Source: Candidatus Kapaibacterium sp.
GTDB lineage: Bacteria > Bacteroidota > Ignavibacteria > Kapaibacteriales > UBA2268
DNA length: 64,000 bases
Direction: 5' to 3'
Assembly (NCBI GenBank): GCA_026418625.1
Contig: JAOABA010000022.1
Location: forward strand, 10,572 to 74,571
In this document: positions 1 through 64,000 of the stretch, piece after piece
Position numbering within the stretch: the stretch's first letter is position 1
Layout of the letters: the number at the start of each line of letters is the position of its first letter
Made by a program: the position numbers and the translations under genes
The notes under the pieces: model-generated
What the model was told of the DNA's origin: nothing
The model's input: the letters and a program-made list of their open reading frames with translations, nothing else
Database searches by the model: none

Positions 1-818
1 GGTATTATTGGATGAAGGAAGATGGCATTAGATATCAACCGGGTTTAGACGATGACTCAATCTCAAGTGTTCCTGCGGCTATTCATATTAGAGATTCAAT
101 TTGGAGATTATATTACGTTGGTGATTTTTATCGGAGTAACGGCATAAGAACTGCTATCTCAACTGATTGGGGTTTGACTTGGGAACCTGAATCAAAGAAG
201 AACATTTTGTCTAAGGGAGACGTTGACCCCCACCCGGTTTACCTTACTAATGATAAAATTAGGCTTTACTTTAGAACCGGAATGACAAAACCAATAGATA
301 AGTCAGGAATTGCTTATTGCGACAGCGAAGACGGGCTGAATTTTGATACAAATCAGACAAAGTTAATTATCCCTGATAAAGAAATTGACTCAATGTTTAA
401 GCTTGATCCTGCGGTAATTAAATTCCCAAATGGAAGAACTGCAGTTTACATTGGCGAGGCTCCAAATCAGTTTAATCAATCACCACCAAAGTTAATTGTT
501 GCGTGGGATAGCCAAAACTTAAATATCAGAGAAATAGCAAAAAAAGACGAAGTCTCAATTATGATTAAGCCAAATCCCGCCAAAGATATTATAACTTTAG
601 AATATTTTCTTCCAATTTCCGGAATTATTTCGATTGAAATCTTCGATATTAAGGGAAAAAAATTTCCTATCAAAACAAAAGAAGCACACCAAAGCGGTCA
701 TTACTCATTTGAAATAAGCATAAATAATTTAAAGAAGAAATTAAGCGGCAACAATTTCTATCTTAATTTCAAGCTCGATGACCAACAGAAAACCATCCCT
801 TTCGCTGTAAATAACTAA
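1..818 (+). CDS. Secreted BNR/Asp-box repeat protein (sialidase or glycosyl-hydrolase-like) with a type IX secretion C-terminal sorting domain. The 5' end lies outside the window.
   Basis: The ORF runs to the window edge. Asp-box motif STDWGLTW (SxDxGxTW) is present. The C-terminal ~80 aa (KPNPAKDIITLEYFLP...IEIFDIKGKK) resemble a Por/T9SS CTD. Confidence 0.6.
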   Translation, partial: YYWMKEDGIRYQPGLDDDSISSVPAAIHIRDSIWRLYYVGDFYRSNGIRTAISTDWGLTWEPESKKNILSKGDVDPHPVYLTNDKIRLYFRTGMTKPIDKSGIAYCDSEDGLNFDTNQTKLIIPDKEIDSMFKLDPAVIKFPNGRTAVYIGEAPNQFNQSPPKLIVAWDSQNLNIREIAKKDEVSIMIKPNPAKDIITLEYFLPISGIISIEIFDIKGKKFPIKTKEAHQSGHYSFEISINNLKKKLSGNNFYLNFKLDDQQKTIPFAVNN

Positions 819-887
819 AAAATTATCAAAAAGTAATATTATTCAAAAAAAAATCATAAATTTGAATGATATATTTTATGGTTTGAT

Positions 888-1319
888 ATGACAGTCTTAT
901 TTTCAAAGAAGTGCGAATTAGCTTTACAATCAGTTCTTTACCTATCAATTCTACCAAAAGGCACAATCGAAAGTGCTGACAATATTTCTAAACAAATAAA
1001 AGCTCCCAGAGAATTCGTTTCTAAGATTCTTCAATCACTTACAGATGTTGATATCATCAAGTCCAAAAAAGGAAAATTTGGAGGCTTTTCCTTAGCGAAG
1101 GATCCTAAGGAAATAAAATTGATTGATATCATCACTGCAATTGATGGCGATTATGTCTTTGATAGTTGTGTGATGGGTTTTCCCGGCTGTTCAGATGAAA
1201 ATCCCTGCCCGATGCACGAAAAGTGGGCAAAACTAAGAGAAGAATCCCTCCAAATGCTTAGCACAAACACTTTAGCAGATTTATACGAGATTACAAAAAG
1301 AAAAATTGAAAAAATATAA
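888..1319 (+). CDS. Rrf2-family transcriptional regulator, NsrR/IscR-like, with a Cys cluster suggesting an Fe-S sensor.
   Basis: 143 aa with an N-terminal wHTH typical of Rrf2 (KCELALQSVLYLS...ISKQIKAPREFVSKILQSL). Three closely spaced Cys (CVMGFPGCSDENPCP). It lies immediately upstream of nrfHA. Confidence 0.75.
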   Translation: MTVLFSKKCELALQSVLYLSILPKGTIESADNISKQIKAPREFVSKILQSLTDVDIIKSKKGKFGGFSLAKDPKEIKLIDIITAIDGDYVFDSCVMGFPGCSDENPCPMHEKWAKLREESLQMLSTNTLADLYEITKRKIEKI

Positions 1320-1394
1320 TTTTTTTGTTTTTTTTAAGACAAAAAATTCCGATATTAGCTTTTGTATTTTTCAATTATTCATAGCTTTTTTTCT

Positions 1395-1973
1395 ATGAGT
1401 GAAAATGAGAGAAAAGGTTCTAAATTCAAAATTGCATTTATCGTTTTACTCGGAATTGCAGTTGGTTTAGGACTTGTAATAGTCAGAGTTTCAAACGCAA
1501 TATCTTACCTATCAGATGACCCCGTTGCTTGTGTTAATTGCCATATTATGACTCCCCAATATGCAACTTGGTTCCATAGTAGCCACCGTGAGCGGGCAAC
1601 TTGCAATGACTGTCACGTTCCGCATAACAACATAGTAAGAAAATATTGGTTCAAAGCAAATGACGGATTCCGACATGCATCAATATTTACTTTAAGGCTC
1701 GATCCTCAGGTTATCCAAATAAAAGATGATGGCAAGACAGTTGTGCAGGAAAATTGCATCAGATGTCATATTAATCAGGTCAATGATGTTTCATCATCCT
1801 ACGTTACAGGTCGAACATACAAAGAAGGAAAGGGAAATCTTTGCTGGGACTGTCATAGAAATGTGCCTCACGGAACAGTTCACAGCCAGGCATCAACTCC
1901 TTATGCCAGAGTCCCGAGACTGCATCCCGCTATTCCAGAATGGTTGAATATTAATAAAAATGAAAATAAATAA
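1395..1973 (+). CDS. nrfH: Cytochrome c nitrite reductase small subunit NrfH (NapC/NirT tetraheme quinol dehydrogenase).
   Basis: Four CxxCH motifs (CVNCH, CNDCH, CIRCH, CWDCH) and an N-terminal TM helix. The ORF-track start at 1362 is probably over-extended; the Met at MSENERKG (1395) is the likely start. Confidence 0.85.
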   Translation: MSENERKGSKFKIAFIVLLGIAVGLGLVIVRVSNAISYLSDDPVACVNCHIMTPQYATWFHSSHRERATCNDCHVPHNNIVRKYWFKANDGFRHASIFTLRLDPQVIQIKDDGKTVVQENCIRCHINQVNDVSSSYVTGRTYKEGKGNLCWDCHRNVPHGTVHSQASTPYARVPRLHPAIPEWLNINKNENK

Positions 1974-1983
1974 GAGGTTTATT

Positions 1984-3465
1984 ATGAGTGAAAAAACAAG
2001 CACTGGAAAAAAAATTTTTTATATCGTTTTATTTCTTGCAACAGTCGTTATTGTATTCATATTAGGTTTACTTGCAGCTTCGATTTTCGAAAGGAGAGGT
2101 GAATCGGTAGCTCGTCTTGAACCCGTTAAAGAAATTGCCGAATGGGAACCAAGGAATGAGGTTTGGGGTGAAAATTACCCACGTGAATACGAAACATATA
2201 GAAAAACGCTTGACACAGGTTTTCGAAGCAAATATGCCGGCTCGGCTACCATAGATTACTTAGAAGATTATCCTGATTTAGTTGTTCTTTGGGCTGGTTA
2301 TCTGTTTTCAAGAGATTTCAAGCAAGCCCGTGGTCATGCTTATGCTATTAAAGATATCCGTCAAACGTTAAGAACTGGCGGGGTTGAATTCAGTCCTCAA
2401 CCCGGCACTTGTTGGTCCTGCAAAAGCACTGATGTTCCAAGGCTAATTCAATCAATGGGCGCCGAAGCCTTTTATAAATCCAAGTGGTCTGATTTGGGCG
2501 ATCAGGTCGTCAATCCAATCGGATGTCAAGACTGCCACGACCCCAAAACAATGGATTTAAGAATTACCAGACCTGCCTTGATTGAAGCTCTCGAAAGGCA
2601 GGGCAAAAAAATGAAAGATATTACACATCAAGAGATGCGATCGCTTGTTTGTGCACAATGTCACGTGGAATATTATTTCAAAGGTCCTGATAAATATTTG
2701 ACTTTTCCGTGGGACAAAGGCTTTAGTGCTGATTCAATGGAGTCATATTATAATGAAATTGCTTTCAAGGATTGGGAACATAAGCTCAGCAAAGCACCAA
2801 TGCTCAAAGCTCAACATCCCGATTATGAGTTGTATATGACCGGTATTCACGCTGCAAGGGGTGTTTCCTGTGCTGATTGTCATATGCCTTATAAAGTCGA
2901 AGGTGGGGTCAAATTTACTGATCATCACATTCAAAGCCCTCTAAATAATATTGCTAACTCCTGTCAGGTATGCCACAGACAAAGCGAAACACAATTACTT
3001 AAAGATGTTTATGACCGTCAGGATAGAGTAGCTGAAATTAGAAAAATAGCTGAATACTCATTGAGAAAAGCACATCTTGAAGCTGAATTAGCTTGGAAAA
3101 ATGAAGCAAGTGAAGATGAGATGAAACCTATACTTGAACTAATTAGGTCAGCTCAATGGAGATGGGATTGGGTCGCTGCTGCTAATTCAGTTGGATTTCA
3201 CTCACCTGTAGAAGCTCTCAGGGTTCTTGGCACTGCTATTGAGAGATCCGAAAAAGCTCGTGGTTTGCTAAATGTTGTATTTACAAAAAGAGGTGTAAGT
3301 TTACCCGTAACTCTGCCGGATGTCGGAACTAAGCTGATAGCTCAAAAATATATCGGACTCGATATTGAAAAGATTTTGCAGGATAAGCTTAATTTCTTGC
3401 AGACTGTTGTTCCTGAATGGGACAAGAAAGCTAAGTCCCGTCAAGGAACTTTGCAGGAATATTAG
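1984..3465 (+). CDS. nrfA: Cytochrome c552 nitrite reductase catalytic subunit NrfA (pentaheme, ammonia-forming).
   Basis: CWSCK (the Lys-ligated active-site heme motif diagnostic of NrfA) plus four CxxCH (CQDCH, CAQCH, CADCH, CQVCH). A signal/TM segment is at the N-terminus. AAGAGG RBS 7 nt before the ATG at 1984; the track start at 1960 overlaps nrfH. Confidence 0.9.
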   Translation: MSEKTSTGKKIFYIVLFLATVVIVFILGLLAASIFERRGESVARLEPVKEIAEWEPRNEVWGENYPREYETYRKTLDTGFRSKYAGSATIDYLEDYPDLVVLWAGYLFSRDFKQARGHAYAIKDIRQTLRTGGVEFSPQPGTCWSCKSTDVPRLIQSMGAEAFYKSKWSDLGDQVVNPIGCQDCHDPKTMDLRITRPALIEALERQGKKMKDITHQEMRSLVCAQCHVEYYFKGPDKYLTFPWDKGFSADSMESYYNEIAFKDWEHKLSKAPMLKAQHPDYELYMTGIHAARGVSCADCHMPYKVEGGVKFTDHHIQSPLNNIANSCQVCHRQSETQLLKDVYDRQDRVAEIRKIAEYSLRKAHLEAELAWKNEASEDEMKPILELIRSAQWRWDWVAAANSVGFHSPVEALRVLGTAIERSEKARGLLNVVFTKRGVSLPVTLPDVGTKLIAQKYIGLDIEKILQDKLNFLQTVVPEWDKKAKSRQGTLQEY

Positions 3466-3562
3466 TATTTTTTAATGCAACGAAAAATATTTTTAGTTAC
3501 AATTTGATTACATAATTTCCGTCAAAATTTTTGTTTATTAAACATAATAGTGATGGAATAAA

Positions 3563-4462
3563 ATGATTGTAACTATAGATAAATCTTCAGGTTTTTGTTG
3601 GGGTGTTGTCCGAACTATTGAAAAAGCTGAGGAAACATTAGCTAATACTAATGAAAATGTATATATTCTTGGGCAGATTATTCATAACCCCCATGAGAGT
3701 TCCCGCCTCGAGGCAAAGGGTTTAAAAACTATTTCACATCAGGATCTGGAAAAAATTTCCCAAGAAAAAAATGCAAAAGTTCTTATAAGGGCTCACGGGG
3801 AACCACCATCAACTTACAAAAAAGCAGCTGAACTTGGAATTGATATCGTTGATGCCACCTGCCCTCTTGTTACTTCGCTTCAAAAAAGGGTAGAAAAATT
3901 CTACAAAGATGATTATCAAATCGTGATTTATGGCAAAAAGGAACACGCCGAGATAATTGGTCTTCGTGGGGTTTGTAATGACGAGTGTATCGTTATTAAG
4001 ACTGTCGAGGAAGCTCTCGAAAAAGTTGATTTTAGCAAAAAAACTGTCCTTATATCCCAAACTACGATGGAGAGAGCTACTTTTTATAAAATTAAAGAAG
4101 CCCTCGAAGAGAGAGTTAAAGAATTGATTGACGGTGGTGAGGTCAGCGATAGATTTACAGCTAAAGACACACTTTGCAAAGCCGTTTATGGCAGAGAAGA
4201 CAAATTGAAAGAATTTGCAAAATCTAATGATGTTGTTATCTTCGTTGCCGGACGCAATTCCTCTAACGGGAAAAGCCTTTTCCATATTTGTCAGGACACA
4301 AATCCACGCTCTTACTTTATTGAAGACATTTCCGAACTTAATATGGATTGGTTCGAGGGTGCTGAAAGAGTTGGAATTACTGGAGCAACGAGCACACCTC
4401 AATGGTATATGGAAAATGTTAAGGAAAAGATTGAGCAGGAAATGAGCTCTGTCTTAGTCTGA
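3563..4462 (+). CDS. ispH: 4-hydroxy-3-methylbut-2-enyl diphosphate reductase (IspH/LytB).
   Basis: The N-terminal GFCWGVVR motif and the length (299 aa) match IspH. Confidence 0.85.
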   Translation: MIVTIDKSSGFCWGVVRTIEKAEETLANTNENVYILGQIIHNPHESSRLEAKGLKTISHQDLEKISQEKNAKVLIRAHGEPPSTYKKAAELGIDIVDATCPLVTSLQKRVEKFYKDDYQIVIYGKKEHAEIIGLRGVCNDECIVIKTVEEALEKVDFSKKTVLISQTTMERATFYKIKEALEERVKELIDGGEVSDRFTAKDTLCKAVYGREDKLKEFAKSNDVVIFVAGRNSSNGKSLFHICQDTNPRSYFIEDISELNMDWFEGAERVGITGATSTPQWYMENVKEKIEQEMSSVLV

Positions 4463-4472
4463 TAGGCTATCT

Positions 4473-5780
4473 TTAAATAATATTTATTTCTTTTGCGGAA
4501 ACAAGCGGGAGCTGATCCCAATCAGTAGTATATTTTGGTGTTCTCATATCTGCACGGGTTCGCCATTTACGGTTGATACCCGTTGCAGCATAAAACAATG
4601 TGTTCGAACCCATTTTCTTATTAACTTCATCAACAACTTCAGTGATTTTTGCCATTTTCATTCTATCCTCAGTATCAAAAATTGATGTTTGAGAACGATT
4701 CGTAGGCACTAAACCACTCAACATTACTCCCACTTTATAATATTTATAACCAATTCTGAAAATCTGTTCGACCCCCTTCATTGCATAAGAAATCAATTCT
4801 GAGGTAGAATCAGTCGGAACAGGTAGTTGAATCAGGACACCATTATGATATTGTGCCTCTTTTTTGAATGGGTTCGTTCTAAGAAAAACCGATAAGAGAT
4901 TAGCCGAAGATTTTTGTGCTCTCATTTTTTCGCTTGCCCTCGTTACAAAAAAAGCAATAGCCTCCTTAACTGAAGCAATGTCCTGAACTGTCTGACCGAA
5001 AGAGCGTGAGGACACAATAGCTTTCTTTGCTGGTGGGAAGTATTCATATTCTATACAGGGAATTCCCTTAAGCTCAAGAGCTGTCCGCAGACCCATCACT
5101 GTCATTTTCTTTTTTATCCACTTTTCGTTTGCATTTGCAAAATCATAAGCCGTAAAGATATTCTGTAAATTGAGAAGTTTTGTATATTGTCTGCCAACTC
5201 CCCAAATATCAGCAACTTCAGTATTTTTTAAGTAATAATCTTTATTTTCTAACCCATACAAATTCAGAACTCCTTTGTTCGAAGGAACCTTCTTGGCAAA
5301 TCTATTTGCTAATTTTGCTAATGTCTTTGTTTCGGCTATACCAATTGAAACAGGGATTCCTGTCCATTTTCTGACTGTGTTCCTGATTAAACGGCAATAA
5401 TCTGTTAAATCCTTATGTGAAAAACCTTCTAAATTAATAAAGGCTTCGTCTATTGAATAAATCTCGACATCAGGCGAAAAATGTTCCAATGTGGTCATAA
5501 CTCTGTGGGACATATCCCCATAAAGCGTATAGTTTGAAGAAAATACGTGAACATTATGTTTTTTTATTATTTCTTGAGCTTTGAAAAGCGGTTCACCCAT
5601 TTTGATTCCCAACTCTTTTGCTTCATTGGATCTGGCTATAATCATTCCATCATTATTTGAAAGGACAACAATCGGTTTTCCCCAAAGTTTGGGATTGAAA
5701 ACACGTTCGCAGGATGCATAGAAATTATTGCAATCTACGAGTGCAACCGGTTTTACTTTTTTTGATACCGTTCCTTCCAT
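4473..5780 (-). CDS. umuC: Y-family translesion DNA polymerase, UmuC-like.
   Basis: The N-terminus ALVDCNNFYASCERVFNPKLWGKPIVVLSNNDGMIIARSNEAKELGIKMGEP closely matches the UmuC/DinB catalytic core. No umuD is adjacent. Confidence 0.75.
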   Translation of the reverse strand: MEGTVSKKVKPVALVDCNNFYASCERVFNPKLWGKPIVVLSNNDGMIIARSNEAKELGIKMGEPLFKAQEIIKKHNVHVFSSNYTLYGDMSHRVMTTLEHFSPDVEIYSIDEAFINLEGFSHKDLTDYCRLIRNTVRKWTGIPVSIGIAETKTLAKLANRFAKKVPSNKGVLNLYGLENKDYYLKNTEVADIWGVGRQYTKLLNLQNIFTAYDFANANEKWIKKKMTVMGLRTALELKGIPCIEYEYFPPAKKAIVSSRSFGQTVQDIASVKEAIAFFVTRASEKMRAQKSSANLLSVFLRTNPFKKEAQYHNGVLIQLPVPTDSTSELISYAMKGVEQIFRIGYKYYKVGVMLSGLVPTNRSQTSIFDTEDRMKMAKITEVVDEVNKKMGSNTLFYAATGINRKWRTRADMRTPKYTTDWDQLPLVSAKEINII

Positions 5781-7075
5781 AAAACTTCAAGACGTTCTTT
5801 GAAAGACTTTTCTTTTCCAAAATTACCCGGGAGATAGAAAGCTTTGGCATTATAATCATCAGGGAAATAATTCTCCATAACAAAATTGCCCTCGTAATTA
5901 TGAGGATATTGGTAACCTTCGCTATAACCTTCGTCTCGCATCAGCTTTGTTGGTGCATTTCTCAGATGCATAGGCACAGTAACGGAAGCTCCTCTCCTTA
6001 TCTCTCCTAAAGCATTCATAAGTCCCATATAAGAAGCATTTGATTTATTGCAGGATGCAAGATAAGTAACGCCTTGAGCAAGATTTATCTGACATTCCGG
6101 CATTCCTATCATTTCAACAGCCTGAAAAACAGATATAGCAAGAGTCAGTGCAAATGGGTCTGCATTCCCGATATCTTCGCTTGCAAATACAACCATTCTT
6201 CTGGCAATGAAGCGGGGATCTTCACCTGCATCAAGCATTTTTGCAAGCCAGAAAAGAGCTGCATCTGGATCTGAGCCTCTAAGTGATTTTATAAAGGCTG
6301 AAATAGTATCGTAATGTGATTCACCTTTTTTATCATATTGGGCAGTTTTTTGCTGAAGTGCCTTTTCGAGCAATTCTCGAGTTAAAACTACCTCATTATT
6401 ATCTTTTTTAGCAATTTTGAAGGCTAATTCAATGGCATTAAGAGCTGTCCTCGCATCACCGGCTGAGATGGTAAATAAAAATTCCCAGTCATCAATTATT
6501 ATAGTATATTTTGAAAGTATCTCATCTTTTTGAAGTGCATTAATCACAATTGAACGAATGTCTTCATTCGATAATAGATGAAGACGATAGACCTGACAGC
6601 GGCTCAATAAAGCAGAATTTACCTCAAATGAAGGATTTTCAGTCGTTGCCCCAACCAGAGTTATTTCACCCTTTTCCACTGCGTGAAGCAAGGCATCCTG
6701 CTGATTTTTATTAAACCGATGGATTTCGTCAATGAAGAGCATTGTCCTTTTACCTGACTTCCTCAATAATTTAGCTCTATCAATAACAGTTCTTACTTCC
6801 TTTACACCGGAATCTACAGCGGACATACGTTCGAAATGATAGTCCCCTATTTTGGCAATTATCAATGCTAATGTTGTTTTTCCAGAGCCGGGTGGTCCCC
6901 AGAATATTATTGAAGGCAAATCTTTACTTTCGAGAAATTTCCTCAAAGGTCCGTCACTGCCAACCAAATGATTTTGTCCATAAATATCATCAAGAGTTTC
7001 AGGGCGAACTCTATCTGCAAGTGGTGATAAGATTTTTTGATCTTGTTTTTCATCATTTTGAAAAAACAAATCCAT
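5753..7075 (-). CDS. rarA: Replication-associated recombination protein A (RarA/MgsA AAA+ ATPase).
   Basis: Walker A GPPGSGKTTLA and Walker B LFIDEIHRFNK, with a C-terminal MgsA-type helical domain; 440 aa. Confidence 0.85.
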   Translation of the reverse strand: MDLFFQNDEKQDQKILSPLADRVRPETLDDIYGQNHLVGSDGPLRKFLESKDLPSIIFWGPPGSGKTTLALIIAKIGDYHFERMSAVDSGVKEVRTVIDRAKLLRKSGKRTMLFIDEIHRFNKNQQDALLHAVEKGEITLVGATTENPSFEVNSALLSRCQVYRLHLLSNEDIRSIVINALQKDEILSKYTIIIDDWEFLFTISAGDARTALNAIELAFKIAKKDNNEVVLTRELLEKALQQKTAQYDKKGESHYDTISAFIKSLRGSDPDAALFWLAKMLDAGEDPRFIARRMVVFASEDIGNADPFALTLAISVFQAVEMIGMPECQINLAQGVTYLASCNKSNASYMGLMNALGEIRRGASVTVPMHLRNAPTKLMRDEGYSEGYQYPHNYEGNFVMENYFPDDYNAKAFYLPGNFGKEKSFKERLEVLWKERYQKK

Positions 7076-7146
7076 CGGTAACTCCGATAATTATTTCGCA
7101 ATTTATTTATTTTTCATTGATTTGACGATGATGGACTATATATATT

Positions 7147-7183
7147 AAAAAAGGGGTGGCATAAATAAAATGACACCCCTTTG
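7147..7183 (-). terminator. Rho-independent terminator downstream of rpoC.
   Basis: On the minus strand CAAAGGGGTGTCAT...ATGCCACCCCTTTTTT: a 9-bp GC-rich stem followed by a T-run, just 3' of the rpoC stop. Confidence 0.6.
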
Positions 7184-7202
7184 ATAATTCAGTTAAAGAA
7201 CA

Positions 7203-10200
7203 TCACATAGCTATAGACTCAAATTCTGATTCAATTTCTTTATCAACTTCTTTGAACACTTCGACCTCAGGCTCTGGGGTTTCTACTCTACCAAAAATAT
7301 TACCAATATCACTAATAACTTTCATTTCCTGATAATGCCTTAATCCAGTTCCAGCAGGAATTAACTGCCCTAAGATAATATTTTCTTTCAAACCATTCAA
7401 TGTATCAATCTTTGCTGAGACGGAAGCATCGGATAATACTCTTGTAGTTTCTTGGAATGAAGCAGCTGATAACCAGCTTTCAGTTGTAAGTGATGCTTGA
7501 GTAATACCTAACAGCAAAGGTTCTGCTATGGCTGGTTCGGCAGGACGTGATTCTGGTAGTTGTCTTCCTTTTTTCTTAAGTTCAGTTATGATTTCTCTAA
7601 ATCTCTTTCTTGTAACTAATTGTCCTTCTTTAAGTTTTGAGTCGCCCTTTTCTGTAACAACAACCATATTTTTTAGCTTATCATTTTCATCAACGAACCT
7701 GATTCTATCAACCTGATCATTTTCGAGGAATGGAGAATCGCCGGAGTCAGAAATTTTCACTTTTTGAAGCATTTGCCTTACGATAATTTCAATATGTTTA
7801 TCATTAATTTTAACACCCTGCATACGGTAAACTTCCTGAATTTCGTTTACCAAATACTCCTGAACGGCATTCGGTCCTTTAATCCTTAAAATATCGTGAG
7901 GATTGACTGAGCCTTCAGTTAACCTTTCGCCAGCTCTTACGAAATCTTCTTCCTGAACAAGAATATATTTTCCGATTGGAACAGCATATTCTTTTTGAGT
8001 TTTTTCGTCGGGCGAGGTAACAATTATTATTCTCTGACCTCTTTTTTGTTTATCAAAAGAAACGATTCCGTCAATTTCAGAAACTATAGCAGGATTTTGA
8101 GGAGCCCGTGCCTCGAAAAGTTCTGTAACTCTCGGTAAACCACCAGTAATGTCCCTCATTCTGCCCAAATCTCTTGGGATTTTGACTAATTGAGTTCCAA
8201 CCCCAATCATTTCATCATCTTCAACTCTGATTTGTGCTTTAGTGGGAATACTATATGATTTAAGAACATTTCCTTTTTCATCCAAAATTTCTATTGTAGG
8301 TGATTTAGTTCTATCTCTGGATTCAACTACAACTTTGGTAATGTGCCCGGTCTGTTCATCATTTATTTCCCTATATGTAACGTTTAACGCAAGATCTTTG
8401 TATCTTACTTTACCACCAACTTCCGAAATAATTGTTGAGTTATAGGGATCCCACTCATAAATCATACTACCTTTTTTGACCATTTGCCCATTCTTAACTT
8501 TTAGTTCAGCACCATAAGTTGCATCATATTTTGTAAGAATTCGGCTACTTTCGGGGTCAACAATATTAATAACACCACTTCGGCTAACAACAATCTGAAC
8601 TTCATCATCAAATTCATTTAGATAAGAAACAATTCTCACATTCTCGAACTGAATCATACCATCAAATTTAGCGACTACTGATGATTGAGAAGCAACAAGA
8701 AGAGCGGTTCCACCAGTGTGGAATGTTCTTAATGTTAGCTGTGTTCCCGGCTCACCGATTGATTGTGCTGCTATAGTTCCAACAGCTTCACCAACATCAA
8801 CTAATTTTCCTGTTGCAAGGTTTCGACCGTAACATTTTGCACAAACACCTTTTCTCGATTCACAAGTAAGAACCGACCTAATTAAAACACTTTCAATAGA
8901 TGTTTCTTCTATTTTTCTTGCTATTTCTTCATCAATTACTTCACCAGCTTTGACTATAAGTTCATCTGTTAATGGATCGACTACGTCCAAAAGAGTTACT
9001 CTACCGATGATTCTTTCGAAAAGGGGCTCTTTAACTTCTTCTCCATCTTTAAGGGCTGTCATTTCAACCCCTCTGATTGTATGACAGTCGCTCTCAGAAA
9101 TAATAACATCTTGAGAAACATCGTGCAATCTTCTTGTTAAATAACCAGCGTCGGCTGTTTTGAGAGCTGTATCGGCTAAACCTTTTCTTGCTCCGTGTGT
9201 GGAAATGAAATATTCAAGAATAGAGAGTCCTTCTTTAAAGTTTGATATAATTGGGTTTTCAATAAGCTCACCAGTAGAACCCGATAGCGATTTTTTCGGT
9301 TTTGCCATTAAACCTCTCATACCGGCTAACTGTCTAATCTGCTCTTTGGAGCCTCTTGCTTGAGAGTCTAACATCATCCAGAAAGTATTGAAACCTTGAT
9401 TGGCTTTGGATAGCTCAGAATAAAGCCTATCAGCAACACGGTTTGTGGCAGTTGACCAAGTATCAATGATTTTATTATATCGTTCGCCGTGGGAAATAAC
9501 ACCACCTTGATAATTGTTTTCTACTTCGTCAATTTTCGCCTGAGCCGAATTAATAATGGTTTGTTTATCGTCTGGAACTAATACATCCCCGATACTGACC
9601 GAAAGACCACCTTTTGTAGCATAAGTAAATCCAATTTCTTTAAGTGCATCCAAAAATTCGACTGTTCTTGCCAATCCAACTGCTCTGAAACAAATACCAA
9701 TTATTTGTCTTAGTCTTTTCTTAGTTAATAATTCATTTAGAAATCCAATTTCTTTGGGAACAATTTGATTAAATAGGATACGACCTGTTGTAGTTTCAAT
9801 TAATTTACCTTCTATTCTAACTTTTATTTTTGCGTGAAGGTCGAGCGTCCCGCTATTATAAGCTATAATTACTTCTTCAGGAGATGAAAACATTCTGTTT
9901 TCTCCCATAGCACCGTGCCTGACTTTTGTTATGTAATAAACACCAAGAACCATATCTTGCGAGGGAACTGCAATTGGATCTCCGTTCTGTGTGTGCATAA
10001 TATTATGCGGTGCCAACATTAACAAAAGAGATTCAAGTTGAGCTTCGTAACTAAGAGGAACGTGAACTGCCATCTGGTCACCGTCGAAGTCAGCATTGAA
10101 AGCCGTGCAGACCAATGGGTGCAATTGTATTGCCTTTCCTTCAATTAATCTTGGTTGAAAAGCTTGGATACCGAGCCTGTGCAGAGTGGGAGCTCTGTTT

Positions 10201-11495
10201 AATAAAACGGGATGTCCTTCTATGACTTTTTCTAATATATCCCAAACTTCGTTAGTTTTTCTCTCGACAAGTTTTTTTGCACTTTTGACAGTTTTTACGT
10301 GACCACGCTCTATAAGTTTTCGAATGATGAACGGTTTGAATAGTTCGACAGCCATATCTTTCGGGAGACCACATTCGTGGAGCTTCAGTTCAGGACCTAC
10401 AACAATAACCGAACGACCTGAATAATCAACTCTCTTTCCAAGAAGATTTTGTCTAAATCTTCCTGTTTTTCCCTTGAGTGTGTCAGCCAATGATTTTAAA
10501 GCTCTTTGGGATTCACTTCTTACAGCACGTCTGCTATTGTCAAAGAGTGCGTCAACTGATTCTTGGAGCATCCTCTTTTCATTTCTTAAAATGACTTCGG
10601 GTGCTTTGATGTCAATTAATCTTTTTAATCTGTTATTTCTAATTATAACTCTTCGATATAAATCATTCAAATCTGAAGTAGCAAATCTACCTCCTTCGAG
10701 AGGCACAAGAGGCCTCAGGTCAGGTGGAATAACAGGTATAACATCAAGAACCATCCACTCAGGTTTATTAACTGACAAGTTACCGTCCGGTGTAATAAAT
10801 GCATCAAGGACTCTCAATCTTTTTAAGAGTTCAGCTTTCTTTTGCTGCGAAATTTCTTCAGTCCTTAGAACTTGCTTTAATTGAGCATAGGTTTCTATTG
10901 GATTTACTCTTTTTAGCAATTCTTTGATAGCTTCACCACCAATAAGGGCAATGAATTTATTTGGATCTTCATCATCGAGGTTTCTATCATCATCGGTTAA
11001 GCTCATCATTACTTCGAGATATTGTTCTTCGGTTAGTAAGTCATTGTGTTGCAATCCGGTTTTTCCGGGCTGAACCACGATGTAAGATTCATAATATACA
11101 ATTCTCTCTATGTCTTTGGTTGGAATACCAAGAATAGCAGAAATTTTGCTTGGAAGAGTTCTTAAAAACCAGATATGAACGACCGGGACAGCAAGCATAA
11201 TATGTCCCATTCTTTCTCTTCTTACCGATTTTTGAGTAACTTCGACCCCGCATCTATCACAAACAATACCTTTATATCTAATTCTTTTGTATTTACCACA
11301 GGCACATTCCCAGTCCCTAATAGGACCAAATATTTTCTCACAGAATAAGCCGTCTTTTTCGGGCCTGAAAGACCTATAATTTATGGTTTCAGGTTTTGTT
11401 ACTTCGCCGTGAGAACGATTTAAGATATCATCTGGCGAGGCTATTTTGATAGCTATTCTCGAAAAACCTTTTCTTGGAATTGATTTTGGTTGCAT
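7203..11495 (-). CDS. rpoC: DNA-directed RNA polymerase subunit beta-prime.
   Basis: 1430 aa. Conserved NADFDGD catalytic motif and zinc-binding CxxC motifs near the N-terminus. It follows rpoB. Confidence 0.97.
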
Positions 11496-11528
11496 TGGAT
11501 ATTTCTCCTAAATATCAATTTATTATTT

Positions 11529-14500
11529 TTAATCTATTTCAATATCAAGACATAATCCTTGAAGCTCCCTAACAAGAACGTTAAAGGATTCAGGAATGTT
11601 AGGATTAGGCATATTTTCGCCCTTTACGATTGATTCATACATTTTGGCTCTGCCCTGCACATCATCGGATTTGACAGTTAACATTTCCTGTAATGTATGA
11701 GCTGCCCCATAAGCCTCAAGAGCCCAAACTTCCATTTCCCCAAGCCTTTGACCACCAAATTGAGCTTTTCCTCCTAATGGTTGCTGGGTTATTAGAGAAT
11801 ATGGTCCTATTGACCTTGCGTGAATTTTATCTTCGACCAAGTGTGACAGTTTGAGCATATAAATTACACCAACAGTGATTTTTTCGGTGAACTTATCGCC
11901 TGTTCTTCCATCGAATAGGACGGATTTTCCATCTCTTGGTAAGCCTGCTTTTTCTAAATAATCCCCTACGTCTTCCCAAGTAGCACCGTCGAATATTGGT
12001 GTTGCAAAATGGACATTTAATTTTTGACCTGCCCATCCAAGAGCTGTTTCAAATAATTGTCCAAGATTCATACGTGAAGGCACACCAAGAGGATTTAAAA
12101 CTATGTCAACTGGTGTTCCATCTGGCAAAAAGGGCATATCCTCAACTGGAACAATCTTTGATACAATTCCCTTGTTTCCGTGTCTTCCAGCCATTTTATC
12201 GCCGACCATTAATTTTCTTTTCTTAGCAATATAAACCTTTGCCATCTGAAGAATTCCGGGTTGTAATTCATCACCAGTTACTATTTTATTTCTTTCAGTT
12301 TTAATAGTTAAGATTATCTCATTTCTTTCGTGATGATAATTTTTCATTAATGTTGTGAGCAACTCTTGTTTCTCGTCGTTATGACATACCTTTGAATTAA
12401 CATCAAGTAGCTCCGGCTTTAATATTCCTTCTTCGTATTTTGCAATTACTTCTGATTTCTTAACAGTAGTGCCACTTCGGAAAATTGACTGCCCGTTTGT
12501 TAATTTCAGTCCATATATTTTTTGACCATTCAATATTTCTGATAATTTCTCGATACAGGAATCATCAAGAGACCTTAGCAAATCTTTTTCTTTTTTGGCA
12601 AGTTGTTCTTGACGTTTTTTCTCTTCGGCTTTACTATCTTTTTCGGATGAAAGCATTTTTCTTGTAAATAGTTTCGTATTAATAACAACACCTTTCAAAC
12701 CCGGTGTAGCTCTGAGAGAAACATCCTTAACGTCGCCTGCTTTATCTCCAAAAATTGCCCTAAGAAGTTTTTCTTCGGGGGTGGGGTCTGTTTCTCCTTT
12801 AGGGGTTATCTTCCCAATTAATATATCACCTTCGGTAACTTTCGCCCCTACTCGAATAATACCAAATTCATCCAAATCTTTAGTAGCTTCTTCGCTAACA
12901 TTTGGAATTTCACGAGTAAATTCCTCTTCACCTCTCTTAGTATCCCTTACTTGCAAAGTGAACTCTTCTATATGAACTGATGTAAATATGTCTTCGGCTA
13001 CCAATCTTTGTGAAACAATGATAGCGTCTTCAAAATTATATCCTCGCCAAGGCATAAAAGCTACTAAAATGTTCTGACCTAAAGCCAACTCCCCTTTATT
13101 CGTGGAGGCTCCGTCAGCAAGTGGTTGTCCTTTAACAACTCTATCACCAACCTTGACAATCGGTTTTTGATTTATGCAAGTATCCTGATTTGTTCTAAAG
13201 AATTTTACCAAAGGATAAACAGCTTTTCTTTTGGTATAAAAGGTTGTTAATTTTTCTTCTTCAGTTCTATTATCATCGTAATTTACTATTATTTTATCAG
13301 CACTAACATATTCAACTACTCCATCACCTTCAGCTAATAACAAAGTCCTTGAATCATAAGCAACTTTTGCTTCCATACCCGTGCCAACTATTGGGGCACT
13401 TGGTCTTAATAATGGAACAGCTTGGCGTTGCATATTCGAGCCCATCAAAGCACGGTTAGCGTCATCGTGTTCAAGGAATGGAATGAGTGAGGATGCGGCA
13501 CTTGTAATCTGGTCTGTCGAAACATCTATGTATTGGATGGAATCTGCATCAACCATAACAAAATCGCCCGAAAGTCTGGCTTTAACTCTTTCTTCGATTA
13601 TTTTACCATCCTTGTCAACTTTTGTGCTTGCAGGGGCAATTATTAATCCATCTTCTCTCTCGGCAGTTAAATATTCTATTTGGTCAGTTACGTATCCATT
13701 TTCGACCTTTCGATATGGTGTTTCAATGAACCCAAGACTATTAATTCTTGCGTGAATAGCTAATGAAGAAATCAAACCAATATTTGGACCTTCAGGAGTT
13801 TCAATAGGACATAATCTACCATAATGAGTGTAATGAACGTCACGAACTTCGAATCCAGCACGTTCTCGAGTCAAGCCACCCGGTCCAAGTGCTGATGTTC
13901 TTCTTTTATGGGTCAGTTCGGCTAAAGGATTTGTCTGATCCATAAATTGAGATAGCTGGTTTGTTCCAAAAAACTGATTAATGACTGAAGTAATTGTTCT
14001 TGCATTAACCAATTCATTGGGCGAGAGGTTCTCTGCATCGTGTATGCTGAGTCTTTCTTTTATTGTTCTTGCCATTCTTGCCAAACCAACATTAAACTGT
14101 GCAGTTAATTGCTCTCCCACAGTTCTTACTCTTCTGTTTCCAAGATGATCTATATCATCTCCAGCTTGTTTTGTATCGTGAAGATGAATAAGGTGTTTAA
14201 TAATAGCTACAATATCTTCTTTGGTAAGAGTTGTGATGCTATAATCAATATCAAGTTTGAGTTTTTGATTTATTCTGAACCTACCAACAATACCAAGATC
14301 ATATCTTTTGGGGTCAAAAAACAGTTTTTTAAGAAGTGCTTCTGCGGTTTCGATATCTGGTGGTTCGCTTGATCTTAATTGGCGATAAATAGCTTCTAAT
14401 GCATCTTCACGTGTTTTTGCAGTATCTTTGGACAAGGTTTTAGCAATTATTGGTTCATCATTTGGGTCAGAATAATTAAATATTCTCAATGGCAAAAGCT

Positions 14501-15368
14501 CTGCTTGAAGCATTCTTTCGAGCAATTCCTGAGTTATAATTGTGTCACGAGTTGCAATTATTTCACCTGTGGACATATCTATAACATCAGAGGCTATTCT
14601 GCGACCAAGAAGGCTTGTATCAACTTCCTCGGGCTTTATTTCTTTGGATAAATCAAATAAATTCAATAAATCTTCATCGGAAGAGTAACCTAATGCTCTG
14701 AGCAATGTTGTAACTGGAAACTTTTTCTTTCGGTCAATATAAGCAAACAACACATCGTGTATATCTGTGATAAATTCAACCCAAGATCCACGGAATGGAA
14801 TTATTCTTGCTGTGTAAATTCTCGTTCCATTGGGATGAAGAGCATCATCGTAAAAGACTCCCGGGGATCGGTGCAATTGAGTTACTATAACTCTTTCTGC
14901 TCCATTTATGATAAAAGTTCCTCTTGGTGTCATTGCAGGAATGTTACCAAGATAAACCTCAGTTTCTATAGTATCAAAATAATCTTCGGTGTCTTTTTCT
15001 GCTTTACTGGAAAGTCTAAGCTTTGCTTTTAGTGGTTTTGAATAAGTTAATTCTCTTTCACGGCATTCATCTTCTGTGTATTTAGATCTTTCGACACTAT
15101 ATTCCACAAACTCTAATTGATAGATTGATGATGCATCCTCAATAGGAAAATTGTTCATAAAAGCTTGTTGCAAGCCTTTATTCTCACGCTGGTCGGGTGG
15201 AACATTTTCCTGAAGAAAATCTTCATAGGCTTTGAGCTGAATGTTCAATAAATCGGGATATTTATGATATTCTTTCTCTGTCCCGAATTGAACTCTGTCC
15301 CTTAGTCTTATAAAATGATTATTTTTGTTTAGTTGAGAGTTTTTTGTGGTGAGTTTATTTGTTTCCAC
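11529..15368 (-). CDS. rpoB: DNA-directed RNA polymerase subunit beta.
   Basis: 1279 aa with conserved rpoB regions. It sits in the canonical position between rplL and rpoC. Confidence 0.97.
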   Translation of the reverse strand: METNKLTTKNSQLNKNNHFIRLRDRVQFGTEKEYHKYPDLLNIQLKAYEDFLQENVPPDQRENKGLQQAFMNNFPIEDASSIYQLEFVEYSVERSKYTEDECRERELTYSKPLKAKLRLSSKAEKDTEDYFDTIETEVYLGNIPAMTPRGTFIINGAERVIVTQLHRSPGVFYDDALHPNGTRIYTARIIPFRGSWVEFITDIHDVLFAYIDRKKKFPVTTLLRALGYSSDEDLLNLFDLSKEIKPEEVDTSLLGRRIASDVIDMSTGEIIATRDTIITQELLERMLQAELLPLRIFNYSDPNDEPIIAKTLSKDTAKTREDALEAIYRQLRSSEPPDIETAEALLKKLFFDPKRYDLGIVGRFRINQKLKLDIDYSITTLTKEDIVAIIKHLIHLHDTKQAGDDIDHLGNRRVRTVGEQLTAQFNVGLARMARTIKERLSIHDAENLSPNELVNARTITSVINQFFGTNQLSQFMDQTNPLAELTHKRRTSALGPGGLTRERAGFEVRDVHYTHYGRLCPIETPEGPNIGLISSLAIHARINSLGFIETPYRKVENGYVTDQIEYLTAEREDGLIIAPASTKVDKDGKIIEERVKARLSGDFVMVDADSIQYIDVSTDQITSAASSLIPFLEHDDANRALMGSNMQRQAVPLLRPSAPIVGTGMEAKVAYDSRTLLLAEGDGVVEYVSADKIIVNYDDNRTEEEKLTTFYTKRKAVYPLVKFFRTNQDTCINQKPIVKVGDRVVKGQPLADGASTNKGELALGQNILVAFMPWRGYNFEDAIIVSQRLVAEDIFTSVHIEEFTLQVRDTKRGEEEFTREIPNVSEEATKDLDEFGIIRVGAKVTEGDILIGKITPKGETDPTPEEKLLRAIFGDKAGDVKDVSLRATPGLKGVVINTKLFTRKMLSSEKDSKAEEKKRQEQLAKKEKDLLRSLDDSCIEKLSEILNGQKIYGLKLTNGQSIFRSGTTVKKSEVIAKYEEGILKPELLDVNSKVCHNDEKQELLTTLMKNYHHERNEIILTIKTERNKIVTGDELQPGILQMAKVYIAKKRKLMVGDKMAGRHGNKGIVSKIVPVEDMPFLPDGTPVDIVLNPLGVPSRMNLGQLFETALGWAGQKLNVHFATPIFDGATWEDVGDYLEKAGLPRDGKSVLFDGRTGDKFTEKITVGVIYMLKLSHLVEDKIHARSIGPYSLITQQPLGGKAQFGGQRLGEMEVWALEAYGAAHTLQEMLTVKSDDVQGRAKMYESIVKGENMPNPNIPESFNVLVRELQGLCLDIEID

Positions 15369-15519
15369 TTTTTTTACCTCCGATGTAGATTTTATTCATC
15401 GAAAAAAAATTTCTGCCTTACTCAACTTTTTTGGGAGAGCAAAACAGAAAATTGTTTTTATTGAATGTTATTAATGTTCAAATTTATTTTTTAAAGTTCA
15501 GAAATTTGGTTAAAATTAT

Positions 15520-15565
15520 CTAAAAACAAAATGAACTGAAGGAATCCCTTGAGGACTCCTTCAAG
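15520..15565 (-). terminator. Hairpin plus T-run between rplL and rpoB (the classical rplL-rpoB attenuator/partial terminator).
   Basis: Minus strand CTTGAAGGAGTCCTCAAGGGATTCCTTCAG followed by TTCATTTTGTTTTT; an imperfect ~10-bp stem. Confidence 0.45.
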
Positions 15566-15601
15566 TTTTATTATGAAATAATATTTCTCAAAATCTCTTT
15601 A

Positions 15602-15985
15602 TTATTTTAGTGTTACTTTTGCTCCTGCAGCTTCAAGTTTCTTTTTGATATCTTCGGCTTCTTCTTTGCTAACTGCCTCTTTGACCATCTTGGGTGCTCC
15701 TTCGACTAAATCTTTGGCTTCTTTTAAACCTAAACCTGTTAACTCACGAATAACCTTGATAACATTTAATTTGTTTGCACCAAACTCTGTTAGTTCAACG
15801 TCGAATTCAGTCTTTTCTTCTGCTGGTGCAGCTTCGGCAGCGGCAGGTGCTGGACCACCGGCAACCATTACTGGTGCTGCTGCAGTTACTCCAAATTTTT
15901 CTTCGAGAGCTGTTTTCAATTCAGCTGCTTCAACTAATGTAAGATTTGATATTTTTTCTAATAATTCTTCAACAATTGGTGTCAT
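15602..15985 (-). CDS. rplL: 50S ribosomal protein L7/L12.
   Basis: Ala/Glu-rich hinge and the conserved C-terminal domain. AAGGAG RBS precedes the Met of [11 protein letters not shown] (15985); the track start at 16012 is probably over-extended. Confidence 0.9.
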
Positions 15986-16019
15986 AAAATTTATCTCCTT
16001 AATTTCGTTCAAAAAATGT

Positions 16020-16544
16020 TTATGAAGCTTTTTTCTTAGCTACTTCCTCAACCAGATAAGCAACATCTCTCAGAACAGCATTGATAGATCCAACTATGCC
16101 TGAAACAGGTGAAGTAAGTGAACCTAAAATGCCAGCGATTAATTGTGGTTTTGATGGAAGTGAAGCTAATTGCTTGAGTTGAGAACCGTCATAGTAAACA
16201 CCTTCAATGACTGCAGCTTTTAGAGATGGTATATTGTTTTTTTCAAATTGATCCTTGATAACTTTTGCTGGTGCAACGGGGTCATCGTAACCGAAAATCA
16301 CACCTGTAGCACCTTTATATTTAGCTTCAGGGATGTTGAAAGAACCAATTTCGGACAAAGCTCGCTTTATTAAAGTGTTTTTAGCTACTTTCAGTTCCAT
16401 ACTCGACTTTTTCAGGTCTCTACGAAAGACTACGGCTGATTCAACATTCATTCCCATAAAATCAACTAAGTAGAAACCCTGGGCTTTCCGAAACTTTTCA
16501 ACAAGTTCGGCAACTATCTGTCGTTTTTTCTCCTGTGTAACCAT
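16020..16544 (-). CDS. rplJ: 50S ribosomal protein L10.
   Basis: 174 aa, upstream of rplL, with a typical L10 N-terminus. Confidence 0.9.
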
Positions 16545-16650
16545 ACATACCTTATTTATTTATAATTACCATTTAAACGGCAACAAATCATAATGATTTG
16601 AGAAGCACTTGCCGTTGAAAGAGTACGTAATATTCATATTTAATAAAGTT
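16545..16650 (-). promoter_or_regulatory. Putative ribosomal protein L10 leader (autoregulatory mRNA structure) upstream of rplJ.
   Basis: The 106-nt rplA-rplJ spacer contains an inverted repeat, AACGGCAAGTGC...GTTGCCGTT. The position matches the L10(L12)4-binding leader known in other bacteria. Confidence 0.4.
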
Positions 16651-17352
16651 TTAATCTTTTTGCTGAAATGATAATTCATTTACTCTTACGCTTGGACCCA
16701 TAGTTGAGCTGAAAAACACACTTTTAATATATTTTCCTTTGGCAGTTGCTGGTTTTGCTCTTATGACACTATTTACAAAAACATTTAGGTTTTCAGCAAG
16801 TTGCTCATTTGTAAATGAACATTTACCAATTGCAGCGTGAATGTTACCGGTTTTGTCAACACGGTATTCAATTTTACCAGCTTTAACTTCCTTAACAGCC
16901 TGTGTAATGTCGAATGTAACAGTTCCACTTTTGGGGTTAGGCATTAATCCTCGTGGTCCGAGTATTCTTCCTAATTTACCAACTTCGCCCATAACATCAG
17001 GAGTTGCAATAATAACATCAACTTCTGTCCAGCCACCTTTGATTTTTTCAATATATTCATCAAGACCGGCGTATTCAGCGCCAGCATCGAGAGCTTCTTT
17101 ATCCTTTGGTGGTTTTGCAAGGACTAAAACCTTTACTTGCTTACCTGTTCCGTGTGGCAGAGAAACAGTTCCTCTTACCAACTGGTCTGCTTTACGGGGA
17201 TCGACACCCAAATTCATTGCAATTTCAAAAGACTCATCGAATTTTGCATTTGCTGTTTTTTTGACTATAGAAACAGCTTCCTGATAAGGATAAATTTCCT
17301 GCTGATTAATGCTTTTAACTAATGAATTATATCTTTTACCATGTTTTTTCAT
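16651..17352 (-). CDS. rplA: 50S ribosomal protein L1.
   Basis: 233 aa with conserved L1 sequence ([14 protein letters not shown]). Confidence 0.92.
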
Positions 17353-17380
17353 AATTTCTTCTCAGATAATAAAAAAAAGA

Positions 17381-17806
17381 TTAACCCTCAACAACAATTC
17401 CCATACTTCTTGCGGAGCCTTTAATCATATTTACGGCACTTTCCAGCGTATCACAATTTAAATCATCCATTTTGATTTTAGCTATTTCTTCTGCCTGAGC
17501 CTTAGTTATTTTTCCAACTTTTGTTTTGTTTGGCTCTGCAGAACCTTTTTTCAAACCGGCTGCTTGGGCTAATAAAACGGCTGCCGGTGGCGATTTAACC
17601 ACGAAAGTAAAGGACTTGTCAGAATAAAATGTTATTACTGCAGGAAGTATTGTTCCTTTTTGTTTAGCAGTTCTTGCATTGAATTGTTTTACGAATTCCA
17701 TACCGTTCAAGCCTCTTTGTCCAAATGCCGGTCCAACAGGTGGTGCCATCGTCGCTTCACCAGCATTTAATTGTAACTTGAACGATCCCATTACTTTTTT
17801 TGCCAT
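17381..17806 (-). CDS. rplK: 50S ribosomal protein L11.
   Basis: 141 aa; conserved [13 protein letters not shown] motif. Confidence 0.92.
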
Positions 17807-17871
17807 TGTTTTTTCTCTTTTTAAAAACTTGAAAATTCTTTGACAGATTTATTGTTAATTTATTTTAAATA

Positions 17872-18498
17872 TTAATGATTTTCTAATTCAATTTGTCTAA
17901 AATCTAATTCAACTGGTGTTTTTCTTCCAAGAATACCAACTTCAACTTTTACTTTTTGTTTCTCATAATTTACTTCTTTAATTGTTCCGTTAAATGAATT
18001 AAAAGGACCATCAATAACTTTAACGGGGTCACCAACTTGAAAAGCAGTTTCAATAGTTTCTATACTTTTTCTTTCTTCAACTCTGCCGATTATACGGTCA
18101 ACTTCGTGCTTTTGAAGTGGGGTTGGTTCTTTTTTGGTTCCGACAAAACTAACTACTGATGGAATATTGCTTATCAGTTCATGGTTTTTTTTATCCATAA
18201 TCATATTGATAACAATATATCCGGGCAGAAAGTTCTTAACTTTGGTTCTTCTTTTGCCTCCACGAACCTCGAAAACAGTTTCCTGAGGAATGATTATTTC
18301 TCCGATTTTATCTTGGAGTTTTAATCTTTTGACTTCAGCTTCGATTGAAAGCTTAACTTTTTGCTCGTGTCCCGTGTATGTTCTAAGGGCATACCATTTG
18401 AAACCGGGTCTTTCTTCAATTTTTTCATCACTTTTATTTGAATCAACTTCTTCGTTGTTATCAATTAAATTGGATTCGATATTTAGTTCTTCGTTCAT
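17872..18498 (-). CDS. nusG: Transcription termination/antitermination factor NusG, with an acidic N-terminal extension.
   Basis: KWYALRTYTGHEQKV NGN domain and a C-terminal KOW domain (GDPVKVIDGPFNSFNG); located downstream of secE. Confidence 0.9.
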   Translation of the reverse strand: MNEELNIESNLIDNNEEVDSNKSDEKIEERPGFKWYALRTYTGHEQKVKLSIEAEVKRLKLQDKIGEIIIPQETVFEVRGGKRRTKVKNFLPGYIVINMIMDKKNHELISNIPSVVSFVGTKKEPTPLQKHEVDRIIGRVEERKSIETIETAFQVGDPVKVIDGPFNSFNGTIKEVNYEKQKVKVEVGILGRKTPVELDFRQIELENH

Positions 18499-18522
18499 AG
18501 CAGGGAAATAGTGATGATTTAA

Positions 18523-18711
18523 TTAAAAAATAAACCCAATAGCTTTTGTTACAAGCCAATCAATTAAGTAAGTGAAAACAGTAAATATAAGAGTTGCAAC
18601 CACGACGACAACTGTGGACTCCCTCAATTGTTCTTTTGTGGGCCAAGAAACTTTTTTCATTTCTTTTGCAACATCACTGAAAAAGTTTTTTATTTTTTCA
18701 ATCATAATCAA
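18523..18711 (-). CDS. secE: Preprotein translocase subunit SecE.
   Basis: 62 aa with a single C-terminal TM helix, at the conserved tRNA-Trp/secE/nusG position. Confidence 0.8.
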   Translation of the reverse strand: MIMIEKIKNFFSDVAKEMKKVSWPTKEQLRESTVVVVVATLIFTVFTYLIDWLVTKAIGFIF

Positions 18712-18725
18712 TCCTTTAGAATACT

Positions 18726-18800
18726 TGCACGGGTGGAAGGACTTGAACCCTCAGCCTACGGTTTTGGAGACCGCCGCTCTGCCAATTGAGCTACACCCGT
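18726..18800 (-). tRNA. tRNA-Trp (anticodon CCA).
   Basis: Hand-folded cloverleaf: acceptor ACGGGTG/CACCCGT, anticodon loop CTCCAAA, T-loop GGTTCAAGTCC. Confidence 0.8.
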
Positions 18801-18806
18801 AAAATC

Positions 18807-18881
<75 letters not shown>

Positions 18882-18885
18882 AGAG

Positions 18886-18960
18886 CGGAGCGGGAAACGG
18901 GGTTCGAACCCGCGACCCTCAGCTTGGGAAGCTGATGCTCTACCAGCTGAGCTACTCCCG
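18886..18960 (-). tRNA. tRNA-Gly (anticodon CCC).
   Basis: GCGGGAGTAGCTCAGCTGGTAGAGC...anticodon loop TTCCCAA...GGTTCGAACC. Confidence 0.8.
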
Positions 18961-18992
18961 CTTTTCAAAAACACACCATTATAAACAACTTG

Positions 18993-19065
18993 AGCGGGAG
19001 ACGAGGCTCGAACCCGCGACCCTCAGCTTGGAAGGCTGATGCTCTACCAACTGAGCTACTCCCGC
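18993..19065 (-). tRNA. tRNA-Gly (anticodon TCC).
   Basis: GCGGGAGTAGCTCAGTTGGTAGAGC...anticodon loop CTTCCAA...GGTTCGAGCC. Confidence 0.8.
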
Positions 19066-19079
19066 ATTTTTTCTCTTTG

Positions 19080-19163
19080 TGGGCAGGGAAGGATTCGAAC
19101 CTCCGTAGGGCTGAGCCCAGCAGATTTACAGTCTGCCCCGTTTAACCGCTTCGGTACCTACCC
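19080..19163 (-). tRNA. tRNA-Tyr (anticodon GTA), with a long variable arm.
   Basis: GGGTAGGTACCGAAGCGGTTAAACGGG...anticodon loop CTGTAAA...variable arm GGGCTCAGCCCTAC...GGTTCGAATCC. Confidence 0.8.
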
Positions 19164-19231
19164 TTTGTTTTAGCCTACAAAATTAAGAAAAAATTTTATT
19201 TTATACAAAATTTATTTAAAATTTTTTTTAT

Positions 19232-21346
19232 TTAAACAGTTATTACATTTTGTATATCTACTTCGGTATCGGCTGGTATTTCTGTGTAACTAATAACGCT
19301 AACCATCGGATATTGATTATGTATCATTTTGTAAAAATATGGACGTATTTGTGCTGAACAAATTACTATTGGTAGGTATCCTGTCATTGTTATATCATCA
19401 ATTGCTTCTGAAAGACTATCGTAAATTTTCTTTATCGTTTCAGGTGATAAACCTAACGTAGGACTCGAAGTAGCTTGACTGCCAGATTGAAGTGCATTTG
19501 TCATTATTTGCTCTAATTGTGGGTCTAATGAAATTGCATGTATTACTCCGTTTTGGTCTTGATATAATTTCTTTATTGTTTCCGATAAGTTATGTCTTAC
19601 AAATTCTGTAAGAACATCTATATTTTTTGTTACTTTATAATACTCAAGCAACGCTTCCAAAATTAGTGGAAGATCCCTAATTGGTATTCCCTCCCTTAAC
19701 AAATTCTGCAAAACTTTTTGAATTGTTGCTATTGGTAATGTATCCGGATTGATTTCTTCGACTAAAGCAGGATAATCTGACTTAAGATTCTCGATTAAAT
19801 GCTTTATATCCTGTCGTGTTAGCAATTTATCTGCATTTCTTCTTATCAATTCCGTAAGATGAGTAATCAAAACAGTGGCAGCCTCGACTACCGTAAATCC
19901 CATTATTTCAGCATTTTCTCTGTCAGCGTTCGAAATCCAAGTGGCAGGCAACCCAAAAACAGGCTCTGTAACTTTTATACCCCGAATTTCACCTTCGGCG
20001 GTGCCGGAATTCATTGCCAGTAGCATATTTGGATGTAAAACATTCCTTGATATTTCAATTCCCCGAATTTTTATTACATATTCTTCGGGTTCTAATTGCA
20101 GATTATCTCTTACTCTTACCGGTGGCAATATAATTCCTAATTCTACCGCTAATTGTTTCCTGACGTTTGCTATTCTTTTGAATACATCGCCACCTTGAGT
20201 TTCATCAACTAATGCAATAAGACTGTATCCCAGTTCAATTTCAACTGGGTCAACTTTTAGCAGGTCTTCTACAGGTGCTTCTTCGGGTTTAGTAGCAACC
20301 TCTGCTTCTGTCATTTCTTTGACTAATTTTTCCTGTTCTTCTTTCTTTATGCTTTTTGTTCTGATATATGCTAATCCACCGACAATTGATGATAAAATCA
20401 GAAAAGGAATTGTTGGAAAGCCCGGTATAAAACCCATCAAAAACATAGCTGCAGAAGATATCCAAATAGCTCTCGGTTTTGCACCAAATTGTTTTCCTAA
20501 TTCAATGTCGAGTTTTTCAGATGATGATGAACGAGTAACAACCAAGCCACCTGCAACCGAAATCAAGAGCGAAGGTATCTGAGAAACTAATCCATCGCCG
20601 ATTGTCAAAATTGTGTAAGTGGAAAGAGCGTGTGTTATATCCATTCCTCTCTGTGTCATTCCGATTATAAAGCCGCCTATTATATTAATACCCGTAATTA
20701 TTAGTGCAGCTATAGCATCACCTTTAATAAATTTAGCAGCACCATCCATTGCTCCATAAAAATCTGCCTCTTTGGATAGGCTATCCCTTCTTCTTCGGGC
20801 TTCTATCTCGTCAATATAACCTGCGTTCAAGTCAGCATCAATGCTCATTTGCTTACCCGGAAGCGCATCGAGAGTAAACCTTGCAGCAACCTCAGCAATT
20901 CTGGTTGAACCTTTGATAACAACTATGAAATTTATTACAAGTAAAATTAGAAATATAATTATACCAACAACATAATTCCCACGAATAACAAATGTTCCAA
21001 AAGCATTGATTATTTCACCTGCGTGACCATCACTAAGTATTAATCTTGTTGCAGCAACGTTCAAACCTAATCTGTAAAGTGTTGCAATTAACAAAATCGT
21101 TGGAAATGAAGAAAATTCAAGTGGGCTTAACAAATATATGGCTACCACCAAAATTAATATTGACATTGCAAGATCAACCGCAATCAATAAGTCCAGCAAA
21201 AATGGAGGCAAGGGTAGCACAAGAAGTGTTAAAATTAGTAATACTCCACCCGCTAAGAGAATATCTGGACTTTTTGATAAAGAAGATAAAAAATCTCCTT
21301 TGTTTTTAGTTTCGCCAGTCAAATATAATTGTTTATTATTAGCCAA
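19232..21346 (-). CDS. flhA: Flagellar biosynthesis protein FlhA (export gate).
   Basis: 704 aa with N-terminal polytopic TM region and a C-terminal cytoplasmic domain; FHIPEP family signature. Confidence 0.92.
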   Translation of the reverse strand: MANNKQLYLTGETKNKGDFLSSLSKSPDILLAGGVLLILTLLVLPLPPFLLDLLIAVDLAMSILILVVAIYLLSPLEFSSFPTILLIATLYRLGLNVAATRLILSDGHAGEIINAFGTFVIRGNYVVGIIIFLILLVINFIVVIKGSTRIAEVAARFTLDALPGKQMSIDADLNAGYIDEIEARRRRDSLSKEADFYGAMDGAAKFIKGDAIAALIITGINIIGGFIIGMTQRGMDITHALSTYTILTIGDGLVSQIPSLLISVAGGLVVTRSSSSEKLDIELGKQFGAKPRAIWISSAAMFLMGFIPGFPTIPFLILSSIVGGLAYIRTKSIKKEEQEKLVKEMTEAEVATKPEEAPVEDLLKVDPVEIELGYSLIALVDETQGGDVFKRIANVRKQLAVELGIILPPVRVRDNLQLEPEEYVIKIRGIEISRNVLHPNMLLAMNSGTAEGEIRGIKVTEPVFGLPATWISNADRENAEIMGFTVVEAATVLITHLTELIRRNADKLLTRQDIKHLIENLKSDYPALVEEINPDTLPIATIQKVLQNLLREGIPIRDLPLILEALLEYYKVTKNIDVLTEFVRHNLSETIKKLYQDQNGVIHAISLDPQLEQIMTNALQSGSQATSSPTLGLSPETIKKIYDSLSEAIDDITMTGYLPIVICSAQIRPYFYKMIHNQYPMVSVISYTEIPADTEVDIQNVITV

Positions 21347-21372
21347 TTTCTTTTTAAAAATTATTCTTCTGT

Positions 21373-22497
21373 TTAATTATTATTTCTGTAAATATTTGTC
21401 CAATTTGCCCGATTTCTTTTGTCTTTTCGCTTTAATTGATATACATAAGCCAGAACTTGGGCAACTGCTTTAAACAAATTTTCCGGTATTTCCATATCAA
21501 CATCGGTAGAAAAGAACAAAGCCCGTGCCAACGGTGGTTGTTCCACAATTGGTATTAAATTTTCCTCAGCTATTTGCCTGATTTGTGCTGCCAGATAATC
21601 GGCTCCTTTTGCTACAACAACAGGGGCGCTCATTTTGGCTGAATCATAAGCAAGTGCAACAGCATAGTGTGTTGGGTTAGTGATTACTACATCTGCCGTT
21701 TTCACATTCTTTAACATCAGCTTTCTAATTCTCGACCTCATTATTGAGCGAAGTCTGGCTTTCACTCTTGGGTCACCCTCTGCTTGTTTGTTTTCTTCCT
21801 TAACTTCTTGTTTTGTCATTTTTAAATCTTCTTTATAGCGGTATCTTTGATAAAGCATATCAGCAACAGCTATCAAAATATAAACTGCTCCAACCTTTGC
21901 TACAACCTCTAAACTCACCGAAGCAAGAAAAGCTCCTATCTCTGATATTGGTTTCTCTATTAAATCAATTGTCTCTTGGACCTTGTCTTCGAGAATATCA
22001 TAGACAACAAACCCAAGAATAAAAATCTTAATTAGGCTTTTTGTCAATTCAAAAACTGACCGTCCTGAAAAAAATATTTTTTTTAAACCTGATAATGGAT
22101 TAAATATCCTTTTAAAATTCAACCCTTCAGTAAATTTTTTTGTGGCTATATGTAAACCAGTTTGTGATATTTCTGCGATAAGAACTATTAAAAAGATTAA
22201 AGAAACAATTGGTAGAATTAACTTTATAAAAAAAAGAATAAACTTAAAATAGTAAGCTGAAATATTCTGAGTTGTCAATTCAATGTTGGTTGATTCAATG
22301 AAAATAATTCGCATAAATTTTTGGATGTCTGCCATCATAGGAGAACCCATCAAAAAGACAATAACACCACCAACAAGCAGAACGGCTGCAGTTGTAACAT
22401 CCATACTTTTTGCTGTTTGTCCGCGAGCACGAGCTTCTCTTATACGCTTCGCACTCGCCGGTTCAGTTTTTTCCTGACCATCTTTGTTTTCTGCCAT
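21373..22497 (-). CDS. flhB: Flagellar biosynthesis protein FlhB.
   Basis: 374 aa with the NPTH autocleavage motif (VVITNPTHYAVAL). Confidence 0.9.
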   Translation of the reverse strand: MAENKDGQEKTEPASAKRIREARARGQTAKSMDVTTAAVLLVGGVIVFLMGSPMMADIQKFMRIIFIESTNIELTTQNISAYYFKFILFFIKLILPIVSLIFLIVLIAEISQTGLHIATKKFTEGLNFKRIFNPLSGLKKIFFSGRSVFELTKSLIKIFILGFVVYDILEDKVQETIDLIEKPISEIGAFLASVSLEVVAKVGAVYILIAVADMLYQRYRYKEDLKMTKQEVKEENKQAEGDPRVKARLRSIMRSRIRKLMLKNVKTADVVITNPTHYAVALAYDSAKMSAPVVVAKGADYLAAQIRQIAEENLIPIVEQPPLARALFFSTDVDMEIPENLFKAVAQVLAYVYQLKRKDKRNRANWTNIYRNNN

Positions 22498-22501
22498 CTT
22501 T

Positions 22502-23299
22502 TTAGACTTTCCCTTTTCCCAAAGACATTATTATTTTCATTGTTTCATCCTGAAATAATTCAAGTGAATTTTTTGCTACCATTATTAATATTGGTGTTGA
22601 TATTAAAAGAACAAGTAATCCAACAGCAATTTTAAGCTGAAAACTCATTACGAATATATTTGTTTGAGGAGCTATTCTTGCCAATAATGCTAAAACCAAA
22701 TTAGTTAAGAAGAGTGCAACAAGGATAGGAGCGGAAATTTTCACACCTATAATAATGACACTTGTTGCAATCTTTATCATCAAATCTTTTGCTGACAATG
22801 AGAATTCAAGTGTTGTCAATGGAATTATATCAAGACTTGCATTTAGGCTTTCAATCAAATAATGATGCCCATTAAGTAATAAAAATAAAACAAGCGTTGC
22901 CATTTCGAATAGGTTCCCAACCAAGGTTGGAGAATCATCACCCATATTAAACATAGCAGCGGCTTGGTAACCCATATCAAAATCAATAATACCACCTGCA
23001 AGTTTAGCACCCCAAAAAACTAAATTTGCAGTATAACCAATGATAAATCCAATAAACATTTCCTTCATAACAAGAAACACCAAATTCCACAGGTGAAAAT
23101 CAATCTGAGGTTGGCTTTCCCAATGAGTTGCCGTTAATGTAAATGCAAGTATGAATGATATAATAATTTTTAACTGAATATTAATAGCCATACTTTTGAA
23201 AAAAGGGGCTGAAATAAATAATCCTGTTATTCTGACAAAGATTAGCAGACCAATGATAAATTTTCCTGTTAAAAAATATATATCACTTGAATTTATCAT
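22502..23299 (-). CDS. fliR: Flagellar biosynthetic protein FliR.
   Basis: 265-aa polytopic membrane protein sitting between fliQ and flhB. Confidence 0.85.
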   Translation of the reverse strand: MINSSDIYFLTGKFIIGLLIFVRITGLFISAPFFKSMAINIQLKIIISFILAFTLTATHWESQPQIDFHLWNLVFLVMKEMFIGFIIGYTANLVFWGAKLAGGIIDFDMGYQAAAMFNMGDDSPTLVGNLFEMATLVLFLLLNGHHYLIESLNASLDIIPLTTLEFSLSAKDLMIKIATSVIIIGVKISAPILVALFLTNLVLALLARIAPQTNIFVMSFQLKIAVGLLVLLISTPILIMVAKNSLELFQDETMKIIMSLGKGKV

Positions 23300-23562
23300 T
23301 TAAGCGTGGGAATCATTTTTATGATTTCAATTGCGAAAGTTTTGATATTGCTGAGCATAAAGGGAAGAAATAATACACTCATCAAAAATACTACTAATAG
23401 CTTGGGGACAAATGTCAATGTCTGTTCCGAGATTGATGTTGCGGCTTGAAAAATTGATATTAATAAGCCTATTACCAAGGATGCTAAAAGAAGTGGTCCG
23501 CAAATAAGAATAACATAATAAAAGGCATCTCTAACTAATTGTATAACCATTTGGTCTGTCAT
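23296..23562 (-). CDS. fliQ: Flagellar biosynthetic protein FliQ.
   Basis: 88 aa, two TM helices. It overlaps fliR by 4 nt, consistent with translational coupling. Confidence 0.85.
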   Translation of the reverse strand: MTDQMVIQLVRDAFYYVILICGPLLLASLVIGLLISIFQAATSISEQTLTFVPKLLVVFLMSVLFLPFMLSNIKTFAIEIIKMIPTLK

Positions 23563-23577
23563 ATTCTTTCCTTTTTT

Positions 23578-24354
23578 TTACCTTAAAATACTTTGCATTA
23601 GGGATTCAATCACTAAATACCAGCCATCAACTAATATAAATAAGAGCAGTTTTATAGGCAATGATATCAATTGCGGAGGCAAGAGAAACATTCCGAGCGA
23701 CATCAGCACACTCGCTATCACCATATCCAGAACAAGGAATGGAACGAATAGCAAAAATCCAATCTGAAATGCCATCTTTAATTCACTTATTGAATAAGCA
23801 GGTATGATTGTCCAAATTGATACTTCACTTATATCGGCTGGTTTATCTTTTCCGCTTAACTTGATAAAAAGCCTTAAATCTTCTTCCCTTGTATGCTTAA
23901 GCATAAAATCCCTGAAGGGCTGAACTATATTATCAACAGCCTGAGTTTGATTTATTTCTTCTCTTATATAGGGTTGAAGCCCTCTTTCGTTTGCCTGATC
24001 CAGAACCGGCTGCATAACAAAAAATGTAAGAAATAGGGCTAAACCGGATAAAAGTTGATTTGGTGGTTGCGTCTGAGTCCCAAGTGCCTGCCTTAAAAAG
24101 TGAAAAACTACAATTATTCTGGTAAAGCAGGTCATCATTATCAAAATTGATGGTGCAAGAGTCAAAACGGTAATAACAGCAAGAATCTGCAAATTCAACG
24201 CTAAATCATCGCTTTTATCTGAATTGTTTACATTTATTGAAACAGTTGGTAAGGTCAGATTATTAGTTTGGGGTGCCTGAGCAAATCCTTTGCCCAGAGA
24301 CCCCAAGAATAGAACAGTAATCAAGAACAGACCTGCGATAATTCCTTTTATCAT
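23578..24354 (-). CDS. fliP: Flagellar biosynthetic protein FliP.
   Basis: 258 aa with a signal peptide and conserved FliP core (FTRIIVVFHFLRQALG). Confidence 0.88.
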   Translation of the reverse strand: MIKGIIAGLFLITVLFLGSLGKGFAQAPQTNNLTLPTVSINVNNSDKSDDLALNLQILAVITVLTLAPSILIMMTCFTRIIVVFHFLRQALGTQTQPPNQLLSGLALFLTFFVMQPVLDQANERGLQPYIREEINQTQAVDNIVQPFRDFMLKHTREEDLRLFIKLSGKDKPADISEVSIWTIIPAYSISELKMAFQIGFLLFVPFLVLDMVIASVLMSLGMFLLPPQLISLPIKLLLFILVDGWYLVIESLMQSILR

Positions 24355-24393
24355 TCTCCTAATCCATTAGTTTTTTGTCCGAAATCACTTATT

Positions 24394-24409
24394 ACAATAG
24401 CTGTGCCAA
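24394..24409 (-). promoter_or_regulatory. Candidate sigma-54-type promoter (-24 GG / -12 GT) upstream of fliP.
   Basis: Minus strand TTGGCACAGCTATTGT, about 45 nt upstream of the fliP ATG. It matches TGGCAC-N5-TTGC except that GC is replaced by GT at -12. Confidence 0.3.
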
Positions 24410-24548
24410 AGTAAAAATCATTTCTCTGATTTTTTTATTCTATGATTTTATGTTCTTTTAAATCATATATTTAAAGGTATTCGAGGAAGGAAATAATTTT
24501 TTTAGGTTTAATCTGTTGATGAAATCTAATTTGCCACAAAAAAATAAA

Positions 24549-24566
24549 TTGTTCATTATTGAACAA
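24549..24566. promoter_or_regulatory. Perfect 18-bp palindrome in the divergent fliP / repeat-protein intergenic region; candidate operator.
   Basis: TTGTTCA-TTAT-TGAACAA, read directly from the sequence. Confidence 0.35.
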
Positions 24567-24716
24567 TTGTCTAAAAAGTTTATTGGATAAAAAAAACACA
24601 AGATTTACAGAATTTATCATATTATATCATTTTTTTTGTAATAGAAAATTAAATACATTATTTTATTTGACTTGAAAAATTAAATCATTGAAAAATATTT
24701 AAGTTGGAGAATAACA

Positions 24717-27062
24717 ATGGCACTAAAATCAGAGATTGAGAATCTGGAAGTAAATTGCAAAACTGCTATCGAGTTAATTAATCTTGCTCTTAAAGCACTC
24801 GAAGAACCCACAGACAAGGAATATGCAGCTCATCTGCTCGAGAAAGCCGAAAACCTTTGCTCGGTTCCAATTGATTACATCAGACTCGCCGAAGCTTATA
24901 TAATTGGTTTCGACGATAAAGATAAAGCTGATGAATTTTATGAAGAAGCCGAAGATAATTGTTTCGAGGCTATTGAATCAGCTGAACTCGGTCATAGTAT
25001 TGCAAAATACCTTGGTGACAAAGACAGAGCCAAAGAATTTTTGAACTCGGCAGCGAAAGATGCCAAAAAACCTGCTGAAATACTGACAATCATCTCTTAT
25101 GTCAAATCTGACCTGAGCGATGATGCCTTGGCAAAAGAACTGATGACAAAAATTGAAGCACAATGCAAAACACTTGATGATTATAAATCTCTGGCAAAAA
25201 GCATTATTGCTGATACTAATGATAAACAATCCGCTAAAGAATTGCTCAAAAAAGCAGAAAGCAAAGTAAACGGAATCGCAGACTACGTCAAATTCTGCGA
25301 AATTATCAATGAATTATTAGAAGATAAAGAATGGATTAATGACATACTTGAGGAAAATTCCGAAGATGCTCAATTTACAAAAGATTTCACACTTTTAGCT
25401 ACAGCATATAAAAATTTCTGTGCTGATGATGATAAAGCAAAGGAAATGCTTGATTCAGCAAAAGATTATGCAATGAAAGGTGATGAATTCATTGATCTTG
25501 CCTTTACATTCTGGAATTTATATCAAGACAAAGATTTGGCAAGTCAGTTCTTCGAAAAAGGATTGAACGATCTAAATGATACTGCCAAATTGCTCGAAAT
25601 TGCTGGACTAATTGCCAAAGATATAAAGGATGAAAACCTTGCCAAAAAGTTCTTCAAAAAAGCTGAATCCAAGATGACCTCTGCAAAAGACCTTAGCAAT
25701 TTAGCTAAAGTGGTAATTAATGACCTAAACGACAAAGAATATGCAAAGGATATCTATTCAAGAGCAACTGAAAGCATTGATGATCCTAAGGAACTCATAA
25801 GATTAGCTGATGAACTAATCTCGGCAATCGGCGATAAGGAAATGGCTAATTCTATTTATCAAAAAGCTTTCGAAAAAGCTGAAAAACTTGATATTTTGCT
25901 CGAAATTGTTGATGAATCTGCCAAAAATGACGGAAGCAAAGAATTTATTCGAAATGTCATTCAAAAAGCTGAAAATTTAGCGAATGGCAGTCCTGAACTA
26001 ATTCTTGTAGGTCAAAAAATTCTGAAAGCACTTGGTGACAAAGACTATGCTGCAAAAGTTCTTACTAATGCCGAAGAAATTGTTACAAGCCTAAAAGAAT
26101 TGAAGGATGTCTCAGTTGTAGTAAACGAAAATTTCGCTGACAAAAAAGAATGGATTGATAGAATAAACGTAAAAATACAGAAAAGAGAAGAAAATCAGGC
26201 TAAGTATGATGAATACCAAAAGCTTGAAAATGATGCTAAATTACTAAAGGACTACCTGAACCTTGTTGATGATTTAATGGCAACTCTCGATGATCCTTAC
26301 TATGCTAAGAAACTTCTTGGTAAAGCAGAGAACTTGCTGAATAATGAACAATTCAATATTGATAATTACGAAAAACTTATAGTTTCAATCAAAAAACATC
26401 TGAATGATACTAACTGGATTTTCAATATTTTAAATCATATTCTTCAAAACAGAGTTAAATTCGTTTTTGATTATCTCAATCTAATTGATATTACATTAAA
26501 ACATATAACAGATGAACCATCAGCGAAAAAATTAGCTGAGGAAATACTAAAGAAAGCCGAAAATGTCATTGATAATTCTGATAAAAAACTTGCTTATGAC
26601 TATTTCAAATTAGCCAAAATAGCTTATGAAAAATTGAATAATACTAATTGGGCTTTGGATTTATTAGCCAAAGCTGAAAAGTGCGATTTAGATCCTTATG
26701 CCTATGTTAATATTGGAAATCTCGAACTTAAGCTCAATAAACAGGATATTGCACAGACGAATTTCGATAAGGCTATTTCGAATTGCAAGTCATCTGCAGA
26801 AATTGTGAATTTAATCTCATTCCTTAAAACAATTAACGATGATAATAACTTGCTTGTTAATCTTTATTTGAAGGGCAAAAACAACCTCAATCAGCTTAAT
26901 GAAATGATTACTTGGGCTGAAGGATTTGTTGATTTGTTTGGTGATAAAAACAGAAGCGAAAAGATTTATAGCGATATCCTTAATCAAGCAAGAAACAAAG
27001 AAGAGAAAGAACTTGTAAACCTCAGCCGAAAACAAAAATTAGAAGGAGAATATTGGGAATAA
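24717..27062 (+). CDS. Large cytoplasmic solenoid protein made of about 20 copies of a 34-aa repeat (TPR length, non-canonical consensus DK[DE]xAKxxLxKAE...D[YL]xxLA). Function unknown.
   Basis: 781 aa with no signal peptide. Manual alignment of the units (e.g. DKEYAAHLLEKAENLCSVPIDYIRLAEAYIIGFD, DKDKADEFYEEAEDNCFEAIESAELGHSIAKYLG). GGAGA RBS before the ATG. Confidence 0.7.
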   Translation: MALKSEIENLEVNCKTAIELINLALKALEEPTDKEYAAHLLEKAENLCSVPIDYIRLAEAYIIGFDDKDKADEFYEEAEDNCFEAIESAELGHSIAKYLGDKDRAKEFLNSAAKDAKKPAEILTIISYVKSDLSDDALAKELMTKIEAQCKTLDDYKSLAKSIIADTNDKQSAKELLKKAESKVNGIADYVKFCEIINELLEDKEWINDILEENSEDAQFTKDFTLLATAYKNFCADDDKAKEMLDSAKDYAMKGDEFIDLAFTFWNLYQDKDLASQFFEKGLNDLNDTAKLLEIAGLIAKDIKDENLAKKFFKKAESKMTSAKDLSNLAKVVINDLNDKEYAKDIYSRATESIDDPKELIRLADELISAIGDKEMANSIYQKAFEKAEKLDILLEIVDESAKNDGSKEFIRNVIQKAENLANGSPELILVGQKILKALGDKDYAAKVLTNAEEIVTSLKELKDVSVVVNENFADKKEWIDRINVKIQKREENQAKYDEYQKLENDAKLLKDYLNLVDDLMATLDDPYYAKKLLGKAENLLNNEQFNIDNYEKLIVSIKKHLNDTNWIFNILNHILQNRVKFVFDYLNLIDITLKHITDEPSAKKLAEEILKKAENVIDNSDKKLAYDYFKLAKIAYEKLNNTNWALDLLAKAEKCDLDPYAYVNIGNLELKLNKQDIAQTNFDKAISNCKSSAEIVNLISFLKTINDDNNLLVNLYLKGKNNLNQLNEMITWAEGFVDLFGDKNRSEKIYSDILNQARNKEEKELVNLSRKQKLEGEYWE

Positions 27063-27273
27063 ACTAAATTAAAATAACTCAATAATTTTAAGCAAATTCC
27101 CAAAAAAAGTATTTCACTTTCTTATCGTAAAGTGGTTATTTCGTTTTTTTTCTTCTTTTTTTGAGATTAATCAATTAGTTTTTACTCTTACAAAAACTAT
27201 AGATTGAGGACAAACAAGCTGTCTGTCTTGCAATGAACAGTTGATAAGAATTTTTTCCTAAGCAATGATAATT

Positions 27274-28164
27274 TTAAATCAATCCGGCATTTTGCATTGC
27301 TTTTTTGAATATATCTTTGTTTTTCTTAGTCATTTCGAGCAATGGCAAACGATAAACAGGGTCAATTTTTTTCATCAAAGCTAAAGCATATTTGACTGGT
27401 ATAGGATTGGATTCGATGAAATTCAATTCCATCAGTTCCATCAATTCGTAATGAATTTTACGAGCTTTGTCGAATATTCCGTTCATTGCATTTTTGACCA
27501 TTTCGCTGAATTGCTTAGGTGCATAATTGCTAATAACCGAAACGACACCTTTTCCTCCGAAAGCAATTATCGGGAGAGTGAAAATATCATCACCAGAAAG
27601 CAAATTGAAGCCTTCGGGAGCATCTTTGATAATCTTCATCATTTGCTCAAAATTCCCAGAGGCTTCCTTAGTAGCCACAATATTTTTGCAGGTTTTAGCC
27701 AATTTTAACTGAGTTTCCGCAGAAATATTAACTCCCGTCCTACCGGGAACATTATAAATGATAACTGGAATATCAACATTATCCGCTACTAATTTAAAAT
27801 GCTCATATAATCCATCCTGAGTGGGTTTGTTGTAGTAGGGAGCAACAAGCAATAAACCTGTAACACCTAAATTGAATGCTATAGTAGAAAGATTCAGAGT
27901 GCCTTCGGTTTCATTACTGCCGGTGCCTGCGATAATCGGAATTTTCCCTCCAGCATATTCAATTGATTTTTTGAAGATTGCAATTTTATCATTAATTGTT
28001 AAAGTAGCACTTTCGCCTGTTGAACCACAAACAACGATTGCATCAACACCACCTTGAATCTGAAATTCAATTAAATCTTTTAGTGCTTCAAAATCTACTG
28101 CGCCACCTTTTTGAAATGGAGTTACAAGGGCTGTTATTGTTCCCTGCGGTATATATTTTTTCAT
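27274..28164 (-). CDS. dapA: 4-hydroxy-tetrahydrodipicolinate synthase.
   Basis: 296 aa; TALVTPF...GGVDAIVVCGSTGESATLT motif and an active-site Lys region. Confidence 0.88.
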   Translation of the reverse strand: MKKYIPQGTITALVTPFQKGGAVDFEALKDLIEFQIQGGVDAIVVCGSTGESATLTINDKIAIFKKSIEYAGGKIPIIAGTGSNETEGTLNLSTIAFNLGVTGLLLVAPYYNKPTQDGLYEHFKLVADNVDIPVIIYNVPGRTGVNISAETQLKLAKTCKNIVATKEASGNFEQMMKIIKDAPEGFNLLSGDDIFTLPIIAFGGKGVVSVISNYAPKQFSEMVKNAMNGIFDKARKIHYELMELMELNFIESNPIPVKYALALMKKIDPVYRLPLLEMTKKNKDIFKKAMQNAGLI

Positions 28165-28378
28165 CAGCTAACCCCTTTTAATAAAACATTATTTTCTGAA
28201 CAGAACTTTAAAACAAAATAAATTATAAATTTAATATTAAAAATAATGCTTTTATTTATTATTTTAAAAAAAATATTTTTATATAACTTAAATTATTATG
28301 ATTAATATACTTATAACTGTTGTTGTTCAATTATAACTTTTAAAAAATTCCGTATTTATATTTACTATTGATTTGCTC

Positions 28379-28923
28379 TCATTCAATTATTTTATAAATT
28401 GCACCATTTGGTGTTAAAATACTCTCAATGAGGTTGAATTTGAAGCTTTTCATTTCTCCAAAGAGAGTCTCCCTGTATTTTTCGATAGCTTTTCTAAAAT
28501 TTGTCCTATCAGCGAATTTAACTCGTTGGAGTGTGATGTGAGGATGGTATTCACGTTTTTCTGGTTTAAACCCGAACTTTTGCAATATTTTTGTTGTTTC
28601 TTTCTGAATTTCAAAGACCTTCCCATCAGGATTCAGAACATTTATAAAAAGAACTCTTGGATTTCTCAAATCAGGAAATGCCCCTAATCCTTTGATAATT
28701 AAATTTGACTCAAAGTTTGTATGATAATTTTTTAAACTGTCCCTGATTTTCTCAACAACTGACTCTTCTGTATCTCCAATGAAATGATAGGTGAAGTGTA
28801 GGTTTTCGATTTCCACCCATTTTCCTTTCGTTGCATTTTTGAATTCCTTCTGCAATTCATCATAAATATTATCAAGTATTAAACCATCAATAAAAGTTCC
28901 GGTAAAAATTCTTTTCGATGCCA
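28379..28923 (-). CDS. thpR: RNA 2',3'-cyclic phosphodiesterase (2H phosphoesterase, ThpR/LigT family).
   Basis: Two H-x-T-x motifs (HFTYHF, HPHITL). The probable start is the Met of MASKRIFTG (28923), giving 181 aa; the track ORF is extended 57 codons upstream. Confidence 0.7.
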
Positions 28924-29012
28924 TATTTCTAATTTTTATTATTAAATTGTAACAAAATAAAGAATGTGGTGTTAATAATAAAAATTTTTTTTTTGTAAGA
29001 AAGAGAGTTAAT

Positions 29013-31463
29013 ATGAGAAAATTAGTTTGTTTGCTTTTTATATTGACATTATTCCAAACTTCCACAGTTCTCTCTGAGTGGGAGCATAAGTTCAACGCTG
29101 TAAACGAACAATGCTATGTTGAACTCGATGGTAAGCTCTATCGGGGCTTTACAAATGGCCTTTCTATATATCACTTAAAAAAGAATCAAGAAAAGTTTTA
29201 CACTATGCTAAATTCGGATTTACCCGGTAATTATGTAAATTCAATGATATTGCTGGAAGATAAATCAATCTTAGTTAGCACCGATAAAGGTCTTGCTGTG
29301 ATTGAAAATGGAGTGATTACAACTAACAAACCAATTTGCACAACTTACCCTGATAATGACTCAAGAAAATTGTATTTAGATGAGTTTTCTAATATCTGGA
29401 CTTTTTCAGCTCAAAAGGTTCATTTATTCAAGGATAATGAATGGAAAACATTTGATTTAAGCACACAGAACATCCCTTTTCCTTTTGAAATTCTTGAATT
29501 ATTTGTTGATGGTGATAGTGTTTTGGCAATGTTTCATAACCAGCTAAAATCAGGCACTTCTTATTATTATAACACTAATTCAGATTTATATCTCTCGATA
29601 GCCATAATAAACGAAAACGGTATTTCTTACCTTTGGCTGGATAATCAAACATTCCCCTATAGACAAGGGGGTTATAGTCTTATCAGATCTGGTGATGAAC
29701 TTTGGTTTCAAAATTATAATGCAATATTTAAGTATAAAAATGATAGATGGGATAGCCTCAAAGTATTCAACTTCGGTAATTATAAGCCTTATTTCAGCAC
29801 ACAATCATTTTTTAAAGATAAATTCGGCAGGGTTTGGACTATTTTGGAAGATACCCTCAAAAAAATTCGATTACCAGCTTCCTACGACCCAAGCACTAAT
29901 AAAGTAAAAGTTTATCTTGAAAATGAAAAAGAGAGTTTCTACTATATTTCTGTCCTGAGTAATGACAATTTGATGATTTGGAATCACTCAACAATGGTCT
30001 TGTATGATATTGAAACCGACACTTGGAAGAAATCTTCATCAGTATCATTAGGAATTCCTGAAAACTGTCTGTTCTTTAAGCCAAGAATACTTAATGGAAA
30101 AATTTATGTTTTTCTATCGGTTATTTATCAAAATTATTCTTATGATTATACATTCTATGGTAACTTATTCTGTATAGAAGATAAAACGGTAATACCAAAA
30201 TTATTTAATGAATTACCCTATTCCTCTCTGGTTCAATGCGCAATTAACAAAAAAGGTCAGGGACTGTTTAAAGGAAGATTTGTAGGGGAGGAACTGAAAG
30301 TTCAGACTTCATCTGGTTTTGTTCAGCAACGCTTTTATTCAAATGTATTTCCAGTAGTAGCATTACCAGACGGTAATATTTATTTTAGCAAATTTACTAT
30401 TGATAGGAAAAATATTTATTCGACCATCGCAACTTGGGATGATTCAGATTTGGTCCAAATTGATATGGGATTCAAGGATAAAAATGCTGATTTAAGCGAT
30501 ATTGATTATTATCAAGATAATATAATTACAATGGGCACTTATTATTATGACCCAAAACAGGATTCTGCTACAACTTGTATTTCAATTTATAACACTAAAA
30601 CAAAAAAATTAAATAAATATGACAAATTTAACTCAGGTTTGCCTGATTATTATTTTGAAAAGGTTGATATTATTTGGTTTGTTCAGGATACGGTTCCTAA
30701 AAGTATCAGTGTTGATGATGCTGGAAATGTCTGGCTTATGACCTCAATGAGCCTTATAAAATTCAAAGATGGAAAAGTTAATATTTTTGATTTGCCAAAG
30801 AACTCAGATGGAAGCCCATTATCAATTCCAAAAATTTTCTTTGATGGCAATTCAAAGCAACTCATTGCTTATTTCGAATCTTTTGAACCACATAATTATT
30901 ATACTTATAGAGCTAAATTTTATTTCTTTGATACATTTTTTAACCAATGGGATAGCACTGATATAAAAGGTGCCGGAATTATTGGTAAATTAGTTCGTAT
31001 GAAAAAGCTGCTTGATGGTAATGTCTGGGCTTGCGATAATTTAGGCTACTTTTATAAATATTCTGGCGATGGAAAGTTCAAAATTTTCGACTTAAGAATA
31101 AATAACCGACCAAACCTTGGATTTCAAATAAACGATTTTTCGATGGATGTAAACGGTTATTTACATTTAGCTACTGATATTGGTTTGCTTTCTAACAAAT
31201 CAATTTTGCTGAATGTTGAGGAAAATGACAAATTTTCAAACGAACTGAAAGTTTACCCAAATCCCTTTAACGATAAAATTAACATTGAATTACCTAATGA
31301 TGATATTATCCAATTTGAATTGATTGATATTTTCGGCAGAAGGATAATTAAATCCTATGGAACAAATTATTTAAATACCGAGACAATCTCAGCAGGATTA
31401 TATATTTTAAAAGTTCAAAACTCGAATAATCAGTCGAAATCAATAAAAGTAATAAAATATTGA
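29013..31463 (+). CDS. Secreted hypothetical protein with beta-propeller-like repeats and a T9SS C-terminal sorting domain.
   Basis: Signal peptide MRKLVCLLFILTLFQTSTVLS. The C-terminal ~75 aa (LKVYPNPFNDKINIELPND...GLYILKVQNSNNQSKSIKVIKY) are a typical Por_Secre_tail. Confidence 0.65.
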   Translation: MRKLVCLLFILTLFQTSTVLSEWEHKFNAVNEQCYVELDGKLYRGFTNGLSIYHLKKNQEKFYTMLNSDLPGNYVNSMILLEDKSILVSTDKGLAVIENGVITTNKPICTTYPDNDSRKLYLDEFSNIWTFSAQKVHLFKDNEWKTFDLSTQNIPFPFEILELFVDGDSVLAMFHNQLKSGTSYYYNTNSDLYLSIAIINENGISYLWLDNQTFPYRQGGYSLIRSGDELWFQNYNAIFKYKNDRWDSLKVFNFGNYKPYFSTQSFFKDKFGRVWTILEDTLKKIRLPASYDPSTNKVKVYLENEKESFYYISVLSNDNLMIWNHSTMVLYDIETDTWKKSSSVSLGIPENCLFFKPRILNGKIYVFLSVIYQNYSYDYTFYGNLFCIEDKTVIPKLFNELPYSSLVQCAINKKGQGLFKGRFVGEELKVQTSSGFVQQRFYSNVFPVVALPDGNIYFSKFTIDRKNIYSTIATWDDSDLVQIDMGFKDKNADLSDIDYYQDNIITMGTYYYDPKQDSATTCISIYNTKTKKLNKYDKFNSGLPDYYFEKVDIIWFVQDTVPKSISVDDAGNVWLMTSMSLIKFKDGKVNIFDLPKNSDGSPLSIPKIFFDGNSKQLIAYFESFEPHNYYTYRAKFYFFDTFFNQWDSTDIKGAGIIGKLVRMKKLLDGNVWACDNLGYFYKYSGDGKFKIFDLRINNRPNLGFQINDFSMDVNGYLHLATDIGLLSNKSILLNVEENDKFSNELKVYPNPFNDKINIELPNDDIIQFELIDIFGRRIIKSYGTNYLNTETISAGLYILKVQNSNNQSKSIKVIKY

Positions 31464-31616
31464 AATAATTGAAATAATTTACATATAAATCAATTCACTT
31501 TTTGGATATTTTATACCAAAAGATGTTGAATTTATCAATAATAAGATGTAAAGAATGCTTTGGTTTTTAGTTTAAAGGCTCATTATTCAATATCAATATT
31601 ACTGACGAAATATTTA

Positions 31617-32873
31617 TCAGACAATCTTCTTCAGCTTTTGGGTGCGGTAAGCGTTGAGCATAAGTCCAACCAAGCAGAAATTTGTGATTAAGAAAGAACC
31701 GCCGGAACTTAAAAAAGGCAGGGGTATTCCCATTACGGGGACTATCCCGATAGCCATTCCGATATTAATAATAGAGTGATATAGAATAATAACTCCTCCT
31801 CCAAAGCTAACTATACTAAGAAATTTTGAATCAGAGGCTGCCGCTATTCTCATCGAGCGGTTAATCAGGAATGCCAGTAATCCTATGACTAATAGTCCTC
31901 CAAGAAATCCAAATTCTTCCGTAGGAACTGAGAAAATGAAGTCTGTCCATTGCTCCGGAATATATTTCAATCTTGTCTGAGTTCCCTGCAAAAACCCAGC
32001 CCCAGTTAAACCGCCGTTACCAACTGCAAGTATTGATTGAATTACGTTATAGCCCTGTTTTTTTGGATGCGAACCCGGGTCAAGAAAAATTGCAATTCTT
32101 TCTTTCTGGTATGGTTCGAGCTTTTCGACTATAATATTTGATAAATAACCTGCTACTCCAACTATTATTATTCCTAAAACCGTTACCCAAATTTTTCTTC
32201 TGAACAGAGCGGCTATTATTGCAAAAATTGAAAGAGAAAGGACAAAATAACCTATGCCAAACAATGAAAAAATTACTACTAATGGAGTTGCAACAAGAAT
32301 AAATATTATGAATAAGTCAAATCCAGCCCAGAAAAGTATCCCTATAAACAAAGCAAGAAATACTGTCGTTGTTCCGTGGTCAGGTTGTAGAAAAATCAAA
32401 GTTACAGGAACAACAAAAATTAGCAATAGCTTTCCAAGGTCTCTGACTGTATGGACATCAAACCCCCTTGTTGAAATGAATTTAGCTAATAACAACAAAG
32501 TTGATAATTTTGCAAACTCCGCCGGCTGAAGATTGAAGCTTCCGAACGAGAGCCATCCTTTTGTCCCGTTAATCTCCTTTCCGATTATTAATACTGCAAT
32601 TAGAAGCAGTATATTAGTTCCGAAAAGGATATAAACTATATTTGTTATCCATCTTTCGGGTATAAAAGTTATACCAACCATCAGTGCAAGACCAATAATT
32701 GAATAGTAGAGCTGGCGGGTAAAGATTGAACTCATTCCTGCATCAAAAGTTGCACTATAAATCGAAATCAACCCGATGGCTGTCAGAGTAACAGTAGTTA
32801 GAAAAGTTCTCCAATCGAAGAATTCTCCCGGATTCCTTTTTAAATAAATTCCTGTTTCTCTCTCTTGACCCAT
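31617..32873 (-). CDS. SEDS-family peptidoglycan glycosyltransferase (RodA/FtsW).
   Basis: 418 aa with ten predicted TM helices and conserved SEDS residues (QPAEFAKL, GGSF). Confidence 0.8.
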   Translation of the reverse strand: MGQERETGIYLKRNPGEFFDWRTFLTTVTLTAIGLISIYSATFDAGMSSIFTRQLYYSIIGLALMVGITFIPERWITNIVYILFGTNILLLIAVLIIGKEINGTKGWLSFGSFNLQPAEFAKLSTLLLLAKFISTRGFDVHTVRDLGKLLLIFVVPVTLIFLQPDHGTTTVFLALFIGILFWAGFDLFIIFILVATPLVVIFSLFGIGYFVLSLSIFAIIAALFRRKIWVTVLGIIIVGVAGYLSNIIVEKLEPYQKERIAIFLDPGSHPKKQGYNVIQSILAVGNGGLTGAGFLQGTQTRLKYIPEQWTDFIFSVPTEEFGFLGGLLVIGLLAFLINRSMRIAAASDSKFLSIVSFGGGVIILYHSIINIGMAIGIVPVMGIPLPFLSSGGSFLITNFCLVGLMLNAYRTQKLKKIV

Positions 32874-32878
32874 TTTGT

Positions 32879-33763
32879 CTAAGAATAAATAATTCTAAAA
32901 AGTGCTTCACGATATTTTTCTGCTGTTTTTTCGATTATTTCAGCAGGTAATTCAGGTGGTGGTGGTTGCTTGTTCCAATTAATGCTTTCGAGATAATCAC
33001 GGAGAATTTGTTTATCAAAATTATACTGTGGCTTTCCCGGAGCATAGTGTTCCTTTAACCAAAACCTTGATGAATCGGGAGTTAGGACTTCATCAATTAA
33101 AAGTAACTCATTATTTTCATCTAATCCGAATTCAAACTTAGTATCAGCAAGGATAAGATTGCTTTTCTCCAATTTTTCTGAAGCGAAATTGAAAATATCT
33201 ATTGAGATTTTGCTGACTTTTTCAGCTAATTCTTCTCCAATGAGCTTTTGCATTTCCTCGAAGGAAATATTTTGATCGTGTCCGCTTTCAGCCTTTGTTG
33301 ATGGAGTAAAAATCGGTGCCGGGATTTTCGAAAATTCAAGAAGACCGTTGGGAAGCCTTATTCCACATACTGTTTTCTTCTCTTTGTATTCCTTCCAACC
33401 GGAACCAGCAAGATAACCACGAACCACACATTCAACAGGTAAAGGATTGCATTTCCTAACAAGCATTGAACGACCTTCGAGTATCTCCCTATATGGCTTA
33501 CATTCTTCCGGATATTCAGATGGATTATCTGTAATAAAATGATTTTTGACTATATGAGCAGTATTCTTGAACCAATAGACAGAGATTTTTGTTAAAATCG
33601 AGCCTTTTTCAGGAACTGGCTGGTTCATAATTACATCAAAAGCTGAAATTCTGTCGCTCGCTATGAAAAGGAGATAGTCCCCTAAATCATAAACATCCCG
33701 GACTTTCCCCCTTTTCAAGAGTTTTAGCCCTTGCAACTCTGTATTGATTACTATTTTACTCAT
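32879..33763 (-). CDS. purC: Phosphoribosylaminoimidazole-succinocarboxamide synthase (SAICAR synthetase).
   Basis: 294 aa; N-terminus KRGKVRDVYDLGDYLLFIASDRISAFD. Confidence 0.88.
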   Translation of the reverse strand: MSKIVINTELQGLKLLKRGKVRDVYDLGDYLLFIASDRISAFDVIMNQPVPEKGSILTKISVYWFKNTAHIVKNHFITDNPSEYPEECKPYREILEGRSMLVRKCNPLPVECVVRGYLAGSGWKEYKEKKTVCGIRLPNGLLEFSKIPAPIFTPSTKAESGHDQNISFEEMQKLIGEELAEKVSKISIDIFNFASEKLEKSNLILADTKFEFGLDENNELLLIDEVLTPDSSRFWLKEHYAPGKPQYNFDKQILRDYLESINWNKQPPPPELPAEIIEKTAEKYREALFRIIYS

Positions 33764-33803
33764 CAGATTTAAATATAAATTTAAATCACAAATATATTAT
33801 TAT

Positions 33804-34679
33804 TTACTCAAATTCGTGAAGAATTTTTTTACAATAACTCTTATAATCAGAATTTGGTAAACTTTCTACGGTTGCTTTATATTTGTCAATGCTGATGAAA
33901 CCCTGTTGCAAAGCAATTTCCTCCAAACAAGCGATTTTTCTTCCCTGCCTTTGTTCAATAGCACGAATAAAAACACTTGCGTCAATCAAATTAGCCGGGG
34001 TTCCTGTGTCGAGCCAAGCTATACCACGCCCTATAATTTGAACATCTAATTCATTTGTTTCGAGGTAAGCTTTATGAACATCTGTGATTTCTATTTCGCC
34101 CCTTGCACTGGGTTTTAATTTTTCGGATATTTCGCAAACACGACTGTCAAAAATATAAAGTCCGGGAATAGCATAATTGGATTTTGGATTTTTTGGTTTT
34201 TCCTCTATACTAATTACTTTTCTGTCCTTGTTGAATTCAACAACTCCATAGCTTTCAGGGCTATCAACCCAATATGCAAAAATTGTTGCACCATTGTTGC
34301 TGTCGAGTGCTTCACGGAAAAATGTCAGCTTCCCATAGAAAAGATTATCCCCGAGAATTAAGCAAACTTGGTCATTACCAATAAATTCCTTTCCTAATAT
34401 AAAAGCTTGAGGTAAACCACCCGGATATGGCTGAACTTTATAATGCAGGTTAACGCCCCATTGACTACCATCACCTAATAGTTTCTGATAATTTGGTGTA
34501 TCTTCTGGTGTTGAAATAATCAAAATATCTTTGATATGTCCAAGCATCAGAATAGCAAGGGGATAATAAATCATTGGTTTATCGTAAACGGGTTGCAACT
34601 GCTTACTAAAAGCACTTGTCATTGGATAAAGCCTTGTCCCCTTGCCACCAGCAAGTATTATACCTTTTGTGTATTTCAT
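33804..34679 (-). CDS. rfbA: Glucose-1-phosphate thymidylyltransferase.
   Basis: GIILAGGKGTRLYPMTSAFSKQLQPVYDKPMIYYPL matches the RmlA N-terminus; 291 aa. Confidence 0.88.
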   Translation of the reverse strand: MKYTKGIILAGGKGTRLYPMTSAFSKQLQPVYDKPMIYYPLAILMLGHIKDILIISTPEDTPNYQKLLGDGSQWGVNLHYKVQPYPGGLPQAFILGKEFIGNDQVCLILGDNLFYGKLTFFREALDSNNGATIFAYWVDSPESYGVVEFNKDRKVISIEEKPKNPKSNYAIPGLYIFDSRVCEISEKLKPSARGEIEITDVHKAYLETNELDVQIIGRGIAWLDTGTPANLIDASVFIRAIEQRQGRKIACLEEIALQQGFISIDKYKATVESLPNSDYKSYCKKILHEFE

Positions 34680-34682
34680 AAA

Positions 34683-35123
34683 TTAATTAATAATAAATAC
34701 AACATTCATTGAAGTATTACCAGTCAAAGTATCACGAAGATGTAATCGGACATCTCCAGGCTTACGATATAAATTTTTTGGAACACTAGCTGTAATTACA
34801 GTTGCTAAAGTATCTGAATTGGAAACCAATTGCTGTGTATCCCAATAAACAACCGTGTTGCGAGTTCCATTCTGGACATTGAACCATAATGCTGATTCTC
34901 CATTTTCCTGCACGTTGAAATCCTGACCGGCTTTAGTAAAGTTTGGACCCCAATTAAGAATAACAATAGGACCTTCGGGTTTCTTTGCGGTTACTTCTTT
35001 TTTTGCAACTGTGTCTTTTGTTTCTTGTGGTTTTTCTCCGCTTTGTTGGTTGCAAGAAGACAACCATAAGCTAAACATCAAGATAAAAGCAAGTTTTGAT
35101 AATAATTTCATAGATAACTCCAA
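34683..35123 (-). CDS. Hypothetical lipoprotein.
   Basis: Signal peptide with lipobox LSSC. No recognisable domain. Confidence 0.45.
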   Translation of the reverse strand: MELSMKLLSKLAFILMFSLWLSSCNQQSGEKPQETKDTVAKKEVTAKKPEGPIVILNWGPNFTKAGQDFNVQENGESALWFNVQNGTRNTVVYWDTQQLVSNSDTLATVITASVPKNLYRKPGDVRLHLRDTLTGNTSMNVVFIIN

Positions 35124-35127
35124 TAAA

Positions 35128-35652
35128 TTAATGAACAGGTTTTAAATTTGTTTTTCTAATTTTTTTAATAATAAAAATTGTTGCTGCTAAAACATAAAAT
35201 GGCAGCTCAATTAATAGAGCGTGAAAAGAAAATTTTAGCATTTCTTTTGGATTGTGCCAACCGGGGCTATATTCCGAAACTGATGGAAATAAATTAAATA
35301 ATAAGATATTTTGATTGATGAGGGGCCAGAAAAAAGCAACCCCCATACCGTTAGAAGGATTGGTATCCATCATTGCATCGAGCAATAAATGACTTAAACC
35401 CCCGATTAACATACCAATAAAAACATTCTTCTTAATTTCTTTTTTTGTGAAAAGATAGCCTAATAAACTAATCAGTAGAACGAAGAAAATATTATGCGTT
35501 ACAACACGATGAATCTCGTTAAACCAAGGGAACGGAAGAAAAATAAAATCAAAATCTACCAATAAAGCAGCTATAAAGGCAGAAAGGACTGTTGCCTTAG
35601 AGGCTTTTGCCGTTAAAATATAAGAAACCGATATGTGACCTATTGGTGTCAT
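35128..35652 (-). CDS. Membrane-bound metal-dependent hydrolase (DUF457/YdjM-like).
   Basis: 174 aa and polytopic. His/Asp motifs (VTHNIFF, SHLLLDAMMD) typical of this family. The start overlaps the stop of the upstream methyltransferase. Confidence 0.5.
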   Translation of the reverse strand: MTPIGHISVSYILTAKASKATVLSAFIAALLVDFDFIFLPFPWFNEIHRVVTHNIFFVLLISLLGYLFTKKEIKKNVFIGMLIGGLSHLLLDAMMDTNPSNGMGVAFFWPLINQNILLFNLFPSVSEYSPGWHNPKEMLKFSFHALLIELPFYVLAATIFIIKKIRKTNLKPVH

Positions 35653-36335
35653 TATTTAATCTTTTCTAAAACTCTATCTATAAAACTTTGCAGAGATTCT
35701 TCGTTTACCTTAACAAACATTAGTTCCCAACCATAAAAGTAGCCTTTCTGCAAAGTAAATTCTTTCTTTAGAACCTTTGCTATAAACTGAAGTTCACTAT
35801 TTGTTAAATGAGTAATGTTGTAATCATCAAGCGAAAAATTATCCGATAGCCAAGTCCAATCGTCGGGCCACTCCCTCATATTAACCAAATCAAAACCATT
35901 TCGATTCATTAATGCGATAAAACTTCCACGAGTAAATTGCTGAATATGCCCACCACCATCAGGATGTATCAAACGGTAAAGCCTATCTGTAATATTTGTC
36001 GAATCAGGAATTCCAATATGAGCAAGACCACCCATTTTAAGAATATGATTGATTGAATAAGCAAGCTCTTCAGGCTCTTTGACGTGCTCGAAAATATTAT
36101 CCGCAACGACCAAATCATATTTGTTTTTTAGTTCTGCTTTATTATAAAGCTTTGTTACATCTTCCTGAAAGAAATTGAAATTATCCCGATTGTGATTTGG
36201 CGGGAAGAATAAATCATAACCATCAATCACACAATTTTCAGGAAGCTTATCATACCATTCCGATCCTTTGGCTCCGCAGCCAAGGTCAGCTATAAGCCAG
36301 CCTTCCTGAACAATTTCCTCGAAAAATAATTCCAT
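35652..36335 (-). CDS. Class I SAM-dependent methyltransferase.
   Basis: Motif I IADLGCGAKG and a VVADNIFEHV post-I region; 227 aa. Confidence 0.7.
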   Translation of the reverse strand: MELFFEEIVQEGWLIADLGCGAKGSEWYDKLPENCVIDGYDLFFPPNHNRDNFNFFQEDVTKLYNKAELKNKYDLVVADNIFEHVKEPEELAYSINHILKMGGLAHIGIPDSTNITDRLYRLIHPDGGGHIQQFTRGSFIALMNRNGFDLVNMREWPDDWTWLSDNFSLDDYNITHLTNSELQFIAKVLKKEFTLQKGYFYGWELMFVKVNEESLQSFIDRVLEKIK

Positions 36336-36401
36336 TAATGATTACTTTATTACCAAAAACTTTTGCAAAAACTTATTTATCAAAAAATTATTTTGATTTT
36401 T

Positions 36402-37754
36402 TTAATTAGAAATTCTTTTTTCAATTTTTTCAAGATAAGATTCAATGCTATTAATCAGAGTTTGTTTCTGAACCTCTTTTTCAATATTTACAGTTTCGAT
36501 GTTTTTAATATTCTCCTGTTGTAAGCTGATTATTTCATCTTTTGAAATAAGCAAATCCTGTAATTCAGATATCTTAGCGTTCAATGAATCCCTTTGGGCT
36601 ATTAATGTTGTCTTCTCCTTTAAAGCTGAGAATAGTTTATTTTCCAGATTAAGTTTTTCATTACTCAATAGTTTCAGCTGACTCTCTTTTTCTGAAATTT
36701 TTGACTGTAATTGAACAATTTCATTTTGCATTCTGTGAAATTCTGCCTGATATTGCTTGAACTCAATCAATTTTGCCTCGATTTCTTTCTTATCCGATTC
36801 AATCTGCTTAATTTTTTCTTCGTAGTCATTGATTTTCGTTAAATCTTCGCTTAATGACTTAATCTTTTCGTTTAAATCATTAATAATTTCATCCTTCTGC
36901 GAAATTTCCTTTTGAAGTTCTTCAATTTTGATATTTAGGTTATCCTTTTCATTCAATTTTATTTCAAGTTCGGAAATATTTTCTTTTAAACTTTTTTCTT
37001 CGGATAATTTTTCCTCATATTTATTTTTTAATTCAAAAAGTTCTTTTTCGACTTCAGATAGTGTGTTTTTTAATTCATTTAATCTTGCGTCTTTAACTTC
37101 TATTTCGCTTCTAAGTTCATCTTCTGTGTTCTTATATGACTCAATTTCTTCATTCAGTCGGAGAATTTCAGATTCGTAACTGCTTTTAATTTGATTGAGT
37201 TCCTCTTTAGCTTTTTCGAGTTCTTCTTCGTTTGCTATGTTTACTGAACTCAATTCATTAATTCTTGTGGAAAATTCCTCGAACCTATATTCATTATTCT
37301 TATATTCAGCCAATAGATTTTTTAGCTCCAAAATTTCCTGATTCAGACTGTTTATGATATGATTCTTTTCGATAATGTCATTCTGGGCAATTTTCAATTC
37401 TTCTTGTAATTTTTCGGAAATGTCAGATTCAATCTTCTGATTTAGCTCTGAAACAAGTTTTTCAAGTTCTGAATTTTTTTCGGTCAGATTGTTTATTACT
37501 TTTTGAAGCTCATCAACCTTGAATGAATAATAGGATTCTTTCTCACTTTGAACATTTTCGCTTTCAAAATCGAAGAAATAATTTTTTGATTCCTTTGGAA
37601 TTTTCCTCAACTTATCGTTTTCTTCACGTAAGTAGCGGATTAATTCGGCAGACATATTAATAAAATGCCATAAATTATTAACCGCAGTCTGAATGGACTG
37701 ACTCGGTTTTAATTCCTCTTCTTCAATGTTATCAAACATTCTGTGATTTTCCAT
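36402..37754 (-). CDS. Long coiled-coil protein of unknown function.
   Basis: 450 aa with a continuous E/K/L/N-rich heptad-like sequence after an ~50-aa N-terminal head. Confidence 0.55.
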   Translation of the reverse strand: MENHRMFDNIEEEELKPSQSIQTAVNNLWHFINMSAELIRYLREENDKLRKIPKESKNYFFDFESENVQSEKESYYSFKVDELQKVINNLTEKNSELEKLVSELNQKIESDISEKLQEELKIAQNDIIEKNHIINSLNQEILELKNLLAEYKNNEYRFEEFSTRINELSSVNIANEEELEKAKEELNQIKSSYESEILRLNEEIESYKNTEDELRSEIEVKDARLNELKNTLSEVEKELFELKNKYEEKLSEEKSLKENISELEIKLNEKDNLNIKIEELQKEISQKDEIINDLNEKIKSLSEDLTKINDYEEKIKQIESDKKEIEAKLIEFKQYQAEFHRMQNEIVQLQSKISEKESQLKLLSNEKLNLENKLFSALKEKTTLIAQRDSLNAKISELQDLLISKDEIISLQQENIKNIETVNIEKEVQKQTLINSIESYLEKIEKRISN

Positions 37755-37791
37755 TTATGTAATTTAATTTTTTACCAATAATTTTGATAAA

Positions 37792-40227
37792 TCAGATAGC
37801 TCTTAATTTAGCGTTAAATTTCTTCTCAACTTTGCCAATTATATTGTCAATAACAGTTGTGATTTCTTTTTCTTCGAGAGTGTGATCTTCAGAATTAAAT
37901 ACCATCGAGAAGGCAATGCTTTTCGTCCCTTCAGGAATATTTTTTCCTTTATATAAATCGAAAATTTCAAGGCTTTTTAGCAGTTTTCCACCTTCTTTAA
38001 TTATCTCTTCATACAATAAGTTGGCAGGTAGATTATCCTCCACAAGAAAAGCTAAATCCCTTAGAACCGGTGGATAAGGCGAAACCTTTTGATATTTGTT
38101 TTCCTTTTGCTCAATTTTTCTTAGCTCCGTCAGATTCAGCCTTAAAATGTAAACTGGATGTCTAATATCATATTTTTGCTGAAATTCCTTACTGATTTCT
38201 CCAATTTCACCAATTATTTTCTCATTTAAATAAATAGCAAGATGATTAGCGTTGAAAATCTTGCTCTGTCCATTCGAATTATTTAGTATCAAAGTTCCGA
38301 GATTGAAGAAATTCTTTAAATCTTCAAAAATTCCTTTTATATCATAAAAATCTACTAATCTTGGTTTTTCGTCCCATCGAGTAGGTGATATTTCGCCCGA
38401 AATAGCAACCATAAGCTCTTCGATTTCCAGCACATTATGAATGAATTCATCAGCTGACTCAGTCCTGTGGAAAGACTTGCCAATTTCGAAAATCCGAATA
38501 TTTGAGGTTCCAAGAGCATTATTCCTTCCAATTGTTTTCAGAAATGAGGGAACGAGGGAAGTCCTCATCATTGACAATTGTTCACCTAAAGGATTCGAAA
38601 TTTTGAATGGAGTCTCGCCCATTATCTCGGCTGACTCAGGATCAACAATGTTTTGTGTTATGACCTCATTAAATCCCGAATAAGTCAAAAATCTTTTAAT
38701 CTTTTCCCTGAATGGATTAACCTGCAATTTCTCAGGAACTCCTTTTCCTGAAAAATCAATATTGCTCGTAAAGTCAGGAGAAAGGTTATCATAATTATAT
38801 AACCTTGCAATTTCTTCAATTAAATCAATTTCGAGCGATATGTCAACACGGTAATTTGGAATTTCAACCTGAATTTGGTTTGCATCCTCCGATATAATAT
38901 TAATGCCAAGTGATTTTAGCAGAGATTTAATCGTTTCATTTGATATTTCCAAGCCAATAATGTCCTTAGCTCTTTGAAATCTTAAATTTATGACTGGTTT
39001 GGCTTTTTTGACAGGGTAAACATCCATTACACCGCTTTCAGGTTCACCTCCGCAAATTTCTGCAATGAGTTGAGTGGCTCTGTTCGAAGCATAAATGATA
39101 TTATCAATATCAACACCTCGCTCGAAGCGATATGATGACTCGCTTTGTATTCCAAGCTTTTTCGATGTCCGCCTAATGGAGGAGGGATTGAAATAAGCTG
39201 ATTCGATAAGAACATTAGTTGTATTGTCGTTAATCTCGCTGTTTAACCCACCCATAACACCACCGATTGCAACAGACCTTTCGCCGTCACATATCATTAA
39301 AACAGAACTGTCAAGTTGTCGCTCAGTGTTGTCAAGAGTAATAAATTTTTCAGCGTCATTCGCTGATTTAACAATTATCTTATTCCCTTTCAGCAAATCT
39401 AAATCAAAAGCGTGAAGTGGCTGCCCGCATTCGAGCAATATATAATTCGTTATATCAACTACATTGTTAATAGGTCTTTGCCCTAACATTTTCAATCTGT
39501 TTTTGAGCCATTGAGGTGATTCGCTTACCTTTACATTTCGTATAACCCTTGCAGTATAACGTGGGCAATTCTCAACATCAATAATTTCAACACTGACTGA
39601 GTCCTCTGATTTAGTGTCAGCTTCATTAAAATTAATTTTGGGGTATTTAATTGGAACTTCTTTTCCAAAATTATATGAAATATAAGCCGCTATCTCTCTT
39701 GCAATACCGATATGGCTCAAACAATCGGAGCGGTTTGGTGTTATTCCGACTTCAAATACGATATCATTTACTCCAAGATAATCCGCAAGGCTAATTCCAT
39801 CAGTTACTTCTTGCGGTAAAACCCAAATTCCGCTTTTATCTTCGCCCAGACCAAGCTCATATTCCGAACAAATCATACCTTCGGAAACAATGTTTCTAAC
39901 TGGTCTGGTTTCGAGCTTTAAGCCATTTACAGGAACGATGGCTCCGGGCAGACCCAAAATAACAGATTGACCTGCAGCGACATTCGATGCTCCACAAACA
40001 ACAGTTCTAACATCTTCGTTTATTTTAACCTTGCAAACGGATAATTTGTCGGCATTTGGATGTTTCTCCTTTTCCAATACCTTAGCCGTAAAAAAACCTT
40101 GATATTTCTCTGCATAATTTTCAACAGCATCTATCTCAAGCCCGAGCATTGTCAATATATCAGAAAGCTCGGAAACACTGAAATCAAAGTCTATTAATTC
40201 TCTAAGCCAATTATAAGAAACAAGCAT
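37792..40227 (-). CDS. pheT: Phenylalanine--tRNA ligase beta subunit.
   Basis: 811 aa; the N-terminus MLVSYNWLRELIDFDFSVSELSDILTMLGLE and the B3/4, B5 and FDX-ACB domain order. Confidence 0.92.
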   Translation of the reverse strand: MLVSYNWLRELIDFDFSVSELSDILTMLGLEIDAVENYAEKYQGFFTAKVLEKEKHPNADKLSVCKVKINEDVRTVVCGASNVAAGQSVILGLPGAIVPVNGLKLETRPVRNIVSEGMICSEYELGLGEDKSGIWVLPQEVTDGISLADYLGVNDIVFEVGITPNRSDCLSHIGIAREIAAYISYNFGKEVPIKYPKINFNEADTKSEDSVSVEIIDVENCPRYTARVIRNVKVSESPQWLKNRLKMLGQRPINNVVDITNYILLECGQPLHAFDLDLLKGNKIIVKSANDAEKFITLDNTERQLDSSVLMICDGERSVAIGGVMGGLNSEINDNTTNVLIESAYFNPSSIRRTSKKLGIQSESSYRFERGVDIDNIIYASNRATQLIAEICGGEPESGVMDVYPVKKAKPVINLRFQRAKDIIGLEISNETIKSLLKSLGINIISEDANQIQVEIPNYRVDISLEIDLIEEIARLYNYDNLSPDFTSNIDFSGKGVPEKLQVNPFREKIKRFLTYSGFNEVITQNIVDPESAEIMGETPFKISNPLGEQLSMMRTSLVPSFLKTIGRNNALGTSNIRIFEIGKSFHRTESADEFIHNVLEIEELMVAISGEISPTRWDEKPRLVDFYDIKGIFEDLKNFFNLGTLILNNSNGQSKIFNANHLAIYLNEKIIGEIGEISKEFQQKYDIRHPVYILRLNLTELRKIEQKENKYQKVSPYPPVLRDLAFLVEDNLPANLLYEEIIKEGGKLLKSLEIFDLYKGKNIPEGTKSIAFSMVFNSEDHTLEEKEITTVIDNIIGKVEKKFNAKLRAI

Positions 40228-40322
40228 AAAAAAATAATATAAGTAATTAAAAGAATTGCAAATTAGTCAATTTAGATGAAATTTTTATTACCAAATTCCT
40301 CCAAGAAAAAATTGGGAATAAA

Positions 40323-40531
40323 TTTACTATGTCCGTCTTGGTGATTGGGTGGGGAAGTTTGTCAAAATTGAATAGCAACTACTTTCAAGTAGTGGAGAAA
40401 TAAATCATTTTTAAAGGTGCTTTACTGTAGAAACAACATCCCAGTCTGTGCAACAAAAGATGTCCTACACCTTTGAGGTGTAGGACATCTGAAAAATAGC
40501 TTTTTTGTCACTCTGAACGAAGTGAAGAGTC
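40323..40531 (+). repeat. Copy 1 of a ~205-bp hairpin-rich dispersed intergenic element (R element).
   Basis: About 90% identical to 40733-40936. It contains the 13-bp stem hairpin GATGTCCTACACC-TTTGA-GGTGTAGGACATC (40459-40489) and the hairpin ACTACTT-TCA-AGTAGT. Confidence 0.85.
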
Positions 40532-40663
40532 AATAATAATTCAATGACTTATGTGATATGGATTCTTCGCCTTCGGCTCCTAATAACTCCTTTTTACACA
40601 GCCTCGCATACAGGAATCTGAATTCATGATTTTCAACATCCTTTGCGAATTTGTTTTATCCAT

Positions 40664-40687
40664 AGAGACACAGAATTCTGTGTCTCT
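40664..40687. repeat. Perfect 24-bp palindrome between the two R-element copies.
   Basis: AGAGACACAGAA|TTCTGTGTCTCT, read directly from the sequence. Confidence 0.85.
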
Positions 40688-40732
40688 ACAGAGGATTGAT
40701 GTTTCAAATTTGCCATCAGGGCTTTACTATGT

Positions 40733-40936
40733 CCGTCTTCATGATTGGGTGGGGAAGTTTGTCAAAATTGAATAGCCACTACTTTTAAGTAGTGGAGAAA
40801 AAAATCATTTTTAAAGGTGCTTTCCGTTAGAACAGACTCCTCTTTCCGTGCAAAAAAGATGTCCTACACCTCTAAGGTGTAGGACATCTGAATAAATAGT
40901 ATTTTCGTAACACTTCACTTCGTTCAGAGTGACAAA
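40733..40936 (+). repeat. Copy 2 of the R element.
   Basis: Same order of motifs as copy 1. The hairpin at 40858-40888 keeps the identical 13-bp stem but carries a different loop (TCTAA). The terminal 21-nt segment (40913-40933) is the exact reverse complement of 40507-40527 in copy 1. Confidence 0.85.
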
Positions 40937-40970
40937 GAATCATTTTTTATACTTTTTACACAGCCTAAGA

Positions 40971-41195
40971 GGCAGGAGTTTTAGAGAATACAAAAGATTC
41001 CTGTTTGCACAGGAATGACGATGATTTTGACGGTGTCACTCCTGCGAAGGCAGGAGTTTTAAAGAACACAAAAGATTCCTGTTTGCACAGGAATGACGAT
41101 GATTTTGACGGTGTCACTCCTGCGAAGGCAGGAGTCTTAGAGTAATGAAGAGATTCCTGTCTCCACAGGAATGACAGGGAAGTTGGGGAAATCTC
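40971..41195 (+). repeat. Tandem direct repeat: 78-bp unit x 2.7, each unit with two hairpins.
   Basis: Units begin at 40971, 41049 and 41127 (GGCAGGAGTTTTAGAG...). The inner hairpin ATTCCTGT-TTGC-ACAGGAAT and the unit-junction hairpin CACTCCTGC-GAAG-GCAGGAGT(G) are both present. The third unit is diverged, with loop CTCC on a conserved stem. Confidence 0.85.
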
Positions 41196-41209
41196 TTAAT
41201 TAACAGTTA

Positions 41210-41500
41210 TTATTCTCCAAGAAGATATCTTGTAATTTCTTCCCATTCCTCTTCGAAAGTAGTTTTTGGTTTTGGACGTCCTGCAATGGAATACCAATAG
41301 GATGCATTCCATTCATTGGGCTCTTTTCTGTGAAGATAGGCATGAACCCAAGCAGCAGTTTTCGTATTCATTGCTTGAACAATATTATGAGCCTTGTCCC
41401 AGTTTCCTTGTGCTTCAAACCAAAGTGCCACGAGTTCTTTGCTAATTCCCGCTGGTGGATTTTCTTGATTTAATGTAGATTTAAATTCCTCAAATGTCAT
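41210..41500 (-). CDS. Hypothetical small protein (96 aa).
   Basis: The ORF begins 2 nt after the ispD stop and is Trp/His-rich. No recognisable family; coding status is plausible from operon context only. Confidence 0.4.
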   Translation of the reverse strand: MTFEEFKSTLNQENPPAGISKELVALWFEAQGNWDKAHNIVQAMNTKTAAWVHAYLHRKEPNEWNASYWYSIAGRPKPKTTFEEEWEEITRYLLGE

Positions 41501-41502
41501 AA

Positions 41503-42228
41503 TTAATAATACCTAACCTTTGCCAATACTTCTGATAGCCAAAAATCAGGTTTCGAGGTTATTTTTATATTGAATTCTTCGCCGGGGATTACGTGAACAT
41601 TATAACCTAAATTTTCCACTAAAGTTGCATCGTCTGTTACGATTTGTTCCCCATTTTTTAAAGATTGATAGGCTTGATAAATGATTTCAGTTTTGAATCC
41701 CTGCGGAGTTTGAACACTAACAAGAGTATCCCTTGCTATTGTGCCTTGTATGAAATTATCCTCATCAATCACTTTAATTGTTTCCTTAGGGGTCAAGCCC
41801 GGTATTGCTGCCCCAAATATTTTTGTAGCTTCAATTATTTCCTGAACAAGCAAAGGACTTGCAAATGGACGAACTGCATCGTGAATTAAAACAATTTCAG
41901 AATTGAGAACTGCCTTGGTATTCATAGCATTTAGAACCGAAAAATGTCTTTCCTTGCCTCCATCCACAAGGTCAGTTACCTTTGAAATATTATAGTCCCG
42001 AACATAAGCTTCGAGTTTGCTTTTATACTGAGGCAGCACAGAAACTACAATTGAAGTGATATCAGGTGTAATCTCAAAAATCAGAAGTGTTCTGACAATA
42101 ACGGGTATGCCATCCAAATTAACAAACTGTTTTGGAATGTTTCCGCCAAATCTGTCACCTGTTCCACCAGCGGGTATTATTGCCGCTATATTAGTTTTTT
42201 TCTTATCTTTCATAACGATATTTTTCAC
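41503..42228 (-). CDS. ispD: 2-C-methyl-D-erythritol 4-phosphate cytidylyltransferase.
   Basis: IAAIIPAGGTGDRFGGNIPKQFVNLDGIPVI matches the IspD N-terminus; 241 aa. Confidence 0.85.
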   Translation of the reverse strand: MKNIVMKDKKKTNIAAIIPAGGTGDRFGGNIPKQFVNLDGIPVIVRTLLIFEITPDITSIVVSVLPQYKSKLEAYVRDYNISKVTDLVDGGKERHFSVLNAMNTKAVLNSEIVLIHDAVRPFASPLLVQEIIEATKIFGAAIPGLTPKETIKVIDEDNFIQGTIARDTLVSVQTPQGFKTEIIYQAYQSLKNGEQIVTDDATLVENLGYNVHVIPGEEFNIKITSKPDFWLSEVLAKVRYY

Positions 42229-43525
42229 TTATCGAGGGTGGTTGATAAAGCCTAAAATCACCGAACCCATTAATATCAACAAAAATAAATTGTCTATTGT
42301 TAGTATAAGTCCATCGCTCAAAAACTCTATTATCACCATAAGGTGTTTGTCTTTCGACGTTATATGGCTTTCCAAAAATAATAAAAACCATTCCTTTGTC
42401 AGTTCTCCAGCCTTCTACATAAGACCTAAAATTTTTATTTGCATAATCAACTCTTGCATAATATTCTTCATAAGCCTCATTTCTATCAGTATTCGGAGTT
42501 GGATCCAATTTTTTCCAGAATTGTTCAAATCTGCTTTGCTTTTCTTCAATCGTTGCACCTGCCTCTATATAATCAATTTCTTCCTGAGTTGCAACATATC
42601 TGAGTTGCTTAATTGATTTATTTAGGTCGCTTATTATCACTCCCGAAATAGATCTAAATATTCTTATTGAACGCTCTGTTACTGCAAGGAAACCAGATGG
42701 ATTGTAATCATTTTCATCATTTGTTTGCTTCATCGCAGTTAATCTCAATGTATAGCCACCCTGCAAAATATTCTGTGGTAGAATAATTCTAATGTAATTT
42801 CTATTGACATTGGCAGAACTGTTTCTACTAATTTTTTTGCTTTTTTCAACAACCTCACCGTTAGAGTTAATGAGTTCATAAAAATAATCAACTGATTCAA
42901 GATTTAATTTCGAATATGATTCAAAAAAAATGAAAAAACCATCAGTTAAATCACCTACATTTTCAGATAAATGAGGTGTGATTTTAAATCTACCCTCCCT
43001 TTCCTCGATAGAACTGACAAGCATTAAGCCACTCAAGGAAAAATTAAAATCATTAAAATTAAGAACTGTTAATACTCTTGATCTCTGATTAAACTTCTTT
43101 GAAAAATTATCAATTATTTCCACTGTGATTTCATACTTACCCGGTTTTAGAAAAAAAATATTTTGAGTATAATCAAAGGAAGCATTTGAACCAAGTGCGA
43201 TATTATAATCTCTTTCAAATAATTTTCTTTGCTGAGTTTTGGTTTCAACAATATTGCTATTCTCATCGTAAATGGATATTGTTAAATCATAGGAAGCACT
43301 ATAGTTATCCCCTGTTTTGAAAAAACTAAGAGTTTGATATGGGACAACTGTAAATATATCCACTCTACCAAGTGAATCCAAATCAGATTTAAAGCAAATA
43401 GCATCGAAATAGAAAGTTCCGCTTGTTCCTTCCCTTTCAAAAGCTTGTGAAAATAAATTCGAGGGAAGAAATGACAATGAAATAAAACTCAAAATAATAA
43501 TTAACTTAAATAATTTCAGATTCAT
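42203..43525 (-). CDS. GWxTD domain-containing secreted protein.
   Basis: Signal peptide. C-terminal region EGWRTDKGMVFIIFGKPYNVERQ...FERWTY matches the GWxTD signature found in Bacteroidota/Ignavibacteria. Confidence 0.65.
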   Translation of the reverse strand: MNLKLFKLIIILSFISLSFLPSNLFSQAFEREGTSGTFYFDAICFKSDLDSLGRVDIFTVVPYQTLSFFKTGDNYSASYDLTISIYDENSNIVETKTQQRKLFERDYNIALGSNASFDYTQNIFFLKPGKYEITVEIIDNFSKKFNQRSRVLTVLNFNDFNFSLSGLMLVSSIEEREGRFKITPHLSENVGDLTDGFFIFFESYSKLNLESVDYFYELINSNGEVVEKSKKISRNSSANVNRNYIRIILPQNILQGGYTLRLTAMKQTNDENDYNPSGFLAVTERSIRIFRSISGVIISDLNKSIKQLRYVATQEEIDYIEAGATIEEKQSRFEQFWKKLDPTPNTDRNEAYEEYYARVDYANKNFRSYVEGWRTDKGMVFIIFGKPYNVERQTPYGDNRVFERWTYTNNRQFIFVDINGFGDFRLYQPPSISEKYRYER

Positions 43526-43668
43526 AAATAATTATTTAAAATGTCATCATTAAAAATTAAAATTAACGTTAAATCTCTTATATTAATTCATTCAAATCAA
43601 TAAAAAAAAATAAATTACGTTTGCTAATTTTTTATATGACGAAAAAATAGATAATTAAAGGCGGAAAT

Positions 43669-44040
43669 TTGGCAACAATTTTCAGAAAAAAGAAAAAAAA
43701 CGAACTAAACTACCTCGAAATGACACCTTTTGCAATTTATTCCCACGAATTTAATTCTGAGGGTAAGATTGATGTTCTCGTCCCAAGATTTTCTGATAAA
43801 GTTTTTGGCAAACTCCTCCAACCCCGATTAAAAAATAAATATATTAAAGCAAATTTAGACGAATTCGGCTCGGCTACTTGGCAACTTATCAATGGAACAA
43901 ATTCTGTAACAAGAATCGGAGAATTGCTAACCGAAAAATTTGGTGAGAAAATTCAACCTGTCTATGATAGATTAACTTTATTTTTGACACAATTATATAA
44001 TGCTGGTTTTATTTCATTTAAAGAATTAGAAAGGAAGTAA
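43669..44040 (+). CDS. PqqD-family protein (RiPP-recognition-element-like small chaperone), orphan.
   Basis: The core ANLDEFGSATWQLINGTNSVTRIGELLTEKFGE...VYDRLTLFLTQLYNAGFISF fits the PqqD pattern (LNxxgxxIWxLiDGxxtvxeIxxxLxexy...dvxxFlxxLxxxGli). Confidence 0.5.
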   Translation: MATIFRKKKKNELNYLEMTPFAIYSHEFNSEGKIDVLVPRFSDKVFGKLLQPRLKNKYIKANLDEFGSATWQLINGTNSVTRIGELLTEKFGEKIQPVYDRLTLFLTQLYNAGFISFKELERK

Positions 44041-44042
44041 CT

Positions 44043-45506
44043 ATGGGAAATGTTCTCGGTTCATTAGAGCCAAAAAGTGTTTGGAATTTTTTTGAAGAAA
44101 TCACACAAATTCCAAGACCCTCAAAAAAAGAGGAAAAAATTGCTGCTTATATCATTGATTTTGCTAAAAAGAATGGTTTTGAATATAAAACCGATAAACT
44201 TGGCAATATCGTCGTTCGCAAACCTGCTACTCCGGGTATGGAAAATAGAGTTCCTACTGTCATTCAAGGGCATCTCGATATGGTTTGCGAAAAAAACGCT
44301 GACGTTGAATTTGATTTTATGACCGACCCAATTCAACCCTATATTGATGGCGATTGGGTAAAAGCCAAAGGCACAACACTCGGTGCTGATAATGGTATCG
44401 GTCTTGCAATGGGGCTGGCAGTCCTTGCCTCCAATGATATTCCACATCCCCCAATGGAATTGCTTTGCACGCTCGACGAGGAAACCGGATTAACGGGGGC
44501 TGTTCAGCTTGGAACTGACCTTTTGAATGGCAAAATTTTAATTAATCTCGATTCAGAGGAAGATGGTGCCTTTACTATCGGTTGTGCTGGAGGAACCAAC
44601 ACCTCAGCTACATTTATGTATGATGAAGATGCAGTTCCATCTGGTTCAGTTGCTTACGAAGTTGCTATAAGAGGTTTGCAGGGTGGGCACTCTGGTATCG
44701 AAATTCACGATGGCAGAGCTAATGCAATCAAACTTCTAAACAGATTTTTATGGACAATCACTAAGTCTCTGGATGTAAGAATATCATCCATTAGAGCCGG
44801 AAGCGCTCATAATGCTATTCCAAGAGAAGCCTTTGCCATTGTTACATTATCACCTGCAATTGAAAATCAATTTAAAGAAAAAGTTGCAGAGTTTGACAGA
44901 ATCTATAAAAGCGAATGGCAATCAAAAGAGAAAAACATATCTCTTTCAGCCCAAACAACAGCCCTTCCAACAAGAATAATGTCAAAGAGCCTTCAAAAAA
45001 GATTATTGACTTCAATTTATGCAGCCCCGCATGGTCCTATGAGATATAGCCCAGACATTCCGGGCTTGGTTCAAACATCAACCAATCTGGCAATTGTTGA
45101 AACAAGACCTCTGGAAATATTTGTTTTGACAAGTCAAAGAAGCTCAGTCGAAACTGAAAAGACTGATATGGCAAATACCGTAAGGAGTGCCTTTGAACTG
45201 GGTGGTGCCGTTGTTCGACACGGTGATGGCTATCCTGCTTGGCAGCCGAACATAAATTCTCCAATTTTGAATTTAGCTGTTAAAATTTACAAGGAAATGA
45301 CTGGTAAGGAGCCAAAAGTCGAAGCAATTCACGCAGGTTTGGAATGCGGTTTGATTGGCGAAAAATACCCCGGTATGGATATGCTTTCATTTGGTCCAAC
45401 TCTTAAAGAGGTTCATTCACCAAACGAGAAGGTTCAAATATCAACCGTCCAAAACTGTTGGAATCTATTAACAAGAATATTAGCTAATATTCCAGAAAAG
45501 AGTTAA
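44043..45506 (+). CDS. pepD: Aminoacyl-histidine dipeptidase (M20C Xaa-His dipeptidase, PepD).
   Basis: LEPKSVWNFFEEITQIPRPS...GHLDMV N-terminus and the GADNGIG metal-binding motif; 487 aa. Confidence 0.85.
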   Translation: MGNVLGSLEPKSVWNFFEEITQIPRPSKKEEKIAAYIIDFAKKNGFEYKTDKLGNIVVRKPATPGMENRVPTVIQGHLDMVCEKNADVEFDFMTDPIQPYIDGDWVKAKGTTLGADNGIGLAMGLAVLASNDIPHPPMELLCTLDEETGLTGAVQLGTDLLNGKILINLDSEEDGAFTIGCAGGTNTSATFMYDEDAVPSGSVAYEVAIRGLQGGHSGIEIHDGRANAIKLLNRFLWTITKSLDVRISSIRAGSAHNAIPREAFAIVTLSPAIENQFKEKVAEFDRIYKSEWQSKEKNISLSAQTTALPTRIMSKSLQKRLLTSIYAAPHGPMRYSPDIPGLVQTSTNLAIVETRPLEIFVLTSQRSSVETEKTDMANTVRSAFELGGAVVRHGDGYPAWQPNINSPILNLAVKIYKEMTGKEPKVEAIHAGLECGLIGEKYPGMDMLSFGPTLKEVHSPNEKVQISTVQNCWNLLTRILANIPEKS

Positions 45507-45527
45507 TTTTTCAGAATAATATTTTAA

Positions 45528-45568
45528 AAGCCGCATTCAATTATTTCGTTGTTTGCGGCTTTTTTTAT
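45528..45568 (+). terminator. Rho-independent terminator after pepD.
   Basis: AAGCCGCATTCAATTATTTCGTTGTTTGCGGCTTTTTTTATTTTT: an 8-bp stem followed by a T-run. Confidence 0.65.
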
Positions 45569-45731
45569 TTTTGGCAATTTACTATTGATGAAAGTGCAAA
45601 CGCCCAAATTCATTCAAGATGTATATTGTTAGGTTTCACTAAAAAATCCCAACAAATCCATTTCAATATTTTTCCAATCCTGATTTAGATTGTAATCAAC
45701 AATCCTTTAAAGAATGCTTTATCTTTTCAAT

Positions 45732-46526
45732 TCAATTCTTTGCTTTTTTGAAGGAATAAAATAGAAAATAAAGACCTAATAAAATAAAGGGTATGCTTAA
45801 GAATTGTCCCATATATAATGGCAGGGTCTTCTCGAAATCAGCCTGTGTCTCTTTGAAGAATTCAATGACAAACCTTGCACTGAAAAGCAGAGTCAGGAAA
45901 ATCCCTGCTAATCTGCCCGTTGGGAGGTTTGCCTTATATTTTTTGTAAATGAAGAAAATTATTATGAAGATAACAAGATATGAAATTCCCTCGTAAAGCT
46001 GCGAAGGATGTCGGGGAATATTGTCAACGCTCGTAAAGATAAAAGCCCAAGGCACATCAGCAGGCCTCCCGATTATTTCAGAATTGAAAAGATTGCCCAT
46101 TCTAACGAGGAAGGCAGCCAAGGCAACGGGGATAACTACTCTGTCGAAAAGCCATAAGAGCTTGATATCCTTGAATCTTAGATGAAATAACAACAATGCC
46201 AGTAGAATTCCGATGCCGGCTCCGTGGCTTGCCAATCCACCTTTCCAGACATATAATATTTCAATCGGATTCGATAGATAATAATCAGGTTCATAAAAAA
46301 GGCAATGACCAAGTCTTGCCCCGATAACAGTTCCAAGAACTAAATAAATTGTCAGAGATTCCAATGCTTTTGGACTTTTATTCTCAACTTTGAAAATCCA
46401 CGACATAATTGTGTAACCAAGAATAAAACCAAGAGCAAAAAGAAGCCCATACCACCTGATATGAATGGGTCCTAACTGAATAATTTCCGGCGAAACGCTC
46501 CAAACTATTGATGCAAATATTTCCAT
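45732..46526 (-). CDS. lgt: Prolipoprotein diacylglyceryl transferase.
   Basis: GPIHIRWYGLLFALGFILGY N-terminus and the Lgt signature region. Confidence 0.88.
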   Translation of the reverse strand: MEIFASIVWSVSPEIIQLGPIHIRWYGLLFALGFILGYTIMSWIFKVENKSPKALESLTIYLVLGTVIGARLGHCLFYEPDYYLSNPIEILYVWKGGLASHGAGIGILLALLLFHLRFKDIKLLWLFDRVVIPVALAAFLVRMGNLFNSEIIGRPADVPWAFIFTSVDNIPRHPSQLYEGISYLVIFIIIFFIYKKYKANLPTGRLAGIFLTLLFSARFVIEFFKETQADFEKTLPLYMGQFLSIPFILLGLYFLFYSFKKAKN

Positions 46527-46551
46527 TTTGTATTCTCTTGAAACATAAAAA

Positions 46552-47451
46552 TTATTTTGAATCCTCTTTCATTTTAAGTTCTGGATTGAAATCAACAGCA
46601 TTGGCAGCCCAAAGAAGTTTTTCCCTCAGCAAATCGTAATAACTTGAATTAAGAGGCTTAATGAGTTTAACAACTGCCTCGGAACGTCTGAAAACGACGG
46701 GTTGGTTGTTAGGTAAAACTCTAATAATTTGTCCGTCAGCCACCAGATTAGATTCTCCAGTTGGGGAATAAGTAATAATACTTACATCATTGGTATCTGG
46801 AATTACAAGTGGTCTGAGGTTCATTGAGTGAGGACAAATAGGGGTCAGGCAAAAAACTCTGGTAGAAGGTGCAAGAACTGGACCACCGGCTGAAAGCGAG
46901 TAAGCTGTTGAACCTGTAGGAGTCGTCAGAATCAATCCATCAGCCCGATAATCTGCAATATGGTGCTTATTGGAAAATGTTCTCACTGTAATCATTCTCG
47001 AGGAATCCCTCTTCTCAATCACAAAATCATTTAGAGCGTATAGAATTTCACCATTATATTCAGTTTCAATCACAGCCCTATCAACTACCCTATAATTGCC
47101 CTCGACAAGATTAAAGATTACCTCATCAAGCTTGTCAATCGAGAACTCTGCCAAGAATCCAAGCTTACCAACATTAACACCTAAAATTGGTATATCGTTT
47201 TTAAGCATTAGACGGGCTGCATGGAGCATTGTCCCATCACCACCAAAGGAAATCATAACATCTGCGAATTTCTCGAAATCTTCAATAGAGGAAGCCTTAA
47301 CATATTTTTTTAATTCTGGCTTAATCTTAGAAATAAAATCTGGAGTTCCATAGCATTCGGCACCGTGGTTAACTAATTTTTCAATAGTAACCTCAGCACA
47401 TTGAATAGCTTCGGGCTTATTTGCATGTTCAAAAAGAGCAATTTTTTTCAT
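46552..47451 (-). CDS. nadK: NAD+ kinase.
   Basis: GGDGTMLHAAR motif and the NE/DGLILTTPTGSTAYSLSAGGP motif. Confidence 0.88.
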   Translation of the reverse strand: MKKIALFEHANKPEAIQCAEVTIEKLVNHGAECYGTPDFISKIKPELKKYVKASSIEDFEKFADVMISFGGDGTMLHAARLMLKNDIPILGVNVGKLGFLAEFSIDKLDEVIFNLVEGNYRVVDRAVIETEYNGEILYALNDFVIEKRDSSRMITVRTFSNKHHIADYRADGLILTTPTGSTAYSLSAGGPVLAPSTRVFCLTPICPHSMNLRPLVIPDTNDVSIITYSPTGESNLVADGQIIRVLPNNQPVVFRRSEAVVKLIKPLNSSYYDLLREKLLWAANAVDFNPELKMKEDSK

Positions 47452-47659
47452 GAAATTACTTTCTATTAATTTTTGAACCTCAAAAATAAGAAATCAAAAC
47501 TTAACTGCAAATAAAACTTGTTTAATAATCAAATTCGAATAAAAGTTACACAATATAAGACTAAAATAGTCGTATTTTTAAATGATTTTAATTTTAAATT
47601 TCTTTGAAAATTATTGAATATTTGATAATTTGCTATTTCGATTGAAAAATGTTTAGGAA

Positions 47660-48022
47660 GTGATTATGCTTGAAGCTTATTTGCCATTGATATTTATGTT
47701 GATATTCGGATTCGGAATAGCAGTTATTTTTCTGGTTCTATCTGAATGGCTTGGTGCAAGGAGAATTACAAAAGAAAAGCAAACAACTTATGAGAGCGGA
47801 ATGCAACCTTTCAGGACTGCAAGAGACAGATTCTCAGTTAAGTTCTATCTTGTTGCAATGAGTTTTATAGTATTTGATATCGAGGTTGTATTTCTCTATC
47901 CTTGGGCTGTTCAGTTTAAAATGCTAAGTCCCGAAGCAATTATTGCTATGTTCATCTTCATCGCAATATTGTTTGCCGGATATTTTTATGAATTAAGAAA
48001 GGGAGGAATAGAATGGCAATAA
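47660..48022 (+). CDS. nuoA: NADH-quinone oxidoreductase subunit A.
   Basis: 120 aa, three TM helices, conserved YESGM and [12 protein letters not shown]. Confidence 0.88.
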
Positions 48023-48564
48023 ATGCATTAGAAAGAGATGGTTTTCTTACCACAACGGTAGAAAACGTTATTAAATGGGCACAAAAAAATTCTTTGTGGC
48101 CTATGCCGCTGGGTATATCCTGCTGTGCCATTGAGATGATGGCATTTGCCTCGCCAAGATTCGATGTTTCAAGATTTGGTTCGGAAGTTTTCAGGATGTC
48201 CCCAAGACAATCTGATTTACTGATAGTTGCCGGAACAGTTACTTACAAAATGTCTTGGGTTGTCCGTAAAATTTATGACCAGATGCCTGATCCCAAATGG
48301 GTGATTTCAATGGGGGTCTGTGCATCAACTGGTGGTATGTTCCGCAGCTATTCAGTTGTTCAAGGGATTGATCAGTTCCTTCCGGTTGATGCTTATGTTT
48401 CGGGGTGTCCCCCAAGACCAGAGGCTCTAATCAAAGCCCTTATGCTTATTCAGGAAAAAGTTCAGAAAGCACATAAACCAGATCTATTCAATTTCGGAAA
48501 GAATGTTTCTCCAACACCTGTTCAGAAACCTTTCCCGTCAAAACTGACTGAAGTGCACGTTTAA
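48013..48564 (+). CDS. nuoB: NADH-quinone oxidoreductase subunit B (N2 cluster subunit).
   Basis: CCAIEMM, GxCxxxGG ([11 protein letters not shown]) and VSGCPPRPE Fe-S ligand motifs. Confidence 0.9.
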
Positions 48565-48705
48565 AGCATTGATAAAATCACAGAATATAAATCTTAAAGG
48601 GATGTTTGTTCTAATATTTGGATAAACATCCTTTTTTGTTATAAATTAAGACCACCTCTTCTTCTTCCCTTTTTCACATTCCTGTGACGGCTGAAATATG
48701 AAATC

Positions 48706-48960
48706 AGGCTTTAAGGGAAGTTTGTAATGATTGAATAGCCACTTCTTTTAAGTAGTGGGTAAAAAAAATATTTCCAATAATGCCTTCGGTTAGAATAGAC
48801 AACCCTTTTTGTGTAACAAAAGATGTCCCACACCTCTAAGGTGTAGGACATCTGAAAAGATAGTATTTTTGTCACTCTTCACTGAGTTCAGAGTGACAAA
48901 CAACCACTTTTTATGCTTTTTACACAGCCTCATGCACAGAAATGACTTTGAAAGTGCAAT
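48706..48960 (+). repeat. Copy 3 of the R element plus a degenerate 78-bp-type unit, in the convergent intergenic region after nuoB.
   Basis: Same motif order as 40323-40531, but it lacks the first ~28 nt. The hairpin at 48822-48852 has one mismatch in its stem. It is followed by TTTTTACACAGCCT and a degenerate unit, as at the 40.9 kb locus. Confidence 0.8.
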
Positions 48961-49041
48961 AAAAGCTGTCCGACATCTTGAAAATGTCGGACAGCTCAAC
49001 ATAATTATTTGGTTTAGAAGAACAAAACGCTTCGAGTATTT

Positions 49042-49890
49042 TTACTTCCTCCTGAAAACAGCGTCAGAGCGAAATTCGAGCTTGGAATCAATTGTAGTCA
49101 ATCGAGTATTTTTCAGTTGAATTTCATAAGGAACTTGCTCCATTTGGTTAGAACCTGCTTTTTTTGATGGCTTTGGAAATTGAACTTCTGTATTGATTGC
49201 TATAGGAACTGCCATAGGTTTCATTATATCTGCGAATTCAAGCTGAGAATCATAACCCCAAGGAATTTTCCACTCAAGCAATTTGAAAAAGAACTTTGTC
49301 TTTAAAGTCAGTTTTGCCGGACGAGGCTTAAGAACTATATATCCGCTGTCAGTGCCTTCAAGATTGAACGAAACCGGTTCGTTCAGGTAAATTTGAACTT
49401 CAGGTGAAATAGAAGCAGGAACGCCGATATATTTACCTGAAGCGCTGATAGCTCCCTTCCCCTCTATTTCAATTTTTCCCTCAATAATATTCTTATCAAA
49501 TTTAGAAAAATTTATTGCTTTGATATTAACCGAAAAACTTCCAGTATCAATATTGATGTAGTTTGTGTAGTTGATACCTAAAACCGATTTATCCTCTTTA
49601 ACCACATTTTTCGATTGCCGGAAAATAATCTTAATATCATCTTCTCTTCTATTGGAAAGAGCTTTCAATATAGTATTTAAAGGATTAACACTTAAACGAA
49701 GGATAAAATCATTCCCTGAGGGTAGATTTTTTGTTCTGTCATCTATGTTTCTATCAGCTAAATTGATTTGAGGTTGATAAAAATCAATCAATTTTTGTGA
49801 TTGTTCAATTGTCGGCAAGTCAATACTTTTACATCCAAACAAAGTGATAATAATTGATATGAATATAAAAATTAAACTGTAACTTTTCAT
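49042..49890 (-). CDS. Hypothetical lipoprotein.
   Basis: Signal peptide with lipobox LFGC. No recognisable domain. Confidence 0.45.
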   Translation of the reverse strand: MKSYSLIFIFISIIITLFGCKSIDLPTIEQSQKLIDFYQPQINLADRNIDDRTKNLPSGNDFILRLSVNPLNTILKALSNRREDDIKIIFRQSKNVVKEDKSVLGINYTNYINIDTGSFSVNIKAINFSKFDKNIIEGKIEIEGKGAISASGKYIGVPASISPEVQIYLNEPVSFNLEGTDSGYIVLKPRPAKLTLKTKFFFKLLEWKIPWGYDSQLEFADIMKPMAVPIAINTEVQFPKPSKKAGSNQMEQVPYEIQLKNTRLTTIDSKLEFRSDAVFRRK

Positions 49891-50687
49891 TTGACCTCCA
49901 CTTTATCAATGCTCATTGCAACAAAGACCTTACCTCTGAATATCAATATTTCATTGAGTTTCAAGCTGTATTTAATCGGGTAATCATTATACGAAACAAG
50001 CATATTGACTTTGTCCTTGATATTTATGTTGGCTTTTTCCAAAAGGAAATCATTGGTGAAAGACAATGGAATTTTAAGCGGTGGAAAGCTTTTGCTGAGG
50101 TTTGCCAGATTAATTTTAATTAGATTTTCGATTATTTCATCTGTTCCACCCAATAAACCTTTTGCATCGGCTATTGGAGAAATGTTAAACGGTTCGAGAT
50201 TCATTTCAAGTTCATTTTTGAGCATTTTGAACGTTACAATGCAGTCCATCGAAAGAGAAACATCAACATTATAACTGTTATTATGAGCCAAAAGAGTGAG
50301 CGTTGCAATTGCCGAGCCATTGAACAGCGTAAGCTTTGTCTTCAGAATCTTATAGCTTGTGGCAGGGTCGAGCCAACCCTCCGAAGAATCATACTGCATA
50401 GCTATCTTGTTAAGGAAAGCCTCAGATAAATAAAAGCTTATGTCAGCATTTTCTGGAGGGTTACCTTCATTAAGACGCTTTGCAAGGCTTGTAGCAGCTA
50501 AGAATTTTACTTCCATCATTTTAGCTTCCCTTGCCTTATCGAATTGGACAGGGTCAATATCAGCACCTGCAATTTTTTTAATAATGCCGCAGGAGGTTAG
50601 CAAAATGGCTAAAGATATAGTAAATATTATAAATTTCATAATCAAAAGTATTATTTTTAAAGGAACAAAATTAATAATTTCAATCAA
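49887..50687 (-). CDS. Hypothetical lipoprotein, translationally coupled to the downstream lipoprotein gene.
   Basis: Lipobox LLTSC. There is a 4-nt overlap with the next gene. Confidence 0.45.
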   Translation of the reverse strand: MIEIINFVPLKIILLIMKFIIFTISLAILLTSCGIIKKIAGADIDPVQFDKAREAKMMEVKFLAATSLAKRLNEGNPPENADISFYLSEAFLNKIAMQYDSSEGWLDPATSYKILKTKLTLFNGSAIATLTLLAHNNSYNVDVSLSMDCIVTFKMLKNELEMNLEPFNISPIADAKGLLGGTDEIIENLIKINLANLSKSFPPLKIPLSFTNDFLLEKANINIKDKVNMLVSYNDYPIKYSLKLNEILIFRGKVFVAMSIDKVEVK

Positions 50688-50739
50688 TTATATTATCTTT
50701 GTAATCTGATAAATTTTGTTGAAGAAATAATTAATTTTT

Positions 50740-51723
50740 ATGATAAATATTGGTGTTGTCGGTGCAACCGGCCTTGTTGGCAGAAAAATGTTAGAAGTTC
50801 TTGAAGAGCGGAATTTCCCGATTGGAAAAATAAGGCTTTTTGCTACTTCTAAATCTGCAGGGCAGAAAATAAAATTTAAAAATGAATTAATTGAAGTTGA
50901 AGATGCTTCAAATTCAAGTTTTAAAGGGCTGGATATTGCTCTTTTCTCTGCCGGTAAAGAAGCGAGTAAAAATATTGCACCAAAAGTAGTTGCTGATGGC
51001 TGTGTTGTTATTGATAATGGTAGCTATTGGAGAATGGACAAAAACGTTCCTCTTGTTGTGCCAGAAGTTAATCCCGAAGATGCTTTCAAACATCAAGGAA
51101 TAATAGCAAATCCAAATTGCTCAACGATTCAGCTTGTTGTTGTTCTAAAACCTTTGAATGACAAATTTGGAATAAAAAGGGTTGTTGTTTCGACCTACCA
51201 ATCTATCTCTGGTGCTGGTCAAAAAGGTTTGAATCAGCTTTATTCTGAGTTAAAAGGTGAAACTCCAAAGGATAGAATTTCAAATCAACAAATTGCCTTT
51301 AACACTGTTTTTCACGCAATCAGTGATGACAGTCTCTATTCCGAAGAGGAAATCAAGATGATTAATGAGACACGCAAAATTTTAAATTATCCTGATTTAA
51401 AAATTTCTGTTACCTGCGTCCGATTACCAATTACAGGTGGGCATTCTGAATCAGTAAATATTGAATTTGAAAAAGAAATCCATTTAGATGAAATAACAGA
51501 TACACTCAAAAATGTGAAGGGAGTTGTTGTCCTCGACGAACCAAAAAAAGAAATTTATCCGACACCAATTTTGGCTGAGAATAAAGATGAAGTGTTTGTT
51601 GGAAGGATAAGGAGAGACACTTCTATAGACAATGGAATTAATCTTTGGGTTGTTTCTGACAATTTAAGAAAAGGAGCCGCTACAAATGCTGTCCAAATAG
51701 CAGAATTATTAATTAGAAAGTAA
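50740..51723 (+). CDS. asd: Aspartate-semialdehyde dehydrogenase.
   Basis: VGATGLVGR NAD-binding motif and the active-site Cys in NPNCSTI. Confidence 0.9.
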   Translation: MINIGVVGATGLVGRKMLEVLEERNFPIGKIRLFATSKSAGQKIKFKNELIEVEDASNSSFKGLDIALFSAGKEASKNIAPKVVADGCVVIDNGSYWRMDKNVPLVVPEVNPEDAFKHQGIIANPNCSTIQLVVVLKPLNDKFGIKRVVVSTYQSISGAGQKGLNQLYSELKGETPKDRISNQQIAFNTVFHAISDDSLYSEEEIKMINETRKILNYPDLKISVTCVRLPITGGHSESVNIEFEKEIHLDEITDTLKNVKGVVVLDEPKKEIYPTPILAENKDEVFVGRIRRDTSIDNGINLWVVSDNLRKGAATNAVQIAELLIRK

Positions 51724-51745
51724 AATTATTTTAACCATTAGAGTT

Positions 51746-53236
51746 ATGGAAACACAATTTAAAAAACAGTTAATTATAGTAATTATTTCTTTGATATTTC
51801 CAGCGATAATTTTTTCACAAACCGATTATGACCCGAGGAATTCTGTCATTAAGATTTATGTTAATGATTATTCTTATAGCTATCGAATACCTTGGCAAAA
51901 TTTGCCTCCTTCATCTTCATCAGGTTCAGGTGTTGTGATTGAAGGAAATAAAATCCTGACAAATGCACATAATGTTACGAATGCAACATTTATTCAGGTC
52001 AAGAAATTTAACGATTCAAAAAAATATATTGCAAAGGTGGAGTATATCGGAGATGAATGTGATCTTGCTTTGTTAAAAGTAGATGACAAAAAATTTTTTG
52101 AAGGAGTTAAGCCTTTAGAGATAGCTGATGTCCCTCACTTGCAAGAACAAATCTATGTGCTGGGTTATCCGATTGGAGGAGAGGAACTTAGCATAACCAA
52201 AGGAGTCATTTCAAGAATAGAATATCAAACTTATACTCATTCTGGAATGGGGTTGATGGCTTGTCAAATTGATGCAGCAGTAAATCCGGGTAATAGCGGT
52301 GGTCCTGTTATGATTGAGGACAAAATTGCAGGTATTGCTTTCCAATCCGATATGTTCGCCGAAAATACAGGCTATTTCATACCTAAACCTGTCATTGACC
52401 ACTTCCTTGAAGATATCAAAGATGGAACTTATGATGGTTTTCCTTTTCTGGCTATGCAAACTCAAAATTTAGAAAATGAAGATTTACGGAAGTATTATAA
52501 ATGTGAAGATGATGATTATGGTATGCTTGTAACCTACATAGCCGATATTTCTCCTTTGAAAAATATATTGAAAACTGAAGATGTAATTATCGAAATTGAC
52601 GGAGTTCCAATTTCGAGCGACGGGACAGTAATTTTCCGCCCAACAGAAAGAATTAATTATAATTATGTAATTGACAAAAAGTATATCGGTGATGAGTGCA
52701 AAATAAAAGTGATCAGAGATGGCAAAAAGATAGATCTAAAATTTAAATTATCTTTAAGCGGCTCAGATGCTTTTATTATGTATTCTGATGAATTTAATAT
52801 AGAACCAAGATATTTCGTCTTTGCTGGCTTTGTTTTTCAGGCTCTAACCATAAACTACTTGAGAACTTTTGGAAATTATTGGTATTACGATGCTCCTAAA
52901 TCCTTGCTTAGTTATGCTGGTGCTTACAAATCAGACTCTCTTCACGAAGTAGTTATAATTAATACTATATTAAAAGATGAAATAAACCAAGGTTATGATG
53001 ATTTTGGTTACGGTTCTTTCATAGTTAAATCAGTTAACAAAAAGAAAATTAAAAAACTCGATGATTTAATAAACTTTATTGAATCTGAAAAATCAGAATT
53101 CCTCATATTTGAAGATCTTGCCTATAACAAGATAGTTTTAAATAGAAAGAATGCCATTTTAAGAAATAATGATATTCTTAAGAATTATAATGTTGTTTCA
53201 GATAGATCTAAAGTATTTAAAAAAGGGGGTAAATAG
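51746..53236 (+). CDS. Secreted trypsin-like serine protease (S1 family).
   Basis: Signal peptide plus a catalytic triad context: TNAHNV (His), CDLALLKV (Asp) and GNSGGPV (Ser). Confidence 0.7.
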   Translation: METQFKKQLIIVIISLIFPAIIFSQTDYDPRNSVIKIYVNDYSYSYRIPWQNLPPSSSSGSGVVIEGNKILTNAHNVTNATFIQVKKFNDSKKYIAKVEYIGDECDLALLKVDDKKFFEGVKPLEIADVPHLQEQIYVLGYPIGGEELSITKGVISRIEYQTYTHSGMGLMACQIDAAVNPGNSGGPVMIEDKIAGIAFQSDMFAENTGYFIPKPVIDHFLEDIKDGTYDGFPFLAMQTQNLENEDLRKYYKCEDDDYGMLVTYIADISPLKNILKTEDVIIEIDGVPISSDGTVIFRPTERINYNYVIDKKYIGDECKIKVIRDGKKIDLKFKLSLSGSDAFIMYSDEFNIEPRYFVFAGFVFQALTINYLRTFGNYWYYDAPKSLLSYAGAYKSDSLHEVVIINTILKDEINQGYDDFGYGSFIVKSVNKKKIKKLDDLINFIESEKSEFLIFEDLAYNKIVLNRKNAILRNNDILKNYNVVSDRSKVFKKGGK

Positions 53237-53316
53237 TGTTTTTTTTTCTTATAATGAAAGTTTTCAGTTATTTAATTTATTATTAAAAGCTTCAAATTAA
53301 ACATATACTATATAGG

Positions 53317-55281
53317 CTAAAAATTTATATTTATTTGAAAGATAATTTTTTTATCCTGATTACCTAAAATTTGGTTTAAACCACTGCCAAGATTATCAAC
53401 ATTGTTTTTCGAAGTAATGGAAAATCGAAATGCGGCTGATAGAAATTCAGTAATACTATACCTTACTCCGAAATATCCTCTCCAGCCCTGTTCGTAGAGA
53501 ACTTGTGAATACATATATCCCTGAACGGGACATTCAAATTGCCAGATGGCTGACTCATAACTGTCTGTATCAAATTTTGTTATTCTTCCTTGAAATAATA
53601 AATCAGGAATTGGCTTGTAAGTCATTTCTAATGAAATGGCAAAACCTGTTTCGTTTGGTTTTACATCAACCATATTAATAAAATTGAAATCCGAACGAAG
53701 TCTAATCTGGAAAGTTTCACTAAATTTTCTTTGATATTCAATTCTTGAGTAATATTTTGATTTCTGGATATAATTTTTGTTCCCTTTGTTGTCCGAAATA
53801 TTATCTGTCTTGCTTTCGTAATTAAATCTAAATCTTAAATTTGAGGAGTTATCAATATTCCAATCGGATTGAACGAAAAAATCCTGCCCGTTTTTCAAAA
53901 AAGGAATAAAAAAAGTTCTTGCCAGAGTCTTGAAGAAATCAAAATAGCTTGATATAATAATGCTTTTTGAGAGTTTCCATTTTATCCCAGTATAAATTCC
54001 AGTTTCATTGTTAACTTCTGGTGAGTCACCAAAATTAAATCCAAAGGGTGAACGAAAATTTTCATCGAAATATCTGAAATTCACTACAAATTCTATATTA
54101 TCAAAAGATTTGTTAAATGCAGCCCTCAATGCCAATTTTCTGTTATTATCAATGCTAAATTCTCCTAAAAGTCTTGACTTACCAAGATTAATCAGATAAT
54201 ATAAAGAACCGAGATAACCTGTTTGCCCGTGCAATACAGCTCTTGAATCGCTATTAATGAATTTATCATAATTATATAAAAAACCAGATAAACCTATTAT
54301 GTTATTTAAACTGTTCATTTCGGATTTAAAACCAATAATAGTCTCATTCAGGTTATTTTTTTTCTGAATTTCTGATTCAGTTCTGAAAAGACCTAAATTA
54401 TAAATAGAAATAATTGTATCGTTTGAATTATTGATTGTCCCTGATAGTTTCCTTGATGAAAACCAAGCAGAGTTTCTGATATTGAAATTTTTGGAAAGCT
54501 TTAAATCGAAACTAATTGAAGCACCTCGAAAAAAATCTGATTCGGTGGAAGATATATAACCACTTGTGTTTGAATTGAAGCTAACTGCAGGATATATTGT
54601 CTCAGCACCTTTACCAAAGCTATATTGACTCCAAAGAATATTTCCCATACCTGAATGGATTAAAAAATCACCCAAAGTAATATCAATTCCCATTAACTTA
54701 AATTTAAAATATCCGGCTATAAATTCTGTAAGACTTTGCTCACCAATGTCTTTTGATAATAATAACCCAGCCTTAATATCCTCATAATTTGTTCTAAACC
54801 TGAAATATGTGTCATAGGGTGAACCAAGGAATTTACTATTTTCAAAACCTTTTATTTGGTTTATCAAAGGTTGATATCTGGCTCTTGCATCAAGTTTAAA
54901 TTTTTTCTTTTTTTCTATTTCATCACCTAAATATGTAGTCAGAGTCAGCAAATAAAAGATATCGTCAGATAAAATCAAGGAATCTCTGATTTCTGAAAAT
55001 TTGATGTCTGGATTTTGTTTTATTAGCTGTTTAATTCTGATGGCTAAATCATAAGAAATAGCTGGTATTTCTGCAATTTCTTTTTCGGACGAAACCCTTA
55101 AATTTATTGGATTTAGGATAAAATATTCAATCATATCCAAAGAGATATTCGCATTTTCTTCTGATGAAATTCTTTCCACTAATTGTTCTAATTGCTCGGG
55201 GTTATAATTTTGAGCAGGTAAAGTTAGAACAGAAAAAATACAAACAATAATGCAGGGTATTATGGTAATTCTATTAGCCAT
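53317..55281 (-). CDS. Outer-membrane beta-barrel protein with an N-terminal helix-hairpin-helix (ComEA-like) segment.
   Basis: Signal peptide, alternating amphipathic beta-strand pattern and a C-terminal Phe (QININF). Confidence 0.45.
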   Translation of the reverse strand: MANRITIIPCIIVCIFSVLTLPAQNYNPEQLEQLVERISSEENANISLDMIEYFILNPINLRVSSEKEIAEIPAISYDLAIRIKQLIKQNPDIKFSEIRDSLILSDDIFYLLTLTTYLGDEIEKKKKFKLDARARYQPLINQIKGFENSKFLGSPYDTYFRFRTNYEDIKAGLLLSKDIGEQSLTEFIAGYFKFKLMGIDITLGDFLIHSGMGNILWSQYSFGKGAETIYPAVSFNSNTSGYISSTESDFFRGASISFDLKLSKNFNIRNSAWFSSRKLSGTINNSNDTIISIYNLGLFRTESEIQKKNNLNETIIGFKSEMNSLNNIIGLSGFLYNYDKFINSDSRAVLHGQTGYLGSLYYLINLGKSRLLGEFSIDNNRKLALRAAFNKSFDNIEFVVNFRYFDENFRSPFGFNFGDSPEVNNETGIYTGIKWKLSKSIIISSYFDFFKTLARTFFIPFLKNGQDFFVQSDWNIDNSSNLRFRFNYESKTDNISDNKGNKNYIQKSKYYSRIEYQRKFSETFQIRLRSDFNFINMVDVKPNETGFAISLEMTYKPIPDLLFQGRITKFDTDSYESAIWQFECPVQGYMYSQVLYEQGWRGYFGVRYSITEFLSAAFRFSITSKNNVDNLGSGLNQILGNQDKKIIFQININF

Positions 55282-55293
55282 AGAGCTTATATA

Positions 55294-56121
55294 TTACCAA
55301 TAAAAAGAAAGTGCAAATGACTTTGAAAAACCAAGATAAGAATGATAATTAAGCCCTGCGGATATGCCTATAAAATTTAAAGGTGTTATTTTTACTGCAA
55401 GTCCGGCGATTTCAGGATTAGTTGAGTAAGCTAAATAAAAGGCAAGATAATCGCTTATTAGATATTTGCCTGAAAAAGTAAATCCGGTTTGATAATTAAT
55501 AAATATTCTTGTCCCAAGCTCCAATGAGATTTCATCATTTATTGATGCCCCTAAACCAATATTAATTGAATGGTTAAATAGTGATTTTTTTTCCTCGGGA
55601 TATGGATTGTGATAATAAACATAATTAAAGCCGGCATTGAACATTTCTGAAAGTTTTAGAATGAATCCAAGATTTATATTAAATGATGAAAAGTTATTGT
55701 AATTTTTGATTGATTGCCTGTCATAGCTGAATGACAAGCCTGCATCGAGAATTGAAGAGATATTTAAACCTGTAAGAAGAGTTGCCGAAAAATCAGAATA
55801 AAGAGAATTTCCAAGATTATATATGGAGACTGCCGCAGTAAAATCATCACTAATCTTATTTCCTATCATTATCATAGCAGGAGAAATTTCTGGAAGATTA
55901 AAAACTGATGGAGAATAAATAACTGTAGCATAATTCGAATCGGATTGGGCAATCAGTGCTGGATTTGTTTTCCTGTCGCTGTCCAGTAAAATTGTTTTAC
56001 CGCTTATGCTCGGCAGTGGATTGATGTTGAAATAATTAATCTCTGGTGCTGACTTTAGTATTTCATTCGAAAATAAAGTTAAAAGTAATAGAAAACCAAC
56101 CTTCGTAAAATTCATTTTCAA
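55294..56121 (-). CDS. Outer-membrane beta-barrel protein (possibly a PorP/SprF-like T9SS-associated OMP).
   Basis: Signal peptide and a C-terminal aromatic pair (FYW); 275 aa. Confidence 0.4.
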   Translation of the reverse strand: MKMNFTKVGFLLLLTLFSNEILKSAPEINYFNINPLPSISGKTILLDSDRKTNPALIAQSDSNYATVIYSPSVFNLPEISPAMIMIGNKISDDFTAAVSIYNLGNSLYSDFSATLLTGLNISSILDAGLSFSYDRQSIKNYNNFSSFNINLGFILKLSEMFNAGFNYVYYHNPYPEEKKSLFNHSINIGLGASINDEISLELGTRIFINYQTGFTFSGKYLISDYLAFYLAYSTNPEIAGLAVKITPLNFIGISAGLNYHSYLGFSKSFALSFYW

Positions 56122-56139
56122 TCTATTTTTATTCTTAAT

Positions 56140-57189
56140 TCATTCCCTTTTTATGTTTATCATATTAAGGATTCTATCAATTTGTAAATCATAACATAAC
56201 TTTTGAGAGGCAATCTCACAATTAATTTTGTAATCATCCTTATTTTCAAGGATTTGTCTGATTGCATCAGCTATTTCGATCGAGTTTGCCTTGTGAGATA
56301 TAAGTTTTCCAATATGATACTCATCAATAATTTTTTTCATAGCAGGTAAATCCGTAACAAGCGAGGGAATTCCTGCCATACAATATTCAAATAATTTATT
56401 TGGAAGGGCTAAACGATAAGAAAATGAAATGGGTCTTATGAAAACAACACCCATATCGGCAGATGATGTCCAATCGAGAAGTTCATCATAAGTTTTGATG
56501 CCCATATAAAAGACTTTTGACCTCACATTGTATTTATCGGCTGTCTTATAAATCACTTCATCAATATGACCCTCGCCGAAAATGCAAAAGACAGTCTTCT
56601 CAAGAAATTGAAGTGATTCAATAATTTTTTTTATGCCTCTGCCTTCGAAAATCATTCCCTGATATATAATTATATTAACGTCGTCTGCAAGGTTCAAGGT
56701 TTCTCTGATTTTATTAGATTTTTCAATCTTTCGATAGAAAGGGACATTCATTATTACATTGAAAGGTTTCTTTGTGTTGAAATGCTTGGAAAGGTATTCC
56801 GCATCCAAACTACCTGAAACTATGAACTCATCAACATTATTAACAAGAAATCTTTCTATAATAGATAAGATTAATTGTTTTATGGGATTTTTATGGAGTG
56901 TGCCAAGAGCCGAATAAATCTCACGGGAGTCATAAAATAACTTATACTGTTTTTTTTGCTTTTTCAAAGATGAGGGAAGAAGAGAGTATAAATCCATTGC
57001 AAAAACATAAGAAACATTTGATTCCTTCAACATTCGACTAACTTTTTTACAAAAAGAATACCACCTTGGGAAAACTCTCTTGCTTTGAGGAACTTTTATT
57101 GGGATAAACTCAATCAAATCCTTTGAATAATTAGCTTGACTCTCAAAGACAGGATAGACAACGCAAACCGGTCTTTCGGGAGCTATCAC
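56140..57189 (-). CDS. Glycosyltransferase, GT4 (family 1) type.
   Basis: C-terminal GT-B fold signature (GIPSLVTDLPAMKKII, E-x7-E). Confidence 0.7.
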   Translation of the reverse strand: MIAPERPVCVVYPVFESQANYSKDLIEFIPIKVPQSKRVFPRWYSFCKKVSRMLKESNVSYVFAMDLYSLLPSSLKKQKKQYKLFYDSREIYSALGTLHKNPIKQLILSIIERFLVNNVDEFIVSGSLDAEYLSKHFNTKKPFNVIMNVPFYRKIEKSNKIRETLNLADDVNIIIYQGMIFEGRGIKKIIESLQFLEKTVFCIFGEGHIDEVIYKTADKYNVRSKVFYMGIKTYDELLDWTSSADMGVVFIRPISFSYRLALPNKLFEYCMAGIPSLVTDLPAMKKIIDEYHIGKLISHKANSIEIADAIRQILENKDDYKINCEIASQKLCYDLQIDRILNMINIKRE

Positions 57190-57301
57190 TTTTGCCAGAT
57201 TTAAAGCTCGAGCGTCATTTATAACGTTCGAGAAACTGATTAGGCAAATTTGGTATTTTTCGGGTATATCTTTTATATGCTACCCCCTAAAATTTTATTT
57301 A

Positions 57302-58279
57302 TCAGAATTTAAAATGATAAGTGCTTCTTAAAATTCCTCTTGCATTAAATCTTTCCTTGAATGCTATCAAACCAAGCTGTGGTGTCATTGGGTCCTCTGC
57401 TGATGTATCCTGAGAAACACCAATATCAACCCAGTCAAAACCGTTCTCTTTAGACCATCTCATTGTTTCATACATAATAAGATAAATCGGTTTGAGATAT
57501 TCATATTCATAAAGAAGCATATTATAAAAGCATAGAACAACCTTGCTGTTGCAAATGAACAATAAAGAGCCTGCGATTGGTTTTTCTTCGTAATAAACCA
57601 TCTGAAGTTTTATGTTATCTGGAAGCAGTTCCTTCAGACGTAGCATATCTTCCAATGTATGAGTAGGCTTTACATTATGTCTTGCTTTGTTCTCAATCAA
57701 GATTTTATTGAAGTTGACAAAATCGTCACTTTCTCTGATTGATAATTTTTTCTCTCGAAGAATTTTATGAATAGTTTTCCTCGAAGTTTTATCGCACTCA
57801 GCAAGTATGTCTGTTGTGCTTCTTAGGTCAATAGCGTGAGATATATAGTGCAATTCAAAATCAAACTTCCGATAAAGCATTGCATATTCGAGATGTTGTG
57901 ATATTTTTTTGGAATATACAATTGGCGGGGGAATTAAATAAACATCGCTAAAATTCTTTTCTCTGCAAAATTCCATAAATGAATCAACGATTTCAAGAGC
58001 AAGCTCAAAATGAATATCCTTTGTTACGAATGAACCGTAACTTGCTCCAACAGGTGACCAAAAAATTGAACCATTAGCCGTTAAACCACCGGGAAGGACA
58101 GCTATTAATTGGTTATCCTTATAAAACATAAGGTGGTAGAAATTAAATTTACCCTTTGGATGATAATCAAGAAAGTCCTGAAGATGAAAAATTGTTCCAT
58201 TGTTTGAATTCAAAACGAATTTATCCCATTCTTCTCTGTCTTTTTCCGTATATTCTGATATTACTATTTTATTCATCAA
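57302..58279 (-). CDS. FemAB-like / BioF2-like GNAT-fold acyltransferase (exopolysaccharide-associated type).
   Basis: 325 aa. General resemblance to FemAB-related proteins found in polysaccharide loci. No catalytic motif was verified. Confidence 0.45.
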   Translation of the reverse strand: MMNKIVISEYTEKDREEWDKFVLNSNNGTIFHLQDFLDYHPKGKFNFYHLMFYKDNQLIAVLPGGLTANGSIFWSPVGASYGSFVTKDIHFELALEIVDSFMEFCREKNFSDVYLIPPPIVYSKKISQHLEYAMLYRKFDFELHYISHAIDLRSTTDILAECDKTSRKTIHKILREKKLSIRESDDFVNFNKILIENKARHNVKPTHTLEDMLRLKELLPDNIKLQMVYYEEKPIAGSLLFICNSKVVLCFYNMLLYEYEYLKPIYLIMYETMRWSKENGFDWVDIGVSQDTSAEDPMTPQLGLIAFKERFNARGILRSTYHFKF

Positions 58280-58341
58280 ACAAAAAGGTAATTAATAAAG
58301 AATCAAAAATAATGAAAAAATAGAAATGATGAATTTTTGAT

Positions 58342-59442
58342 TTATTTTCGGGAAAAATGCTTTGAATCACCATAAACATTAAAAGCTATATGTCTTCCGG
58401 TTGATTCTATTCTTAACTGAATACATTCAAAGCAATCATTAGCAAATTCATCAATGCAGGGTTTTCCGTCATAGAGCTGATATTCTTTTCTGACATTGGT
58501 TGGTGTAAGCAGTGGCATAATAACATTAGCCCCAAACATCAAACCAGCTTCTCGCCCCATCGGATACATCGCTTGAAGGGCGGTCGTTGAAGCAATATTA
58601 ACATCTTTCAAAAAAATTCTTGTTACTGCTATCATTCTAAGGGACAGGTCATAAAGAAATCTCTTCTTTTTTAAATATTCATCAAAAAGATAATTCAAAG
58701 GAGTATCTTTATGGACAATGAAAGGTCCCATTCCAATCATATCTATATCATAATTCTTGAAAAAAAGAATATCATTTGCAAGGTCTTCTGTTGTTTGATT
58801 TGGTAAACCTATCATAACGCCTGTCCCAACTTGAAAACCCACCTCCTTCAAATATTCAAGGCATTTTACCCTATTATCAAAAGATTGGTAGTCAGGATGA
58901 AAAGATTTAAAAAGCTCGGGGTTGCTTGTTTCAATTCTTAATAAATATCTGTGGGCTCCTGCATCGAAAAATTTTTTGTAAGTATCTTTCGTTTGCTCTC
59001 CTACACATAAGGTGATTCCTAAGCCATCGGGAAGTTTATCGGAACGGGTTTCTTTCTTAATTTTTTTAACAAGATTAACTACTAAATCAATGAAAGCTTT
59101 GTCCTGCCTTTCGCCAGATTGCAAAACAAGAGAGCCATAACCCTGTTCTGCACACCAAAGAGCTGATTCCATTATTTCGCTTTCTTCTAATGTATATCTT
59201 TTTATGTTCTTATTGCTTTTTCTTATACCGCAATAATAGCAATCATTATGACAAACATTCGAAAATTCAATCAACCCTCGAAGATAGACCTCCTCGCCAA
59301 CATATTCTTTCATAATTGAATATGCTTTTGTGCGGATTAATTCTATTTTGTCTGGATTATTTTCGTTAAGTAAATTAACAAGGTCAGCCCTTGTAAACTC
59401 TTTTTTTTCCAATATTTTAGTAATATTATCAGTCATATTCAA
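58342..59442 (-). CDS. Radical SAM enzyme, HydE-like ([FeFe]-hydrogenase maturase / BioB-ThiH clade).
   Basis: CHNDCYYC (Cx3Cx2C). The surrounding LRGLIEFSNVC...CGIRKSNKNIKRYTL is very close to the HydE N-terminus as recalled; 366 aa. Confidence 0.55.
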   Translation of the reverse strand: MNMTDNITKILEKKEFTRADLVNLLNENNPDKIELIRTKAYSIMKEYVGEEVYLRGLIEFSNVCHNDCYYCGIRKSNKNIKRYTLEESEIMESALWCAEQGYGSLVLQSGERQDKAFIDLVVNLVKKIKKETRSDKLPDGLGITLCVGEQTKDTYKKFFDAGAHRYLLRIETSNPELFKSFHPDYQSFDNRVKCLEYLKEVGFQVGTGVMIGLPNQTTEDLANDILFFKNYDIDMIGMGPFIVHKDTPLNYLFDEYLKKKRFLYDLSLRMIAVTRIFLKDVNIASTTALQAMYPMGREAGLMFGANVIMPLLTPTNVRKEYQLYDGKPCIDEFANDCFECIQLRIESTGRHIAFNVYGDSKHFSRK

Positions 59443-59486
59443 TTTGTTTTGACGTTTTAATTAAACATTTAAGCTTTTTTAGTATT

Positions 59487-60029
59487 ATGATTTTGGAAAC
59501 TGGAAATAATGGAAAGATAATCACATATAAAGGTATTACACCTAAAATACACGAATCTGTCTTTCTCTGTGATGGAGTTAAAATCATTGGAGACGTAGAA
59601 ATTGGTAAGGATAGCTCTGTATGGTATAACTGCGTTATCAGGGGTGATGTCAATTATATCAGAATTGGAGAAAGGACAAATATACAGGATTTGTCAATGT
59701 TCCACGTTCAGAACGGAACACACCCTTTAATCATTGGAAATGATGTTAGCATTGCACATTCTGTTACTCTGCACGGTTGCATTCTTAATGACAAATGTTT
59801 AGTTGGGATTGGTGCAATCATTTTAAACGGTGCAATGGTTTCCTCAAATTCAATTGTCGCAGCCGGTGCACTTGTCAAAGAAAATTTTAATGTTCCAAGT
59901 GGAGTTCTTGTTGCAGGTGTTCCTGCAAAAATCATTAGAGATTTGAAACCTGAAGAAATAGAAATGATCGAAAGGACTGCAAAAAATTATGTCCACTATG
60001 TTGAAGAATATCGTAATCAGATTAAATAG
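59487..60029 (+). CDS. Gamma-class carbonic anhydrase family protein (hexapeptide repeat, YrdA/PaaY-like).
   Basis: Left-handed beta-helix hexapeptide repeats and conserved His residues (HVQNGTH); 180 aa. Confidence 0.75.
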   Translation: MILETGNNGKIITYKGITPKIHESVFLCDGVKIIGDVEIGKDSSVWYNCVIRGDVNYIRIGERTNIQDLSMFHVQNGTHPLIIGNDVSIAHSVTLHGCILNDKCLVGIGAIILNGAMVSSNSIVAAGALVKENFNVPSGVLVAGVPAKIIRDLKPEEIEMIERTAKNYVHYVEEYRNQIK

Positions 60030-60036
60030 GTAAATT

Positions 60037-60681
60037 ATGTCAATATTTGAATCGCTTGATAATTTAAGAAGAGATTACACAAAAGATTCGTTTAACGAAA
60101 AAACTGCTCTGAAAAATCCTTTTGAGCAATTTAAGGTTTGGTTCGACGATGCTGTTAATTATCCAATGATGGAGCCGAATGCAATGGCTTTATCAACCGT
60201 TAACTCCGAAGGGAAACCATCTTCGAGAATTGTTTTACTAAAAAGATATGATGAAAACGGATTTGTTTTTTTTACTAATTACGAAAGTCGTAAAGGAAAA
60301 GAACTTGAGAAAAATCCTTATGCTTCCCTACTTTTTTATTGGGATAGATTAGAAAGGCAAATAAGAATTGAAGGAATAACAGAAAAAATTTCGAATGAAG
60401 AATCAGATGACTACTTCCAGAGCCGTCCTTACGAAAGTAGGCTTGGTGCTTGGGCATCGAAGCAAAGTGAAGTTCTGCCATCGAGGTTTACTCTTATTCG
60501 TGAAGTCGCAAAACTGTTAGTTAAATATCCTGCTAAAGTTCCTCTACCTCCATTCTGGGGAGGATATCGCCTTAAACCTGATGTTTTTGAATTTTGGCAA
60601 GGTCGCCCAAGCAGACTCCACGATAGAATTAGATATTCCAAACGTGGAGAGCTTTGGGTTATCGAAAGACTTTATCCTTGA
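60037..60681 (+). CDS. pdxH: Pyridoxamine 5'-phosphate oxidase.
   Basis: RIVLLKRYDENGFVFFTNYESRKG FMN-binding core and the C-terminal RLHDRIRY motif. Confidence 0.88.
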   Translation: MSIFESLDNLRRDYTKDSFNEKTALKNPFEQFKVWFDDAVNYPMMEPNAMALSTVNSEGKPSSRIVLLKRYDENGFVFFTNYESRKGKELEKNPYASLLFYWDRLERQIRIEGITEKISNEESDDYFQSRPYESRLGAWASKQSEVLPSRFTLIREVAKLLVKYPAKVPLPPFWGGYRLKPDVFEFWQGRPSRLHDRIRYSKRGELWVIERLYP

Positions 60682-60684
60682 TTC

Positions 60685-63600
60685 TTAGTTCAATAATCTG
60701 ATTACTTTCTTTGTAATAATTTGATTATTCGGAAAATAGAATCTTATAATAAACAGACCTTCCTGCGAGGAATAGTCAGCTAAATCAATTTTTGCGAACT
60801 CGTCAGAAATAACCTTTGACCCGAGTTTTTCACCGAGCAGATTATAAATTTCTACCAAATATTCGCCCTGATAATTACTTACTAAATTTATGACACCACT
60901 CGTTGGATTTGGTGAAATGTTAAAATTATCAATTATCAATTCATTTCTGACTGATGCGAATGTTACATTAAATTCCTCAGAAAATTCAGATAAACAGGAC
61001 CCGATTTTAACACGGACAGAATACAAACCGTTCGTTTTTGGTTCATAATATTGTTCTGTCGCATCGGGAATAATTTGCTTATCCAAATACCATTGATTTC
61101 CTATTGGTGAACTTGATTTCAATCTGTCATCGTCAACTGTTATAATAGGTTTTTCTGGTGTTGAGGCAACATCAATATCTTGGAAAATGATCTTCTTGCA
61201 ATTTGTAGTTGTATTCGTCTGGGTAACATAAACTTTCCCGTTTCCTTGAGTAATCCATTTTACCTCAATTTGATGACCTATTGAATCACCGATTATCTCT
61301 CCGCCTACAACCCTCCATTCACTTGTTAGATTTTTATCATTATAAGTTGTATAAGTTTCCGTTGAATTTTCGCAAGTTCTGGCATTGCCCGATATAAAGG
61401 GATCTGGAATTGAATTAACTACTACCTCATATTCTGAGGAATCCATACAACCCGATTGATTAATGAAAACTACTTTAACGGTTCCCTTTCCTGTCTGATT
61501 CCAAACAACCAACGCACTGTCGCTATTTATCTGTTTCTTAATAGTTCCACCTTTTATAGACCATTGCTTTGTGATTTTACCTGTAGTTTTTTCGACAGAG
61601 TATATATTTTCGCTATTCAGACAAGTTGATTTCTCACCTGATATTTTCGTAGCAACTGGTGCTTCATTGATTGTGATGTCCCTTTCAAGCAACGTAAAGC
61701 AACCTGTCTCGTTGATGGTTTGCTTTAATCTCAATTTTCCTTTTCCTTTGCTGCCCCAAAGTATTTTCACCATTTCCTGATTAAGAATTGAGTGAACCTT
61801 TCCTCCCTCGACTTCCCAATCATTCTTATTTCCAGCAACTATTGGTGAACGATAGATGAAATAGCTGTTTTCACAAACAGCCAAATCGCCAATTATTGTT
61901 GGATTTGGAACGGGATTAATTGAAACCTCCAAAATTGTAGTATCGGTGCAACCTGAAGCACTTGATTTGGCAAGTCTTATTATTCCTGTTCTGCTTGTAT
62001 CATCCCATTTAATCTGGACATTTGGGGATTTCGTATCGCCAATTAATTCTCCACCTTTAATAACCTTCCAAGTATTAATTATCCCATTTTCTACTGTGGT
62101 AAAATATGGTTCTATCGTTCCTGAGCAAACAACACTTTTGCCTGATATATAAGGATAAAGCTTAGCAGTTATTACTAAATCCTGACCGTTATCAAATCCA
62201 GTTGTTGAGGGATTCGAAGCAATAATTCTGATTCTGTATTTAGAACCTGAGGCAATATTTACTGGGATTAAAGCTGTAATCGTTCCTGATGTTGTTGATG
62301 TTAGGCTCCCTATTTGGATTTGGTTGTTAAATTTTCCAAGACTGTCAGAAAGATAAGCCCTGAAGACATTCCCATCATTAAAAGTGATTCCAGCAGTAAA
62401 ATCAATCTGAATGTAATTTCCGGCACATAATTTACCATTTATTGCAGTTATAATAATCGTTCCAGTAGTAGTAAATGAAAAAACTGATGACCATCCTGTT
62501 TGACCTTGGGCAGTCGTTGCTCTTACCCTCCAGTAATACCTTGTATTGTTTGATAAATCGGACGAAGGTGTGAAAGATGTTCCTGTCAGTCCAGTTTGAT
62601 TTATTACAAGATTTGAAAAACTTGAAACATCAGACACCTGAATTTCATAGGAAGTAGCCCCAGTAAAAGTATTCCAAGTGAAAGTCGGTCTTAAACCAAG
62701 ATTCGTTGAATTATCAGCAGGACTAATAAGAACAGGAACTGAAATTGTATCAAAGCCAACATAAAAAGTGATTGTATTTCCCGAAGAACCAATCTCTGAA
62801 ATATTTAAATATCCGGCAGAACCGTTCGAAAGAAAAGCTGATGGATTTGTGAAATTATTTATCTGGGTTCTACTGACATCGCTCGAAAAATTTGCACTGT
62901 TAACGGTGCCGTTGTTAGTTGTTGTTCCATTTGGTCTATAAACATAAACTTCATCGGGTGGTCCATTAGCATTTCCCTGACCACTATAGGAATTATTAAT
63001 CCTATAAACTATTAAACCGCTTCCGGGAAGGGAATTCTCGAAAGTTCCTGTTTTCCTTCTATATTCCACAACAAAATATTCTGTGGTAGAAACAGGTGAT
63101 TTTATTTTGTAAGCATTATTTGTTGAGCTTGTTAAAGGGCTTAATGTATAATAACCGGATGTGGTAATCTCTGGGATGCTTGCTATCCAACCAGCATATC
63201 TGAATTTCATATATGCACACATATGTTGAGGTGGACTCAAATTATTTTCCATCAAATCCCAAGGACCAACCGGACTAATTCCATTGCTTGTATAGTGATA
63301 TAAATCGGGAGCACCGAGGGAATGGAACATCTCGTGGCAAAGAACACTATTATTGGTCATACTTCGAATTTGGAAATTATAGGTATAGACCCTTTTCTCG
63401 TTTATAGTTACTGTAAGGCTGTAAAGTGACCACATATGGGGCCATAGAAGACTTGCCCAAGCATCGGGTGTTCCCGAAACAATGAAACAAACATTATCAA
63501 CATATCCGTCATTATCGCCATCAATATTCAATGATGTAGGTATCTGAGATTTAATTGCATTTACTGCATTTGCGAGTAACGTATGCTCCCTGTCCCTGCG

Positions 63601-64000
63601 TTGGGTTGAATTCTGATAACCAATCGGATTTGTATTCGCATCATAGGGACGATAATAATTTCTGGGTTGAGTTGCCTGATAAGATATTACCGTTGATCCA
63701 TTTGTTTCGGGATAAAAATATGTTTGAATTGACAGACTATTATAAGATGCCTCACGAAAATAATTCTTCATTGAATTACCGCTTTCAGCGTTAAACATAC
63801 TTTCGTAAGTCGAACGCTGGTCAGTAAATTCGCTTTCGTCCGAAAACCTTATGAAAATCACTATATTATTGATGGTCCCTGTTTTTGGTGTCTGGACTCT
63901 ATCCCTTTTTGAATCATCAATTGGTTTATATCTATATTCAAGGAATTCATCTACTCGAGGTTTAATATACTCGTAAGAAAATTTAAGCCACGGTTTCAAT
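60685..64000 (-). CDS. Large T9SS-secreted zinc metalloprotease (HExxH, M6/immune-inhibitor-A-like) with Fn3 and repeated beta-sandwich domains. The 5' end lies outside the window.
   Basis: The ORF runs to the window edge (the first codon is TTG, so it is truncated). HEMFH zincin motif. Fn3-like segment (PVLISPADNSTNLGLRPTFTWN...YEIQVSD). At least four ~90-aa Cys-containing repeats. C-terminal Por_Secre_tail (ISPNPTSGVINLVS...LFIIRFYF). Confidence 0.7.
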   Translation of the reverse strand, partial: LKPWLKFSYEYIKPRVDEFLEYRYKPIDDSKRDRVQTPKTGTINNIVIFIRFSDESEFTDQRSTYESMFNAESGNSMKNYFREASYNSLSIQTYFYPETNGSTVISYQATQPRNYYRPYDANTNPIGYQNSTQRRDREHTLLANAVNAIKSQIPTSLNIDGDNDGYVDNVCFIVSGTPDAWASLLWPHMWSLYSLTVTINEKRVYTYNFQIRSMTNNSVLCHEMFHSLGAPDLYHYTSNGISPVGPWDLMENNLSPPQHMCAYMKFRYAGWIASIPEITTSGYYTLSPLTSSTNNAYKIKSPVSTTEYFVVEYRRKTGTFENSLPGSGLIVYRINNSYSGQGNANGPPDEVYVYRPNGTTTNNGTVNSANFSSDVSRTQINNFTNPSAFLSNGSAGYLNISEIGSSGNTITFYVGFDTISVPVLISPADNSTNLGLRPTFTWNTFTGATSYEIQVSDVSSFSNLVINQTGLTGTSFTPSSDLSNNTRYYWRVRATTAQGQTGWSSVFSFTTTGTIIITAINGKLCAGNYIQIDFTAGITFNDGNVFRAYLSDSLGKFNNQIQIGSLTSTTSGTITALIPVNIASGSKYRIRIIASNPSTTGFDNGQDLVITAKLYPYISGKSVVCSGTIEPYFTTVENGIINTWKVIKGGELIGDTKSPNVQIKWDDTSRTGIIRLAKSSASGCTDTTILEVSINPVPNPTIIGDLAVCENSYFIYRSPIVAGNKNDWEVEGGKVHSILNQEMVKILWGSKGKGKLRLKQTINETGCFTLLERDITINEAPVATKISGEKSTCLNSENIYSVEKTTGKITKQWSIKGGTIKKQINSDSALVVWNQTGKGTVKVVFINQSGCMDSSEYEVVVNSIPDPFISGNARTCENSTETYTTYNDKNLTSEWRVVGGEIIGDSIGHQIEVKWITQGNGKVYVTQTNTTTNCKKIIFQDIDVASTPEKPIITVDDDRLKSSSPIGNQWYLDKQIIPDATEQYYEPKTNGLYSVRVKIGSCLSEFSEEFNVTFASVRNELIIDNFNISPNPTSGVINLVSNYQGEYLVEIYNLLGEKLGSKVISDEFAKIDLADYSSQEGLFIIRFYFPNNQIITKKVIRLLN

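Follow-up and report, generated by a model that had tools for sequence, protein, structure and literature searches.

Several described systems come close to the sequences considered here. One is the CGTC-tagged class of REPs (repetitive extragenic palindromes), known from Bacteroidetes, Chlorobi and others (Di Nocera et al. 2013, PMC3733652), whose members carry a CGTC or TGTC tag, a stem of 8-9 bp that starts with AT and a loop of 4-5 nt, and mostly form head-to-head dimers (PMC3733652). Another is the type-A sorting domain of type IX secretion (T9SS; PF18962, TIGR04183), of which coding remnants are present in the repeat described below. Two further systems offer partial parallels. Rickettsia palindromic elements are in-frame palindromic insertions, and the orphans of CdiA-CT/Rhs systems are gene-less C-terminal modules that lie downstream of polymorphic-toxin genes.

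The repeat lies in a stretch of 64,000 nucleotides from Candidatus Kapaibacterium sp., the whole of which was analysed and is called the window here. With a probability of about 0.6, we consider the repeat to be an orphaned tail cassette of a T9SS cargo gene that was spread by palindrome-associated recombination and is a by-product of it.

The repeat, its junctions and its site

Repeat search and alignment reveal three diverged copies (A, B and C) of one repeat in the window. The third, which the first-pass annotation had reported as a copy of an element of about 205 bp, is confirmed at 48698-48930. With three diverged copies in the window the repeat is, as was proposed there, a dispersed family and not a single local duplication. 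In the three-copy alignment core identity is 82.7% between A and B, 83.4% between B and C and 74.4% between A and C; our comparison of the family is based on these full copies and on fragments in three other contigs (L002, L202 and L203).

Copy A occupies 40322-40604 (plus strand) and consists of a 17-codon tail (40322-40375), the hairpins HP1 (40370-40395, plus strand), HP2 (40458-40490) and HP3 (40507-40532, with its loop inverted) and an end motif (40590-40604), with about 60 extra nucleotides between HP3 and the end motif in this order of features. Copy B, at 40587-40966 on the same strand, begins with a remnant ORF of 62 codons (40587-40775, plus strand), in which the sorting domain proper starts at 40626 and an in-frame palindrome lies at 40663-40688; HP1 (40770-40795, plus strand), HP2 (40857-40889), HP3 (40907-40933) and the end motif (40952-40966) follow. 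In copy C a decayed sorting-domain tail (48698-48738, plus strand) leads into HP1 (48733-48758, plus strand), a GAATAG-tagged hairpin CCACTTC/GTAGTGG with one T-T mismatch, where the general form is CCACTAC-TTTYAA-GTAGTGG. An A-rich spacer (48759-48820, plus strand) comes next, then HP2 (48821-48853, minus strand, with the minus-strand tail TTTGTTAC), HP3 (48871-48897, GTCACTCT-11 nt-AGAGTGAC) and the end motif (48916-48930, plus strand). HP2 is a palindrome with a 15-bp stem in all three copies, of the general form AGATGTCCTACACCT-NNN-AGGTGTAGGACATCT, and the single C-for-T stem mismatch noted earlier in this long hairpin of copy C is present. The order of the element at 40.3 kb, HP1-HP2-HP3-CTTTTTACACAGCCT, is kept in copy C, as had been claimed. 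The 15-mer of the end motif has exactly three exact occurrences in the window, where it is the shared 3' terminus of all copies, and no further exact one in 1.37 Mb of other fetched loci.

The limits of copy C required correction. Its start had been placed at 48706, about 28 nt later than in the other two copies; in the alignment it can be matched to copy B from about 48698 onward, and what it has instead of a later start is an internal deletion of 24-25 nt. At the other end the shared motif is indeed there. The degenerate 78-bp-like unit reported behind it is not: what follows is no more than one REP's loop and 3' arm. The range 48600-49041 assigned to the element does include copy C, and 48596-48635, which overlaps the beginning of that range, belongs to the nuoB terminator and not to the element.

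The 78-bp units themselves, of which there are three at 40970-41203 (minus strand), had been left without an identity. By their pattern of tag, stem and loop they are head-to-head dimers of CGTC/TGTC-tagged REPs. Their halves, ATTCCTGT-GCAA-ACAGGAAT with a CGTC tag and TGTC-ACTCCTGC-GAAG-GCAGGAGT, face each other, and the first half also appears as ATTCCTGT-TTGC-ACAGGAAT-GACG. The traits of the CGTC-tagged class are found in these units and in the REP halves at the junctions of the copies alike. The 5' junction of copy C is a degenerate CGTC-type REP (48678-48697, ATTCCTGT-GACG-GCTGAAAT); it departs from the REP pattern at three positions, and its orthologs in two contigs discussed below are complete REPs. 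At the 3' junction there is a second CGTC-type REP, represented by its loop, 3' arm and tag (48931-48946, CATG-CACAGAAAT-GAC); 19 nt here match positions 36-55 of the 78-bp unit. All three copies end at the same base and continue into a REP loop and 3' arm, which is CGCAT-ACAGGAAT-CTG after copy A and AAGAG-GCAGGAGT-TTT after copy B. The 5' ends are less uniform: copy C is preceded by a complete but degenerate REP, copy B by a REP 3' arm and copy A by a local hairpin, and the first 13 codons of the ORF in copy B are derived from a REP. Inserts of another kind also sit in REP loops in a related lineage.

The surroundings of the copies are thus like REP/BIME clusters in their short tagged palindromes with 8-bp stems starting from AT, 4-nt loops and head-to-head dimers, and also in their intergenic clustering, mostly at 3' gene ends, and their mosaics with other motifs. 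The 205-bp unit, unlike its surroundings, is not itself a REP: it holds a remnant of a coding gene and three other hairpins, HP1-HP3, which have stems of 13-15 bp and neither a CGTC nor a GTAG tag.

Two Logan contigs, L001 of a sister strain and L002 from a second sample, encode a NuoB identical to that of the window. In L002 the same 5' REP is followed by the same start of copy C, while L001 has, after the same 5' REP, about 1.6 degenerate 78-bp REP units at the position of copy C. The strains thus differ here by a replacement with REPs at its bounds, which makes the site polymorphic; between L001 and the window it is a replacement with further indels. We had considered a simple insertion of copy C into one REP loop and rejected it, the 5' REP being complete in the window, L001 and L002. 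Comparison of the three sites indicates that the event would have been a replacement that runs from after the first REP to the loop of the second. A contig with 97% identity (L202) ends within HP3-like sequence near the same gene. More distant relatives, at 80-87% protein identity (L197-L201), differ in synteny, and 80 kb of their sequence contained nothing of the element; in one of them, L201, the gene that converges on the homolog of the 282-aa gene from its 3' side encodes a T9SS M1 peptidase with a sorting domain of a different type. A search of viral contigs for HP1 and HP2 gave 0 matches, hence no sign of carriage by phage.

Copy C lies between convergent genes: nuoB, on the plus strand like nuoA, ends at 48564, and an ORF of 282 aa (N2319_04435) ends at 49042 on the minus strand. 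The intrinsic terminator of nuoAB (48596-48635, plus strand) has a stem of 16 pairs followed by TTTTTTGTT. From its sequence, a hairpin with a T-run at 48964-48996 is the probable terminator of the 282-aa gene. Since these two predicted terminators flank copy C, it would sit in a transcriptionally quiet gap, and the earlier argument that it is not a cis-regulatory leader stands. In a terminator scan HP2 of each of the three copies scores as a minus-strand terminator, and the 78-bp units have REPs that are predicted to be terminator-like on that strand too; over 40150-41300 the scan found 5 sites where 0.6 were expected. On the minus strand, copies A and B and the REP array stand between the ispD/96-aa unit and the pheT promoter. 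Redundant termination or insulation is at most what the element could contribute as a function.

The sorting-domain tail

The GAATAG tag of HP1 provides the stop codon of a reading frame, and in copy B the frame ending at this TAG is open for 62 codons (LLFTQPRIQESEFMIFNILCEFVLSIETQNSVSLQRIDVSNLPSGLYYVRLHDWVGKFVKIE). The 62-aa remnant scores 29.8 bits against PF18962 (Por_Secre_tail), above the gathering score of 27, and 20.9 bits against TIGR04183, just below the cut-off of 23; copies A and C are too short to be scored with either model. Copy A has 17 codons left (IYYVRLGDWVGKFVKIE). What copy C has of the domain starts about 60 nt upstream of the stop and ends in GKFVMIE-TAG; it keeps the last seven codons and a stretch that is broken by the deletion of 24-25 nt and an in-frame TAA. 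The 5' part of each copy, which is homologous to the last beta-strands of the domain, is the decayed coding tail of a T9SS type-A C-terminal sorting domain. This tail had gone unnoticed in the first-pass annotation, and the ORF of copy B passes the PF18962 threshold.

Related intact genes bear the same tail as the copies. Unlike them, the copies have neither a cargo body nor a signal peptide, their ORFs amount to 62, 17 and 7 codons (B, A and C), and the frame is decayed in two of the three, so they are remnants and not functional members of the sorting-domain family. The copies are a pseudogene fragment, not a secretion substrate. The sole database protein that matched the tail of copy B in a protein search is a 55-aa NCBI entry on a 95-kb contig of the MAG to which N2319_04435 also belongs, titled 'MAG: T9SS type A sorting domain-containing protein [Candidatus Kapabacteria bacterium]', and the search found no intact gene with exactly this tail.

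More can be learned from intact genes in metagenome contigs of the Ga0209381/Ga0101944 type, which represent a related lineage of the Ignavibacteria/Kapabacteria type. Here HP1 directly follows the stop codon of genes encoding 412-1572 aa, and these long genes end in ...IKIFNLLGECV...LRIDVSGLPAGVYFVRVGDWVGRFLKI or ...GVYFVRVGDWVGRFLKI, each followed by the stop. A C-terminal Por_Secre_tail was found in 8 of the 8 HP1-followed genes tested, on bodies that differ (BNR/Sortilin propellers, an SBBP/Ig protein and one with no other domain). When nine cargo genes were compared pairwise by blastn, DNA identity of 82-95% was confined to the tail and the 3' flank, with no blastn similarity further upstream; the shared blocks begin at -57, about -172 or about -258 nt from the stop and run to between +77 and +345. 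These comparisons show that, among cargo genes otherwise unlike each other, the secretion-signal tail has evolved in concert together with its 3' flank. The copies in the window start at -51 (A), at about -60 (C) and at the IKIFNLL/MIFNIL position (B), and by alignment their starts belong to the same classes of break-points. Our literature search found no papers that link T9SS sorting domains with REPs or MITEs.

The break-points flank spots with in-frame palindromes inside the sorting-domain coding sequence: the palindrome at 40663-40688 of the window, AACAAGGGGTTGCAACCCCTTGTT (NKGLQPLV), CCACGGCTTAAGCCGTGG (PRLKPWV) and REP-like THPLIPSQEG segments. Such in-frame palindromes are a likeness to the Rickettsia elements. 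The sequences and the phylum are different, however, and the palindromes here coincide with recombination break-points of gene tails.

Tails without genes are also common. The same metagenome contigs contain remnants of 53-86 aa, and all 46 of 46 matches of a profile search were ORFs of 43-101 aa, a result to be read with the reservation that long proteins may be under-represented in the word index. In L203, a sister-strain contig from the same sample as L001, an orphan tail with 82-85% identity to copies B and A stands behind an intact T9SS gene of 433 aa; L204 and L205 have the same arrangement, with a complete orphan sorting domain and HP1. These fragments resemble the CdiA-CT/Rhs orphans in lying downstream of full genes with which they share a short block of homology. 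In contrast to that system, the part exchanged here is a conserved export signal and not a variable toxin, and there is no immunity gene.

The hairpin modules

The element had been treated as a single unit, a view that overlooked that its hairpins are independent and widely dispersed modules, with HP1 and HP2 occurring apart. A metagenome scan yielded about 100 copies of HP1 in 81 loci, and in none of these 81 loci does HP2 or the end motif lie downstream of HP1. The spacer behind HP1 in copy C contains GGTTAGAATAGAC, by alignment a remnant of the AGAACAGACA hairpin that trails HP1 in related T9SS gene tails.

A genome scan for HP2, a palindrome of 33 nt, gave at least 113 loci, and the MAGs that carry them number at least 25 and belong to several phyla. 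Hosts among the matches listed include Bacteroidetes UR.bin11 (with dozens of copies), Flavihumibacter, Chitinophagaceae, Roseivirgaceae and Cyclobacteriaceae as well as Ignavibacteria, Kapaibacterium, Thermoflexales and Anaerolineae. What these loci have in common with the window is a hairpin of 35-55 nt only; the flanks differ by lineage. An outer A-T and an inner T-A pair, which were outside the search pattern, are nevertheless present in 124 of the 126 HP2 matches listed, and for this reason we regard HP2 as a real family. Its free stem position is seen as T-A, G-C, A-T and C-G in the matches listed. In a Kapaibacterium contig three adjoining hairpins keep AGATG...CAC-loop-GTG...CATCT and have middles that differ and are still complementary. 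Of the matches listed 86% are intergenic, convergent or co-directional gene ends being favoured, and HP2 frequently stands 3-25 nt 3' of a stop codon. A T-run adjoins 24% of the copies listed from other genomes, against a background of 15%, which makes HP2 look more like a REP than like a dedicated terminator. The possibility that HP2 is the junction of two abutted terminal repeats was dropped, as nearly all 'solo' half-sites are degenerate full hairpins. Published matches to the HP2 sequence in our literature search were unrelated primers only. The occurrence of this palindrome across phyla is a side result.

The hairpin at 48964-48996 (minus strand) is also of the HP2 family. It differs from HP2 by three compensated pairs and has the minus-strand tail TTTTATTG. 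It scores 49 bits in the HP2 model, a value to which its own presence among the training sequences contributes, and its degenerate ortholog in L001 scores 15.5 bits. This hairpin is separate from copy C and adjoins the downstream 282-aa gene.

Loops of these hairpins are found in both orientations. In copy A the HP3 loop of 11 nt reads as the exact reverse complement of its counterpart in copy B (GAACGAAGTGA and TCACTTCGTTC), and HP2 loops in UR.bin11 occur either way round regardless of flanks.

As to the end motif (TTTTTACACAGCCT), the 3' flank of the L203 tail has, in place of HP1-HP3, a simple hairpin AGGGCTGT-CCTTTTATTTATA-ACAGCCCT whose loop and 3' arm resemble it, and a similar terminator closes a gene of 1430 aa at 7150-7182 of the window. 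This likeness is suggestive only, and on its basis the motif might be what is left, as loop and 3' arm, of the terminator hairpin that the tail first had.

Origin of the element

Under the tail-cassette reading the element is made up of a decayed sorting-domain end (its final 7 to about 50 codons) with the stop in HP1, then the spacer, HP2 and HP3, and a remnant of an old terminator. The anatomy of the junctions suggests that such tails of cargo genes may have reached intergenic REP clusters by recombination at the DNA level that is associated with palindromes. Ectopic recombination or gene conversion, template switching at hairpins and possibly mobilisation of the REP-transposase type are candidate routes; copying would then proceed without a transposase acting on terminal repeats. 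The copies probably have no product of their own, and HP2 and the REPs would at most serve as redundant factor-independent terminators on the minus strand. One-ended mobilisation would also fit a common 3' end with variable 5' ends. For annotation of genomes of the Ignavibacteria/Kapabacteria type it would mean that many of the short 'T9SS type A sorting domain-containing proteins' are likely to be tails left without their genes rather than genes, and that conserved intergenic hairpin blocks need not be RNAs.

A bolder and doubtful extension of this reading can be suggested, in which the tail and its 3' hairpins form a mobile or convertible 'signal cassette' with REP-like palindromes, lying in frame in the sorting-domain loops and also in the 3' flank, as joints. 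Such a cassette would be exchanged among unrelated cargo genes and dropped into REP clusters, possibly by an HUH transposase of the REP type. The same doubt applies to its companion proposal, as the two are judged jointly: HP2 (AGATGTCC-N-ACACCT-N3-AGGTGT-N'-GGACATCT) would be a new cross-phylum palindrome superfamily (Bacteroidota, Ignavibacteria/Kapabacteria, Chloroflexota) beside the GTAG and CGTC classes. Were the exchange active, proteins could acquire, lose or renew a T9SS export signal in this way, and it would be a clear case of small palindromic repeats shaping coding sequence.

Other explanations that involve movement or loss of DNA have to be weighed against the tail-cassette reading. 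The element might be a MITE-like non-autonomous transposon, mobilised in trans and targeting REP loops, with the sorting-domain fragment as a captured passenger. REPs are known insertion targets of IS elements, and a small, non-coding, repeated element whose presence at the site of copy C differs between close strains is what one would expect of a MITE; so are the identical 3' terminus, always joined to a REP loop and 3' arm, the inserts in REP loops of the related lineage and an inverted repeat of 10 nt (TGTGTAACAA/TTTTTACACA) that encloses HP2 and HP3 in copy C. That repeat is imperfect in A and B, however, and the ends of the element have no terminal inverted repeats, sharing only the 5-nt GGCTG/CAGCC. 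Target-site duplications, which the first-pass annotation had named as the mark of a MITE, did not emerge when the junctions were read: copy C has at most 2 nt, and an AAGA around A and B taken together is not significant. The variable 5' ends, the failure to link any transposase to the element and its absence from both the 80 kb of the relatives at 80-87% identity and the viral contigs also speak against a transposon, which we consider unlikely. Slightly less likely still is that nothing was copied at all, and that the three copies are independent relics in situ of paralogous T9SS cargo genes with the same derived 3' flank whose bodies were deleted. This group has a high density of T9SS cargo genes, frequently in tandem, the peptidase gene of L201 stands next to the homolog of the 282-aa gene, and the micro-homology at the 5' junctions (ATGATTTT, ATGA) would suit deletion joints. 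But the sorting domain in L201 is of another type and in a different synteny, L001 has REP units and no tail at the site of copy C, the 400 nt between A and B leave no room for gene bodies, and deletion of this kind has to contend with three 3' ends at the same base against two REP subtypes. The idea of a C-terminal copy plus hairpin with a variable 5' end also led us to consider three other candidates, all of which were set aside: template repeats of a diversity-generating retroelement (no reverse-transcriptase domain in the scanned neighbour ORFs, the 96-aa ORF beside A and B being unmatched), 3' fragments of group II introns (no intron match in Rfam) and integron attC sites (HP2 is a perfect palindrome, unlike attC).

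Two explanations would give the element a product. A structured non-coding RNA, derived from a 3'-UTR or independent and with functional hairpins, was raised as a hypothesis in the first-pass annotation and now seems improbable. The region of copy C does fold well below shuffled sequences (z = -4.3 and -4.6 on the two strands), as is expected of any cluster of palindromes; the mismatch of its HP2, C-A on the plus strand, becomes a G-U pair on the minus strand, and the HP2 family keeps its pairing across lineages through double changes. The first-pass annotation had itself named compensatory changes as the test, however, and the 30 stem pairs of the three copies contain none, with 7 cells unpaired, which at n=3 and low power would amount to drift only. 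Nothing but tRNAs passes in Rfam at gathering or at permissive thresholds, the best sub-threshold scores being 38.7 against 66 for FtrB (in the 78-bp units) and 32.3 against 54 for PyrR. HP1 and HP2 are found apart from each other elsewhere, the HP3 loop is inverted in copy A, and copy C lies between two terminators. Hairpin template switching on DNA can maintain the symmetry of palindromes without selection; the flipped loops and the symmetry of lineage-specific HP2 variants would fit such switching, and selection on RNA would not be required.

The other product would be a protein. A sorting-domain-only ORF such as that of copy B (55 aa as annotated) could be a functional mini-protein or a silent reserve cassette for C-terminal signals, and we regard this as very improbable. 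Its frame is intact over 62 codons with a Pfam match, short ORFs of this kind are widespread, and tails are exchanged among genes. Against it, copies A and C are truncated, C with an in-frame stop, and the first 13 codons in B come from a REP. The ORF of copy B also has no N-terminal signal peptide and consequently no route to the periplasm for its product, and among the neighbour ORFs scanned with Pfam, two adjacent ones being unmatched, there is no recombinase or invertase. One orphan position is on the side of a function: the orphan behind the Reg_prop T9SS gene is kept across three assemblies (L203, L204 and L205), and some orphans could thus be retained for a reason.

The HP2 palindrome

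HP2, the second of the three hairpins that follow the decayed T9SS type-A sorting-domain tail in each copy of the ~205-bp element, is a perfect palindrome of 33 nt, AGATGTCC-N-ACACCT-N3-AGGTGT-N'-GGACATCT. In the window it lies at 40458-40490 (copy A), 40857-40889 (copy B) and 48821-48853 (copy C); the loci beyond the window (L003-L115) come from a genome scan. At least 25 MAGs carry it, from Bacteroidota, Ignavibacteria/Kapabacteria and Chloroflexota. Its central pair covaries, being T-A, G-C, A-T or C-G among the matches listed. We found no match for HP2 in Rfam or in the literature, and viral contigs gave 0 matches.

One of the scanned genomes, the MAG Bacteroidetes UR.bin11 (JAKIZN01), contains MITE-like units of ~150 nt centred on HP2 (e.g. 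L049:3430-3700). These units have outer inverted repeats CCAAATAATKCAWTAGRAAC and are assembled from a set of about five alternative flanking modules, freely combined. They number in the dozens, and in many of them a single mismatch is left uncompensated.

A hairpin related to HP2 adjoins the 282-aa gene that is convergent with nuoB (window 48964-48996) and has three pair changes, all compensated. Its ortholog in the sister strain with identical NuoB (L001:902-934) is degenerate, with 4 mismatches. In a relative at 80% identity (L201:10849-12870), a convergent T9SS M1 peptidase gene lies 6 nt past the 282-aa gene, in the orientation of the copy C tail; its sorting domain is of a different type.

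Neighbouring hairpins and repeat families

The 11-nt loop of the third hairpin, HP3, is in copy A (40515-40525) the exact reverse complement of that in copy B (40915-40925), and the reverse complement of the copy A loop nearly matches copy C as well. Between copies A and B the loop has flipped, flanked by arms that form an inverted repeat. The 78-bp tandem units at window 40970-41203 are CGTC/TGTC-tagged REPs dimerised head-to-head; against Rfam they gave a sub-threshold hit to FtrB (Francisella sRNA B; 38.7 versus 66 bits), which may itself be derived from REPs.

In metagenome loci, HP1, the GAATAG-tagged first hairpin, occurs in tandem arrays (L123:3390-3770, L178:7460-8243) whose ~119-nt unit combines it with another hairpin bearing the GAATAG tag (CCACGAGCTGAAGCACGTGG) and with GGCTAAAGCC. 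The Ga0209381-type lineage has an extra foldback element, AACCTTAGTAGAA...TTCTACTAAGGTT, within the loop of the REP that lies 3' of the tail cassette. This insert was seen at many loci (L116, L117, L128, L160, L187 and L188), 100-350 nt past the stop codons.

Over 38 nt, the terminator of a 1430-aa gene (window 7150-7182; AAAGGGGTG...CACCCCTTT, loop TCATTTTATTTATGC) shares 84% identity with the hairpin 3' of the orphan tail in the sister strain (L203), and ordinary terminators here also seem to be members of repeat families. Five clustered tRNA genes occupy 18728-19163 of the window, on the minus strand.

Sorting-domain coding sequences

Palindromes also occur in frame within sorting-domain coding sequence (window 40663-40688, the metagenome tails L116-L196 and proteins P0021-P0062). 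They encode the peptides IETQNSVSL, NKGLQPLV, PRLKPWV, THPLIPSQEG and SVAQTFPSVDSGQTGMSD, are located at loops between beta-strands, and are reminiscent of Rickettsia palindromic elements.

In 12 kb of an Ignavibacteriae MAG (L206; GCA_019637995.1, JAHBUQ010000001.1, 212806-225084), five short Por_Secre_tail ORFs (64-141 aa) are interspersed with full cargo genes. There a 463-aa BNR protein is followed, after 40 nt, by a separate 64-aa sorting-domain ORF, and the two look like a split gene.
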